From: Sphyrna mokarran
Taxonomy: Eukaryota
Length of the DNA: 64,000 nucleotides
Assembly (NCBI GenBank): GCA_024679065.1
Contig: JAGIQG010000003.1
Span: 57,846,001 to 57,910,000, forward strand
Reading direction: 5' to 3'
Part shown: positions 1 to 64,000 of the stretch, piece by piece
How the letters are laid out: each line of letters starts with the position of its first letter
Position numbering within the stretch: position 1 is the stretch's first letter
Translations under genes and position numbers: made by a program
Notes under the pieces: model-generated
Seen by the model: the letters and a program-made list of their open reading frames with translations, nothing else
What the model was told of the DNA's origin: nothing
The model's database searches: none

Positions 1-173
1 TTGCACAATTAACAGGATAAACCTCCCTTGTCTCTGTTCCAGAAAAAACCTGCATCAAGAGTCTCCCATTTAAGACAGAGATGAGAACAAAAGTAAAGTT
101 CTTGCCTTAATGTAGTTGCTCCAAATTTTTCCTTAAAGCAGTGAATCACATGCCTTTTACTTCTGCTTTCCAG

Positions 174-288
174 ATCCTGTTTCAAAAGCAAGGAATTGCT
201 GCCGGAGGTATTCCAAAAAAATCCCTGACTTGAAGAACATCCAGCAATACAAAGAACAGGATCCTGTCTGTACGAAGGATGCTGTATT
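174..288 (+). CDS. CC chemokine, internal (second-type) coding exon
   Basis: Polypyrimidine tract plus ttccAG acceptor before 174 and GTAAGT donor at 289; 115 nt with phase 1/2 boundaries typical of CC-chemokine exon 2; translates (x)PVSKARNCCRRYSKKIPDLKNIQQYKEQDPVCTKDAV(L) with adjacent CC and third Cys. Signal-peptide exon presumably lies upstream of the window. Confidence 0.92.
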
Positions 289-400
289 GTAAGTATTGAG
301 AACAGTTGCCCTCTCTGGAGTCTGACATTATGTAGCATTATTAAGAGGTTATGTCTTACATAGTTAATATTCTAATTAAACTTATTCTGTTACTTTTTAG

Positions 401-494
401 GCTCATGGTTAAGAACAAATGGATCTGCTTAAATCCAAACAATAAGAAAGTGAAGCAACTTGTGAAAGCATTTTCCCAGAAGATATCAGGCTGA
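401..494 (+). CDS. CC chemokine, terminal coding exon
   Basis: tactttttAG acceptor at 399-400; in frame with the previous exon: (L)LMVKNKWICLNPNNKKVKQLVKAFSQKISG* (TGA 492-494) with the fourth Cys in a C-x-N-P motif followed by a basic C-terminal helix-like segment. Confidence 0.92.
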
Positions 495-941
495 AGATGA
501 TATTGATTGCCAAATGAGGTCACGACAACAATCCTCAGATCAAGGAAATTTTTCAAAAATGCTTTTTCTTATTAATTGTGTCCTTTTCCACATTTTACAC
601 AAAGTCTGATGGGGCCAGAAAATTCACAAATGTAAGAAAAGTTCCACCATGTTAAAAGTTTGAACTGATCGCAGCTGAATTTGATGCTGCTTTTGATGTT
701 TCTACACATGAATGATTAACTTGTTTTGTTGTTTAATGTTACAAACATTGACAGTTAATAAGGTGTGTCAGTCTCTGTATGAACAACAAACAATTGCAAC
801 TTCCTTACAGGTTAAGAGTTGATCTTTTGCACACCCCCATCCAGTTTTCATATCTGGTCAACTGAAGATAGTGACCATTGTTGGGTATGTGCAATCATAG
901 AAGTCAAATACTTCAGGCGAGCAACTATGTGACCTGTATAG

Positions 942-942
<1 letters not shown>

Positions 943-976
<34 letters not shown>
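943..976 (+). repeat. (CA)n microsatellite
   Basis: Uninterrupted CA run downstream of the chemokine stop. Confidence 0.95.
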
Positions 977-978
<2 letters not shown>

Positions 979-1789
979 ATTCTCAGGCCATTCCCACAAT
1001 GGAAATCACAATCAAAATTGTCTTTTGTAAGAAAAACAATCTTCTGCCTTTCTGAACCAGGGCAAACATTGCACTTTATTAAATATGCCAAATTGTAACT
1101 TACTAACATATAAAACTTAAAATTCTTGTTTATGTAAACCATAGGTATCAAAACAATTGTCCTTTGCCATGTCCGCTTTTATTTAAAGGGAGTTCACTAT
1201 CAGGCAGTGATAAATCGTTTTTATCATGTTCACATATTTCATAAAGTGATAGAACAAAGTGAATGAGTGCCCCTTTAAGTTGACTCTCTTTCATAACCAT
1301 AACGGTAACTCTTTACTCTGCAATGCAGATTGAACTGATTGTTGATCTTTTTAAATTATTGTTTAATATGACTTCTATTTAACTGTATTTTCTAATAATT
1401 TCCCAAACTGTTAACTGCCATTATTTATTTTGCTTGTAATTTGCCTACATCTTGTTTATCAGATTTCTAATATAGTTCCTTGAATAGATTGCTTTTGTTG
1501 TCTATTATTTGCTACAACACAATATCGGTACTCAATGCCTCCTATATAAAATGACAAAAACACACAAAAAAAAGCAGGAGTTAGCCATTAGGCTCCATGT
1601 GTCTGGACTGCCAGTCAACAAGATAATGTCTGATCTGATTTGGACTTAACTCCACTTTCTTGTCTGTCCATTGCCCCTATAACCTTTGACTTCATTGTCA
1701 TCCAAGAAATTGTCTAATAGCCTTGAATATATTCAATATATTCAATATATATATAAGCTATAGTATGTGAGGACGTAGAAACTATCATT

Positions 1790-2686
1790 ATCACTTAAGA
1801 GCTGGTGTTGGGCCAGCTAATTGGGCTAAAGGTAGACAAGTTTCTTGGCCCTGACAAAATGCATTCCAAGGTACCAAAAGAGGTGGTGAGGGAAATAGCA
1901 AATGCACTAATGGTAATTTACCAAAATTTGCTGGACTCTGGGGTGATTCCCGCAGATTGGAAAACAGCAAATGTGATGCCATTGCTTAAAAAAGGGGGTA
2001 GACAAAAAAACTGGTAACTATAGGTCTGTTAGCTTAACTTCTGTCGTGGGAGAAATGCTTAAATCTATCATCGCTATTGATAGAAATAGCGAGACATCTG
2101 GATATAACTTGTCCCATTGAGAAGACGCAGCATGGACTCATGAAGGGTAGTTCATGTTTGACTAATTTAGTGGAATTCTTTGAAAGCATTACATGCACGG
2201 TGGACAATGGGAAACTGACATATATCTGGATTTCCAGAAGGCATTTGACAAGGTGCCGCACCAAAGGCTGCTGCATAAGACAAAGATACACAGTGTTACA
2301 GGTAATGTATTAGCAAGAATAAAGGATTGGTTAACTAACAGAATACAAAGAGTGGCGGTAAATGGGTATTTCTTTGATTGGCAATCAGTAACTAGTGATG
2401 TGCCTCAGGGATCAGCATTGGGACTGCAATCATTTACAATTAACAGAAATGAATTGGAGTTGGGAACCAAGTATAGTGACAGAGCAGACTTGATGGCCTG
2501 AATGGCCAAATTCTGCTCCTACGTCTTATGGTCAAAATTTGCAGATGACAGTAAGGTAGTGTAGAGAGGACATTGCAAAGGGATATAGATAGTCTAAGTG
2601 AGGGGATAAGCGTCTGTCAGATGGAGTAAAATGTTGGTAAATGTGAGGTCATCCATTTTGATAGGAATAACAGCAAAATGGACTAA
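1790..2686 (+). mobile_element. CR1/HER1-type LINE, degenerate RT fragment
   Basis: Frameshifted peptides GPDKMHSKVPKE, PADWKTANV, QHGLMKGSSCLTNLVEFFE, YLDFQKAFDKVPH, VPQGSALG, KFADD. Confidence 0.9.
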
Positions 2687-4794
2687 GCAGACAAAGGAGG
2701 CGCCATCGTCATACTGAACAGAACGGACTACTGTGAAGAAGTGTACCGACAACTAAACAATGTGAAACACTACAGACAATTACCAGCAGATCCAACCAAA
2801 GAACACACTCGTCAACTCAACACTCTGATCAAAACCTTTGATCCGGACTTTCAGAACAGCCTCCAGGCTCTCATTCCACGTACTCCCTGCATTGGAGATC
2901 TCTACTGCCTCCCAAAGATACACAAGGCAAACATACCCGGCCGTCCCATCATATCAGGCAATGGGACCCTGTGTGAGAACCTCTCTGGCTATATCGAGGG
3001 CATCCTGAAACCCATTGTACAAAGAACCCTCAGCTTTTGTCGTGACACTACGGACTTCCTACAGAAACTCAGCACACATGGAGCAGTTGAACCAGGGACA
3101 CTCCTTGTCACAATGGATGTCTCGGCGCTCTACACCAACATCCCCCATAACGATGGTATTGCTGCAACTGCCTCAGTACTCAATGCCAACAACTGCCAGT
3201 TTCCAGATGCAATTTTACAACTCATCCGCTTCATCTTGGACCACAATGTCTTCACCTTCAACAATCAGCTTTTCATCCAGACACATGGAACAGCCATGGG
3301 GACCAAATTCCCACCTCAGTATGCCAACATCTTCATACACAGCTTCGAACAAGACTTCTTTACCACACGAGATCTTCAACCAAGGTTATATACTAGATAC
3401 ATTGATGACATCTTTTTCCTTTGGACTCATGGTGAACAATCATTGAAACAACTGTATGATGATATCAACAAGTTCCATCCCACCATCAGACTCACCATGA
3501 ACTATTCTCCAGAATCAGTTGCATTCTTGGACACACGCATCTCCATCAAGGACGGTCACCTCAGTACCTCACTGTACCGCAAACCAACAGACAACCTCAC
3601 AATGTTCCACTTTTCCAGCTTCCACCCTAGACACGTTAAAGAAGCCATTCCCTATGGACAAGCCCTCCGTATACACAGAATTTGCTCAGGTGAGGAGGAT
3701 CGTGACAGACACCTCCAGACGCTGAAGGATGCCCTCGTGAGAACAGGATATGGCGCTCGACTCATCGATCAACAGTTCCGACGTGCCACAGTGATAAACC
3801 GCACTGACCTCCTCAGAAGACGAACATGGGACACGGTGGACAGAGTACCCTTTGTTGTCCAGTACTTCCCTGGAGCGGAGAAGCTATGACATCTTCTCCA
3901 GAGTCTTCAACATATCATTGATGACGATGAACATCTCGCTAGGGCCATCCCCACCTCCCCACTTCTTGCTTTCAGACAACCGCACAACCTCAAACAGATC
4001 ATTGTTCGCAGCAAACTACCCAACCTTCAGGAGAACAGTGACCACAATACCACACAACCCTGCCACAGCAAACTCTGCAAGACATGCCGGATCATAGACA
4101 TGGACGACATCATCAAACGTGAGGATACCATTCACCAGGTACACGATACATACACTTGCAACTCGGCCAACGTTGTCTACCTAATACGTTGCAAGAAAGG
4201 ATGTCCCGAAGCATGGTACATTGGGGAGACCATGCAGACACTACGACATCGGATGAATGAGCATCGCTCAACAATCACCAGGCAAAACAGTTCCCTTCCT
4301 GTGGGCGAACACTTCAGCAGTCATGGGCATTCGGCCTCCGACCTGCGGGTAAATGTTCTTCAAGGAGGCCTTCGTGACACACGACAGCGCAGAGTTGCTG
4401 AGCAGAGACTGATAGCCAAGTTCCGCACACATGAGGACGGTCTTAACAGGGATCTTGGCGTCATGTCACACTATCTGTAACCCCCGTAACTTGCCTGGAT
4501 TAGCAAAAAACCTCACTTACTGTGCTGTCTGGAGAAAATACACAATTCTCTAACCAATGCTCAGGATTCCCTTCACACACATTGTTTGCCACTTTAACAC
4601 TTGAATAGCAGGTTAGATGTAAGGATTCGCATTCTAATCAGCAATCTGTGACTGTCTGTGTTGATATGTGTGCTACTGCAGACCAGAACATTGCATTTGC
4701 CTGATGAAGACAGAAAGTCGAAAGCTCGCAAATTTGCTATCAAATAAATCGGTTGGATTTACAATTGGTGTTGCTAGATTCTTACTGAGTTCTT
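2687..4794 (+). mobile_element. Penelope-like retroelement (Neptune-type), 5'-truncated, RT + GIY-YIG endonuclease + 3' non-coding region
   Basis: One reading frame 2687-4480 with ADKGG, LPKIHK...GRPII, DVSALYTNIP, GTAMG, RYIDD, FLD, a Cys-rich linker PCHSKLCKTC, and VVYLIRC...WYIGET...R..EH...HF...H GIY-YIG/CCHH features; broken only by TGA at 3887-3889. Confidence 0.95.
4695..4733 (+). ncRNA. Minimal type I hammerhead ribozyme in the PLE 3' region
   Basis: ATTTGC-CTGATGA-A-GAC(AGAAA)GTC-GAAA-GC-TC-GCAAAT: 6-bp stem I, both core boxes, stem II hairpin, palindromic AGCT in place of stem III, UC cleavage site. Confidence 0.85.
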
Positions 4795-4810
4795 TCTGCA
4801 TAACAGCAGA

Positions 4811-5135
4811 GAACAAAGAACAAAGAACAAAACAGCATGGGAAACAGGCCCTTCGGCCCAACGAGCCCGCGCCGCCACCTCGATGTTCCCACTTCTACAT
4901 GCGATCCCTGTCCATGTATATAGATCTATGGATTAAAAACCAAATTTGAGACAATTTAGGGAGAATTTGTTTTGCCAATTAGCCTAAGAGCACATCTTTG
5001 GGATGTGGGAGGAAACCAGAGCCCCCGGAGAAAACCCATGCAAGCACGGGGAGAATGCGCAAACTCCCACAGACACAGGCCCAAATCCATGTATCTGCAC
5101 AGCACAGCTATAGTCACTGCGCTGTCGTGTTGCCC
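4811..5135 (-). mobile_element. tRNA-derived V-SINE (HE1-like) with CR1-type tail
   Basis: Minus strand: GGGCAACACGACAGCGCAGTG head, V-domain-like TTCTCCCCGTG...GGTTTCCTCCCACATCCCAAAGATGTG, GGGCCGAAGGGCCTGTTTC and (TTCTTTG)n tail. Confidence 0.85.
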
Positions 5136-5707
5136 ATCAGATGGTCCAGGTCAAGCATACACTAACGATGTAATCTCCCCATGCCTGGAGAGATGATTAT
5201 CTTTCAATTATTTTTCAGTTCTGTTATTTCTCTTCAACCCTGGCAGCACATTTGATACATTGAAACTATTGTCTGATTAAAATATCTACAATAAGGTCAT
5301 ATGCATGTCAACCACTACACCACAATGTCAGAAAAGAAGAGCATTTCCTCCAATTCGTCCTGTTTACTTACGTTTTGTAGCAAGTACAAGCTGCAAACTG
5401 ACTGTTACTACATCATCATTAAACGCAATCACATGAGTAATAATAACATTGTTTTTCATAAAATAAATAACTGAAACTTTTTCCTAAGCAACCAATTTAA
5501 ACTGCCCGTCCTGCGTATCATGTTGGTTCAGTTCCTGGGTGGATCATGTGCTGCTGCATGTAAGGTAGATAGACCGAAGAGATTTCAAGGCTAATCTATG
5601 ATTAAGGGTGAGTTACTTGTACTCTAAATTCCATGGGAAATTTTATTTCTGCTGTAACTTGGTGAGAGAATTAGGGAACATCTCAAATAAAGGATGTGCT
5701 GAGCCAT

Positions 5708-5903
5708 TCCACATCCCAAAGATGTGCTCTTAGGCTAATTGGTAAAACAAATTCTCCCTAAATTGTCTCAAATTTGGTTTTTAATCCATAGGTCTATAAA
5801 CATAGACAGGGATCACAGGTAGAGGTGGGAACATTGGGGTGGTGGTGCGGGCTCTTCGGGCCGCAGGGCCTGTTTCCCGTGTTGTTTTGTTCTTTGTTCT
5901 TTG
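5708..5903 (+). mobile_element. 5'-truncated copy of the same SINE subfamily, inverted relative to 4811-5010
   Basis: Reverse complement closely matches 4811-5010 (e.g. CTCCCTAAATTGTCTCAAATTTGGTTTTTAATCCATAG). Confidence 0.85.
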
Positions 5904-6420
5904 CTTTTCCATAGGTTGCGCTAATCTGTGGGACAATGCCAGTGGAAAGTCCAGGCAGGATAATGGAAGCATTTCCATAATTTGCCTCATCATGCATCAA
6001 GGAGTGAGTGGACCTCACTCCTATCCTGTCCAGTAGCATCTATTGTATTGATGGAATGGAATTACACACAGCAATGATGTTTTTAAAGCTGGAAGAGACC
6101 CTTTGAATAGACGTAATTTAGGGAATTGTCAATAATCTCCAGCAAATTTGCTCTTCTTATTCTCTGACTAATCTTTACCCGCTTTCCTTGTAGTTTGCAG
6201 CCAAGTGACTTTCAAATAGTAATGAGCAGTGTATACCAATTTCATGGATTTCAACTTTAAATGGAAAATCCATGCCCTTCATGGAATATTTATATTGTAT
6301 TCCTCATTCTTACCATTTCAAGTTGGCGCTTTTGCTTCATTTAATTTTGCTTCTTTTTGATGAACGATCAACTTAGGTGGTGTACCCTGCCCTGAAAGTT
6401 CAGTGGCATCTTCCCCTCAT

Positions 6421-6735
6421 ATAGAGTCATAGAATCCTACAGTGCAGAAGGAAACCATTCAGGTCTATACTGATGATAATCCAACCCAGCCCCTACCTCC
6501 ATATCCCCATGCATTTACTCTAGCTAGCCCCCCTGACACTAAGGGGCAACTTAGCATGGCCAATCCACCTAAAATGCACATCTTTGAACTGTCGGAGGAA
6601 ACCAAGGCACTCGGGGGAAACCCAAGTATGGCAGCAGGAGAACATGCGAACTCCACACAGAGAATGACTCAAGCCAAGAATCAAACATGGGTCCCTGGTG
6701 CTGTGAGGCAGCAATGCTAACCACTGTACCACCGT
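6421..6735 (-). mobile_element. HE1-like V-SINE
   Basis: Minus strand CACGGTGGTACAGTGGTTAGCATTGCTGCCTCACAGCACCAGGGACC head, V-domain and ATTCTATG-type tail. Confidence 0.85.
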
Positions 6736-7636
6736 GAATGAGGTTACAAATAGAGCTTTGAACTGAAACAGTTGATGAGGAGCGAACAGGAGAAGGGAGA
6801 TAAGGAAAGGGATAGGATGAAGCCTAAAGTGAAGAACAGTGGTAGAGCACTGTTACACTTTGAATAAAGATAAGAGCAGAAAAGGAAAAGACAAAGAGTT
6901 TATCAGTGATAATGCATCAGAGAATAAGATTCATGCAAACAAAAGGGATAAGAAAATAGAACTAAGTTCTCTGACTCAGATTTACCCCTCCGGGCCTCAG
7001 TCCCATGGCAGGGGCAGTTAGTGAGTGTGTTGTCTGCTGTGGAATCCAATGAGAAATTCTTCTGAATTGTACAATGCTGGGCTTATTAATGATAGAACAA
7101 AGAGTTTCTCAGTGTTGCCAATCCCGATTCAGCAGCACATACCTGGAAGCATTACTGAATTCAATGGCAGAAAGGATTGTCCTTTAGCTGAGGCATAGAA
7201 GGGAATGCTTTGTTGAAATCACCAACCCTGAATGGAAAGCTAACTGCATTCACCAAGGGACAACCCTACTGTGCAGAGAAAGGATGAATGATCTCATCCA
7301 CACTGCCATACTCATCACTAACAGGGAACTGGGACATAGACTTCAGTGCCAAGACTACTTTCTGTGCTGCTGTGCATAAAAGCATGCCTCACCCTGATGT
7401 GGTGATGTCCCTTAGTCCCATTGTGATCCATGAAGTCTGCAGGTAAAGAGTGGCTTTGACCATGCCACAAAGAAAATTAGAGGAAATTAGAGATGCATAT
7501 AACAAGAGTGCTTCAGGAAATATGGGGATTTTAATCCACGTGTACACTGGCCAACCATATTAGCAATAAGATAAAGGCAAGATACTACGGATGCTGGAAT
7601 CTGAACTAAAAAAAAAGAAATGCTAGAAAATCCCAG

Positions 7637-7835
7637 CTTGGGTCACTGTGGAGTGTGCACATTCTCCCTGTGTCTGCATGGGTTTCCTCCAGATGCTTGG
7701 GTTTCCTCCCACAATCCAATTTTGGACTATTCAAAGATGTGCGGGTTAGGTTGATTGGCCAAGCTAAATGGGGTTATGGTCAGTGCAGACTCAGTGGGCC
7801 AAATTGTCTCCTTCTGCACTATAGGATTCTATGAT
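7637..7835 (+). mobile_element. HE1-like V-SINE, 5'-truncated
   Basis: TTCTCCCTGTGTCTGCATGGGTTTCCTCC...GGTTTCCTCCCACA V-domain and TAGGATTCTATGATTC tail. Confidence 0.8.
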
Positions 7836-10244
7836 TCGACGACTTACACTTTTGGGGGCCCTGTGCTCTGCCTCAGTGGCCAGTGCAGGACAGAATGGGC
7901 TGGAAAAAGTGATGTGCAGCAGCAAATACTCCAATCAAGTGGAGTCCAATAGTCCAAATCCAACATCAGTGGTTTTGCTGGCAACTGGCAGGATTCGTTC
8001 TTTGACAAAAAGACTTTCTCTTGCCAGTATTGCGAGCAATGGAGGATGGCAGTTACTCACCAGTTATATCTGTTTGTATTTGACAGCCGTGGTATCAGAC
8101 CGGCAAACAGTGGTTCCATTTGAAAAACGGAATTTAACCAAGACAATATGGAAGAGGGACATATTTTAAGATTTCCTTGCTTCATCAGTTGTTTGCAACC
8201 TATGACAATTCAGATAGTTCTTTTCTGCACCTTTTCTTCACAAAATCATCAATAACATCATCATAGGTAAAATCTTGTAAGGATGCATTTTCAGTTGTTA
8301 GTGTTATTGAACTTGTAAAATGTTCCTGACTCATCATACTTCACAGATAATTTTTTATTGTTTTCAATACTGACAAAAAATGTTCAGTGGAAGCATTTAA
8401 GATAGATATTGTTAAAATATTTTCAGAAATGGTTTCTGAAATAACTTCTCAGAAGCTGAAGTCCTTTCACCAGATTCCCTTTATTTACAAACTCAATTTC
8501 ACTCCTAAAGTATTTCGCATACAACTTAGAACATTACAGCACAGAACAGGCCCTTCGGCCTTCGATGTTGCGCCGACCAATATAAAAAGCAATGCCCCTC
8601 CAAACTAAACCATTCCCTTCTCTTCCATATACTTATCCACTAACCTCTTAAACGCCACCAAACTTGGCGCATCTACAACTGCTGCAGGCAGGGCATTCCA
8701 CTCCCGAACTTAGAATCTAGAGCGTTAGTCATCTTGAGATATATATATATTTATAGTGAGACTCCCTGATTGGGCATACAATTGTTACCTCAATTAGGGA
8801 GCTCATACATCAAGAAGCCAATCTCATGGGCCTTACTGAGGTTATTACATTTGGAAATGTTACATATAAACCATCACATGCAAGTCTACACAGATCAGAT
8901 AATGATCTCAAAGCACAAAGCTCATCATTATTGATGAAAGGGATGATTTGTTTTACTTCCTCTTCAAAAAGATTTGTATTTATATCCTCCTGGTAGAATT
9001 GAGTTAGTTTTTACCATAATGGCAATTAGCATTTTTATCCAAACTTCTGTGGTAAAACACGGAAAATCATTTAACAGTTTTCTTCACAGTTGAACTTCTA
9101 CTCTGCAACTGCACCATTATTGTGTCACAAACACCACTGATAGTCTCAATGATGATTTTCCCTTTCCCTTTAAAGTGATTTCATTATTTCTAGTTTAATC
9201 AAAAAATAACTTTCTGCGTCTTTTATGCTTCTCATCATCAGATGGATCTGTATTCTTTGTTACTATTAGTGCCTCTGTTTCCGCTGAGATGTGTTGGGGG
9301 GAACTCTCCTATCTTGCAGGTGGTGGGGCAAATCATACAAAGCACTCAGGTGGGATTCTGTTATTTTGGAGCGAGCGCTGCTGGAGAATTCTATTCATCA
9401 GTTCCAATTTCCATAACAAAATTTCTAACAGAGGCTAAAATTTGTGAAGCATTCAATAAGGTTGTATCAACATTTTGTAGTAATTTGCTGACACCATTGG
9501 TTACAAAGAAAATGACAGCAAGGGAATAGGCCCTTTGGCCCTCCAAGCCTGCACCAACCGTATTGTCCAGTTGAACTAAAACTCCTTACCCTTCCGGGGA
9601 CCGTACCTTCTATTCCCATTCTATTCATGTATTTGTCAAGACATCCCTTAAGAAGTCACTATCATATCTGCTTCCACTACCTCCTCCAGCAACGAGGATA
9701 AACAGTTCTATCTTTGAGATAAACAGTATATAAAACAATAAAAATGACAATATTTTATCTTTCAAACTTCTCTGCTATGGATTTTGCTTCAGCTTTCACA
9801 CAGAATCTAATGTGGCTACATTTATTAAGCATTCCTTTATATTGACAAAGATCAGTTTTGAAAGGAAAACAGCATCTGTAAGAGCATCAAATGTTTTCCA
9901 TACACCTGCTCCAAATGTGATTGCAGTCTATTCCACCGATGCATGGAAACCAGAAAAAATACATCCAAGTTTTGAACAAATTCAAAAAAAATATAGAGCA
10001 GTGTCACATGATTCAGCTGCTGTGTCGCAGATAAAATTCAAGGAATGACTGGAACATAGGATGAATAATGCACAGGCCTCAGCCTCACCATCAATTACCC
10101 AATTCTCCTTAGCCTTGGTTGGATTCATATTAACACTGTTCACTCAACAACCTCGCTGTTCTGCTTGTTCATTGGCTATCTGGTTATGTGGCCTTCTCAC
10201 CTCAACTTCAGCTCATTACCCACCCATCTGAGGACATCCCCCAT

Positions 10245-10825
10245 TGTCCTTCAGAATGTGGTAGTGAACTGCCTTCTTGAAACATTACAGTGCATTGGTG
10301 TTGATCATCCACAGTGCTGTTAGGGAGGAAGTTTCAGGATTTTGACCCAGAGAGAGTGAATTTATGGCAATATATTTACAATCAGGATGATGATGGGCTT
10401 GGAGGCGAACTTCCAGATGGTGGCATTCATATATACTGCTGTCCTTGTCTTTCTAGATGATAGTGGTTGTGCATTAGGAAGATGCTGTTGATAAAGCATG
10501 GTGAGCTTCTGCAGTGAATCTTGTAGATGGTACACACTGCTACCATTGTTGGATGAAGGGTGTGAACATTGATGGATAGGGTGCCAATCAAGAGGGCTGC
10601 TTTATCCAGGATGGTGTCAAGGTTGAGTGTTGCTGGAGCTGCATTCACCCAGACAAGAGGAGAGTATTCAATCACGCTCCTGACATGTGACTTATAGGTG
10701 GTTAGTGAGCTTTAGGGAGTCAGGAGCTGAATTACTCAGTACAGGATTCATAGCCTTTGACCTGCTCTGGAAGCCGCAGTACTTATATGGCTAGTCCAGT
10801 TGAGTTTCTGGTAAATGGTAACCCT
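10245..10825 (-). mobile_element. CR1/L2-clade LINE 3' fragment
   Basis: Minus-strand peptide IEYSPLVWVNAAPATLNLDTILDKAALLIG (LINE RT C-terminal region); similar to 14475-15810. Confidence 0.75.
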
Positions 10826-11809
10826 TAAGAACCCTACTCATAGCCTGCCTCCCTAAGCCTCAATCTGTGAGCTGTCCGAACCTCTCTTTAACCAGAGTAT
10901 CTGTAGGGCTCCTGGAGACAAGCTGAGGATCAGAAAACAATCTTGAAGCACTATTTTGAGAGTTCTTTCAATCAGCTCGCCAGGATAATCCAAAATACTT
11001 CTGGCCTTCTGGCTCCTGACCTCCAATAGTATGTCAAGAGCCAAGAACGCTATTGTAACTTCCCAAACCAACAGCTCCGCACCATTGAATGATGCACCCA
11101 ATTCACTGAAGTCCAAAACACGATCTATTGCTTTGACCAGAACTGAGGTTTAGGGCCTACAAATATGATCTGAAACATGTTGGTGGTTTTCCAACCATAG
11201 TACACCAGTATATCTACAGAGTAGGAATAGACTTTGCATTGATTGGCCAGTTAGACTATCCTATACCCCTAAAATCGTCTTCAGAGATTATCTTCCAGGG
11301 TTATCTGGAATCTAGTGGAAATAATCCCAGCTATAAAGGGATGTGTATTCATCTAGAAAGCCTAATGTTCTGATCAATTATGAAGAATACACTGGAGGGC
11401 AGTGGATCTGTCTCATTCAATAACAACTTGCCTATATATTGTTTTCAACAGAGTAAAATATCCCAAGACGCTTCACAGGAATTTTATCAAATGAAGGACA
11501 TAAGGCAACGGCCAGAACTTTTGGGACATTCATGCCACCAGAAGCTTACGGTCCCACTGATGGCATACTCCAGCCATGTATTTTCCAATGCAAGGGGTTA
11601 TTTCAATGGAAAACCCTTTGAAATAACTAGAACATTCCACTGCCAAACAATGCTGCTGGAATATTTAAAACCAAATGCACAAGAAGCCAAATTGGAGGAG
11701 CAGACGAATCTTGGAATGTTATAGTAATGGAGGAGATACAGAGATACAATTCAAACATTGACATACTCAATTAATACAGCTTCCAAACTTCTATCCGCAG
11801 GCTTGTCAG

Positions 11810-11925
11810 CTGGGATTTTACCGCCCCACCTGCCACGGGAATCGGAGCAGGTGAGGATGGACCATAGAAAGGTACATAGACCTCAGGCAGGATTGTATGG
11901 TTTTAGGAGAAGCGAGGCCAGTCAT
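11810..11925. mobile_element. ~130-bp MITE family (Harbinger-like termini); other copies ~48662-48788, ~53484-53608, ~55818-55943
   Basis: Shared body (GGAATCGGAGCAGGTGAGG-like) and termini GG.ATTTTAC / GTAAAATCC.GCC across copies; this copy appears truncated at its right end. Confidence 0.55.
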
Positions 11926-11934
11926 TTTAGAGTC

Positions 11935-13372
11935 CAGATGGACTTGGATGGGGTATCCAGGTATGCACTCAGATCCTGTGCGGATCAGCTGACATCTTCA
12001 ACCTCTACAACAATCTGAAGTCCCTATATGCTTCAAAAAGATGATTATCATCCCAATACCTAAGAAAAACCAAGCAGCGTGCCTTAATGACTTTCAGCCA
12101 ATGGCTCTGATGTCCATTATTATGAAGTGCTTCGAAAGGTTATTCATGGCATGAATCAATTTCAGCCTCCCGGAGTACTTGGATCCATTACAGTTTGCCT
12201 ACCACGGCAACAGGTCCACAGCAGACACCATCTCTCTGGCCCTGCACTCAAACCTGGAACATCAAGAAAACAAGGGCACCTCCTATTTATTGATGACATT
12301 CAGTCTTCAACACTGTTATTCCCATGAAACTCATCTCCAAACTCTGTGGCCTGGGCCACAGACCACATCAGTGAGGATAGGCAACAACTAACTCACAGAC
12401 CACATCAGTAAGGATAGGCAACAACACCTCCTCCTCGATCATCCTCAACACTGGTGCCCAAGGCTATGTTCTCAGCCCCCTACTATACTCCTTATACACC
12501 TATGACTGCATGGCTAAATTCCCCTCCAATTCAATTTTCAAGTTTGCTAATGACACCACTGGATCTTGAACAATGACGAGACAGAGTACAGAAATGAGAT
12601 AGAGAATCTGGTGAACTGGCGCAGCAACAATAATTTCTCCTTCAATGTCAACAAAAATAGGAGATTATTATCGACCTCAGGAAGCGTAAAGGAGAACATG
12701 CTCCTTTCTACATCAATGGGGATGAAGTAGAAAGGATTGAGAGCTTCAAGTTTTTAGCTATCCAGACCACCAATAACATATCCTGGTCCTCCCCATGCCA
12801 ACACTATACTTAAGAAAGCCCACCAACACCTATACTTTCTCCAAAGACTAAGGGAATTTGGCATGTCAGCTGTAACTCTCACCAACCTTTACAGATGTAC
12901 CTTTTAAAGCATTCTTTCTGGTTCTATCACTGCCTGGTATAGCTCCTGCTCTTCCCAAGACTGCAAGGAACTACAAAAGGTTATGAATGTAGCCCCAATC
13001 CATCACCCAAACCTGCCTCCCATCCATTGATCTGGCTACACTTCCTAGTGCCTTGGCAAAGCAGCCAGCATAATTAAGGACCCCATGCACCCCAGACATT
13101 CTCTCTTCCACCTTCTTCCTTCAGGGAAAAGATACAAACGTCTGAGGTCACGTACCAATCGACTCAAGAACAGCTTCCTCCCTGCCGCTGTCAGACTTTT
13201 GATTGGACTTACTTGCATTAAGTTGATCTTTCTCTACAACTTAGTTATGACTATAACACTACATCTCCTTCTTCATGAATGGTATGTTTTGTCCGTATAG
13301 CTTACAAGAAACAATACTTTTCACTGTATGTTAATACATGTGATAATAATAAATCAAATCAAATCAAATCAA
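11935..13372 (+). mobile_element. Rex1/Babar-type LINE, degenerate RT to 3' tail
   Basis: ALRSCADQL, IIIPIPKK, LDPLQFAY...NRSTADTISLALH, LPSGKRY...RTNRLKNSF; ends in AATAAA plus (AAATC)n tail. Confidence 0.85.
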
Positions 13373-14474
13373 AAGTCACCTTTGACTCTCTCACTTTCTC
13401 TTCCTCCCCCTCACCCCACCTTCTGCATACCTACCAAGAATATGAATCACTATTTGGCTTTTAGATAACTGGCAGAAACAGAGTTGAGGCATTACTTGAC
13501 ATCATTGTCCCCCATTGTCTCAATCCTCTTGATCAAAACATATACATACATTCATTGAATTGTAATCACATCTGTCACTGATGCAACGCTTCAGGAGCAC
13601 CTACTTTCCTCTCTGCAATATTATGATGGATTCCTAATCCTGGGGCCCACAAAGACTTCTACTCATCTACTGGGTGCTGGTTGGATTTCACCAGGTTGGA
13701 GCCTCAGCTTGTTGACTCAGGATCCTATCTGAGTGACAACATTATGCTGGCCAACAGCATATGTTGCTGGAATAGCTTATTTAACTGGCTTATCATCTAA
13801 TCATCAGGAACCAATATCAGAAGAAGAAGTGCTCCTCGATTTGAGCTCCTCTTATGCGCCATTTTTGTGCAAGTTAAAATCCTCCTTTAAGTCTTAAAGC
13901 CAGTTTGCCAGTGAATGATGCTGTGTCATGCCTGTTTGAGCTGAGATACTATTGGGCTGCAATCATTCTACAATCTAATTATTATGTTACTTTGTATATT
14001 GACTACTCTGAGAGTCATATTAACTTTGCATGCAAAGAGCTTAGAAACAAAATAATGTTGTGAAATGAGACATCATCGCAATTTATTTATTGTTCTGGCA
14101 AATCAAATATTAAATGATTTTCAAAGAGTGCCACGCTTTAACCCAGCTGTTGGCAGGCAGGCTATTTCTGCCCTTTTTCTCACAGCTCATTCTACTTAGA
14201 AGCCTAAATTCTAGTTGTCCTCTGATCCTTTAAATGTTACGTGATCTGTAACTTAAAACAGTCGTGCAAAATGGCTGTGATGAATGCATTAAAAAGCATC
14301 ATCATTCTCTCTGCCAACTCATACTATACAGTTCCTACCTATATCTTCCAGCATCTTATTCAGGTTTTAGCTGGTTTGTTGCATTAAAAGCAATAGAACA
14401 GAAGAGCAAAATCAAAGCTAAAATATTTCATTGCTGATTGCAGAACTTGAAAATACAGTGTGATCAAAATTAAT

Positions 14475-15810
14475 TCTTTTGTAAATTCATGTACAGGATG
14501 TGGGCATTGCTGGGTCAGCCAGTATTTATTGCTCATCCTGAATTGTCCTTGAGATAGTAGTGGTGAATTATCTTCTTGAACTGCTGCAATCCATGTAGTG
14601 TAGGAACAACCATAGTGCTGTTAGGGGGGAAGTTCCAGTGAAGGAACAGTGATATATTTCCAAGTCAGGGTGGTGAATGACTTGGAGGGCACCTTCTAGG
14701 TGGTAGTGCCATCTCCCTTTTAGATTGCAGTGGCTGTGACTTTGTAAGGTGCTGCCTAAGGAGCCTTGGTGAGTTCCTGCAATGCATCTTGTTGATGGTA
14801 CGCAAGGCTGCCACTATTTGTTGGTATGAAGGGATGGAATGTTTGTGGAAGGGGTAAAGTGGGCTGCTTTATCCTGAGTAGTGTCAAGCTTCTTTGAATG
14901 TTGTTGAAGTTACACTTATCCAGAGAAATGAAAAGTATTCCATCACACTCCTGACTTGTGCCTTGTAAATGCAGGACAAGCTTTGAGGAGTCAGGAAGTG
15001 AATTCCTCATCTTTGACCTGCTTTGGTAAACATAGTATTTATATGAAAGTTCTTTTCAGTTTCTGGTCAATGCAATCCTGAGGATGTTGATAGTGGGTGA
15101 TTTGGTGATGGTCAAGGGGCAATAGTTGGATTCTCCCTTGCTGGAGGTGTACACTTGTGTTGCACAAACGCTGCTTGGTACTTCTCAGCTGAAGCCTATA
15201 CATTGTCCAGATTTTGCTGTATTTCGGCATGAACTTCTTTAGTATCTGAGAAATCACAACTCATGCTGAGCATTATGCAACTATCATTAAACATCCCAAT
15301 TTCTGACCTTTTGATAGAAGGAGCATCATTGGTGAAGCAGATGAAGATGGTTAGGTGAGGACATCACTTTCTGGAAGTCCAAGAGCTGAATGATTGACCT
15401 CCAACCACCACAACCATCTTCCTTTGTGCTACACATTACCCCAGTGAAACAATTGTCCCTGATTCCCACTTACTCGAGTTTTGCTCGGGCTCTTCGATGC
15501 CATACTTGGTCAAATGAAGCTTTGACAGCAAGAGCAGTCACTCTCACCTCACCATTAGCACGTACCTCTTTTGTCCATGCTTGAATCAAAGCTGGAATGA
15601 CATCAGGAGCTGAGTGATCCTGGTGGAACCCAAACTAAATGTCAGTGAGCAAATTATTGCTAAACAGTTACCTATTAATTGAACTGTTGATGATATCTTC
15701 CATCAGTTTACTGATGACTGTAGACTGATGGGGCAGTAATTGGCCGGGTTGGGTTTGTCCTGCTTTCTGGGTATAGGATACATCTGAACAATTTTCCACA
15801 ATGCTGGGTA
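14475..15810 (-). mobile_element. CR1/L2-clade LINE, degenerate RT and 3' end
   Basis: Similar to 10245-10825 and 62190-63130; minus strand carries decayed LINE RT motifs (QFRFHQDHSAPD, KASFDQVWH). Confidence 0.7.
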
Positions 15811-16071
15811 GATATTATTTAAATGTTGGAAGGAAATATGAGATTGTTGCAAATGTGGGAAAGTTTAAATACTAGAACAATGACTTTGATATGTCAAAAA
15901 TCCCCGAGTCCCCCCAGGATATCAAACAAATCCATGGATTTACAGAGCAGAATTTGTTTTCTGAAAATCATAACAAATCATTTTCAAATGATTTATATTT
16001 GGGCACAAATGCCATGCAGTATATTTATTCATCTCCTCCTCTAAAACGTTTGAAGTCTCAACTCAATTTAT

Positions 16072-16393
16072 AGAGCAGCACAGTGGTACAGTGGTTAGCA
16101 CTGCTGCTTCACAGCACTAGAGACTTGGGTTCAATTCCCACCTCGGGTCACTCTCTGTGTGGAATTTACACATTCTTCCTGTGTCTGCCTGGGTTTTTTC
16201 CAGGTACTCTGGTTTCCTCGCAAAATGCAAAGATATGTGGATTAGGCTGATTGGCTGTGCTAAATTGACCCTAATGTCAAGGGATTAGCAGGGTAAATAT
16301 GTGGGGTCACAGGTTTAGATCCTGGTGGGATTATGATTAGTGCAGATTTGATGGGCTGAACGGCCTCCTTCTGCACTGTAGGGGATTCTATGA
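16072..16393 (+). mobile_element. Full-length HE1-like V-SINE
   Basis: A-box-like GTGGTACAGTGGTTAGC, B-box GGTTCAATTCC, V-domain, GGGGATTCTATGA tail. Confidence 0.85.
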
Positions 16394-17899
16394 TACAGGG
16401 AATAGAACAATAATAAGCAGATTAAATGATCAAAAAGATGTCATCACAAGATACACATTACACTCTTGTGTGATTAATCTCGGGAGTTCTTCACAAAATG
16501 GTTTTTTTATATTTATAACTGGGCTGATGACTTTGCTACGAGTAGCAAACGGAGGAAATCAGCTCTTTGTGACTCTAGCATAGAGCAGAAGTCACGGAAA
16601 CTCCAGCCTCAAAACCTCGAGAAACTTTCTCTTATACTCCACCACAATAGTATGACAGAACCGTGCTGTATATAGTCATGAATGAGGAGTTTCCAGTCAT
16701 CACAATCAAATGAGTCAGTTCATGGTCAGCTTTCAATTACTCATTATATATCACCCAAGCTCTGAGTGGGAGGAAAAGGACACTTCTCACAAGCTGCAAT
16801 CACTCACCTTCAATGTGGTTGACTGGGATAATAATGTACAAGAACTCCTCGGGCAATTCTAAAAAAGCTCATAATTGGAAAAGTCATTTAATCAAAAGCA
16901 ATTGCTTAAAGAAAGAACATGTATTTAGATTATGCATTTCACAACTTCATCACACCCCAGAGCACTTTGCATTCCATTGAGTACTTTGGAAGTCTAGCCC
17001 ATTATAATGTAAGAAACACATTTTGGGCACACAGCAAGCTCACAAAAACAGCAGTAATATGTATTTGTTTTAGGTGGTGTTAGAGGGATTGAAATGACAC
17101 AGCCGAATGCTGTGCTCTTCTCCGAAAAGTGCTATGAGATTTTTTACATCCACTAGTAGTGGACTTAAGAGCCAATCTATATTATGAACCCAAGCCTCTG
17201 AAGTGGTACTTGAACCGTCAACCTTCATGATACAGAGTGCTACCAATGAGCTATGGCCAACACTTCAAATAACATTACCTTCCATGGCAACATTTATATC
17301 TCTTTTAAGGCAGCATGCGCTATAAATATAGCTGACACCAAATCTATGGCTCTTTGACAATAGCACCACATAAAAACACAAAAATGGGGTTATTATGTAT
17401 ACACCTATTGACTTAGTGTGCATAAAGAATCACAAGGTAGGCTTGGTAATTTGAACATTGGGAACTCTATCAGAAGTGTGCACTGTTCCATAGTCAGATA
17501 TCAGACTGCACAACTGGGCACACATTGGGAGGAATTAATCCCCTCGGGGTCACCTGACCCTCACTCTTAAAAGGACAGTACACACTCCATACCATAACAC
17601 ACATTATATACATACATCACAGGGACCAGTGTTGATCAGATTGGCAGATGGTGCAGTTAAACCTTGGAGGAGCACTCCTGCTCAATCCTGGTTCTGGATT
17701 CATGAAGCTTCCTTGTGGCTGCTGTTCCCCAGGGCCAATTCTCCTGACTGCATCTGCAAGTTGGAGAGAGGGGCTGAAACATCATCAGGCCCCTTATTTG
17801 CATATACAAGAAGCTGAATGCCACTACAAACATAAGTAAAAGACATCTCTTGTATGTCTTCAACTAACATGGGAGCCACATCTAGCCAGAAATGTGCGT

Positions 17900-17990
17900 A
17901 CACATTCACCTGACGAAGGAGCAGCATTTTGAAAGCTTGTGATTCCAAATAAACCTAGATTTTAACCTGGTGTTGTGAGACTTCTTGCTG
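17900..17990 (+). mobile_element. Short PLE-related terminal repeat with HHR motif
   Basis: TCAC-CTGACGA-A-GGAGCAGCATTTT-GAAA-GC-TT-GTGA followed by AAATAAACC...TTTAACCTGGTGTTGTGAGACTTCTT, as in the arrays at 21328-22220. Confidence 0.75.
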
Positions 17991-18410
17991 TTCCTGCCTG
18001 TCACACTGATGGTTTACCTTCAGAGTGCAGCCCACAAAATTAGCAAATGACATAAATAATTTGACAAATAGTTCTGAAGACAAAACACTATCATTCTATT
18101 TGAGAATTGTTAAGAAACTAACAAAATGTAAATTGATTACATAAATTCTTACACATTATATATTCCTCCATATTTTTGTACTTTATGACATTTTCTCAAA
18201 GTGCCTACATTTTCCATAAATTTTCATCACCACCAAGGCAAACATCTTTGACCAAAATACGTACCTTCAATGTGACTCACTCTACCAGCACGAGTGATTT
18301 GAGACCAGGACTCCAGAGTGGAAACACAATGTATTTTAAGAAGTGAGTGAAGTGGTGCTAATGTGAGGAGGTGTAATTATAGCGTGCAACTATCATGCTC
18401 AAAATGAAAT

Positions 18411-21262
18411 TGTAATATATCAAGGACGACTCAGTGTAGCTTTAACACTTAAGACTTTATTGCCAAAAGAATAAATAGATAAATGTTCAACAAGGTAAGA
18501 CTAGATTACAAATGGGATTGCTCTACTTGACTCCCTAGCCCCAACTGTGTGTTATACCTCGACCCGTGGTCCTCACCCTCTGCCCATTGGCTCTGCTCCC
18601 CATCAAGGTGATCTATATGGTCCTTGCTGATCATGTGGCCCTCAGGAAACACTCCAACCCCCTCTCCCCTTAAAGGACCATGCTACTATACTCTTTCCCC
18701 CTAAAATCCAAAACACTTCTAAGAAGAAACTTAGAAGGCACAAAACAGGCTCTTATACCAAAAGAGCATCAGAAAAAACCTCTGGAAAACTCAAAGTTTC
18801 AAAAGATAGGGAGCCTCAGTTTGGTGCCCAGCTCATCTGCATTTATAGGACCAAATCGAACAGACAAGGATGGCTGGCCTATTCTTCCTGGATTTAAGGC
18901 TGTTTGCAGCTTCAGAATCTTTGTCTTCCCGACCACAGATTGCTCAAGTCCCACATTCGCCACTGAAATCCCAGTAGTCAGACCTGGCAACTTTGAGCTA
19001 TCTGCAGTGATCGCCTGGGGATCCTCTATGTCCGTTATGGCTCTCCTCTTCAGATGGTCCATGTATGAACTAAGTCTGCAGCATTGTATCTCCATGACAT
19101 AGGAGACCGGTGCTGCTGTCTCGCCAACTGTTTACCAGCCACCCATACTGGGCCTGCTGCGAAGTTTCTAACCAAGACAGTATCCTCCACTTTAAAAATT
19201 AGTTTCTTTCCGCATTGTGATTTATATTCTGGGACGCTTGCCTAGTTTCCACACTCCACACCAAATTTGAGAACATTATGTTCAATCCTAATCCCCTTTG
19301 TAACCAACATCATATCAGTAACTCGGTGGTCACGTTCAGAGTGGTTTTTATATGATAACAGAAAACTGACTGTGTGTAAATCAGGTGTTTTTTCCTTGAT
19401 TACTTAAATATCTGTACTGCTCTATCTGCCAGCCCATTTGATGTCGGGTACTAAGGCGCCAACTTCGCATAGCGAATGCCATTGGACTTCAGAAAACTTT
19501 GGAATTCTTCTGCCATGAATAATGCACCATCATCTGACACAACCACTTCTGGAATGTCATAGATAGCAAATATCTTCCTTAATTCATCAATGGTGGCTAT
19601 AATGTTGTAGATATCAACTGCATATCTCATCACTTGGATTGTACATCTACTAGCATGAGAAACATATGATCCATAAAGGACCCAGCAAAATCTACATGTA
19701 ACCTACACGGATGGCCAGCCCACTTACATGGATGCAAATTTGCTGGCGGTGGTAAAATTTGTCGAACTTTGCAACTAGGACAATGACTAACTATCCGTTC
19801 TATTTCTTTGTCAATACTCGGTCACCACACATAATACCTGGCTAGGGCCTTCATTCTACTCTGACCTGGATGAGAGTCATGTAATTGTCCTTTGGGTGGG
19901 GCTATAATTCTCCCCACTGACCTTCTACTTTGGCAGAGTTTTAACAACCGTGGTTTCTCATACTGCTCACCCTTGCATGACCATTGTCTTTACCTTCACC
20001 AATACAGGGTTTCTTTCTATCCATATGCTTATGTGTTTTACCGAGACTGACAAGCTGTCTGCCAAATGCAGAGCCAGAATAATCTCTTAAGGAATTGGTG
20101 ATGATGTTACTGCTTCTGGCACTGGTAATGTGTCTGCATTCCAGGACGATGCTGTTATGTATAACTGTAGGAAGCAATTGGTGGCACTAGCTTATCTTCT
20201 CTGAAAAGATCAAACAATGGCTTGAGATCTGAGAATATTGTAAATTGTTAGCCGTAAATATACTTGATGGATGAAGAATATTTGAGTACTTGATGGAGTT
20301 TAGAAGGATAAGAGAGGATCTCATTGAAACATAGAGAATAATGAAAGGCGGGGATACTGTGGATGTGGGGTAGATGTTTCCAATTGTTGGAGGAGACTAG
20401 GATCTGAGGGCATAGCCTCAAAGTAAAGGGGCAACCATTTAGAACTGAGATGAAGAGTAATTTCTTGAACCAGAGGATGGTGAATCTATGGAATTCATTG
20501 CCACAAAAGACTGTGGAGGTCAGGTTATTGAATGCATTTGAGACAGAGATAGCAGGTTCTTGATTGGTAATAGGATCAAGGGTTACAGAGATAAGACGGA
20601 AGAATGGGATTAAGAAACTTATTAGCCATGATTGAATGGCAGAGTAGACCCAATGGGCTGAATGGCTTAATTTTGCTCCTGCAGTTTATTCTGACGGAAC
20701 TTTTTGATCACATAAATGACAGCCAGACTTTCCTTGTCTATTTGGTGCATTTCCTCTCTGTGTTGAATAACGTTCTTGAAGCAAAGGCAATTAAGCATCT
20801 GGTGGGATAGAACTGTTCCCACTTCATACCGTGAAGCATTGCAATCCACTATTAAGGATTTGTTTAGGTCAAAATGCATCAACATTTAACTTTGGAAAAA
20901 GTTTTTTTCTGTTCTTCTCCCCATTTCTATCTTTGGATTTTTTTTAACAGTTGGTGAAGTGAGGCTAAAATGGTAGATATGTCTTTTTAAAATTCTTTCG
21001 CAGAAATGATTTCAGCTCAGATTTATCTTTTGGATGTGGGATCTCCTTGATAGTTTTTACCTTTTCTTCAAAAGGATGTTGATCCTTCAAATCGACTCTG
21101 AATCCTGAGTAGGTAACTTCTTTTGAATGAAATATACATATTTCCTGCTTCAATCTATCCCTGCTTCCTTAAACCATTTGAATAATTCTTCGGAATTGGA
21201 TTTGCGCTCTTCAGGTGAGGTACCACTGATTAGTATGTCATCCAGATGAATACCATATTGAG
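18411..21262 (-). mobile_element. Gypsy/Ty3 LTR retrotransposon remnant (RT-RNase H-integrase, putative 3' LTR ~18411-18690)
   Basis: Minus-strand peptides CIFHSKEVTYSGFRVD...SELKSFL, HFDLNKSLIVDCNASRYEVGTVLSH, LHVDFAGSF, LRKIFAIYDIPEVVVSDDGALFMAEEFQSFLKSNGI; purine tract AGGGGGAAAGAG next to the LTR-like segment; order RT-RH-IN. Confidence 0.85.
20285..20685 (+). mobile_element. CR1 3' fragment nested in the Gypsy remnant
   Basis: MEFRRIREDLIETYRIMKG; typical CR1 3' UTR ending GGGCTGAATGGC...GCTCCT. Confidence 0.85.
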
Positions 21263-21327
21263 GATACAGAAACAGAAAATGCTGAAGAAACTCAGCAGGT
21301 CTGATAACATCTGTGGAGAGAGAATAG

Positions 21328-22220
21328 AGTAAGAAGTCTCACAATACCAGGTTAAAGTCCAACAGGTTTATTTGGTAGCAAAAGCCACTAGCTTTCAGAA
21401 TGTTGTCCCTTCATCACGCGAGTGGGAGTTCTATTCACAAACAGGGCATATAAAGACACAAACTCAATTTACAAAATAATGGTCTGCTTTCTTGCATCTT
21501 TGTAGAAACTTGACGTCTGTGCCAAATGCGCGGTCTTCTTGGAGATCATCTCCTCTTGGAGAGCCGGCAGTTTGTGGTATCGGTGGTAGTCATGATGTGG
21601 AAACGCCAGTGTTGGACTGGGGTAAGCATAGTAAAAAGCCTCACAACTCCAGATTAAAGTCCAACAGGTTTATTTGGTAACAAAAGCCACTAGTTTTCAG
21701 AGTGCTGTCCCTTTGTCAGGTGAGTGGGAATAACGATATGGTGAATAACGATCTCCAAGAAGATCATGCATATCGGCACAGACATCAAGTTTCTACAAGG
21801 ATGCAAGAAAGCAGACCATTATTTTGTAAATTGAGTTTGTGTCTTTATATGCCCTGTTTGTGAATAGAACTCCCACTAACCTGACAAAAGGACAGCGCTC
21901 TGAAAGCTAGTGGCTTTTGCTACCAAATAAATCTGTTGGGCTTTAGCCTGGTGTTGTGAGACTATATGGTGAATAACGATCTCCAAGAAGATCATGCATA
22001 TCGGCACAGACATCAAGTTTCTACAAGGATGCAAGAAAGCAGACCATTATTTTGTAAATTGAGTTTGTGTCTTTATATGCCCTGTTTGTGAATAGAACTC
22101 CCACTAACCTGACAAAAGGACAGCGCTCTGAAAGCTAGTGGCTTTTGCTACCAAATAAATCTGTTGGGCTTTAGCCTGGTGTTGTGAGACTTCAGTTCTA
22201 CGCCGGCATCTCCACATCAT
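21328..22220. repeat. Compound inverted + tandem array of a short PLE-related, HHR-bearing unit
   Basis: Two minus-oriented units (starts 21328 and 21630, ~302 nt period) followed by two plus-oriented 228-nt copies (21736-21963, 21964-22191); flanked by AGAGAATAGAG (21319-21329) / AGAGAATAAAG (22224-22234). Confidence 0.85.
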
Positions 22221-23034
22221 GAAAGAGAATAAAGCCAATGTTTTGAGTCTTGAATCCTGCAGATTTAAAGGCAAAATGCCCAATTGGAGTAAAAAGATTT
22301 GCTCCCCTATAATAGGCTACAGCTGGAGGGAGCTTCAGCCAGAATGAGAATATTGGAAATTTGGAGCTATGCGGAAATTCAATGCTGAGGGGAAAGGGGT
22401 GCTCACCTTCGGGAGGAATGGAAAGGCAGACCTGCAAGGGAGATTTGAGGGCAAGAGAGAAATAGGAAGAAATCGAACATGACATCACAGCCAGCAGTTA
22501 AGGAGTTTTTCTTTTTTTTCTTTTTTTGTCTCTCGGCATTGTAGTTTTTGTTAAATGAACTTAAGGATTAAGTCATTGCAAGAAATTCCAGATCCTTGTC
22601 ATGCTCCTCTTGTGTGACGTAGGAATTAAGAGACCATTCTGCTGCCCCTGACTCCTTCGTGTGCGAGAAATGTGTCCAACTGCAGCTTCTTTTAGACCAC
22701 TTAACAGTTCTAGAGCTGTGGATAGATTCACTTTGGTGCATCCACAGTGCTGAGGAAGTTATGGAGTCATGAAGTCAGTGAGTTGGTCACAACACAGCTA
22801 AAAGTTACTGAAGGAGAAGGGTAACCATCAGATAGAGGAAGTGTAGGGGCCCCCTTCAGGCATCTCCCTCCAAAACAGATATACCATTTTAGATATTGTT
22901 GGGCGAAATGATTCACGTGGGGAAGGAGCAGCAGCCTGGTTCATGGTACTGTAGCTGGCTCTATTGCACAAGATGGCAGGAAAAGAGTGGCAGAACTATA
23001 GTGATAGGGGATTCGAAGATAAGGGGAATAGACA

Positions 23035-23568
23035 GGGGGTGTACAGTTTTGGACTCCTTACTTGAGAAAGGATATACTGACATTGGAAGGGGTGCAGAGA
23101 AGATTCACGAGGTTGATTCCGGAATTGAAAGGGTTGGCTTATGAGGAGAGATTGAGTAGATTGGGACTATACTCATTGGAATTCAGAAGAATGAGGGGAG
23201 ATCTGATAGATAAATATAAGATTATGAAGGAAATAAATAGAATAAAAGCAGGGAAGTTGTGGGTGAAACTAAAACTATGGGGCATAGCCTCAAAATAAGG
23301 GGAGCAGATTTAGGACTCAGTTGAGGAAAAACTTCTTCACATAAAGAGTTGTGAATCTGTGGAATTCTCTGCCCAATGAAGCAGTTGAACATTGTTGAAT
23401 GTTTTAAGACAAGGATAGATACATTTTTGAACAGTAAAGGAATTAAGAGCTATTGATTAGTGGGCGGGTAAGAGGAGCTGAGTCCATGAAAAGATCAGTC
23501 ACAATCTTATTGAATAGCGGGGCAGGCTCGAGGGCCTAGATGACCTGCTCCTAGTTCTTCTGTTCTTA
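23035..23568 (+). mobile_element. CR1 3' fragment nested in ORF1 of the larger CR1
   Basis: RKDILTLEGVQRRFTRLIP...LYSLEFRRMRGDL plus 3' UTR and TGTTCTTA tail; host ORF1 resumes afterwards. Confidence 0.85.
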
Positions 23569-24568
23569 TGTTTCTGCAGCCGCAAACAAGACTCCAGGAT
23601 GGTATGTTGCCTCCCTGGTTCAAGGGTGAAGCTGTTCTGGAGCAGCTGCAGTGCATTTTGAAGAAGGAGATTGATCAGTCAGCTGTCACGATGCATATAA
23701 GTAATAACAACATAGGTAAAAAAAGGGATGAGATCCTACAAGCTGAATTGAGGAAGTGAGGAGTTAAACTAAAAAGTAGCATCTCAAAGGTAGTAATCTA
23801 TCAGTGGAAGGGATTCAAATTCCTGGGACATTGGAACCAGTTCTAAGGGAGGTGGGACTAATACAAAGCAGACAGTCTGCACCTGCGCAGTGTATACTTT
23901 TGGAGAGGGTTTAAACTAATATTGCAAGGGGATAGGAGATGATGCAGGAATTCAGAGGGAAGTAAAGTGGGGACAGATACAAAAGGCATTAGGGAAAAAG
24001 TGGAAGGCAGAGAAACCAAAGGCAACAATCAAAAAGGGCCACATTATATCATAACTTTAAGATGGCAATAAATGTCAAAAAGCAAGCCTGAAAATTCTGT
24101 GTTTCAATGCGAGGAGCATTTGCAATAAGGCGGATGAATTAGCTGCACAAACAGTCATTAACAGATATGATATAATTGGGATCAAGGAGACCTGGCTCTA
24201 GGGTGATCAAGGATGGGAACTCGATACCGAGGGTATTCAATATTTAGGAAAGATAGATGGAAAGGAAAGGAGGTTAGGATACTGTTTGCTGGTTAAAGAA
24301 CAAATCAATGCAACTGTAAGACAGGACATTAGTCTTGATAATGTGCTATCTGTAAGGGTGGAGTTATGGAACACAAAAAGACAAAAATGCTAGTGGAAAT
24401 TGTGTACAGACAACCAAACAGCAGCAGTGAGGTTGGACATGGCACCAAGCAGGAAATTACAGATGTGTGCAGGAAGGGTACAGCAGTTATTATTGGTGAC
24501 TTCAATCTGCATATAGCTTGGGCTCACCAAACTGGTAGCAATGTGATGGAGGAGGATTTCCTGGAATG

Positions 24569-25361
24569 TGTGGCCGAACAGGCCATCCAAAATGTCGATT
24601 TGTAAAGTACTCTGGGACAATTGGGCAAGACCTAAAACAGCAGGCTGCAGCCTAAAAGGCAGAGATAAACAGGCTGCAAGCTAGACTAGTGAATACACAG
24701 GATAGGGATTATCTCCAGAACAAAAGAGACTTCCTGATCAAACTGAGTTGTTTACCAATCATAAGGGTGCCGTAACCCCTTATTGGGAGGGAAGTATGAA
24801 CCCTACATGCCCCCAATACCTGCAGACATGGTCTTCAGGGACACACCCAGAGGTTGGTTTGGCAGCACCCAATTGGACTTTATTGATCAAGGTGATCAAG
24901 TCCTGATTGGTTGATTGGCAATGACCAAAAGGAGCGCAAAATCCAACAGGGTATAAAAGGTGCTGCGCGATCAAGAATCTCTCTTTCTCTTTGACCCCAC
25001 GAACGAACTACAACACGATGATCATCGCCAGTGATGAGCAGCACGAGGAGAGCCACCACACCCGAGAAGGAAGGAAGGCCAGAGCTAGAGTGCCAGAGCA
25101 AACCCAAGAACCAAACTATGCAGAGGATGACCGAGACCACACACAGATAAAGGCCAATATCTGCTTAGGTACTTGCCAGTCACATAAAGTTGTATTGGAC
25201 TTGAACTCTGGTATTTTCTGTAAAGATAACTTATTGTTTGTTGGGTGGGTGATTATTGATTGTATGCCTTAAATAAATATTGATTGAACTAATCAGATGT
25301 CTATTCACAGTTATTTGTCCACTATGTAAGGGTTAAAGCAAACTGTATGGTACCCTCAACA
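24569..25361 (+). mobile_element. Solo LTR (793 bp; ERV- or Gypsy-type)
   Basis: Begins TGTGG, ends CAACA, flanked by 4-bp direct repeat AATG (24565-24568, 25362-25365); CCAAT boxes, TATAAAA ~24953, AATAAA ~25272; interrupts the CR1 endonuclease region. Confidence 0.85.
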
Positions 25362-27750
25362 AATGTATGTCAAGAAACCAACTAGAGAGCAGGTCATCCT
25401 AGACTAGTATTGTGTAATGAGAGAGGATAAATCATCAATCTAGTGGTTTGAGATCCTTTGGGGAAGAATAACCATAATCTTTATTAAAATGGAGAGTGAC
25501 ACAGTTAAGTCTGATACTAGGATCTTGAACTTCAAGAAGGCTAACTTTGATGAGATAAAACATGCATTGGCTAGGATAAGTTGGCAAAGGATACTTAAGG
25601 GATTGACAGTGGAAGGGCAATGGTAGACATTTAAAGGATATATGGATGAATTTCAGCAACTGTATATCCCTGTCTGGCATAACAATAATCTGGAGAAAAT
25701 GGCTTAACCATGACTAATAAGGAACATCGGGGGTAGTGTTGAAGCCAAAGAGTAGGCATATAAATTGACCAGAAAAAGCAGCAAACCTGAGGATTGAAAG
25801 AAATTTAAAATCCAGCAGAGGAGGACAAAGAGTTTAATTCACAACGGGAAAATAGAATTCGAGAGTAATCTTGCAGGAAGCATAAAAGCTGACTGCAAAA
25901 GCTTCTAAAGATGTGTGAAGAGAAAAAGACTGGTGAAGGCAAATGTAGGTGCCTTACATTTAGAATCAGGTGAATTCATAACAGGAACAAAGAGACCGAT
26001 AGACCAGCTGAACAAATACTTTGGATCTGTCTTCACTAAGGAGGACATAAATAACTTCTAGAAATATTACACGACAGAGAGTGTATAGCATGTAGGAGGA
26101 ACTGAAGGAAATCCTTATTAGTTAGGAAATTATATTAACGAAATTGCTGAGTTTAAAACACAGTAAGTCCCCAAGCTTGATGCTCTGCATCCCAGAGTAC
26201 TTAAAGAACTGGCTCTGGAAATAGTGGATGCACTGGTAGTCATTTTGCAGATTTGATAAACTCTGGAAGAGTTCCAATGGACTGCAGGGAAGCTAATGTA
26301 ACCTCACTTTTTTAAAAAAGAAGACAGGGAATTATAAACCAGTTAGCCTAATATCGATAGTGGGGAAAATGCTGTGATAAATTGTTAAGGATGTCACAAT
26401 TGACCATTTGGAAAGTAGTGACAGGATTGACCCAGTTCAGCATGGATTCACTAAGGAAAATCATGCTTGACAAATCTTTTGGAATCTTTTGAGGATGTGC
26501 CCAGGAGTGTGGACAAGGGTGAACTATATAGGCATTGTGTACCTGGACTTTCAGAAAGTTTTTAACAAAATCCCACACAAGAGATCAGTGAGCAAGATTA
26601 AAGCTCATGTTATTTGGCTTATGGATGTGGATAGAGGACTGGTTAGCAGATAGGAAGCAGAGAGTGGGAATAAATGGGTCCTTTTCAGAGTGGCACATAG
26701 TGACTAGTGAGGTATTGTAGGATTCAGTGTTGGGTCCCCAGCTATTCATAATATGTACTAGTAGTTTGGAGAAAGGAACTGAATGCAATATCTCCAAATT
26801 TGCAGATGACACTAAGCTGGGTGGCAGTGTGTGCTATGAGAGGATGTTAAGACACTGCAGGGTGATTTGGACAGGCTAGATGAGTGGGCAAGTACTTGGC
26901 AAATACAATGCAATGGAGATAAATGTGGTAGCAAAAACAAGAAGGAAAATTATCATCTGAATGGCAGCAATTTAAGAAGAAGTGCAACATGACTTGTGTG
27001 TCATGGTGGAACAGTCGCTGAAAGTTGGCATGCAGATACAACAGGCAGTGAGGAAAGCTAATGGCATGCTGGCCTTTTTAGCAAGAGGATTTGAGTATGA
27101 GAGTAAGGATGCCTTGCTGGAGCTATACAGGGTTTTGGGGAGGCTACACCTTGGTCTAGTAATCTGAGGAAGGACATTCTTCCTCAGAAGAGGGAGCCCA
27201 GACTGGTTCCCAGAATAGCAAGACTGAAGAGAAACTGGATTGACTGGGCTTGTTCTCACTGGAATTTAGAAGAATGAGAGGGGATCTTATTGAAACGTGT
27301 AAAATCCTGGACAGGCTAGATACAAGAAAAATGTGCCCAATATGGGGGATCACAGTCCAAGAATAAGAATTCAGAATTGAAATGAGGAAGAACTTCTTCA
27401 CTCAGAAAATTGTAAACCTGTGGAATTCCCTATTGCAGAAAGCTGTTGGGGCCAGTTTGTTAGATATGTTCAAGAAGGAATTGGACGTGGCTCTTGAAGA
27501 GAAAGCAGGAGTGGGATATTGGAAGTGCATGAGCTGCCACGACCGTACTAAATGGTGATGCAGGCTCGAAGGGTCAAATGGCCTACTTCTGCATCTATTT
27601 TCTATGTTTAATTACCATAGATTATGGGGCAAAAGCCTTTGAAAGACTGTGGGTAAGTGTAAGTGTAAAAATGATAGAAACCGTTCATTCACCACTGACC
27701 ACAAAATGCAGGTCATGGTGAACCTCTTGTGCCAAAGCAGCTTAGCTATA

Positions 27751-27768
27751 ACAGCGCCATCTGGTGTG
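27751..27768 (-). promoter_or_regulatory. Candidate CTCF site
   Basis: Minus strand CACACCAGATGGCGCTGT matches the CTCF core CCASYAGRKGGCRS at most positions; lies in apparently non-repeat sequence. Confidence 0.45.
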
Positions 27769-28284
27769 TGATTTGAATATTCATCTGGACAGCCGTGATT
27801 CTTTTACACCAATCACTCTGACAGATGGCTCTAAATCAATATGAACATTTTCTAAATAAAACATTCTTAATTCAAAATATCAAGGTTGAACTTCCCCGGG
27901 TGATTTTATGATCTCCCTTTGTGACTTTGATGGAAATCCCATAGAAATTGCAAAGTAGGCCTCAGAATTGCTTTCTGAAAGTACACAGGAAAATTGGACA
28001 AATCTCCCAGGGAAATTCGAGCTGATGCTCTTTGACTTCTTGATCATACAAAACAGCAAAATTCAAAGATCAGTGATCAGGAAAGGGGGATCTTTGCCTT
28101 ATTTCCCTCTCATTAAATCCCACTGTCAATTAATTCAACACAGGCCAGAAATTGAACATAGGGCCTGGTCTCTATGGATCAGCTATTCAGTGGGTATGCT
28201 AAATCTGGGTATAGCCCCTGCTTAATTGTCCATTTTCTCACATAATAAAACAGTAAAGCACACAACTCATTTCATTACAACATA

Positions 28285-28672
28285 TCATGTGACAGTCATA
28301 GCTAGGGTATAGAAAAAGATCAATTTAATATCAGGTAGATCTATTCAAAAGTCTGATGGCAGCAGGGAAGAAGCTGTTCTTGAGTCAGTTGGTCTGTGAC
28401 CTCAGATTTTTGTATCTTTTCCCGAAGGAAGAAGTTGGAAGAGAGTATGTCCAGGGTACCTGGAGCCCTTGATTATGCTGGGTTGTTTTCCAAGGCAGTG
28501 TGAAGTGTAGACAAAGTCAATAAATGGGAGGCTGGTTTGTGTGATGGACTGGGTTTCGTTTACAACCCTTTGTAATTTCTTGCAGTCTTGGTCAGGACAG
28601 CAGCCACATCATGCTGTGATTCATCCAGAAAGGATGCTTTTTATGGAGCATCTATAAAAGTTGGTGAGAGTC
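28285..28672 (-). mobile_element. Rex1/Babar 3' fragment
   Basis: Reverse complement resembles 12880-13330. Confidence 0.8.
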
Positions 28673-28726
28673 ATAAATCCGGCCACAAAATTCAATAAAG
28701 CCTAAAAATGGATGAAGGAGCACATT

Positions 28727-29634
28727 GGGCCCAATTTTACCATTGTGTCCCATCCATTTTCAGGCACGAAAATGTGATAAAGTCAGGCATAAGGCCATTA
28801 ACACGATCCACACCCTGGTTCACGCAGATGCTCACTTTCCCAAGGCCTGAAAATGGCTGCATGCTTTTAAATGGGATTAATGAACTGTCCGTTCAACTTT
28901 ATTAGCATTTGCCTCTTTACCATCACACATCCAGATTCGGTGTGAAACAGATGTGGTCCGCAAAGTTCTGTTTCAGGTGCTCCAGCTGCTGAAGAGGTAA
29001 GTTCAGAGCTTCCAACAGTTCTCTGCTCAGCTGGTTGTAGTTGGTGGTGAGGGGGTGTGGAGAGAGACCAGATTGTCATCTGGTGGTGGAGGGAGGAAGG
29101 GAGACGGATCTGATCATTCTCTAATGGGGGTGAGAGAGGAAAGAGGCTCAATCATTTTCAGGTGGGGGGGAGTGTGATCATTTTCTGGGGGGTGTTGGAA
29201 CACCAGATGGACCTCTGGTGGGGAGCAGGGACAGAGGGGTCTGCTACTACTCTGCAGACTATTGATGGGGGGGAAAGTGAGCAGGGGATCATGATTGGTC
29301 TGGGTTGCAAGGGAGTGTGGGTGGGGATAAGGGCGACAGTTAAGTTGTAGGGGTGGGGGATGATATCTGTGGGGCTATCAGTCCTGGGCTGCTTTGTCCG
29401 CTGTCTGTGGCCCACAATGAGACAAGGCAAAATTTTCAATTTTTTTCTCACTGTACATGCGCTGTTCAGAGTTCCGATCCTTCAGGCATGATAAGCCCCA
29501 CCCACAGTGCAATTCAGACCCCCGATTTCTTTTTCAGGCTAAGTACACATGACGTCACCAGAAAGCAGATTTCCAAGTAAGGTCTGAATTGCACCCAGAT
29601 TCAACAGTTGGAATCAAAATGGTAAAATCAGGCC
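28727..29634. mobile_element. Non-autonomous DNA transposon (Harbinger-like TIRs)
   Basis: GGCCCAATTTTACCATT at the left end and AATGGTAAAATCAGGCC at the right end form an imperfect TIR; G-rich degenerate internal repeats. Confidence 0.7.
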
Positions 29635-29859
29635 AGTTGAATTGTACCCACTGCTTCAGATTAGGTGGTAGGCAAAAGTCATACTGCCTGTTCACATCAA
29701 CGATTGCTGCATGTTGAGTGGCTACATGGCTGAACAAAGGCAAAATTATGTGAGGTTGGTATCCTTCACCTCCTAAAGCTGAGATGCCTTTTGTTAGGAG
29801 CAAGTGCTGTTGCTATTCGAATATGAGTTTGACCTGGGAAAGACACAAGAATGGCACAA

Positions 29860-30050
29860 AATAGCAGAAGATAAGATCTTCCAATGCTCCCGTTGGAGGT
29901 CTTGAGCGAGGAGGTACAAAGGAGGAGAAGTGGCATCTACCTCTATGGAAGCAGGAAATTCTCCTGATTAACTTTCAGCGGTTAATTGCAATCAATGCCA
30001 GGCATCTAACCCAAAGAGTAGTTTAATACCTGTACACGAGTTGCCATGGT
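29860..30050 (+). pseudogene. Harbinger Myb/SANT-like ORF remnant
   Basis: LEVLSEEVQRRRSGIY resembles the N-terminus of Harbinger Myb-like proteins; convergent with the transposase remnant. Confidence 0.4.
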
Positions 30051-31084
30051 CAGTGAATACATCTTTAAAAGCCATATCCATACCAACTATATCAGTAGCA
30101 TCACACACTTTTCAATATACCACTTCCTCCTGTATGTGTGTGTGTATGTGTTAAAAACAACGGAATCGAAACTGACTGTTCACCTGCCGAAGTCAGTGCT
30201 ACTGGAACCTTCATCATCTCCTCTTGAGTCAAGGACTGTTTCATATATCGATCTTTTTCTTACTTCTTTAAACTCATTCTAACTTCTAATCAATATGAAT
30301 GTATATGCATGTGTTTTACCATCTTCTTGTTTTTAGAAGTTAATAAACTCTATCTTTAACTCAAGAAAACCTGGTTGAGTTGACTCCTTTTAAAACATAA
30401 ATATTGAGACTGGGAAAAGATATCCTTGAATGGACTGATCTCTTTTAGATTAATCTTGTTGTGACCAACAGAGGGAGTTGCATAAGCAAAGGGAGCAAGT
30501 CATCCCTCCTCACTCAGCATGTGACAATTTGGAGATATCCCTACTGGACAGTAACAAATCGAGGGAACTCACCAGCTTAATAAATTTGGAGAATATCACC
30601 AGGGAACTGGTTGTAATAATAACTGGTTGGGGACTTATCTGGGATTGTAACAATATTGACTGGTTCAATTTATAAAGCTGTTTGGGTATATTTGCTTTGC
30701 GATGGTTTTCATTTCATCATTGTGACTAAGAGGACACTATGATGATCAGTCACAAAGGGATGGTAAGGTATGGGACTGCTGTTGAATGAGGAATTGGGGT
30801 TGTATTCACTGTTACTGCAGTCAAAGAGCAAAGAGCAGTACGGCACAGGAACAGGCCCTTTGACCCACCAAGCTTGCGCCGGCACATGATGCCTTTATAA
30901 ACTAAAGATCTTTTGCCTCTACACGGTCTGTGTTCCTCTATTAACTGCCATATATCTGTCAAAGTGAGGCAGTCATGGACAGTGAGGCCAGAAAGAGACT
31001 GTGTTGGTTGCCTTTTCCCCTTTCATCTCTTCCTTCTCCTCCTCAGCTGCTCACTGTATAGCTGGACACAATTGTTACTTCCTC

Positions 31085-31505
31085 ACATTGGCAAGTCTAT
31101 TTGGTATAGCAGGCTGCCACAAATCTGGACATGTGATCTGCTGAGGACCACAGTATTCCTCCAGAGTGATCCAGGTAATGGGAGCATTGCTTTATACCCC
31201 AAATCATCTGACTTATCATACTTTAGGGAGCAGCATTATAAATTTGCTGTCCATTTGGGTTGTGCACCAGAGACAAATGGTCATTGAGTGGTCACCCTCT
31301 GGTTTGTCATGATAGAGTAGACTGCCACAGTACTATGGCATCATGATTGCTGCCAGGAAAGTCCTAAATGATGCATTGAGTTTGGTCACACATCAGCTGG
31401 ACACTGAAGGAGTGGAGATCCTTTCCCATTGTAGTTGCAAAATTTACATGTGGCAACAAACAAAGTAGCATATGTGCAATCCCCATGGAGATGCCTATAA
31501 TTGGG
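31085..31505 (-). pseudogene. PIF/Harbinger DDE transposase remnant
   Basis: Minus strand NYNGKG/LHSFSVQLMCD...FPGSNHDAIVLWQS and YLDHSGGIL...FVAAC resemble HARBI1-like motifs (NRKGFHS.NVQ..CD, PGS.HD, LD.SGG.L). Confidence 0.75.
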
Positions 31506-32266
31506 GTGAAGGCCCATGTTCACTCCAGCTGCCTCCTGCTGACCAGAGTGAATGATTTACATTCAGCTCTTTTTTTCTGGAAAATCCTCAACAACCTCCC
31601 TGATACAACAGTCAATAATAAACTGGAATAAATTGGAAACTATGTCCGCTCAAGCCTGGGAGGAGCCTGGTACACGTTCTTAGCCAGCAGCACTGTCACA
31701 GACACTGACAATGCCATCCTCACCCTGCTCTGATCGGCCAGACAGGTGGCAAATTTATGTCAACACCTTCTTAGTGATGTGCAGATCTCTGCCACTCTTT
31801 GCTGAAGTTGAAGTCGGAGAGTTCTCTGTGAAGACTCTGGGTGGAGAAGGTCTCCTGCTAAAAACACATCCCTTTCCTCCTCCTCCATTCTTTCCAGTCA
31901 GCTGGTCCTCCTCTGTGTTGCTTATTCTCTTTATCAAGCTACAGGCCAAATGAGATGTAAGTTACTGCACCCATGTCTGGGACCAAGTGGCCTGAGCGCA
32001 AATATTAAAGTCAGAACCAAAGCTTCAACATGTACCACAATGCAACCTGTGGACTTGAACAATGTCAGCCATGTAAACTACCAACTACTTCTACTAACTT
32101 GACAACACCTAATCAGCAACTGACCTACAAGTGGCTGATAATCCCAGTATGTGGCACTATCCACTGCAGAACACGAATAGGGCTGTGTATGGTAAGGGAA
32201 GGTGTTAGCTGGAACATTCACAACTGGCACTGTTGGCATCAAATCTGCCATCTGGCTACTTTTCAT

Positions 32267-33284
32267 ACTCAGTAAGAATTTAGCAACACCAATTATTAAT
32301 CCAACCGATTTATTTGATAGTAAAAAAGCGAGCTTTCAACACTCCCGTGTCTTCATCAGGCAAGTGCAGTGTTCTGGTCTGCAATAGCACACATCAGCAC
32401 AGACAGTCAGAGATTGCTAATTAGAATGCGAATCCTTACATCTAACCTGCTATTCAAGTGTTAAAGTGGCTAACAATGTGTGTGAAGGGAATCCTGAGCA
32501 TTGGTTAGAGAATTGTGTATTTTCTCCAGACAGCACAGTAAGTGAGGTTTTTGCTAACCCAGGCAAGTTACGGGGGTTACAGATAGTGTGACATGAAGCC
32601 AAGATCCCTGTTAAGACCGTCCTCATGTGTGCGGAACTTGGCTATCAGTCTCTGCTCAGCAATTCTGAGCTGTTGTGTGTCACGAAGGCCGCCTTGAAGA
32701 ACATTTACCGCAGGTCGGAGGCCGAATGCCCATGACTGCTGAAGTGTTCGCCCACAGGAAGGGAACTGTTTTGCCTGTGATTGTTGAGCGATGCTCATTC
32801 ATCCGCTGTCGTAGTGTCTACGTGGTCTCCCCAATGTACCATGCTTCGGGACATCCTTTCTTGCAACGTATTAGGTAGACAACGTTGGCCGAGTTGCAAG
32901 AGTATGTACCGTGCACCTGGTGAATGGTATCCTCACGTTTGATGATGTCGTCCATGTCTATGATCCGGCATGTCTTGCAGAGGGTGCTGTGGCAGGGTTG
33001 TGTGGTATTGTGGTCACTGTTCTCCTGAAGGTTGGGTAGTTTGCTGCGAACAATGATCTGTTTGAGGTTGTGCGGTTGTCTGAAAGCAAGAAGTGGGGGG
33101 GGTGGGGATGGCCCTAGCGAGATGTTCATCGTCATCAATGATATGTTGAAGACTCCGGAGAAGATGTCGTAGCTTCTCCGCTCCGGGGAAGTACTGGACA
33201 ACAAAGGGTACTCTGTCCACCGTGTCCCGTGTTCGTCTTCTGAGGAGTTCAGTGCGGTTTATCGTTGTGGCACGTTGGAACAGA
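32267..33284 (-). mobile_element. Penelope-like element copy 2 (5'-truncated) with 14-bp TSD
   Basis: Highly similar to ~3770-4790; GIY-YIG region with small indels; CTACTTTTCATACT at 32256-32269 and 33285-33298. Confidence 0.93.
32322..32366 (-). ncRNA. Hammerhead ribozyme motif in PLE copy 2
   Basis: Minus strand TTGC-CTGATGA-A-GACAC(GGGA)GTGTT-GAAA-GC-TC-GC; core intact, longer stem II, stem I weakened. Confidence 0.7.
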
Positions 33285-34253
33285 CTACTTTTCATACTTC
33301 CAGTGCACACACCCTGTGCCTACACGGAAGTCCTACAAGAATGCAGTACAGCCACCGCCATTAGAATTTGCATGTAATATGGACATCATTTTGGACACAA
33401 AAAAACCCATAAAAATGGTCACAGTGCAACCAAATTTTGAGACATTTAGCTTTGAGGAGAGAATGTCAGAAATTTAGAAGGTCTTACAGAGATAAGAAGG
33501 GGTGAGCTGCGAAGGAATTTGAACATGAGGGTAAGAGGGAAACAGGAGGCAATGTAGATTTATAAGGATGGAGTTAATGAGTGAATGGGACTTGATGCTG
33601 GATCCAAATACCAGAGTGAGCTGAACATTATAATGAATTTATTATCTGCAGTAATTTTATCCTGAACATTCTTTGTCAGCCCTGCTTGAGGAGTGGGAAC
33701 TAGCAACATAATTAGTCAACGTGGGAAACAGAAGGGAAGATGGGTCAGCAGTTTAGTGGATATTGGGTTCAGGCAGACAGGTAACATGATCAAAAGGAGC
33801 AGAGATAAGGGCCACGACAAAGCTGAGAGAGGGCAATAGTTCCAATGAAGACTAAGATATCAAGGATAGAGATGAGAATGAAGTTCAGTAGCTTATAGCG
33901 GCAGTAAGGTTGTGGTGAATATACAGCAAAAGGCTAGGCAGTTGGGATTTTGAAAGTGCAATTGGAAGTGAATTTGGAAAGAGATTTCACACAGAAAGAA
34001 GTTGGATTGAGAAACTGGCAGCTCTGGAGGGTGGGTCATCAATATATTAACCCAGATCCTCTGGTCTACAGATAAGGCCTCCCACCCTTTCCCCACCTCG
34101 CAGCAATCTTCTGCTCTCCAACTCCACTTTGAACCTCTGGCTTGCCTCCCCTTCCAACCCTCATGAACCTGACCTGATTTTACCTTCCTGAAAAGCTATT
34201 TAAATGTCTCAAAGCATTTCAATGTCTTAGAGAATAAAGTCTTATCAAAATAT

Positions 34254-35249
34254 GACATCTTTTACCAATCAGAGGCTAGGGCTGGATCCAGATATAAAAT
34301 GGATCCAAACCCGGAATCCCCGTTCCAGCACGCCCATACGCCTTTTGCCGGCTCAGATGGATCTCTCGTTGAAGAGTGGTGTGAAGATTCTCCCAAGTCT
34401 ATCCTCCCCCCAATTCTCCACCACCTGCCCACCAACCAGAGATCCATCTGAGCTCGTCCCCTCTTGCAGCAGACACCAGCAGAAGGCCAGGAAGGTGCTG
34501 CAGGCTGTCCAGCAAGTCCAGTAAGAAGTCTCACAACACCCAGTTAAAGTCCAGTTAGACTAGTGTTGTAAGACTCCTTACTGTGTTCACCCCAGTCCAA
34601 CGCCGGCATTTCCACATCGATGGTTGGTCAGAAGAATGGTGGAGGAAAACTGAGGTAGGTTGAGGGTATGCTCTGCCTCCTGGGGAAGGGGTCTGATCAT
34701 GGGAGGGGTGTCTGCCTCCTGGAAGGGTCTGACAGTGAGGGTGGGGGGGATAGTTTGCCAGGGGCCTGCCTCCCGGCAGTTTTGATTGCAGGGGTGTGTG
34801 CTCTGCCGAACGGGCTTGCTTCCCTGGGGGGGGTCTGATCAGAGAGGGGGGATATGCCGGGGGGGCGTCTATCTCCCAGGAGGTTCGGATCATGGGGCGA
34901 GGGTCTGCTGGCGTGGTTAGTGGGGGGTCTGCGAATGAGGAGGATGGCCTTTGGAGGTTCACCTGCATAATAGGAATCCGCTTCGGATTTTTATTCTACA
35001 GGTTAGTAACAGTGCAGATCCGAAGACGGTAAAGTGGGATTTGGCAGTAGAATTGGGCGCGCAGTTCATTAAGTCAATTTAAATGCACGCTAATGATTGA
35101 GGCGCGGACCGGATCTGCGCCCAAATCGGGTGTCGGTAAAGGCACGATTTGCTCGGTTTCGGGTGCAGATCGCATTACAGGCCCAGTGCCCGAATTTACC
35201 ACAATTTCGCGCCTGAAAACCAGAGCGAATTTTTGGTAAAATCGGGACC
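34254..35249. mobile_element. Non-autonomous Harbinger-like DNA transposon containing a PLE-repeat hairpin insertion
   Basis: Ends TTTTACCAA / TTGGTAAAA; G-rich internal repeats like 28727-29634; 34520-34620 is a fold-back of the short PLE-related repeat. Confidence 0.6.
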
Positions 35250-35485
35250 CTGCGGCCATGAAAGGGGGCACAGCTCAGTCTCTCCCTTCAATCCTGCACT
35301 ATGAGGAAAAACTGTGATAACAGTTCTGCAATTCCAAAGGGGCCAGGATCAGAAGTCCAAGTCAGAAATGCAAAACACCATGTTAGTGAAAAGAAATTTG
35401 GAACAGGCTGACAATCTGATGGTAATGGCCATTCCTTGGAAGATTCTGCTGGTTGATTATGTTGAATTTAATCAATGCTATCAGC

Positions 35486-35688
35486 AGTCTCACAACACAA
35501 GATTAAAGTCCAACACGTTTAGTTGGAATCACAAGTTTTCACAGTGCAGCTCTTTTATCACTCACCTGATGAAGGAGCAACACTTCAAAAGCTCATGATT
35601 CCAACTAAACCTGTTATACTTTAACCTGCTGTTGTGAGACTATTTACTGTGTCCACCCTAGTCCAATGCTGACATCGCCACATCATGA
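35486..35688. repeat. Palindromic (head-to-head) copy of the short HHR-bearing PLE-related repeat
   Basis: AGTCTCACAACA...TTGGAATCAC mirrored by GATTCCAACTAAACCTGTT...TGTTGTGAGACT; central CACCTGATGAAGGAGC; ends CAATGCTGACATCGCCACATCATG. Confidence 0.8.
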
Positions 35689-37904
35689 TTAATCAACACC
35701 GAGTAAGTAGATTCTCCATTGATAAGGGAGTCAAGTGTTTTGGCAGGAGGCTAGAAAGATAGATCTCATTCAGGTCATCCATGATCTTTTCAAATGGAGC
35801 AGCATGTTGTACAGGCCAAATGACCTACATCTGCTTTTAATTTGTCTGTTTGTACAATGTATGAAAGAAAGAAGAGATCTGAAAGGGCCTTGTATGTTTG
35901 ACATAATGGGTTTAGCAAGACCACATGGCAAAGGTTAAGGAGGTGACTGTGAAAATGACTTGGGGAGTTTATGTGGAAGGGGGGATAAAGAGAGGGTTAG
36001 AGGGTGGTGAACATATAGGAGAAAGAACATGTTGAACTGAGATAGAGATAGAAACAATTTAGGATAAGATATTTCTCAGTGTAGAGGCTGAAGGAAGACT
36101 GAGGATAGTTTTTTGAGAAAGTTGACATGCTACTTGGGTTGGTGAGCTACTATCCAGCTGGTGAGCTGGACTACTGTCCAGCTGCAGAGTTAGGAAACTC
36201 TTCTCCCCTGTTCTGCTCAATCTGGTCTTCCTCCATCTGAAGAAATCAACAGACCTCCCCTCTGAGCACACGTTTACGTACTGTATTTCGAGGAGTTAAT
36301 GGTTTATAGTATGTCCACCATTGGTTCAAAGCCATGTGACCAACTACTGAGGGATAGGGATCCAAGGTATAGCCTCCTCTTCCTGTCCATGGCTACATCT
36401 TGAGGCCGTTGCTCAACTTAACTGATGCTGGGTGCCATTTGTTAAATCCTGCCAGACACTTGTCCACATAAGATTCAATCCTATCAATCTAGGAATGTCA
36501 ATGTGAACGCCCTCTCCAGAGGATCTTGTGACGTGAGGATATTGACAAAACCGTTCTCCTTAGATGTTATCTTTGTTTCCCTCTGTCAGTGACTGCTAAG
36601 AGACTGAGACAGAAAATAAACAACCTTCAGTCAGACAATCACAATACTATGCCTGCTAATTCTATAATATTGTTAAAGATACCATTTTTTACACCGATGC
36701 TGAGGACACTGCAATATTTAATGTGTCACCTTCAAATTAAGTCTGATCTACCAGTTCAAGTGCATATTAAAGATCTATTGATTCTAAAAGAGGTTCTGCT
36801 AGATTTCCGCTCCCCTTTCTCAACCAACATCAGCAATAAACATAGATTGACTGGTCCTTCAGCGGTTGTGGAATCCTCATTATGTTTGTCTACATGGCAG
36901 CTGTCACCGTACACCAGGAGTAAGACGTGAATAATTTTGAGATGATTTGACATGAAATGGCACAAGATAAATTGCAGCCATTGTTTTACAGTTAAATTAA
37001 GAAAAGAATTATCAAGGACATACAAAAAACAGCAGTATTGAAGTCCAACACTAATTGAAAAGTACATCAACCTATTGATTAAGTGTTCACCATCCATTGC
37101 AGAATTACTTCATATTGATCTTTCGTCAATATACATCAGTAATATTTTTTAAATCATGATGTTGTCAGAAATGCTTGCTTTTTTTTGGAGTAGAATAATG
37201 CACAGTCTGTTTTATTTCTATGTTTGTTTCATGCAGGACTGGTAAATTTAAACGTAGGTTTAGTTTTTTTGAAAATGTAGCATAAAGTGGCACAACAGAG
37301 TGATTTACTATAAGAATTTAACAGCTATTGTTAACAGGAAGGTACAACTACAATTCCTTCACATTCTGGCCTCCCCGTAGTGTGTTATTGATGGTGGGAA
37401 GCAGTGCACCTTTAGCCGCTGTGGAATTCTCTGGTCAGGAATATTGGTCGGGCCACTGCGTCTCTCTGCTCTGTGCTATGGAATCCTTCATTTCTATCTC
37501 AATTGACAAAGGTAGGCCAGATTTAATCCTCCAGCAGTAAATGGTAGCTTTCACAATACCTCAGTATGGATATTGAAGAATCAGGCTAAATTATTTCTTC
37601 TGTTCCACAAGTGAAGTTTGAACGTGCAACCTTCTGCTTGAGAGGTGAATAATTTCTATTGGAACATTTTGAATGCTGGCACATTTCTATCAAATTCCCT
37701 TCTTTTTTCAGCATTTCCTCTTTCCATTTTTTAACTAAATACTGCTGAAGTGTTCCTCTTTGGAAATAGTCAGAAAACAAAGGTGAAAGTGCAAAATCTC
37801 GACTTCTGCACATTCCTCATCAGAGCTTAAATGGAAGCAGAGTAATCGGTTTACTGATGGCCCTAAGAACAGGGTTTCAATCCCTGGTTCATACTCAACT
37901 CATA

Positions 37905-38460
37905 GCTGATTTGATCTATTATTGTCACATGTATTGGGATACAGTGATAAGTACTGTTTCTTGCATGCTATACAGACAAAAACATACCTTTCATAGAGTA
38001 CAGAGGGGAGATGGAAAGGACAAGGTGCAGAATATAGTGCCAGTTATAGATAGGGTGAAGAGAAAGATCAGCTTAATCTATGACAGGACCAATCAAAAGT
38101 CTGATGGCAGCAGGGAAGAAACTGTTCTTCAGTTGGTCAGCACGTGTTTTCAGACTTCTGTATCTTTTTCCAACGGGAATGCCCAGGATGCATGGGATCC
38201 CTGATTATGCTGGCTGCTTTTCCAAGACAGCAGGAAGTTTGGACGGAGTCAATAGATATGAGACTGGTTTGTGTGATGAACTGGACTACGTTCACAACCC
38301 TTTATAGTTTCTTACGATTTTGGTCTGAGCAGAAACCGTACCAAGCTGTGATATATCCAGAAAGGATACTTTCTATGGTGCATCTGTAAAAATTGGTGAC
38401 ATATCATAGTGGATATGGTGAATTTCTTTAGCCTTCTGAGAAAGTAGAAGTTTTGGAGGT
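37905..38460 (-). mobile_element. Rex1/Babar 3' fragment
   Basis: Reverse complement of the 12820-13370-type sequence including TTTATTGTCACATGTATT terminus. Confidence 0.8.
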
Positions 38461-38667
38461 TTTTCTAACTTTCTTAACGTTAGTTAAGATAAAAGAGTGT
38501 TCTTTTATCTTAACTAAAAGAACATCCATTAAAATCAACAGTGTTTTATTCATCAACAGATCCATTAGCAACCAGAATATTCCAGTAGAGATTATTCAAA
38601 TCAGAAGGTTTGTAAATTCAAACTTCACTCGTGAAACAGAAATAATTTAATCAGATGCTTTAATATT

Positions 38668-38825
38668 TGTACTAAGGGAGTGCTGTATTGTGGAAACTAT
38701 CATTTCTCAGATGAAGAATTAAACCAGGCTTGCCCAGATCTATTGAGGTGATTATGAAGGATTGCATAGCACAGCGCAGAGAATATGGGTGTTACCAACA
38801 AAGTCAGCATTTATTACCCATCTCT
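38668..38825 (+). mobile_element. Deu-domain SINE remnant
   Basis: TACTAAGGGAGTGCTGTATTG...TCAGATGAAGAATTAAACCAGG resembles the recalled Deu-domain core. Confidence 0.5.
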
Positions 38826-39862
38826 ATTTTCAGAAGGGAAAATCTGAGGTATGGTGTTGTACCAAATCACAACCAGCAAGTGGCACCATTGTGCTAGGTA
38901 ACCACTGTCTTCAGAAACTGCATCAAAGCCAGTGCAGAGCCCTTCACCAAGAGCAGTGCAGTGTAACAGGATCCAAAGGGAGTGTGCTCAGAAAACTTTA
39001 TACAATCTGAATGACAGCATATGATCAGCAATTGCAACTTACAACTGGCTTGTTTGCCAAGTGTCAGACAGAAACATCAGAGGCTGTGGGACGGGAACAC
39101 CTGGCAAGATCAAATCTGACTGAACCAACTCATCTCCCTGAGCCAGGGAATCAAATAACTTCTACAAAATGAACAAGAGATCACAACAAAGCAATAAGTG
39201 GGATTCATACTGAGTTCCTCATGTTGAGAGAAACATTTCAGGGTACTCCCTGATGCAGCGGACAGATGAATGAACAGCAAGGGCAGCTAGAATGGAACTT
39301 AGGAGCATGGGCAGGTGAAGGCTTTGTGAAGTTAGGTACAGCAGAGGTTAGATAGAGAAGGCTGGGGCAAGTGCTGAAGAGAGTCTGAATGGACGGTTTT
39401 GGGACAAAGCCAAGCAGACATTTGGATAATAAGGACGAAGATTTTTAAGTTGATGTAATGGGTTTGTTAAGAGCTTGAATGACGGGGGACACAGCGAGGA
39501 GGAAAGGGCTTTGAGCGAGTAATGATGCACACAGAAGCGTTATAAACATGGTATCATCACGATCAATTGCAACCTTGATGTCATACTTGATCTCAAGGTG
39601 ACCCTTCCATCATGTATCCACTCTGGCATTAATACTGTCCTGTTTTCAGATGCACAACATTGCCTGACTCTGTTCCTACCTCAGCTAGTTTGCTACTGAA
39701 ACTTTCAATCATGCATTTATTATCTTGAGATTTGACTATCCTATTGTTCACCTGACCATTCTCCCATCTTCCACACTTCTTAAACTTCACCTCATTCCAA
39801 GAACTGTTGCCCATATCCTCACACCAAATCCAACTTACTCATCACCTTGGTACTCACTGATC

Positions 39863-41040
39863 CGAATCACTGAATCTCAGAATTGCTGCAATGCAGATGG
39901 AGGCCATTTAACCCATTATGTCCACACCAGCTCTCTGAATGAATAATTCTTTTAGTGCGATTCCTCTGGCTTCTCACTATAACCCTGCACATTCTTCCCT
40001 TTCCAATAACAGTTTAATCTCTCTTGAATGTTTCAGTGGAACCTGCCTCCACCACATTCCCAGACAATGCATTCTAAGCTCCAACAATTGGCTGTATAAA
40101 AATGTTTCTCCTTTTGCTTCTTTTACTAATTATGTTAAATCTGTACCCCCTCATTCTCAATTCCTTCATGAGTGGGATCAATTTCGCCCTACCTACTTTG
40201 TCCTAATCCCTCTCAGCCTTCTTTTCTCCAAGGAATACGGTCCCGACTTCTCCAACTTATTTTCATTACTAAAATTCCACATTTCAGGGACATTTTTCAT
40301 GCATCTTTTCTGCATTCTCCCCTATGCCTGTACATCCTTCCCAAAGTGTGGCATCCAGAACTCAATGTAATACTCCAGCTGAGGCCAACCTAGTGACTTA
40401 TGCAAGTTCAACATAAACTCCTTATTGCTGTGCTCTATTCCCCAATGAATAAAGCCCAGCATTCTGTATACTTATTACCTGCCCTGTCACCTTCAATGGC
40501 TTAAGCACAAATACGCCCCAATCCCTCTGCTCCTTCCCCCCTCTAGACCTGTATCCCCTGTTTTATGCTCTATCTCCGTGGATGTTTTTTACACAGAGGA
40601 TGGTGGGTGCCTGGAATGCACTGCCAAGTAGGGTGGTGGAGGCAGACACATTGGCATCGTTTAAGACTTTCCTGGGTAGTCACATGAGCAGACTGGGAAT
40701 GGAGGGATACAAATGAATGGTCTGGTTGGACCAATGAGCGGCACAGGCTTGGAGGGCTGAAGGGCCTGGTTCCTGTGCTGTACTGTTTTTTGTTCTTTCG
40801 TTCTTTGTTCTTTTGATCAAAATGAATCACATCACATATCTCCGCATCGAACGTGGTCTATAACCTACCCATCAAATCCCTTTTGAAGTTCTAAAACATA
40901 CCCCTCACAGTTCACATTGCCTCTAAATTTCTTTTAATCATCTGCAAACTTTGAAATGGTGTCCTGCACACCAAAGTCTAGGTCGTTCATATATGTCAGG
41001 AGAAGGTCCTAAAATTGACAACTCGGGAACTCCTCTTGTT
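39863..41040 (-). mobile_element. CR1 LINE 3' portion with an opposite-strand CR1 3' end nested at ~40572-40812
   Basis: Minus strand GVPELSILGP, KFADD, IHFDQKN; the nested piece has a CR1 3' UTR and (TTCTTTG)n tail on +. Confidence 0.8.
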
Positions 41041-41489
41041 GGGGAAACCATACCTCCATGAATTATCTTTTCTTTTAATTTGGAAGGATGTTGTGTTATT
41101 TGGAGACCTGGATTCTTTTTAAAGAGGATCATGCATTCACCTTGGACCATCAGCAAGCATGCCTTTTGTAGGGAATCACATCATTCTGAACAGCAGGTCC
41201 CTTGAAGGGGGAGAGCTATATGAACTGCAATGATTTTAATTACTGAGAGAAAAGTGGTTTGAAAGCAAAGGCTTGGTGGTTTATTGGAAATCATCTGATA
41301 GAGGAAATATAAGTTTTCAATCTTTTTTTAAACTCAGTTTTAGGGAATAAGCTGAGAAGGAAAGCTGCCTTGCAGCCAGAGAGGCTTCATCTGAGTATAA
41401 CTTTCTGCATTTGGAAATCTGCAAAACTGACCAAGAAGAATTGATCCAGCTTTATATCTGCCTGCATGCCCAAGCTCCATTTGGGGGAC

Positions 41490-41860
41490 ATGATGGGCTG
41501 GTGGTTTTTACTAGACTATTAATCCAGAAACTCAGCTAATGTTCTGGGACCCAGGTTCAAATCCTGCAACTAGCAGATAGTGGAATTTCAATTTAATAAA
41601 AATATCTGGAATTAAAAATCTACTGATGCCAGTAAGCCATTGTCAATCGTCAGAAATTCTCTCTTGTTCACTAATGTCCTTTAGAAAAGGAAATCTGCTG
41701 TCCTTTCCTGGTCTGACCTACATGTGACTCCAGAGCCACAGCAGTGTGGTTGACTCTCAACTGCTGTCTGAAATGGCCTAGCAAACCATTCGGTTCAAGG
41801 GCAACTAGGGATGGGCAATAAAAGCTGGCCAGCCAGCAACACCTATGGCCCACAAATTAA
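41490..41860 (+). mobile_element. tRNA-derived SINE with LINE-like 3' tail
   Basis: B-box GGTTCAAATCC; 3' end AGGGCAACTAGGGATGGGCAATAAAAGCTGGCC resembles the 3' end of the LINE at 14475-14550 (reverse complement). Confidence 0.7.
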
Positions 41861-42254
41861 TTTTAAAAATCCCTATTTATATCTGAGGGAGCTCTAGATT
41901 GCCAGTATGGAAACCATTGAATTTTATGCTTTAAAAAGCCTATTCTCCAAAATCCACCTCTGCAGAGTCTCTTCTGTCCTTTGTTTGTTTGCCTGTGTGG
42001 GCATGCTAGAGCACTCTGATAGACAAGGGAATTGTTTCTGATAGACAAGGGAATTAAGGGTTATGGGGAGAAAACGGGAAATGGAACTGATCCACTTCAG
42101 ATCAGCCATGATCTTTTGAATGGTGGGCAGGCTCAAAAGGCTAGACGGCCTACTCCTGCTCCTATTTCTTATGTTCTTCTTTTGTTATGTTTTTTACTTT
42201 TAAAAACAGGTAGATAGTTGTACTTCCAGAATACAATTGTTCATGTATTCTGGA

Positions 42255-43152
42255 AGATGAGTGGAAAAGCAAATTGCGTGGAAGGTGTGGAAAGCCTGCA
42301 GAGGGATTTGGATAGGTTGAGTGAGTGGGCGAGGACCTGGCAGATGGAGTATAATGTTAGCAAGTGTGGGGTTATCCACTTCGGTAAAAATAATGGTAGG
42401 AAGGATTATTATTTAAATAGCGAAAAGCTGCAACATGCAACGGTGCAGAGGGACCTGGGGGTCCTTGTGCACGAATCGCAAAAACACAGTATGCAGGTGC
42501 AGCAGGTGATTAAGAAGGTGAATGCAATGTTGGCCTTTACAGCTAAAGGGATAGAATACAAAAGTAGGGAGGTTCTGTTGCAGCTGTATAGGGTGCTGGT
42601 GAAACAGCAGCTGGAGTACCGTGTGCAGTTTTGGTCGCCGCATTCGAGGAAGGATATATTGACCTTGGAGGGGTTTACTAGGCTGATACCAGAGATGAGG
42701 GCGTTGGATTATGAGGAGAGACTGAATAGGCTAGGTTTGTACTCTTTGGAGTTTAGAAGGCTGAGAAGGGATCTTATAGAGATGTATAAGATAATGAAGG
42801 GGATGGATAGGGTAGAGGTTGAGAGACTCTTCCCGCTTAACAAAGATAGCAGGACTAGAGGGCACAGTGTCAAGATTAAGGGGGGGGAGCTGTTCAGATT
42901 GGAGATGCGGAGGGGTTTCTTCACACAAAGCGTGGTGAATCTTTAGAATTCTCTGCCTGATGGGGTGGTGGAGGCTTCCTCACTGAATATGTTCAAGTCA
43001 AGAGTGGATAGGTTTTTAATTGACAAGGGAATTAAGGGTTACGGGAGAAAGCGGGAAAGTGGTACTGAACCACTACAGATCAGCCATGATCTTATTGAAT
43101 GGCAGGGCAGGCTCAAGGGGCTATATGGCCTACTCCTGCTCCTGTTCTTATG
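42255..43152 (+). mobile_element. Young CR1 3' fragment (open RT C-terminal frame)
   Basis: ORF 42218-42946: LQRDLDRLSEWARTWQMEYNVSKC...RDLGVLV...LYSLEFRRLRRDL; an extra 3' UTR copy lies at ~42003-42180. Confidence 0.9.
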
Positions 43153-43324
43153 TAGCAGCTGATGCAACTTGTTTTAAAAAATAAGTTTTGTTTTATAATA
43201 ACTCAATTACTCTGAGTTTATTAAAAGAAGCCCTGTTAAAGTCTCTTTTCTTCTGGGTCTAACACCAGTGAAGATAAATAATTGGCCATTTTGGTAAGTG
43301 CATTAAACATTTAAGTTGATGGTG

Positions 43325-44070
43325 TAATAATGGGATGAAGGAGTACAATATAAGGAGTAGGAGTCTTAGCTGTGTTGCAGACCAGAAGGATCTCGGGGTC
43401 CGGGTCCATAGGACTCTTAAATCGGCCTCGCAGGTGGACGAAGTGGTCAAGAAGGCGTACGATGTACTGGCCTTCATTAATCGAGGAATAGAGTTTAGGA
43501 GTCAGGAGGTAATGATGCAGCTCTATAAGACTCTTGTCAGACCCCAGCTGGAGTATTGTGCGCAGTTCTGGTCGCCTCATTATAGGAAGGATGTAGAGGC
43601 TATTGAGAGAGTTCAGAGGAGATTTACAAGGATGCTGCCTGTATTGGGAGGCAGGCCTTATGAAGATAGGTTGAGGGAGCTGGGACTCTTCTCACTGGAG
43701 AGACGTAGGTTGAGAGTCGACCTGATAGAGGTTTATAAAATGTTGAGAGGAATAGATAGGGTGGACTCTCAGAGACTATTTCCCCGAGCTGAAATGGTCA
43801 CTACGAGAGGACACAGATTTAAGGTGCAGGGAAACAAATACAAAGGAGATGTCAGGGGTAGGTTTTCACCCAGAGGGTGGTGAGTGAATGGAACCGAATG
43901 CCGTCAGAGGTTGTTGAGGCAAACTCACTGGGGTCTTTTAAGAGACTTCTGGATGAGTATATGGAAAAGAATAGGATAGGGGGTTATAGATAGGTCTGTG
44001 GATTGGTAGATGTGATTGGCGCAACTCGTGGGCCGAAGGGCCTGTTTGTGCTGTATTGTTCTATGTTCTA
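43325..44070 (+). mobile_element. CR1 3' fragment, second subfamily
   Basis: ORF 43335-43883: KDLGVRV...LYKTLVRPQLEYCAQFWSP...FSLERRRLRVDL; TGTTCTA tail. Confidence 0.9.
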
Positions 44071-44814
44071 TGTGCGACATGTGGAGCTGTGGGGCTAGAT
44101 TAACAGTGCACTCCTCCCATCCCAGCAGTAACACATAGATCTCTCTCCAGACTGAAAAATATCCATTCACCATTGCTCTCTGTTTTCTATCACTCAGCCA
44201 ATTTCAATTCTGTGTTGCTACTTTTCCTTTTATTCAATGAGCTATAATTTTGCTCACAAGTCTATTGTGTGGTGTTATTTCAAACACTTTTTAGAACTCC
44301 ACGTGTGCCACAACAATGTTATTGGCCTCATGAATCCTCTCTGTAAGCTCTTCAAAAATTTCCACATATTAGTTAAATCCAATTTTCTCTCGACAAATCC
44401 ATGCTGGCTCTCCTTAATTAAGCCACATTTATTCGTGTGACGGAGAGAATAAGTAATTGGAAGATATGTAATTTGTAGTGCTGGTAAAATTGGAGCTGTA
44501 GACTGCTGTGTGGCATAATGTAGTGACTGTCGCTTTAAGGATGAATCTGTAAAGGTGACATAACCTATAGGAACAAATTGAGAAGCACCCTGATAAACAT
44601 GGGCTTTTGTAGTTAGAGTAATCTCAGCAGGTGATGGCAGCCACAAAGCTGAAAGCCTCTGTGCAGTTTTAATCTATGAATAAATTAGTTATGTTTTCCC
44701 TGATGAACGAGCATCTTTACATTTGGTGGCAAAGATTAAAAAAATGATCCTCAAAGTATCAAGTTTATGTTGAAGTTGAGTGAAGTTGATAAAGTTGAAA
44801 TTGATGTACTTACT

Positions 44815-47070
44815 GAGATGCCCCTCTTTGGATGGACAGATCCATTGGACGCAATACAAAAAGTGTTTGGGTATTACTTCCAAGTGAGGGGCAAAGCATA
44901 AGGCAATTCTCCTAACTGCGTGCAAAATCTGATTCAGTCTACAGACCCAAGCATACCAACTCCAAATCTTTCAGCGAGTTTGTGGAATTGGTAAAGTCAC
45001 ATTTCCAGCCTAACCTATAAATTATACTCCAGAGATTCAAGTTTAATTCAAGGCAAGAGTCTCAGTCAAAATGATTGTGACTTGTATCACTGAATTGAAA
45101 CAACAGATATTGGAGTATTGTGATTTTAGAATCACCTTGTATGAGATGTTATGGGACAGATTAGTCTGCGGGGTGAATAATGAGACGATTCAACAGAGAT
45201 CACTTGCAAAGGTTGATATAAATTTTAATTGAGCAATGAAGATATCGCAGGTAATGGACAACATTGAAAAAGGTGCACAAGATTACATAAAGTGGCATTG
45301 TTTACAAGTTATGTGAGAACCTGCAATCAGAAATGGTATCAAAACCAAAGAAATAGCCAGGAGGTTTTGTCACAAATAAGACAAGAAGATTTAGAAGAGG
45401 CAATCCATCACCAAAGTTAAAGTAGAATGTTACGGCTCCCCTGAATTCTGCAGGTACTTTTTTTTGTCATAGGAGAAGCCACTTAGGACATAGATATAGA
45501 ACCAAGTCAATTCTATTGAGTAACTGATTAAATAATGACCATCAGTATATAATATGGAAGAGTCTACTACAAATAATTTAAATATTCACTCACTATTTAA
45601 TATAAAAGTAGGCAAGATCACCCCTATTACTGTAATGCTCCAGTAAAAGGGAAGATGGAAGTTAATACAGGGGCATTAGGGGCATTAGGAGCATTCATAT
45701 TGGTACTTGAGAGAAGGAGTTCAACAACTGAAGTTGAAGAGTACTGTGGCCAAATTAACAACTTACACTGGAAAAACAGTAAAAATATTCGGTACTGCAA
45801 TCTCATCTGTAAGCCATGGACAGCGGTTTGCCAAACTCCCACTGATTTTCATGACAGGTAAAGGGCTAAGCATTCTCAGCTACGACTGGCTTAAGGAACT
45901 CAAGTTAAATAGAAATAAGATTTTCCAAATGTGGGAAGGAAACTGCTCAAACTGATGAAGAAATACAAGAGCATCTTCAAAAATCAATTAGACAAAAATA
46001 AAAGGCTTGTAAGCGAAGATCTATGTGGATCCAGAAGCGACACCTTGATTATTTTCGGCATGACCAGTGCCATATGTTTTCTGAGACAAAATAGATACTG
46101 AATTAAAGTGTTTGGAAAAACTGGGCATTATCCAACCAGTTCAGTCCTTAGAATGGGTACCTGTACTGAAACTGGACAAGACCATCCTCATTTGTTGTGA
46201 TTACAAGCTCACAGGGCTGCCAGGTTGGATGAATATCCAATCCTAAAGATTGACGATCTGAATGCAAAACTGGTTTGCGGTTAATCTTATACAAAGCTGG
46301 ATTTGAGACACACATAACAGTAACTCAAATTAGGCAATGCTTTCCGAGGTTCTGTCACAATAAACACATATGAAGCTTTATTGCAATACACCTGTTTTTC
46401 CTTTTATGTGTTTTCAGCTATGCAACTTTACAGAGGGCTGCAGGAGTTGCCACAAGGTGTGGAATACCTTGATGATGAATTCATAACTGGATCGACAGAA
46501 TTCAAACATCTAGCAATCTTAGATGAGGTGTAAACAGATTTCAAGAGGCTGGACAGTGCCTCAATGAGTAGAAATTTACTTTTCAACCCGCTGAGGTAGC
46601 CTACCTGGGGTAATGTTTAGATGCTCGAGTATTACACTCCATGGAAGACAAGGTCAAGCAATAAAAGAGGCATCAGCCCCCAAAAACACATCTGAGTTCA
46701 AGTCATTTTTGGGAATGGTAAATTGCTATGGGTGTTTTTTTTTACCAAATTTGTCAATGTTATTGGCCCCATTGCATATTCTGCAAATAATTGTCAGTGT
46801 TAGTCTTGCAAGGCCCCCCAGAAAAAAGCTTTCAGCAGAGTGAAATAATTGCTGCATTCTTCAATTTGTCAGCACATTTTGACCAGTCTAAGGAACTGTG
46901 ATATCTCTTCATAAGGTGTTGCTGCTGTGTTGCCCCATGAGATAGATGACAGATCTGAAAGGCCCATATCTCGAGAACCCTCTCAGAGTCTGAAAATGGC
47001 TACTCACAAATTGAGAGAGACGGGTTACCAACAGTTTTTGGTGTCAAGGAATTCCACCAGTATGTGTACT
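44815..47070 (+). mobile_element. Gypsy/Ty3 remnant (gag-PR-RT-RNase H)
   Basis: Decayed LWDRLVCG (gag), KLTTYTG...DWLKELKL (protease region), YPILKIDDL, YTKLDL, YLDDE, APKNTSEFKSFLGMVN, YSQIERDG...FGVKEFHQYVY. Confidence 0.85.
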
Positions 47071-47534
47071 TGCCTCTGAGCAATTTTTGCTGGGAGACAG
47101 GTTTATATTGGCAAAGGCAGGGTTGCCAGGGCGGGGTTGCCAATCATTGAAAATGAAGTGCCCGACGTAGAGCAGAATGATAACACAGTTGGGATTTTTC
47201 TGACAGTAGATGCCTTATCCTTACGGAAAACCCATAAGGTGGTTGAGGGTGGCCTCACACTGAAGGTTGTGGAACCAGTGAAGCTTCACTAAAAGCCCCC
47301 TCACCCTCCCCCAAACTTCTCTGACTCACCTTGGCTTCCAGAAGCACAGCTGCAGCTAGGGGCCACATTGTGAAGCAACCCCATCCTCCACACTGATGGT
47401 CTTATTAAGGCTGTGGCCAAGTTTCATTTTATTAATTCTTTCATTCATCAGAAGTAGCTTCCAGCTTGAGATGCCCATGTCAATTCTTACCGACACTGAC
47501 AGCACACAGCTCTCCTGGTGGATTTGCTAGTTAT

Positions 47535-48343
47535 GATGTAGAGATGCTGGCGTTGGACTGGGGTAGTAAGAACTCAGTAAGAATCTAGCAACACCAATTT
47601 TAAATCCAACCGATTTATTTGATAGTAAATTTGCGAGCTTTTGACCTTTTGCCTTTGTCAGGCAAATGCAGTGTTCTGGTCTGCAATAGCACACATATCA
47701 ACACAGACAGTCACAGATTGCTGATTAGAATGCGAATTCTTACATCTAACCTGCTATTCAAGTGTTAAAGTGGCTAACAATGTGTGTGAAGGGAATCCTG
47801 AGCATTGGTTAGAGAATTGTGTATTTTCTCCAGACAGCACAGTAAGTGAGGTTTTTTGCTACCCCAGGCAAGTCACGGGGGTTACAGATAGTGTGACATG
47901 AAGCCAAGATCCCTGTTATGACCGTCCTCATGTGTGCGGAACTTGGCTATCAGTCTCTGCTCAACGACTCTGCGCTGTCGTGTGTCATGAAGGCCCCCTT
48001 GAAGAACATTTACCCGAAGGTCGGAGGCCGAGTGCCCATGACTGCTGAAGTGTTCGCCCACAGGAAGGGGACTGTTTTGCCTGGTGATTGTTGAGTGATG
48101 CTCATTCATCCGCTGTCGTAGTGTCTGCATGGTCTCCCCAATGTATCATGCTTCGGGACATCCTTTCTTGCAACGTTTTAGGTAGACAACGTTGGCCGAG
48201 TTGCAAGAGTATGTACCGTGTACCTGGTGAATGGTATCCTCACATTTGATAATGTCGTCCATGTCTATGATCCGGCATGTCTTGCAGAGGTTGCTGTGGC
48301 AGGGTTGTGTGGTATTGTGGTCACTGTTCTCCAAATGTTCTCC
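47535..48343 (-). mobile_element. Penelope-like element copy 3 (5'-truncated) with 13-bp TSD and extended 3' tail
   Basis: Highly similar to ~4030-4794; ATTTGCTAGTTAT at 47522-47534 and 48344-48356; HHR at 47629-47667 with decayed core. Confidence 0.93.
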
Positions 48344-49539
48344 ATTTGCTAGTTATCCATGGAATTGGGCATTCCCCAGTTTGCAAAGCCTGACCAAAGC
48401 CCCTAATTGGACAGGGCTTCTAAATACAGCCTGTTGAGTGGCCGCCTCTGGGAAGATTGCACAGGTAGGTGGATCTCAAACATCATTGGGGACACAGTCA
48501 GGAAATATTCCAAAAATCCTCTAAGGTGGCAGGATTTCACTCATGGGGTGGAAAACGTGATGGGATTGGAGTAGAGGATTAAAAAATCAATGGAATTACA
48601 GGGATCAGACAATCTATGACAATATAAAAAGGGCTGCAGATGACAAATATCACAGATAATTTGGCGAGATTTTGTGACCTCGCTCATCCTGAAACAATAA
48701 AAATTCTCCTGAGGTCACGGAGCTTTCCATTATCTGTCCCTCAGCCGCTCCGATTCCCATAGCGGCCGGGGTGGTGAAATTCTGGCCATTAGATACAAAT
48801 TTCCTTACTTGGCCGATTACAATAATCAGATGCCATGCCATGAGCCAAATGGCGATATGGCTTAACTCTAGACATTCATCACTATATTGTGAAAATTAAA
48901 CTGAAAATAAAGTCGACTGCAATCAAAATACATCTGCTACTTATTGGCACCTCAAAAACTCCCCACTGAGATTTTCCCCTGCTCTGTTTAAGATTGTGAC
49001 AGAACATTAAAAATGTACAAGGACAGGTGAAGTGAACGCTGCCAAGAACTTCGCAAGTGATTTCATCGTCCATATGTTCCTCCTTAGGACAATCCAGAGT
49101 GACAGAATTTATAATGGATTTGGACACACTGAGATGAAACTTTACTTGGCTACGTTGGCTGGCACTGTCTTGCAGTCTGTGTTAGGCTAAGCATCCAAAT
49201 AAGCCCACTTTACTTGCTTTATCACTGGTCCTGGAGTATGTGGTTACATTATAAACTAATTGAAAGCCCTGTAAGTTAAAAAAAAAGTTGAATCAGTATC
49301 GAATGGCAGCTGGATTTCTGCCAATTGTTTTGTACCCATAATTCTGATGGCTAAATTCCCAAGGACTGATATCTATCAGGTTTCACACTGAAATTCCTTT
49401 CTCTGTGTGAGGCTATCTGGAAAATGTGAAAATGTATATTGGATGCATCACTGTAGATTTCCAACCAGCAGTAAAGCAGTGCAGAGGTCAGCCTTATTTT
49501 AATTGTTGGTGAGCACGTGGCATGGAAAATGTATTCATT

Positions 49540-50175
49540 ATCAGTAAAACAAAGGAGGTAGTCATCAACTTCAGGAAACGTAGTGGAGGCCCTTGTCTAC
49601 ATCAATGGTGATGAAGTTGAAATGGTCAAGGGGTTCAAGTTTTTAGGTGTTGAAATCACCAACAACATGTCCTGGTCACTCCATGCCAACACTATAGCTA
49701 AGAAAGCCTACCAACAATTCAACTTTCTCAGAAGACTAAGGAAATTCAGCATGTCCGCTACAACTCTCGTCAATTCTTATAGATGCACCATAAAAAGCAT
49801 CCTTCCCGGATTTATCACAGCTCCTGTTCTGACCAAGACTGCAAGAAAAGGTTGTGAATGTAGTCCAGTCCACTGACTCCGTCTACACTTCCTGCTGTCT
49901 TGGGAAAGCAGCTAACAAAATCAAGGACCCCAGACATTCTCTCTTCCACCTTCTACTGTCAAAAAAACGAAACAAAAGTCTAAAGTCATGTACAAAGCGA
50001 CTCAAGAACAGCTTCTTCCCTGCTGCCATCAGACTTTTGAATGGAACTATCAGATATTAAGTTGATATTTCTCTACATCCTAGCTATGACTATATTCTGC
50101 ACTCTCTCGTTTCCTTCTCTCCTATATATTCTATGAACAGTATCCTTTGTCTGTACAGCACCCAAGAAACAGTCT
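49540..50175 (+). mobile_element. Rex1/Babar 3' fragment
   Basis: YINGDEVEMVKGFKFLGVEIT...KKAYQQFNFLRRLRKF, RLKNSFFPAAIRLLN. Confidence 0.85.
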
Positions 50176-53100
50176 GCTGTTCTGCTTCTGTAGCACAGCA
50201 GGCCAGGAGATTCAAGCAGAGGTTGCTTAGCAGGCTCCCCACTGGGTGTCACCACCTCCAAGTCTCTGGCAGCCAGATTTCTGACACCATGCCAGAAATC
50301 GGCGTGGAGCCACATAATGTATTCAAATTATAATTTAAATCTATTTAACCCCAATTAGCAAGCCCAGGACTGCAGTCTTCAGGCCCACTAGCCTCTCCAC
50401 CAGCAGGGTTCACGACAACTTCCCACTTGTAGGGATCTAGCAGCCTGACTTTGCCGTAGCAAAGGAGTGCTATGAAAGCCCTCCAGGAGGTTGGGGTGTG
50501 GAGGGATCCCTTGGGCATTGCCACTTTGGCAGTGCCAGCCTGGGCTCCCGGCAATGCTGAGGGACAAAATGGCATTGTCCTGGGGGTACCTTGGCACTGA
50601 AGATAGGTGGAAAATAAGAAGGTTCTCTGGATTCGACTTATCGGTGTGTTTACTGGGAGAGAGGGTTGGTTTCATTTTGGACCTTGTGTGGTTTGCAGCT
50701 TACAGTGAAGCACCAGGAACTGTTAGCAGCCTCCAGTTACTTAACGGTCAGAAAAAGTGCTTGGAGAAAAGAAGCCAGTGAAAGGTCAATGTTCCATTCT
50801 GGAGAAAGTTAGTGCTCAGAGAAGGATTGAAAGCCATTTATAGTTTGGTGCTGCTAGGATGCAGGACTTCAGGGAAACAAAGGATCAATGCCAGTTTAGT
50901 GAAGTTAGTGGTATGCAAAAGAGTTGGAAGTGTGTTGATAATTAGACAAGGAATTGCAGCATTGTGAATCCTGTGAAATGCATTCTCAGCTGAAGAGAGT
51001 GAACAATCAGGAGATGAGCAGTCACTGAGGCTCTCTGAGTCAGAGCAGCTTTTAATGGAATTCGTAGGCTAGATATTCAGAAGTGAAGATTTAAATCCCT
51101 TGTGAAGGTGACAGTTGTAACAATATACTGTAGCTAATAGTAGTCACTGATGTAAGAGAAATCCCAAACCTGTTATGAAGGAGACACAGAGACTAGGATG
51201 CTTTGGTAGAGATTATTTATTGCTCAACATGGATAACTGGGATTTCAACTCTGTATACTTTAAATAAAGCGCTACTAACCCCTAACTGGATTGTAACATA
51301 AAACATGTGAACTACTTACAATTACTTCACTATCCATACTATATTCAAATGTTTTCAGGCTGAACACAAACATCGATCACATTGTGTACACTCCAATTTT
51401 ACTTGGAAATGTCTGACTCACAACCTTAAACAAAATCAGCCCAAACAAGCTCTCCAATCCCATAAAGCTGCATGTTGCATCTACCTATTATCGTATTCAC
51501 TTACGGGCTGAATGCTGACAATGATTATCAATGCTTGACATCGCAACAAGCAGAACTTTATACTTCTTTTGCAGCTTACAGGAGCAAAAAACCCACAGCA
51601 TCTTGAAAAGAAACCTCAACTTTAGACCTCAAGAATTTATGAGGAAGTTGTCCTTGGAATTATGAGAAGGGAAAGGTCAAAGGGAGATGGGGAAAGAAGA
51701 TACTTTGTGCCAACGTAGTTCATTCCATACAATGCTCTTCTCTTCCATTTTCCATTAAGCATCTTACCAGCAAAGCATGTACTTAGGTTTTTAGCAATAT
51801 CATGTCCTCTGTTGAAAACTATATGGAAGGTTGCTTATCAGAAGGCATTGTCATTTCTCTCATCTCTCACTCTAGGTGTCCCATCGGAAAAAAGAATCTG
51901 GGTTCAGCATATAAAAATGCATTGAAATCAGTACTTCACTGCATATCATACTTTACAATTACACTTCTATTTTTCTCTCTCCCAAGCTACCACTATCCTG
52001 AGAACTTTGTACATTGAGCTGGTAGGAAATGTAAAAGGTGAAACATAGATCAAGGTGCAAGCATTCTCAAAACTGACTCTAAGGCTCAAGTCCCTTTTGT
52101 TACGGACGTGGAGACATGTTAGGAAAATTTTCACCATTTTCTTCACCTCTTGGTTATTCGCAACAAGATTTTTTTAGGAGTATTTTAAAATCACAACACT
52201 CAAATGGTTTAATGAATAGACATGAAATTAGCTTTCTGCAAAATTTAAATCAAAGGAAAGGATAAATGTTTCCTTATGCAATATCCAAAATGCAAATGCA
52301 TTGAAAACACTTAGTCCCTCAAATATCGACATACGTACAAAAGAATAAGTTCGAGAACTGATACATACACTTAGATTACTAACAAAGCAACAAGAAACAA
52401 ATCAAATGTTCTTTAAGGTAAAAATGGTACAGCCTTAAAAAATTTCTTTCTCCTGGTTCTTTTAAGACAAGTGTAAGTGGAGATTTCAGGGTTTTCTCAC
52501 GAAGAAATATAATCTTGCAGGTAGGAACAAAGTAACCTGTCTGTCCACTGCCTGGGTTGACTGTCTGTTTTGGTAGAGTTCATTTCTTCTTGTTGAGAAG
52601 AAGATGATCTCTCTGTGCTGAGTGATCTCAGACTGATTTGCTATGGTTTGTTCTTGGATTAATAAGATTTATTACCTGAAGCCAGTTTCAATCAGGTGTT
52701 CACATCATTAATATTTCTATTCAATGTTAGAAGTCATTGCCATATGATGGGGAATAAATGGCAGCTGTTCATATCTCTGCGATCAAAATGGTCTCTTCAT
52801 GTCCGTTTGTTAGGTTTTGAGTTTGCAGACACAACGCTGGAATTTTACCAGCTCTCCCACCCCCACTTGGCTCACAGAAAAACATTCTCCATTGGCCTTG
52901 GGTGATTTCTTATGAGCCTAAGGCAATGAGGCAATAACATTCTGGCCCAAGTTTCATGTGACCACTGTATCTGAGTTTTGGTAATTGTTTAGACAATGTA
53001 AGCTTTAAATTATGCAAGTGATCTCACATCCTGAATGTGTCTGCTATAGAATGTCATCCATATGGACATTTATTTGCTAATGTTTTCAGGGACATGAGTT

Positions 53101-53344
53101 AGTCCCTGTTTACCCAGAAATCATAAGAAGTCCCCCACATCCCAACCCCCACACCATGTCGTGCCAAGGTAAAATGCTCACAGGCATATGATTGCAGCAT
53201 GTCATATTTCAGAACTCAAGTGCAAACATCCAGATTGATGCTCCAGCATAATATGAGGGAAAGCTGCATGGTTGACGATGCTGTCTTTTAGGTGAGATGC
53301 TAAAATGAGGCATTGTTTTGTAGAACAAGGAAGTAATCTGGAGT

Positions 53345-53700
53345 GCAACAGAGAAATACTGGAAAAGCAGGTCTAATAGCAAATATGGAAGGAGAAACAC
53401 AGTTAACATTTGAAGTCCACATAATGTAATCTGAGCTCCCTCTCTTTAGCTCTGAAGAAGAGTCACATGGACTTGAAACATTAGACGGAATTCTACCGCC
53501 TCATCCAGCTCAGGATCGGGGCTGGGCAAGGTTCGCAGAACGGCGTTCACCATTAGTTTCAGGCAGGATCTTACAAGGCTCAAGCAGGTGAGACGATAAA
53601 ATTCCAGCAATTAATTCTGTTTCTCCCTTCATAGATACTGCCAGATGTGCTGAGCCTTTTTGGCAAAATTCTATTTTCATTTAAGATTTCTGGCACCCAC
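53345..53700. mobile_element. Inverted pair of a third PLE-type terminal repeat with HHR motif, interrupted by a MITE
   Basis: CTGAAGA-A-GAGTC(ACATG)GACTT-GAAA-CA-TT at 53452-53482; 53345-53420 is approximately the reverse complement of the downstream arm. Confidence 0.55.
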
Positions 53701-55211
53701 AATATTTTGCTTTTATTTTTGTTATCTAGAATGTCCTGGCCATTATTTGTCCTTCAATCAACACCACAAAAATGAACTTATCTGTTCATTTTCACATTTT
53801 TTTGTTTGTGCGAACTTGTTGTTTACACTTGTCTGTTTAGTTTCTGCTATTATTTCTGGACTTACATTTCTAAAGTATTGCACTGTTCATAAGTGTTTGG
53901 GATGTGCAGTGGTTGTGAAAGATACTGTGTAAATGCAGTTCTTTCTTTTACAGAAGCAGTGACTGGTAGAGGAAGACGTGGAACATGGTATTGATTAACA
54001 GGAGGAATGGCAGCTTGTGTCCTATCACAGCTGCTGCACTTGGAATCTGGACCTTGCGATATTGGTTTTAAAAGGAATTAATCACTCAGTAAGCAAACAG
54101 TCAGCTTTCACACACAACATGATATGATATTAAAATCTGTACTGAAACTGTGCAGAAAGTGCAAAAGTTTGCAAGTACATTTCATCAATTGGCACTTCTA
54201 ATGTAACGCTTGAGTGTTGCCTCCAAGCTGAGAGTTAGAGAGCCATGGGCTATATTATTCATCTTCAAATATGGAGAAATTACCCTTCAGATGTACTCGG
54301 TTGTGACAATGCAATAAATATCTGCCAGATAAAACTCTCGTGTAACCCACCAACCTTAAGATAAATGGCTGGACAGCCCAAAAGCATTTCTGCACTGATG
54401 CCGCACAAGCAGACTTATTCTCTATGAGATTTAGTCATCACAGTACTAAATGTGTAGTCTGTAGCTCCTACATCTGTTGAAAAAGCTTCAGCCACTTTAA
54501 TTGCAATTATGGGAGCTGTCAAGGAGCTTAATTGGTGCTCGATATTTCTTCTTCTGGTTTTGTCTTTTGGCTGCTTTCAGCAGTAAGACAATTGAATGTA
54601 GTTATCACTGGGCTACCATACCAGCTGTTAATTTTTTTGAACTGAGTAGCAGAACTGCTGTGGTCAACCTCAAACACAAAAATTAGCCCCAGATCCATGA
54701 GGCTGTGGCAATGCATTAAATACTTGTCAGATAAGATCCATCTGTAGACGTTCTTGTTCTGGCAAGTATAATTGGTGGAATGTAACACAGTAGAGAATGT
54801 TTGGGTTGACGTCTTAACAGCAGCACACACATATGGAAAGAACAGAAGAATGCCTTCTGGACCACTATTCCTGTGATATCTTATTAGCCCTGAAAGAGGT
54901 GCAAGCAATGAACCACTCATACCAATGCAGTGATCAATTTGCAGTTTGTTTGATCTACTCAGAACTACCACTGCATAATTCCTTTCACAGAGTTGGTTGT
55001 TGAAAACACTTCCAGCTGCAGTATTCATAACTACAATTTTCATGTTTTCAAACATGTCTCTAAACTCATCACTGGTAAATTCCCTTCCATTATCAGTGAG
55101 AAATTTAACCAATGATCCAAGTCTGGTTCATGTCCATTTCTCCAAGACTTTATTCACAATCAGTTTTTTGCCCTTTAATTGTTTTACTGTTGAAAGACTA
55201 AATCAAGTTAC

Positions 55212-55550
55212 CATGATGTGGAGATGCCGATGTTGGACTGTGGTGGGCACATTTTGAAGTTTCACAACACAAGGTCAAAGTCCATCAGATTTATTTGGAA
55301 TCATGAGCTTTTGGAGCACTGCTCCTTCATTAGATGAGTGTCAATATGCATGATCTCCTTGGAGATCTTCTCCACTTTAAGCCGGCTTGCAGTGTCAATG
55401 GTAGCCATGATGTGGAAATGCTGCTGTTGGGCTGGAGTGGGCACAGTAAGAAGTCTCATAATACCAGGTTAAAGTCCAAGAAGTTTATTTGGAATCACAA
55501 ACTTTTGAAGCACTGTGCCTTCATCAGGTGGATGCACCTGACGAAGGCAC
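55212..55550 (-). repeat. Tandem (~194-nt period) copies of the short HHR-bearing PLE-related repeat ending in a mini-palindrome
   Basis: CATGATGTGGA.ATG at 55212 and 55406; HHR-like cores on the minus strand near 55300-55337 and 55495-55531; terminal GTGCCTTCATCAGGTG-GATG-CACCTGACGAAGGCAC. Confidence 0.8.
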
Positions 55551-58499
55551 TGTTAAAGTTATGTGTCAATAGACATTGTAGTGCCCTCTGATAATTATAA
55601 ATATTACACATTTTCACACAAATCTCTACGATGAACCCTATATGGTCCTCATTAACCCCATGTGCATCCTTTAGCAGGATTTTAGATGTTTGACAAGAAG
55701 AGTGAGCAATTAAAAGCAAAATACTACAGAAGCTGGAAATCTAAAATAAAAACAAAACAAAAAATCAGAAGTAGAAAATGCTGGAATAAATCCGGCAGTA
55801 TCTGTGGAGAGTTAATAGCTGGAATGTTACTGCCCTGTCTGCCATGAGAATCAGAGCGGGTGAGGGGCAAGCAATGGGAAGGTCAGTTGACTTTTGGTGG
55901 GATTTTATTGTTTTGGGATGAGCGAGGTTGTAAAATCCTGCCCAACGTTTTGAGTTTTTACAAGTCTTTTACAGAGTTAAAGAGAAGGAGAAATATGATG
56001 GCTTTTATACTGTTTAAAAGATGGTGAAGCAAATGGAGCAAAATAGAAGGTCAGGGATAGGTGGGAGGGAGCTCAGGACAGATTTGACAGAGGTCAGAGA
56101 ACACAAGACAAAGGAAATCATAATGGTAGTGTTAAAAAACTGATGAAGGTACTGATAATGGCATGAAGGTGGGATAGTGAGATGTATTAATAGCAGAATG
56201 AGGGTCAGCTCTCTGTGAAAGCAAAACTTAAGAATACGTAACCTGTGAGAGTTAGGGTTAGGAAAAACAAATGGATTTCAATAAATGGTTAAGTTGGAGT
56301 TAGGTGTTCATGGTCTGAGGTTGTTGAACTCAACGTTAAGCCAAAAGGCTGTAAACTGCCTAATCAGAAGGTGAGATACCATTTTTCTAGATTATATTGA
56401 GCTTCAGTGGAGCATTGTAACAGTCAAGGATTGACATGTTGATGTGAGAGCAAGATGGTGAGTTGAAATAGCATGGCTCTGGGACTGTTAGGCAGGGATG
56501 AATGAAGAGGTGTGGGAGATGGCTGGGACACAGGTGAGCAAACTGTCTGTGCTGCTGTGAGACAATTGCTTTTTTCCTCTCTGATTCTTACCACCGGATG
56601 CCATTATTACTTTCTAGCATCCTGATAAGAAACATCCGTTTTGTAAAGGGAATCCAGTAATGGCTTGATTGGATAAACTGCAAAGGCACTGACTTTTCAA
56701 AGGCAATTGCTTTATCATGTTCCATGTCCAGTTTCGTTTGTGCCTTTTTCGAGGAAGGCTTACTCAACAATGAAGACATCGAATTAGAGATTACATCAAT
56801 ACTAATAAAGTGGCTTACTCCAGCTACTTAACATGGAATCATCACCCTTTTTAGTGACATCAATATATTATCATCCCTGAAACTAAAACAAGTAGAACCT
56901 TCAAACTCCATGGCTATGCTTTAATTTTGATTTGATTTGATTTGATTTATTATTGTCACATGTATTAACATCCAATGAACAGTCTTGTTTTTTGCATGCC
57001 AAACAGACAAAACATATCATTCACAGAGAAGGACGCAAGAGACTGCTCCAGGTCCTAAGGATCGCCAAATCTGTAAGAAATTGCATTAAACATTGTTAGA
57101 GAGTTTAAAAGAGCTAGAATGAAGTTTTAGAGGCAGAGAACAAGAGTAAAAAATAGAATCAGAAGATATGCTGGACATAGATTGCAAGAAAAATCACCTC
57201 ACTCCAGCACCATTTTGGTTAACATTACTGAGTGAATCAGGATAATATTTTAACCAATCTGTTGCACACATTGTTGAGGTATAAACACTTTCAAACACTA
57301 TATAGTTAAATTAAACTGCAACTAATACATTCATCTCCAGACTGAAATTTTTGGAACTGACACACTTACTTCAGGCCGACCATAATCATTGGGGGCCATT
57401 TTACTGGCCCTAGGTTGCTGCGTGCCATGCGCAAGGCTGATTTTAATATTTAAATTTGAATTTAAATATTACAAGTAAGCCCAGGATGAGAACTTCACCA
57501 GTGAGATCATGTATACTCCGCCTTAATGGGGTCCTGATGTGATGCCCTCGCTGATTGGACCAGAGGCCATTAGGGCTCACGGGTCGTCAGGGAAAGGGGT
57601 GGGCGAATCACCTGGTGGATCTGGCACTACAAGCCTGGGACATTGGAAGTGTCAGCCTGGTAATCTTGCACTGCCTGATATTGCCCACTGGGCATGCTGG
57701 TACTGCCCAGCGGGCCATGCCAAAGAGCAGGGCTTGAAGAGGGTTGCATGACCTGAAGTAGGGCTTGAGGAGGCAGGGCCTAAGAGGAGACTGGGGAGCT
57801 GCACACTCTTCAATCAAGGATTGCTGGGGAGGCATTTGACTGGGCATTGCGGGGGGGACAAGAATGATGTTTGTCCAGAGAATGGTGTGGGCTGGTGATT
57901 GATTTGGGGGGAGGGAGGGGTGGTGGGATAGGAAACGGGATCGGCGATCATCTTGAGAGGGCTGGGTGGCATCAGGGCAGCAATCAGTGTGGGAGGGTCA
58001 TGGAGGCTAGCAATCGAGAAGAGGGGGTGGAGGCTAGTGATCGGGAAAGTGATATCCAGGAGGGGCATGGGGAGTGAGAGATCTCTCTGTGTACTGTTTG
58101 CACTTGATTAATTCACAGAGATATCAACGCATTCACAATGGCGCACTCTAGAGTGAGCAGCCGACTTTCCAGCGAGAACAGACTCTGTTTACTCCCCTGA
58201 TTGCTGCAAATTACATTTTACCTCTTTTTTTGCACTATGTGCCATAAGCTTCCTCCTGAGATTTTGCCAAAAAAATGGGTGCAATTCTCTCCCATTTTCA
58301 TGCTCATCTGCTCTTAGAATTTGTTTGGTAAGATTATCTTTTATCCATTATCTTCAGACCCTGAATACTCTGTTCAATGTACTTTGAGAACCCTGCTTCT
58401 GCTCTGAGCAGTTGATTATATAATAATATTTTGAGTCACTCGCAAAGCACCTGTTAGCTATTTCCCAGCCATTCCTCGAGACAATTTGCCAATTATGCA

Positions 58500-58958
58500 A
58501 CCAGGACCTGTTGGTTTGAGTTATAAGGCGAGGCTGGATAGACTGGGACTTTTTCCCCTGGAACATAGGAAGCTTATACGTGATGTTTTTGAGATCAACA
58601 AAATAATGAGAGACATAGATAATGCAGACAGTTAACATCTTTTCCCAAAGGTAGGGGAGTCTAAAACTAGAGGGCATAGGTTTAAGGTGAGAGGGGAGAG
58701 ATACAAAAGGGTCCACAGGCAATTGTTTCATACAGAGGGGGGTGAGTGTTTGAAACAAACTGCCAAAGCTAGTAGTAAAAGCAAATACAATTTTGTCTTT
58801 CAAAAAACATTTACACAATTACATGGGTAACTGAGGGCAGAGAGAGATATGGGGCAAACACAGGCAATTGGGACCAGCTTAATAGTAAAAACTGAACTGG
58901 GCAATATGGGTAAGTTGGGCTGAAGGGCCTATTACCACACCATAAACCACTATGACTC
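58500..58958 (+). mobile_element. CR1 3' fragment
   Basis: LSYKARLDRLGLFPLEHRKL; TRGHRFKVRGERYKR; 3' UTR GGGCTGAAGGGCC. Confidence 0.85.
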
Positions 58959-60195
58959 TAAGGCATTATTGCTGCCCATTTCTGTTAATTATTATAATTC
59001 TTGTTGTCTGCCATGATGTCCAGATCTACTAAAAGTAAAAATCCTACTTCTTCCAGTCTCATAACTATTCGTTTATACCAGTGCCTGTATGATCTCTATA
59101 TTCTCAAAATGCCACAATAAGTGAGTTCGCCATCCTTTGAAAGATCATTTAATTTCCCATTTGTACCATAATGACCACTTGATTGTTTTCAAGCCAGCAA
59201 GCATTTGCTCCAGAAGAGAGTCTATTTCTGAGAATCAAGCCCCAGTTATGCAACATCTGAGATCAATGCAGTATTTAAATGCAAGCCCTGAACAAGGAAT
59301 CTCCACATTGGGCTTTTACAATCTTTTAGAAAGTCTGTTAAAATCCATGATATACTCCTGCATGGAATGACTTTCAAAATTTGTCAGTGTCTGACTTTGT
59401 CTCTTAGGTATCCAATAGATCATCTTTCTGGTAAATTTGTCCCACAAAGCTTAATAGAAGAACCAACTTTTCCTCAGTATCCAACTGTTGGGCTCCCAGC
59501 TCACAAAGTACACTTGCTTCTGATATTACTTTGTTAGGAATGACAGTGCCGCAGTCATATCTTGCTTCCTCTTTTGTAGGGATATAACCTGCATCCATAT
59601 GGCCACTTCATTCTTCCATTGGTTATCGGTGTATCAGTGGAGAATCATATCTAGACAATCTATTTTCTTTCAGCTATTCTGCACAAAAGCTTTTTACCTT
59701 ATAATCGTGAAAAATGTTCTTGGTTTCCAACATTCGCCTTCAAGCAACCATTCTCTGTTATCATCTTCCATATCTCACAGCCATTTGATGAAAAAAGAGA
59801 CCAGAAGTCAATCTTTATGCAGTTTTAGATTTATTCAACAAATAAAATATTTTAAAAGTGTAGCTCCTAACTTTACAAATAACCACTGGTGTCAATAAGT
59901 GTGCCTTTATATGTGCATAATTAATGATCTGATGAGATTCCCTCTTCACTTGTAAACACTCACGCTGAGATTTCCCAGTTGTGCCTGCCCTGAGACCAGA
60001 AATTCTTGCCTGAGTCAATGGACCTTTAAATGGTCTGTCAAATGCTCCGTCCAGCTTGCACTTCTTCCTGCAGCTAGAGATATCGGAAAATTTACCCTTT
60101 AATCTTAATTTAGGTAGTTAACACGAATAATCAGCCCATCTCTACGGCTGCTTCTGAGCTGCTTCTGAGGTCAACGGGCTTGATTCAGTCCCATC

Positions 60196-62071
60196 CTCCC
60201 CATAACTTTCAACCCATTACAATTAAAAAGCTGTCTAATTCCTCCTTAAATTCACTCACTCTCTCAGCATCCACCACACTTTGGGTGGATGCTTTGGCAA
60301 GTTGCTGATGTTGTCCAGTGCAAGAATTTCAAGCTTAAACTCCAAGATATGCTGCTAAAGGGTGAGGCCTCTCGCCAGCTCAGAACATTAAGTGGTAGAT
60401 TATAGCTTTTAATTATGGGCTTTGATGGGAAGTAAATTGGGGCAGAACTGAACTGAGGGGATGATACTGGAAAGATCCATTGACATCGGGTGGGATTTCA
60501 TGTCCAATGTGTGTGAGGGGGCATTTATAAGGAGACATATCTGCCAAGTCAGGAAACTCATGTTTTCCACCTTGTTAGGAAGTATCTATCCTCAGGGTAG
60601 ACTTATCTTTCTTTTATGACCACTCCATATTGACTGTTGTCGGAGAAAAGTGGTGTGGTGCGATTGTAATGATAGTGAGTCTGAATTAAGGACGGTGAGT
60701 TAAGAACCATCCAGAGTTCTCCCCCAGGAAAGCTTTCAAGTAATATGTAATATAAAATAGATATCAGGGAGATAATCTCAAATTGAATATCTCGTTGATA
60801 CAAGCAAAGCTGAAACATAAAGAGTTAGTACCTGGATCAGGTACCAGAGATGCACTTCTGTTGAACTGTACGCCAGCATAGGAGTAACATCAATCCAGGG
60901 GAGAGGGAAGAAAATTGATAATTAAAACAAATATTTTAAAATAAAGCACCCACTGAAGTAGAACAGTTCTTATTAAAGGTGTATTATGTTGCACAGTCTA
61001 TGTGATCCACATTACAATGATGCATTTCAACATCATTCACGTGATTGCGTTCCATAGTTACATAAAACTAAGCAAGTCTGCCTCTTGGCTATGGTGAAAC
61101 ATTCCCAACAATAGAAAAGGCTGGCACTGATACATCGACACCAGCCAGCTTCCGAATCCAATTTAAAAACACAGCCTAAAGGCAATTAAACACGGCAGTA
61201 CAAATCCACAGACACAACTTCATAAGAATGGACATTTTTAAATTGACTAAAATCTTTCAGAACAGAAGCGATAGCTATTCAATCCTATTCTGGCGAATGC
61301 AGATACTATCAATGCCCACAAGCGCATTAGTTTAAGGAAACTTCTCTTTCCCATCATTGCAAGCATGATCCACAAAACAGAAGTAGGTCAGTTAAGATGT
61401 GCTAAGGGATTAATATTTACTTCACTCCTTCAGGATCAATGAACTGGATTGTCATCTACAATGAACTTCAGTCGGATAATGACAAAAAAAGGTCAAATCT
61501 GGGACTTAAAAATCATTGAATCCTGACAGTGTTGACTCTTTACCCCATGGTATTCCTGCCACCCTAAGGGAAAGGTTTTATAGTTGTTTTGATTTTTATT
61601 ATATGATCTTTAGAACAGGGATCGATTGAAAGTCAGTGAGGGTAATCATGTGAACCCATGTTTGTGGCAGAATCCCAATTCCTATGGCACATAACAGAAA
61701 TGCAAATACACATTCATAAGTTCATACGATATAGGAGCAGAATTAGGCTATTGGGGTGATTGATTCTACTACGCCATTTGATCATGGCTGATGTGCTCCT
61801 CATTCCCATTTTCCTGCCTTCTCCCGATAACCTTTCAACCCATTACAATTAAAAAGCTGTCTAATTCCTCCTTAAATTTACTCACTCTCCCAGCATCCAC
61901 CACATTTTGGGTGGATGCTTTGGCACATTGCTGATGTTTTCCAATGGAAGAATTTCAAGCTTAAACTCCAAGATATGCTGCTAAAGGATGAGGCCTCTCG
62001 CCAGCTCAGAACATTAAGTGGTAGATTATAGCTTTTAATGATGCACTTTGATGGGGAGTAAATTGGGGCAG
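60196..62071 (+). repeat. Dispersed direct duplication of ~250 bp (60196-60445 and 61821-62071)
   Basis: Long identical blocks, e.g. AAGAATTTCAAGCTTAAACTCCAAGATATGCTGCTAAAGG and GAGGCCTCTCGCCAGCTCAGAACATTAAGTGGTAGATTATAGCTTTTAAT. Confidence 0.9.
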
Positions 62072-62189
62072 GGTTATTGCCCATTTAGTGATAGCTAATC
62101 TGCTCAAATATGGTTTTCCATTAAGGCGTTCATATTTACCCCAGAAAGTTGTTGTGGTTGACTTGGAGAGGATTTGGTTAAGTTAATCC

Positions 62190-63130
62190 ATGCTTTTATT
62201 CGTAGAGTGCAGCTGGCAGTAGATGCAACCTGGTGAATCGACAACACAGGGCTATGGTCACGCGAGACAGAAAAAGCATGCTATAAACAGAGCTAAGTGT
62301 TCCCACGACTAATAAATAATGTCAAAGTTCTGGTGCACTGCCATGATCGGTGGAGGTTACTAACTGGAGGGAGAGGCACCAAAAACATTCCCAATTTTAA
62401 TGATGGTGGAGAAAAGAACTGCAGTACAAAAGATAAGACTGAAGAATTTGTCAACATCTTCAGTCAGAAGTGCTGAGTGGTTGATCCATCTCTGCCTCCT
62501 CCTGAGGCATCCAGCATTACAGATGCCAGTCTTCAGCCAATTCAATTTATGCCAAATGATATCAAGAAATGGCTGAACAGATTGGTTACAGCAAAAGTTA
62601 TGGGCTCTGTTATCATCCCGGCTGTCATACTGAAGACTTGTGTTTCAGAACTAACCATGTTCCAAGCCAAGCTGTCCCAGTGCAGCTACAATACTGGCAT
62701 TTACCCAATAATTTGGAAGATTGCCCAGTTATATTCTGTTCACAAAATGCAGAGCTAATCCAATCCTGCCATCTATCACCCTCATGAGTCTACACCAATT
62801 ATCTACAAAGTGATGGCAGAATTAATTGACAGTGCCAGCAAGTGGCATTTACTCAGCAACAAACTGCCCACCAATGTCCGCCAAGGCCACACAACTCTGC
62901 ACCTCATTACAACCTTGATCATAACATGGACAAAGGAGCTAAATTGAAAAAATGAGTGAAAGTGACAGCCCTAGATTCGAATGCAGTATTTAACCAAGCA
63001 TGAGATCCAGGAGCACTAGTAAAATTTAGAAACTAACCTCTATTCCTCGACATTATCATTCTCCGGGTGACCACTGACTGGGAACATAACTGGACCAGGC
63101 ATATAAATACCATGGTTCAATCAGGGGCTG
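62190..63130 (+). mobile_element. CR1/L2-clade LINE RT fragment
   Basis: IPAVILKTCVSEL...LSQCSYNTGIYPIIWKIAQLYSVHK. Confidence 0.8.
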
Positions 63131-63469
63131 GGAACTCACTGTAGTAAATGCAATAATTGGTGACGATTAGTTAGCTAACAAACAACAACGGGCGTATTAC
63201 TATTTACAATTATATACAGGGCGCTACAATTGATGTGTTCATTCTCAGCCCCAGCATCAATCTGGCTGCAAAAGCCTGGACTTTGCCTTGAGATTTCCAT
63301 GTTAGTTCCCCACTGGGTGACTAGGCCACATGATCATTCCAATGCAAGTCCTTTAAAGGGGCCAACTACTATCCTCCCCCTTTACAATTTTCAAAACATT
63401 AGCAAATAATGAACAGTTTAACACAGTCTATCAGAAACTAAGGCAGCGGTTCTTTCATCCCAACATGAT

Positions 63470-64000
63470 ACTTTTTTTAGTGCGGTGGGCCGAGAGAACT
63501 GCTTGTGGGCCAAGAGGACAAGGCCTAGGGGCAGGGCTGAGGGGGAAAGGTTTGGGCACTTGGTGGGGGTGGGGAGTCCTATTGCCACTCTGCATCAGGA
63601 TCGATCAGGGCTGGAGGGAGGCCAGCGGTCGGGGCAGAATGGGATTCCCTTGCCTCCCATGGCAGGGGAGTCTGCCAGATGGGGTCTGCCAGGGGGAGGG
63701 TCTGCCAGGGGATGGGGGTGTCTGCCAAGGATTCTGCCTCCAGCTGGGGGGAGGATCTATTCGGGAGGTAGATCGTCACTGCTGGGATGAGGGATGGATG
63801 GCTGGAAATCAGGATTAGGGTGGTCAGGAATGGCCCGGAATGGTTGTGGGGTTGCAATTGGGCTGTGGGGGTATTGGGAGGTGTAGCAAAGTGAAGGTCC
63901 CAGGCTGCTAGTGAAGGCTGATGGTTTGATGCCAATGCACATGTGCAGAGGTCTGGAAGTATCAGACTCCACCATGAAAAGGCCCCATCCCCTCTGAATT
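63470..64000. repeat. G-rich degenerate repeats, probably the interior of a non-autonomous DNA transposon
   Basis: Recurring GGGTCTGCCAG-like units, similar in style to 34650-34940 and 29050-29380. Confidence 0.45.

What the first reader, a model, noticed from the sequence alone, without database searches (positions are those of the whole stretch)
4695..4733. Intact-looking minimal hammerhead ribozyme at the PLE 3' end, with stem II varying across copies
Seen: stem I ATTTGC/GCAAAT, CUGAUGA, stem II, GAAA and UC site. Stem II differs in sequence and length among the three copies but keeps pairing: GAC/GTC; GACAC-GGGA-GTGTT with a GNRA loop; GGC/GTC. Stem III is reduced to the palindrome AGCU. 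Known: PLEs carry minimal HHRs proposed to cleave efficiently as dimers via a palindromic stem III. Inference: predicted cleavage after C4727 would define the PLE RNA end and could also cut read-through transcripts from the same-strand chemokine gene ~4.2 kb upstream.
Basis: partly seen in the sequence, partly recalled or inferred. Interest (0 to 1): 0.7.

Follow-up and report, generated by a model that had tools for sequence, protein, structure and literature searches.

The report
Penelope retrotransposon's minimal hammerhead, likely idle
This is a real, intact copy of the tiny self-cutting RNA motif already known from Penelope-like jumping genes, one of thousands in this genome; every sampled sister copy runs well past the predicted cut, so the cut likely does not set the end of the copied RNA, and this lone copy in a broken element is likely idle.

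Summary
The motif at 4695-4733 is as described and matches the published minimal-hammerhead consensus of metazoan Penelope-like elements (Cervera and De la Pena 2014). It sits 215 nt behind the RT/GIY-YIG frame of a 5'-truncated, stop-broken, Neptune-type element; the genome holds at least 3,934 exact core matches (control 0). The three window copies show no compensation: copy 2 has lost stem I, copy 3 both catalytic G's. Covariation is real across subfamilies. The functional reading fails: 0 of 30 upstream-anchored copies end at the cut (most end 59-69 or 100-103 nt beyond it), copies starting at the cut are at background (about 0.4%), published dimer activity is low rather than efficient, and this copy has no close same-strand partner. 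Cutting chemokine read-through is unsupported. One lead: 20 of 85 independent copies begin at the motif's 5' edge (4683-4701, 4-5 times background), as does one full-length tandem copy, suggesting the RNA starts there and is copied uncut. The scan has noted this kind of motif and this pile-up before in this and other shark-like genomes. Known kind; modest interest.

The parts
4695..4700 (+). Hammerhead stem I, 5' arm
   Evidence: pairs with 4728-4733 in the minimum-energy fold of the 39-mer
4701..4707 (+). Core box CUGANGA (C3-A9); U7 is likely a CpG-decay change from the family's usual C
   Evidence: N7 is C 67, G 14, T 9, A 1 of 91 copies
4708..4708 (+). Extra A between A9 and G10.1 (position 9b), a published trait of PLE minimal hammerheads
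   Evidence: A in 90 of 91 copies; PMC4209133
4709..4719 (+). Stem II, 3 bp (GAC/GUC) with a 5-nt loop; the commonest stem II variant in my sample
   Evidence: 15 of 163 parsed copies (sample partly chosen by likeness to this copy)
4720..4727 (+). GAAA core box, AGCU palindrome (4723-4726, stem III only possible between two copies) and predicted cleavage nucleotide C17 (4727)
   Evidence: A13, A14, A15.1, U16.1 invariant in 91 of 91, position 17 C/T/A and never G
4728..4733 (+). Hammerhead stem I, 3' arm
   Evidence: family variants at 4730/4731 are mostly A-to-G, which keeps G-U pairing
4734..4797 (+). Rest of the pseudo-LTR beyond the cut, with AATAAA at 4743-4748; this copy ends at the first of two family end points and lacks the ~35-nt tail
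4683..4701 (+). Zone where 5' ends of sister copies pile up (likely RNA start, or a fold-back hot spot)
   Evidence: 29 of 101 anchors; 20 of 85 after collapsing pairs and duplicates
2687..3889 (+). 5'-truncated PLE reverse-transcriptase frame ending in a premature stop (3887-3889); inserted in an older LINE RT fragment
   Evidence: Pfam RVT_1 E 5.9e-08; stop mapped; LINE RT at 2184-2501 E 7.1e-06
3890..4480 (+). Same frame after the stop: CX4CXXC linker and GIY-YIG endonuclease
   Evidence: Pfam GIY-YIG E 2e-4, just under the curated cut-off; linker motif
32324..32365 (-). Copy 2 of the motif: intact core, 5-bp stem II, stem I cut to 2 bp
   Evidence: does not fold as a hammerhead
47629..47667 (-). 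Copy 3 of the motif: G8 and G12 both changed to A, predicted dead; carries the tail
17906..17942 (+). Hammerhead of an older sister family (stem I TCAC/GTGA); nearest intact-core same-strand motif downstream
174..494 (+). CC-chemokine exons 2 (174-288) and 3 (401-494); bystander
   Evidence: Pfam IL8 E 5.2e-05; exon reading

Best explanation
The stretch is an intact minimal type I hammerhead in the downstream pseudo-LTR of a 5'-truncated, stop-broken Penelope-like element, and this lone copy is likely idle. In the active element (about 3.0 kb per unit; shown by the tandem copy L061) one hammerhead lies 100 nt before the AUG and a second 215 nt behind the stop codon (shown). The RNA likely starts at the 5' edge of the first hammerhead (inferred). 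The reverse transcriptase likely starts inside the RNA at two sites about 65 and 100 nt past the cut, as shown in vitro for the anole element PAc (end points shown, mechanism inferred). Starting at the downstream site would give long copies like this one; starting at the upstream site would run off the RNA start and give 100-140-nt stubs. Both need an RNA uncut at the hammerhead. Cleavage would need a second hammerhead (AGCU:AGCU stem III) and probably the element's protein, and is likely a slow or side step, not the maker of the template's end.
For: Fit to the published consensus. Core-independent tally of 91 copies: non-CpG core positions nearly invariant; losses at G8 (15), G12 (14) and G1.1 (13) sit at CpG sites; 47 of 91 keep core and both stems. 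Stem II pairs 2 and 3 are paired in 44 of 44 cells among 22 recurrent variants (shuffle mean 39.9, p 0.002) and 148 of 160 among 80 distinct variants (mean 121), with A-U/G-C and C-G/G-C swaps. 3' ends: 0 of 30 at the cut; 14 at +59 to +69, 9 at +100 to +103, 4 scored at +45/46 where a subfamily diverges, 3 between. 5' ends: 20 of 85 at 4683-4701, 1.5% per nt against 0.27-0.34% on either side; the full-length tandem L061 also starts there. PMC11167929: internal initiation at two sites, protein-assisted cleavage, core mutants do not affect insertion in vitro, no reads ending at the cut.
Against: The 5' pile-up is 19 nt broad and many of its copies are fold-backs, so a template-switch hot spot explains it too; boundaries came from one reference, which shifts divergent subfamilies by some bases. 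A ligated circle would also give copies that run past the cut. The covariation shuffles ignore relatedness, and near-invariance within a young family shows little about selection. Estimated starts are low just before the cut (about 90 at 4726) and higher just after (about 360 at 4729, against a baseline near 190), a weak step that minor cleavage could cause.
Confidence: 0.7

Rival explanations
1. Cut-and-ligate circle: the two hammerheads of a tandem transcript fold as a dimer, both cut, the unit-length RNA is ligated into a circle that restores the motif, and reverse transcription from the internal site runs back through the junction. The cut then defines the RNA unit although no genomic copy ends at it.
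For: Proposed in PMC4209133. A tandem unit with two intact same-strand motifs 3,018 nt apart exists (L061). The double-hammerhead dimer is about as stable as two monomers (-12.3 vs -12.6 kcal/mol). The palindrome is kept (G15.2 90 of 91, C16.2 89 of 91).
Against: A circle has no end at 4683-4701, yet 20 of 85 copies and the full-length L061 begin there. Core mutants of PAc still insert in vitro. Naiad PLEs proliferate without canonical hammerheads (PMC8557442).
Confidence: 0.17
2. The motif is kept as a folded signal (protein binding, pausing, translation or packaging) or is a passenger, and never cuts at a meaningful rate.
For: Most stem II variants are not predicted to fold as hammerheads even in a short context (median probability 0.04 over 28 types). 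No excess of starts at 4728. Both options are left open in PMC4209133 and PMC8557442.
Against: Position 17 is never G in 91 copies and the whole catalytic core is kept while N7 and the stems vary, the signature of selection for chemistry; PAc's motif does cut with protein.
Confidence: 0.1
3. The copy cuts read-through transcripts of the upstream CC-chemokine gene and so acts on the host gene.
For: Same strand, 4.2 kb behind the stop codon, intact core. Hammerheads in rodent Clec2 3' UTRs are a precedent (figure legend of PMC6155905).
Against: ATTAAA at 1078 and AATAAA at 2318 come first. Fold probability is 0-27% with upstream sequence attached. No intact same-strand partner within 13 kb downstream; the motif 3.5 kb before the window has lost stem II. 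With about one core-intact motif per 15 kb in the sampled loci (52 in 770 kb, a sample centred on family copies), nearness to some gene is expected.
Confidence: 0.03

Closest known systems
Minimal hammerheads (min-HHR) in the pLTRs of metazoan Penelope-like elements (Cervera and De la Pena 2014, PMC4209133)
   Same: Type I layout, CUGANGAH with the extra base before G10.1, G10.1-C11.1 pair, GAAAN-palindrome-NUH, place in the pLTR behind the ORF, thousands of variable solo copies. The turtle row of their figure S3 has the same G-C, hence AGCU, at stem III.
   Different: Stem II is 3 bp here against 6 or more in their consensus (but 3 bp in their C. briggsae row); stem I is 6 bp against the usual 3-5. 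No shark appears in the supplement file searched (terms 'shark', 'Callorhinchus': 0; file 1 could not be searched).
PAc, the Poseidon PLE of Anolis carolinensis (Frangieh et al. 2024, PMC11167929)
   Same: Hammerhead in the pLTR near the start codon; two genomic end points downstream of the cut that bound a 30-40-nt tail; copies made from uncut RNA.
   Different: In PAc the ORF starts inside the motif and the tail lies 111-118 nt into the ORF; here the AUG lies 100 nt after the cut and the tail ends at the AUG. This element has the CX4CXXC linker that PMC8557442 assigns to Neptune and Nematis, not Poseidon.
Non-LTR retrozymes and newt satellite hammerheads (tandem type I HHR; bioRxiv 10.64898/2026.07.22.740005)
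   Same: Type I motif that needs a dimer; proposed to derive from PLE pLTRs.
   Different: Those are short tandem, non-coding arrays; this copy is single and attached to 1.8 kb of RT/endonuclease frame.

Membership tests
PLE minimal hammerhead (min-HHR) | Core boxes CUGANGA and GAAA with NUH site | tested here: met
PLE minimal hammerhead (min-HHR) | Extra nucleotide between A9 and 10.1, and G10.1-C11.1 pair | tested here: met
   A4708, G4709-C4719; 9b is A in 90 of 91 copies
PLE minimal hammerhead (min-HHR) | Stem III reduced to a palindrome | tested here: met
   AGCU 4723-4726; self-duplex -3.9 kcal/mol
PLE minimal hammerhead (min-HHR) | Located in the pseudo-LTR of an RT + GIY-YIG element, present at both ends of full copies | tested here: met
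   (L061)
PLE minimal hammerhead (min-HHR) | Covariation in stems across family variants | tested here: met
   met across subfamilies, not among the three window copies; shuffles ignore relatedness
PLE minimal hammerhead (min-HHR) | Self-cleavage as dimer or with protein | not testable with these tools
   contigs cannot show ends; no genomic footprint at the cut
Canonical hammerhead (Rfam families) | Match to an Rfam hammerhead model; a stem III that closes in one copy | tested here: not met
   no hammerhead among 8 matches at E<=5; two bases between A15.1 and U16.1
Neptune/Nematis clade of EN+ PLEs | [quoted passage not shown] | tested here: met
   definition from PMC8557442 passages
Neptune/Nematis clade of EN+ PLEs | Placement in an RT phylogeny | not tested
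   no tree built
Non-LTR retrozyme | At least two consecutive short tandem units, each with a motif, no ORF | tested here: not met
   single motif joined to an ORF; nearest intact same-strand motif 13 kb away

The most novel reading that the evidence does not exclude
The thousands of genomic copies are a fossil map of the element's RNA: the transcript starts at the first bases of the hammerhead, the enzyme primes at two sites just before the AUG and runs off that start, and about a quarter of all insertions are copies of this uncut 100-140-nt leader. The hammerhead would then be the folded 5' end of the mRNA, a protein-triggered decapping switch rather than an end-maker, which is directly testable by cap mapping and a protein-assisted cleavage assay.
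Probability: 0.35. Interest if true: 0.55.

Novelty: new member of a known kind. Interest (0 to 1): 0.3.

Why it matters
The role of hammerheads in endonuclease-bearing PLEs is called unclear in PMC8557442. This copy alone adds nothing, but the family (52,495 exact matches to a 17-mer just past the cut) lets end points be counted. The counts rule out the simplest idea, that the cut makes the template's 3' end; they cap the share of copies starting at the cut near 1%; and they point to a candidate RNA start at the motif's 5' edge. That gives exact coordinates for cap mapping and a small construct for a cleavage test.

Tried and rejected
Rfam scan: no hammerhead hit. RNA evidence: 21 runs listed, 4 laid; all were contigs and cannot show ends, strand or level, so nothing is concluded from them. 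Footprint at the cut: among 86 copies truncated in 4724-4733 (94 found, 8 dropped as internal deletions) 16% were assigned to 4728 (bootstrap 3-27%, uniform 10%); among 25 non-fold-back copies 36% (6-61%), likelihood ratio 7.6 on 9 degrees of freedom, not significant. Genome-wide boundary patterns gave 145, 59, 121 and 52 matches; 7 of 30 inspected loci of the first were intact motifs with small insertions; after correction about 140-210 copies start at 4728 against a baseline near 190 per position. The other three patterns were not inspected for such contamination. Conformational switch (upstream sequence hides the motif in the downstream pLTR): seen for this copy (0.94 to 0.01) but not more than with shuffled upstream sequence across 28 stem II types (Wilcoxon p 0.71); rejected. 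Folding energy of the 39-mer is not exceptional (z -1.14). A spliced-intron end just before the motif, as in D. virilis, was considered; no shared upstream exon sequence was evident by eye among the boundaries, and it was not tested further. No RT tree, protein homology search, structure prediction or covariance model was run.

Full report
Observation. The window reads stem I 5' arm 4695-4700, CTGATGA 4701-4707, an extra A 4708, a 3-bp stem II with 5-nt loop 4709-4719, GAAA 4720-4723, GC, T4726, C4727 and the 3' arm 4728-4733. Stems I and II are the minimum-energy fold of the 39-mer, though the energy is ordinary (z -1.14). A strict descriptor finds this motif and one at 17910 in the window and none in 300 simulated 64-kb sequences. 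Rfam has no matching model. The two sister copies are damaged: copy 2 keeps 2 bp of stem I, and copy 3 has lost G8 and G12, the residues named as general acid and base in PMC6155905 (passages seen). Their stem II differences are one-sided or CpG changes.

Setting. The motif lies 215 nt behind the stop of a frame with RT (Pfam E 5.9e-08) and GIY-YIG (E 2e-4) domains, 5'-truncated at about 2687, broken by a stop at 3887 and inserted in an older LINE fragment. The linker CX4CXXC points to the Neptune/Nematis group by the definition in PMC8557442 (passages seen); no tree was built. The family is large: 3,934 exact matches to a core pattern, 22,222 and 52,495 to two anchors beyond the cut, 9,429 to one before the core, with reversed controls of 0 to 4. 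One fetched locus, L061, is a full tandem unit: two intact motifs 3,018 nt apart, AUG 100 nt after the first cut, first stop at codon 654. L097 shows the same start.

Conservation. In 91 copies picked by flanks only, C3, U4, G5, A6, A9, A13, A14, A15.1 and U16.1 vary in at most 2 copies each, N7 is split among subfamilies, position 17 is C, T or A and never G, and the losses at G8, G12 and G1.1 fall on CpG sites; 63 keep the core and 47 core plus stems (the sample includes copies chosen by likeness to this one). Among 154 parsed copies (317 anchored, 163 parsed, 9 dropped for register shift), the 22 recurrent stem II variants pair at positions 2 and 3 in 44 of 44 cells (shuffle mean 39.9, p 0.002), with two-sided swaps; stem I pair 2 swaps G-C for A-U in older families. 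The shuffles ignore relatedness. The structure was thus likely kept in the master elements; single copies simply decay.

Does the cut make the end? Of 30 copies anchored upstream of the core, none ends at the cut; all run at least 45 nt beyond it, clustering at +59 to +69 and +100 to +103. These two points bound a tail like the one traced to internal initiation in PAc (PMC11167929, parts 1-2 of 4 read: abstract, main text, start of methods). That paper also found cleavage only with protein, no effect of core mutants on insertion, and no reads ending at the cut. If cut RNAs were copied, insertions should start at 4728. They do not in excess: about 0.3-0.4% of copies, against a baseline of 0.37% per position; 4729 is estimated at 0.7% and 4726 at under 0.2%, a weak step that fold-back palindromes confound. 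The footprint reported by an earlier AI note for another genome is therefore not reproduced here. Instead 29 of 101 downstream-anchored copies, 20 of 85 after collapsing fold-back pairs and dropping three duplicated loci, begin at 4683-4701, 4-5 times the rate on either side (binomial p 1e-7), and so does the upstream repeat of L061.

Mechanism. Shown: anatomy, two 3' end points, 5' pile-up, tandem layout. Inferred: an RNA that starts at the first motif, internal priming at either pLTR, templates uncut. Cleavage needs two motifs (the dimer is about as stable as two monomers) and probably protein; the source paper found no monomer and low dimer activity (PMC4209133, parts 1-2 of 4 and part 2 of supplement file 2 read; file 1 not available). 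Across 28 stem II types the hammerhead fold is usually not the favoured one, which fits a need for help. The circle model survives as a rival because ligation restores the motif. In sampled loci 8 of 52 core-intact motifs have a same-strand partner within 4 kb and 15 an opposite-strand one; this copy has neither within 13 kb downstream on its strand.

Chemokine. A three-exon CC chemokine ends at 494. Poly(A)-signal hexamers at 1078 and 2318 precede the motif, and the fold is disfavoured in long RNA. Nothing ties the motif to the gene.

Novelty. The class is published. Three full-text searches (Penelope-like + hammerhead; Penelope + hammerhead + shark; Penelope + pLTR + promoter + transcription start) listed no paper devoted to shark PLE hammerheads or to their 5' boundaries; I saw only listings for most hits, and subscription papers are not covered. 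The bioRxiv retrozyme preprint (parts 1-2 of 5 read) includes one cartilaginous fish. The scan's own notes hold 446 findings with these words in at least 28 genomes and 27 in this genome. Verdict: real, new member of a known kind, likely idle at this locus; interest 0.3.

Noticed in passing
window 174-494; exon 1 about 1,356 bases before the window (L063): Three-exon CC-chemokine gene with a signal-peptide-like first exon and three ATTTA motifs at 1181-1427 near a candidate poly(A) signal at 1078.
   Followed up: partly
window 4814-5903: A 1.1-kb element with 195-nt inverted ends (92% complementary) sits directly behind the PLE copy; looks like a fold-back insertion of another repeat.
   Followed up: no
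window 2667-2675 and 4800-4808: The same 9-mer flanks both ends of the PLE copy and may be part of a target-site duplication.
   Followed up: no
window 4743-4748: A family-wide AATAAA lies 15 nt after the cut, yet all sampled copies run 20-80 nt past where it would end a transcript, so templates read through it.
   Followed up: partly
window 21328-22193, 34520-34584, 35479-35687, 55211-55530: Many short, often head-to-head stubs of an older sister PLE family with decayed hammerheads; 21733-22188 is an exact 228-nt tandem duplication.
   Followed up: partly
loci L181-L269: 61 of 86 copies truncated near the cut are fold-back insertions, often turning at short palindromes.
   Followed up: partly
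L112, L108/L116, L109/L115, L103/L104: Identical motif copies with identical flanks point to local segmental duplications near the start of contig C1.
   Followed up: no

What the first reader, a model, noticed from the sequence alone, without database searches (positions are those of the whole stretch)
21328..22220. Retrozyme-like array: non-coding HHR-bearing units in tandem and inverted orientation
Seen: a ~300-nt unit with an HHR-like motif (CAC-CTGAyrA-A-GG...-GAAA-GC-TA-GTG) repeated in tandem on the minus strand, then flipped into two plus-strand copies, all between an imperfect 11-bp direct repeat. There is no coding capacity. Its 3' part (AAATAAA..TGTTGG..TTTA..TGGTGTTG..AGA.TTCTTACT) parallels the coding PLE's 3' end. 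Known: PLE pseudo-LTRs form tandem and inverted structures, and animal non-LTR retrozymes are short tandem HHR repeats that yield circular RNAs. Inference: a non-autonomous family mobilised by PLE RT, in which HHR-to-HHR cleavage would release ~300-nt monomers. The HHR cores in these particular copies each carry substitutions, so they are probably decayed.
Basis: partly seen in the sequence, partly recalled or inferred. Interest (0 to 1): 0.7.

Follow-up and report, generated by a model that had tools for sequence, protein, structure and literature searches.

The report
Penelope insertion copied twice around RNA
This 900-base repeat cluster in a shark-like genome is one old insertion of a Penelope-type jumping gene, likely made when its enzyme copied a short scrap of its own RNA, jumped from one end back to the other and kept going; it is not a separate ribozyme family, but it hints at how such families could be born.

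Summary
The array is real, but it is not a retrozyme family. Its 302-nt unit is the first 37 codons of a Neptune-type Penelope-like element (PLE) joined to that element's last 190 nt (3' UTR, minimal hammerhead, tail). One unit plus a partial copy face an inverted arm, inside a 14-bp target duplication. The second plus-strand copy is a later exact 228-bp duplication. All four hammerhead cores are broken. The exact junction occurs only here; the unjoined UTR has 2,426 exact matches.

In a sample of 84 loci carrying the ORF start, 67 stop at +24 to +136, and 39 join a terminal piece at a locus-specific point. Within a locus, pieces share 5' ends (10 of 39, 1.7 expected) and almost never pass the junction (38 of 39). 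Only 17 of 39 units hold a whole hammerhead, and 1 starts at its cut site.

Best reading: one insertion event, with two-ended internal priming and end-to-end template jumps on one short RNA. An RNA circle is not excluded. The scan noted similar single loci before. New variant of a known kind.

The parts
21316..21329 (+). Left target-site duplication (14 bp, overlaps the element end by 2 nt)
   Evidence: 12 of 14 bases match 22221-22234
21328..21481 (-). Left arm, first cDNA stretch: PLE 3' UTR, hammerhead and 3' end (-190..-37; ATG=+1, tail end=-1)
   Evidence: continuous with GIY-YIG ORF in L017, L074, L075
21386..21420 (-). Minimal type I hammerhead, copy A; C3>G, stem mismatches
21482..21593 (-). 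PLE ORF start +1..+111 (37 codons, decayed), joined to -190 with 2-nt microhomology
21594..21629 (-). 36-nt PLE tail
21630..21729 (-). Partial second turn (-136..-37) with hammerhead copy B (21688-21722; G8>A, G15.2>A)
21730..21749 (.). 20-nt filler at the head-to-head centre; a 10-mer occurs twice (21728-21737, 21743-21752)
   Evidence: sequence
21750..21963 (+). Right arm: ORF about +50..+111 joined to -190..-43; same junction as the left arm; hammerhead copy C 21878-21912 (G8>A)
21964..22191 (+). Exact 228-bp tandem duplication of 21736-21963 (recent, or an assembly error); hammerhead copy D 22106-22140
22193..22221 (+). Right end: distal part of the tail ending in the ORF's ATG (about 17 nt before it missing)
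   Evidence: (I5)
22221..22234 (+). Right target-site duplication
21255..21327 (-). Host repeat split by the insertion (continues at about 22222-22255): decayed end of another hammerhead-like repeat
   Evidence: 25 alignment rows in fetched loci; high depth

Best explanation
The array is a single, dead insertion of a Neptune-type Penelope-like element, likely copied from one short RNA fragment spanning -190 to +111 of the element's own end/start junction. Shown: the unit is ORF start plus terminal repeat of a ~2.98-kb RT+GIY-YIG element; both inverted arms carry the same junction; one outer end is the -37 end and the other the tail; one target duplication brackets everything; the junction is private. 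Inferred steps: (1) the PLE protein holds a short RNA left around its binding site, with 3' end near +111 and 5' end near -190; (2) the endonuclease cuts both strands about 14 bp apart; (3) each DNA end primes reverse transcription internally, one at -37 and one at -1, as shown in vitro for the Anolis PLE (PMC11167929); (4) each cDNA runs off the RNA's 5' end and jumps to its 3' end, making the ORF-start|UTR junction and a partial second turn; (5) the two cDNA ends are joined by end-joining with 20 nt of filler; (6) much later a 228-bp piece was duplicated. The hammerhead is a passenger.
For: Parent element: L074/L075 run from this ORF start through RT and GIY-YIG to this 3' end (Pfam RVT_1 E=6e-8 and GIY-YIG E=2e-4, the latter just under its cut-off, on the window's relative). 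Private junction: 3 exact matches, all in the window, against 2,426 for the unjoined UTR. Unbiased set of 84 ORF-start loci: 67 of 84 stop at +24..+136, where uniform ends would give about 4%. Of 69 short ones, 39 join a terminal piece. Another piece of the same locus starts within 3 nt of the junction point in 10 of 39 (shuffle mean 1.7; 0 of 20,000 shuffles reach 10). No piece passes upstream of it in 38 of 39 (mean 30.5; 0 of 50,000). In loci without a terminal piece, both arms start together in 7 of 13 (mean 2.0, p=0.001). ORF pieces also end directly in host DNA with target duplications (8 of 25 vs 2 of 50 controls), at the same positions (median +77.5 vs +82, p=0.57), so linear RNA 3' ends there served as priming points. 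Inverted loci have one tail end and one -37 end in 17 of 21. Target duplications bracket 13 of 38 composite loci vs 3 of 76 controls. L187 has three slightly different junctions in one locus.
Against: Repeated junctions within a locus are base-identical or nearly so in 8 of 9 loci (window, L004, L011, L012, L158, L181, L182, L186), including apparent 1-2 nt filler in L158 and L182. That fits a pre-joined template (circle or genomic source) better than independent jumps. Blunt junctions show no excess microhomology (mean 0.54 vs 0.65, 13 junctions, p=0.71), so nothing explains such exact repetition in general. In 29 of 39 loci no other piece starts at the junction point. L048 has two different ORF-side ends (+167, +112). 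Breakpoints are read against one mixed-subfamily reference and are good to about 5 nt. All data are fossils 7-15% diverged; no RNA was seen.
Confidence: 0.62

Rival explanations
1. The short RNA fragment was ligated into a covalent circle without the hammerhead's help, and the PLE RT rolled around it from both primed ends.
For: Identical repeated junctions in 8 of 9 multi-junction loci. No microhomology excess, as expected for ligation. The containment result (38 of 39) fits a circle equally well. L182 holds 12 turns of a 42-nt unit.
Against: A circle gives no reason for pieces to stop at the junction point (10 of 39; 7 of 13) or for insertions to start at +b directly in host DNA. L187's junctions vary. 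L182 has repeated unit variants that suggest later local expansion.
Confidence: 0.17
2. One reading: a non-autonomous mini-PLE or retrozyme family. A genomic source with this junction was transcribed, cut hammerhead-to-hammerhead, circularised and re-inserted by PLE RT.
For: Both arms share the junction and 4 non-majority bases. Most core changes fit CpG decay after insertion, so the cores may have been intact then (inference). The same junction position recurs in L072 and L073. Unit size and GC fit the non-LTR retrozyme range (PMC7229834).
Against: No source or sister copy of the same subfamily; L072 and L073 carry different subfamily sequence around the hammerhead and the junction has 2-nt microhomology. 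There are 16 junctions among 19 similar loci. Only 17 of 39 units include a hammerhead and 1 of 39 starts at the cut site. None of 82 loci sampled by the 3' end carries an ORF-start junction (read by eye). The window unit folds no better than shuffles (z=-1.0). All three original copies share a stem II mismatch.
Confidence: 0.12
3. A full-length inverted/tandem PLE insertion lost 2.68 kb by later DNA deletion and was then rearranged locally.
For: Microhomology-mediated deletions of PLE copies are described (PMC3846280, passages). The 228-bp duplication shows local rearrangement here.
Against: It needs the same deletion twice, in opposite arms. Deletion ends would not pile up at +24..+136 in 67 of 84 loci, nor match other 5' ends in the locus.
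Confidence: 0.05

Closest known systems
Complex insertions of EN+ Penelope-like elements: partial tandem, inverted 5'-truncated copy, one-sided 30-40 bp tail (PMC8557442 and PMC3846280, passages read)
   Same: Head-to-head arms, 36-nt tail at one end, target duplication, minimal hammerhead in the terminal repeat, CX4CxxC linker in the parent (Neptune/Nematis type)
   Different: The middle is not a truncated copy plus a full ORF. It is an ORF start of about 110 nt joined to the terminal repeat, and the junction is repeated in both arms. The passages read do not describe this locus-specific junction pattern.
Internal initiation by the Anolis PLE PAc in vitro (Frangieh et al. 2024, PMC11167929; main text read, supplements not)
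   Same: Two initiation sites that bound the tail; both DNA strands cut and extended; weak priming from the RNA 3' end; hammerhead cleavage not needed; RNA needed downstream of the initiation site
   Different: PAc is Poseidon clade with its hammerhead at the ORF start. The main text does not report end-to-end jumps or more-than-unit products.
Animal non-LTR retrozymes (Cervera and de la Pena 2020, PMC7229834, passages; Li, Clavereau and Pollet 2026, bioRxiv 10.64898/2026.07.22.740005, parts 1-3 of 5 read)
   Same: About 300-nt tandem unit with a type I hammerhead, low GC, sequence derived from a PLE terminal repeat
   Different: No family sharing one unit, minimal rather than canonical hammerhead, broken cores, ORF start included, no RNA evidence. 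Li et al. propose birth by local amplification of a terminal repeat; here tandem units appear at insertion.
R2 SIDEs, short internally deleted ribozyme-bearing elements (Eickbush and Eickbush 2012, PMC3414825, passages; authors' names recalled)
   Same: 5' part fused to 3' end of the parent retroelement, ribozyme retained, template jump named as one possible origin
   Different: SIDEs are persistent multi-copy families with active ribozymes at the 5' end; these shark units are one-off products with private junctions.

Membership tests
EN+ Penelope-like element insertion (Neptune type) | Sequence belongs to an element with RT and C-terminal GIY-YIG in one ORF | tested here: met
   both halves of the unit map to the ends of the ~2,980-nt element in L074/L075
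EN+ Penelope-like element insertion (Neptune type) | CX2-5CxxC linker before GIY-YIG | tested here: met
   (L081, L075) and the window ORF at 3890; definition in PMC8557442. Neptune versus Nematis was not resolved by a tree.
EN+ Penelope-like element insertion (Neptune type) | Tandem/inverted pLTRs, one-sided tail, target duplication | tested here: met
Minimal type I hammerhead of PLEs | CUGANGA and GAAA core, extra base between 9 and 10.1, G10.1-C11.1, palindromic 15.2-16.2, short helix I | tested here: met
   Family level: 25 of 67 motif hits keep the core and 12 also keep stems I and II paired (hits were selected by a motif, so column conservation is inflated). Features as listed in PMC4209133.
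Minimal type I hammerhead of PLEs | Intact catalytic core in these copies | tested here: not met
   C3>G in copy A; G8>A in B, C, D
Non-LTR retrozyme | Tandem repeats of 170-400 nt, each with a type I hammerhead | tested here: inconclusive
   1.33 units on the minus strand; the plus-strand dimer is a later 228-bp duplication; no unit has a complete core, so it fails the 'active' criterion of Li et al. 2026
Non-LTR retrozyme | A dispersed family sharing one unit | tested here: not met
   Junction private; 16 junctions in 19 loci; continuous unit lengths 40-495 nt
Non-LTR retrozyme | Non-coding, no ORF-derived sequence | tested here: not met
   First 37 codons of the PLE ORF are present, though decayed
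Non-LTR retrozyme | Expressed as abundant, highly self-paired circular RNA | not testable with these tools
   Only Logan contigs were offered. Folding as a circle: window unit z=-1.0, family-majority unit z=-2.3.
Non-LTR retrozyme | Self-cleavage of the dimer | not testable with these tools
   Needs an in vitro assay
SIDE (short internally deleted element) | 5' and 3' ends of the parent fused | tested here: met
SIDE (short internally deleted element) | Propagates as a multi-copy family | tested here: not met

The most novel reading that the evidence does not exclude
Penelope reverse transcriptase routinely runs more than once around short fragments of its own RNA, by end-to-end jumps or on hammerhead-independent circles. 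A single insertion therefore creates a ready-made tandem array of 40-500 nt units that always include the protein-binding/initiation site and sometimes the hammerhead. This would be the birth step of animal non-LTR retrozymes and of PLE-derived satellites, and it predicts that the enzyme makes concatemeric cDNA from any short RNA carrying the tail region.
Probability: 0.4. Interest if true: 0.72.

Novelty: new variant of a known kind. Interest (0 to 1): 0.45.

Why it matters
How PLEs build their tandem and inverted ends is called undefined in PMC8557442, and how retrozymes arise from them is open in the 2026 preprint. The junction statistics tie all pieces of a composite insertion to one short template, link the two known initiation sites to the two arms, and show that the hammerhead is dispensable. 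Each point can be tested with the existing in vitro PLE system. The locus itself is dead debris.

Tried and rejected
Rfam scan: no hammerhead among 6 weak matches, uninformative for minimal hammerheads. Reads: the 24 runs listed were all contigs; five distinct runs were laid in two calls. They were swamped by tens of thousands of paralogous contigs and could not show circles, expression, whether the 228-bp duplication is real, or an empty site in relatives (related contigs begin at 22221-22222 and fit either state). One search's 12 pattern hits included 3 non-junctions (L060 did not align; L065 and L068 are native UTR variants) and these were dropped. A 'conserved third initiation site at +111' was suggested but is a query-length bias: the unbiased sample has a broad peak, median +78. 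A peak of 5' ends at the hammerhead cut site was sought and not found (1 of 39). No stable fold of the end/start junction was found (z from -1.0 to +0.4). The 5' ends in the 82-locus 3'-end sample mix subfamilies and were not used for statistics. My early guess of Poseidon clade was dropped after the linker motif was found. Six paper searches turned up no description of ORF-start|pLTR junctions shared within a locus. Subscription papers, Repbase/Dfam and the preprint's supplements (its one chondrichthyan's families) could not be seen and may hold it.

Full report
Observation. The window lies in a 2.77-Gb genome whose repeats look shark-like; that label is my recall and agrees with earlier scan notes. 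Repeat finding gives a 302-nt period on the minus strand (21328-21629, plus a 100-nt partial copy), 189-191 nt inverted arms at 92%, and a 228-nt direct pair. The 228-nt pair is exactly identical (21736-21963 = 21964-22191), while the inverted arms differ at 19 of 212 positions and each is about 93% like the family majority. So the insertion is old and the duplication is recent or an assembly error; reads could not decide. A 14-bp repeat with 2 mismatches brackets the whole. All four hammerhead cores are damaged: C3>G in one, G8>A in three. PMC11167929 shows that C3G and G8C abolish cleavage; that G8A does too is my inference from the C3-G8 pair.

What the unit is. Its first 111 nt translate to the start of a PLE ORF that continues in many other loci. 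Its last 190 nt are the 3' UTR, hammerhead, 3' end and 36-nt tail of the same element. Full-length copies L074 and L075 run from this start through RT and GIY-YIG to this end, about 2,980 nt. A CX4CxxC linker places the parent with Neptune/Nematis-type PLEs; no tree was built. With ATG=+1 and the tail end=-1, the unit is +1..+111 joined to -190..-1 across 2 nt of microhomology. The left arm starts at -37, crosses the junction and makes a partial second turn to -136. The right arm starts at the tail end, crosses the same junction and stops near +50. Twenty bases of filler join them.

Is it a family? The 30-nt junction with up to 3 mismatches occurs five times: three in the window and two in loci with different subfamily sequence. 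A tighter pattern finds the window's three and one different junction. The unjoined UTR across the same point has 2,426 exact matches and a 32-nt terminal motif has 9,422. Nineteen loci with similar ~300-nt units, gathered by searches biased towards this unit, show 16 distinct junctions; the two that recur have 2 and 4 nt of microhomology. Of 82 loci taken from the first 100 listed matches of the terminal motif, none carries an ORF-start junction (read by eye against one reference). The unit is thus a rare by-product, not an amplified family.

Population test. All 85 exact matches to a degenerate ORF-start motif (84 loci) were held or fetched and segmented. This sample needs only -4..+24 to be intact. 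67 of 84 ORF pieces stop at +24..+136, against about 4% for uniform ends. Of the 69 that stop by +200, 39 are followed directly by a terminal piece; unit lengths run from 40 to 495 nt. Only 17 of 39 units hold the whole hammerhead, and 1 of 39 starts within 3 nt of its cut site. Three within-locus regularities point to one short template per insertion. First, another piece starts within 3 nt of the junction point in 10 of 39 (shuffle mean 1.7, none of 20,000 shuffles as high). Second, no piece reaches upstream of that point in 38 of 39 (mean 30.5, none of 50,000). Third, in loci without a terminal piece the two arms start together in 7 of 13 (mean 2.0, p=0.001). Of the 30 loci without a called terminal piece, 2 have a very short one. 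Twenty-five were tested for target duplications (5 left out: those 2 and 3 with longer or internal continuations), and 8 have one at the ORF-piece end versus 2 of 50 controls. These ends fall where the junctions fall (p=0.57). Composite loci have target duplications in 13 of 38 versus 3 of 76 controls (L182 left out). Inverted loci pair one tail end with one -37 end in 17 of 21.

Mechanism. Frangieh et al. (PMC11167929, main text) showed that a PLE protein cuts and extends both strands, starts reverse transcription at two internal sites that bound the tail, needs RNA downstream of them, primes weakly from the RNA 3' end, and does not need hammerhead cleavage. The fossils fit this with one addition, which is inferred: on a short RNA the enzyme runs off the 5' end and restarts at the 3' end. 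In vivo template jumps are documented for R2 (PMC3414825, passages). Against this, repeated junctions are the same in 8 of 9 loci and blunt junctions show no microhomology excess, which fits a ligated circle. For linear RNA are the run-off 5' ends, the direct starts at +b, and the three variant junctions of L187. I put linear jumping at 0.62, a hammerhead-independent circle at 0.17, a true retrozyme or SIDE source at 0.12 and later deletion at 0.05. What trims the RNA at +24..+136 is not shown; protection by the bound protein is a guess, and no stable fold was found there.

Comparison. The outer layout is the known inverted-plus-tail PLE insertion (PMC8557442, PMC3846280; passages). The hammerhead matches the minimal type of PMC4209133 (passages), whose authors proposed hammerhead-made circles as templates; the sample here does not show cut-site ends. 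Retrozymes as PLE terminal-repeat derivatives are already proposed, with one chondrichthyan sampled (bioRxiv 10.64898/2026.07.22.740005, parts 1-3 of 5; supplements not seen). The locus fails retrozyme membership on family status and intact cores, but it has the layout from which one could start. Earlier scan notes describe single loci of this type and the two-ended priming hint; they are unchecked AI notes and are not counted as support.

Verdict. The added value is the population pattern that ties tandem, inverted and ORF-start pieces to one short RNA and makes the hammerhead dispensable. New variant of a known kind; interest 0.45.

Noticed in passing
L182:631-1101 (G000:C1326:49724950-49726950): Eleven to twelve tandem copies of a 42-nt unit (-15..+27, tail end plus ATG), with no hammerhead: a minisatellite apparently born from the same process.
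   Followed up: partly
window 21255-21327 and 22222-22255; L020, L041, L146: The insertion split the end of another abundant hammerhead-like repeat in a TC-rich stretch; in three other fetched loci this PLE's end abuts that repeat at nearly the same place (3 of 25 rows). Possible target preference.
   Followed up: partly
ORF-start sample and 3'-end sample: 5' ends cluster at -125..-140, the upstream edge of the hammerhead (8 of 39 junction points; many head-to-head centres), not at its cut site. Subfamily divergence may inflate this in the 3'-end sample.
   Followed up: partly
window 2687-4800: 5'-truncated PLE with RT and GIY-YIG frames separated by one stop, about 80% identical to the parent family, but ending in a different hammerhead variant near 4701 with an intact core.
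   Followed up: partly
window 21374-21395 (minus strand, just after the hammerhead): The bases after the cut site can pair with the GAAAGC core in a short hairpin that would compete with the hammerhead fold; other subfamily copies (L009, L073) lack these bases.
   Followed up: no
L043, L045, L150: The ORF start is joined to internal ORF positions (+144 to +1110, +165 to +1057, +42 to +286), so longer units of the same kind may exist.
   Followed up: no
window 55212-55500, 34520-34618, 35483-35691, 47525-47629, 17903-17989: Further short PLE end fragments in the window; the one at 55212-55530 also includes part of the ORF start.
   Followed up: no
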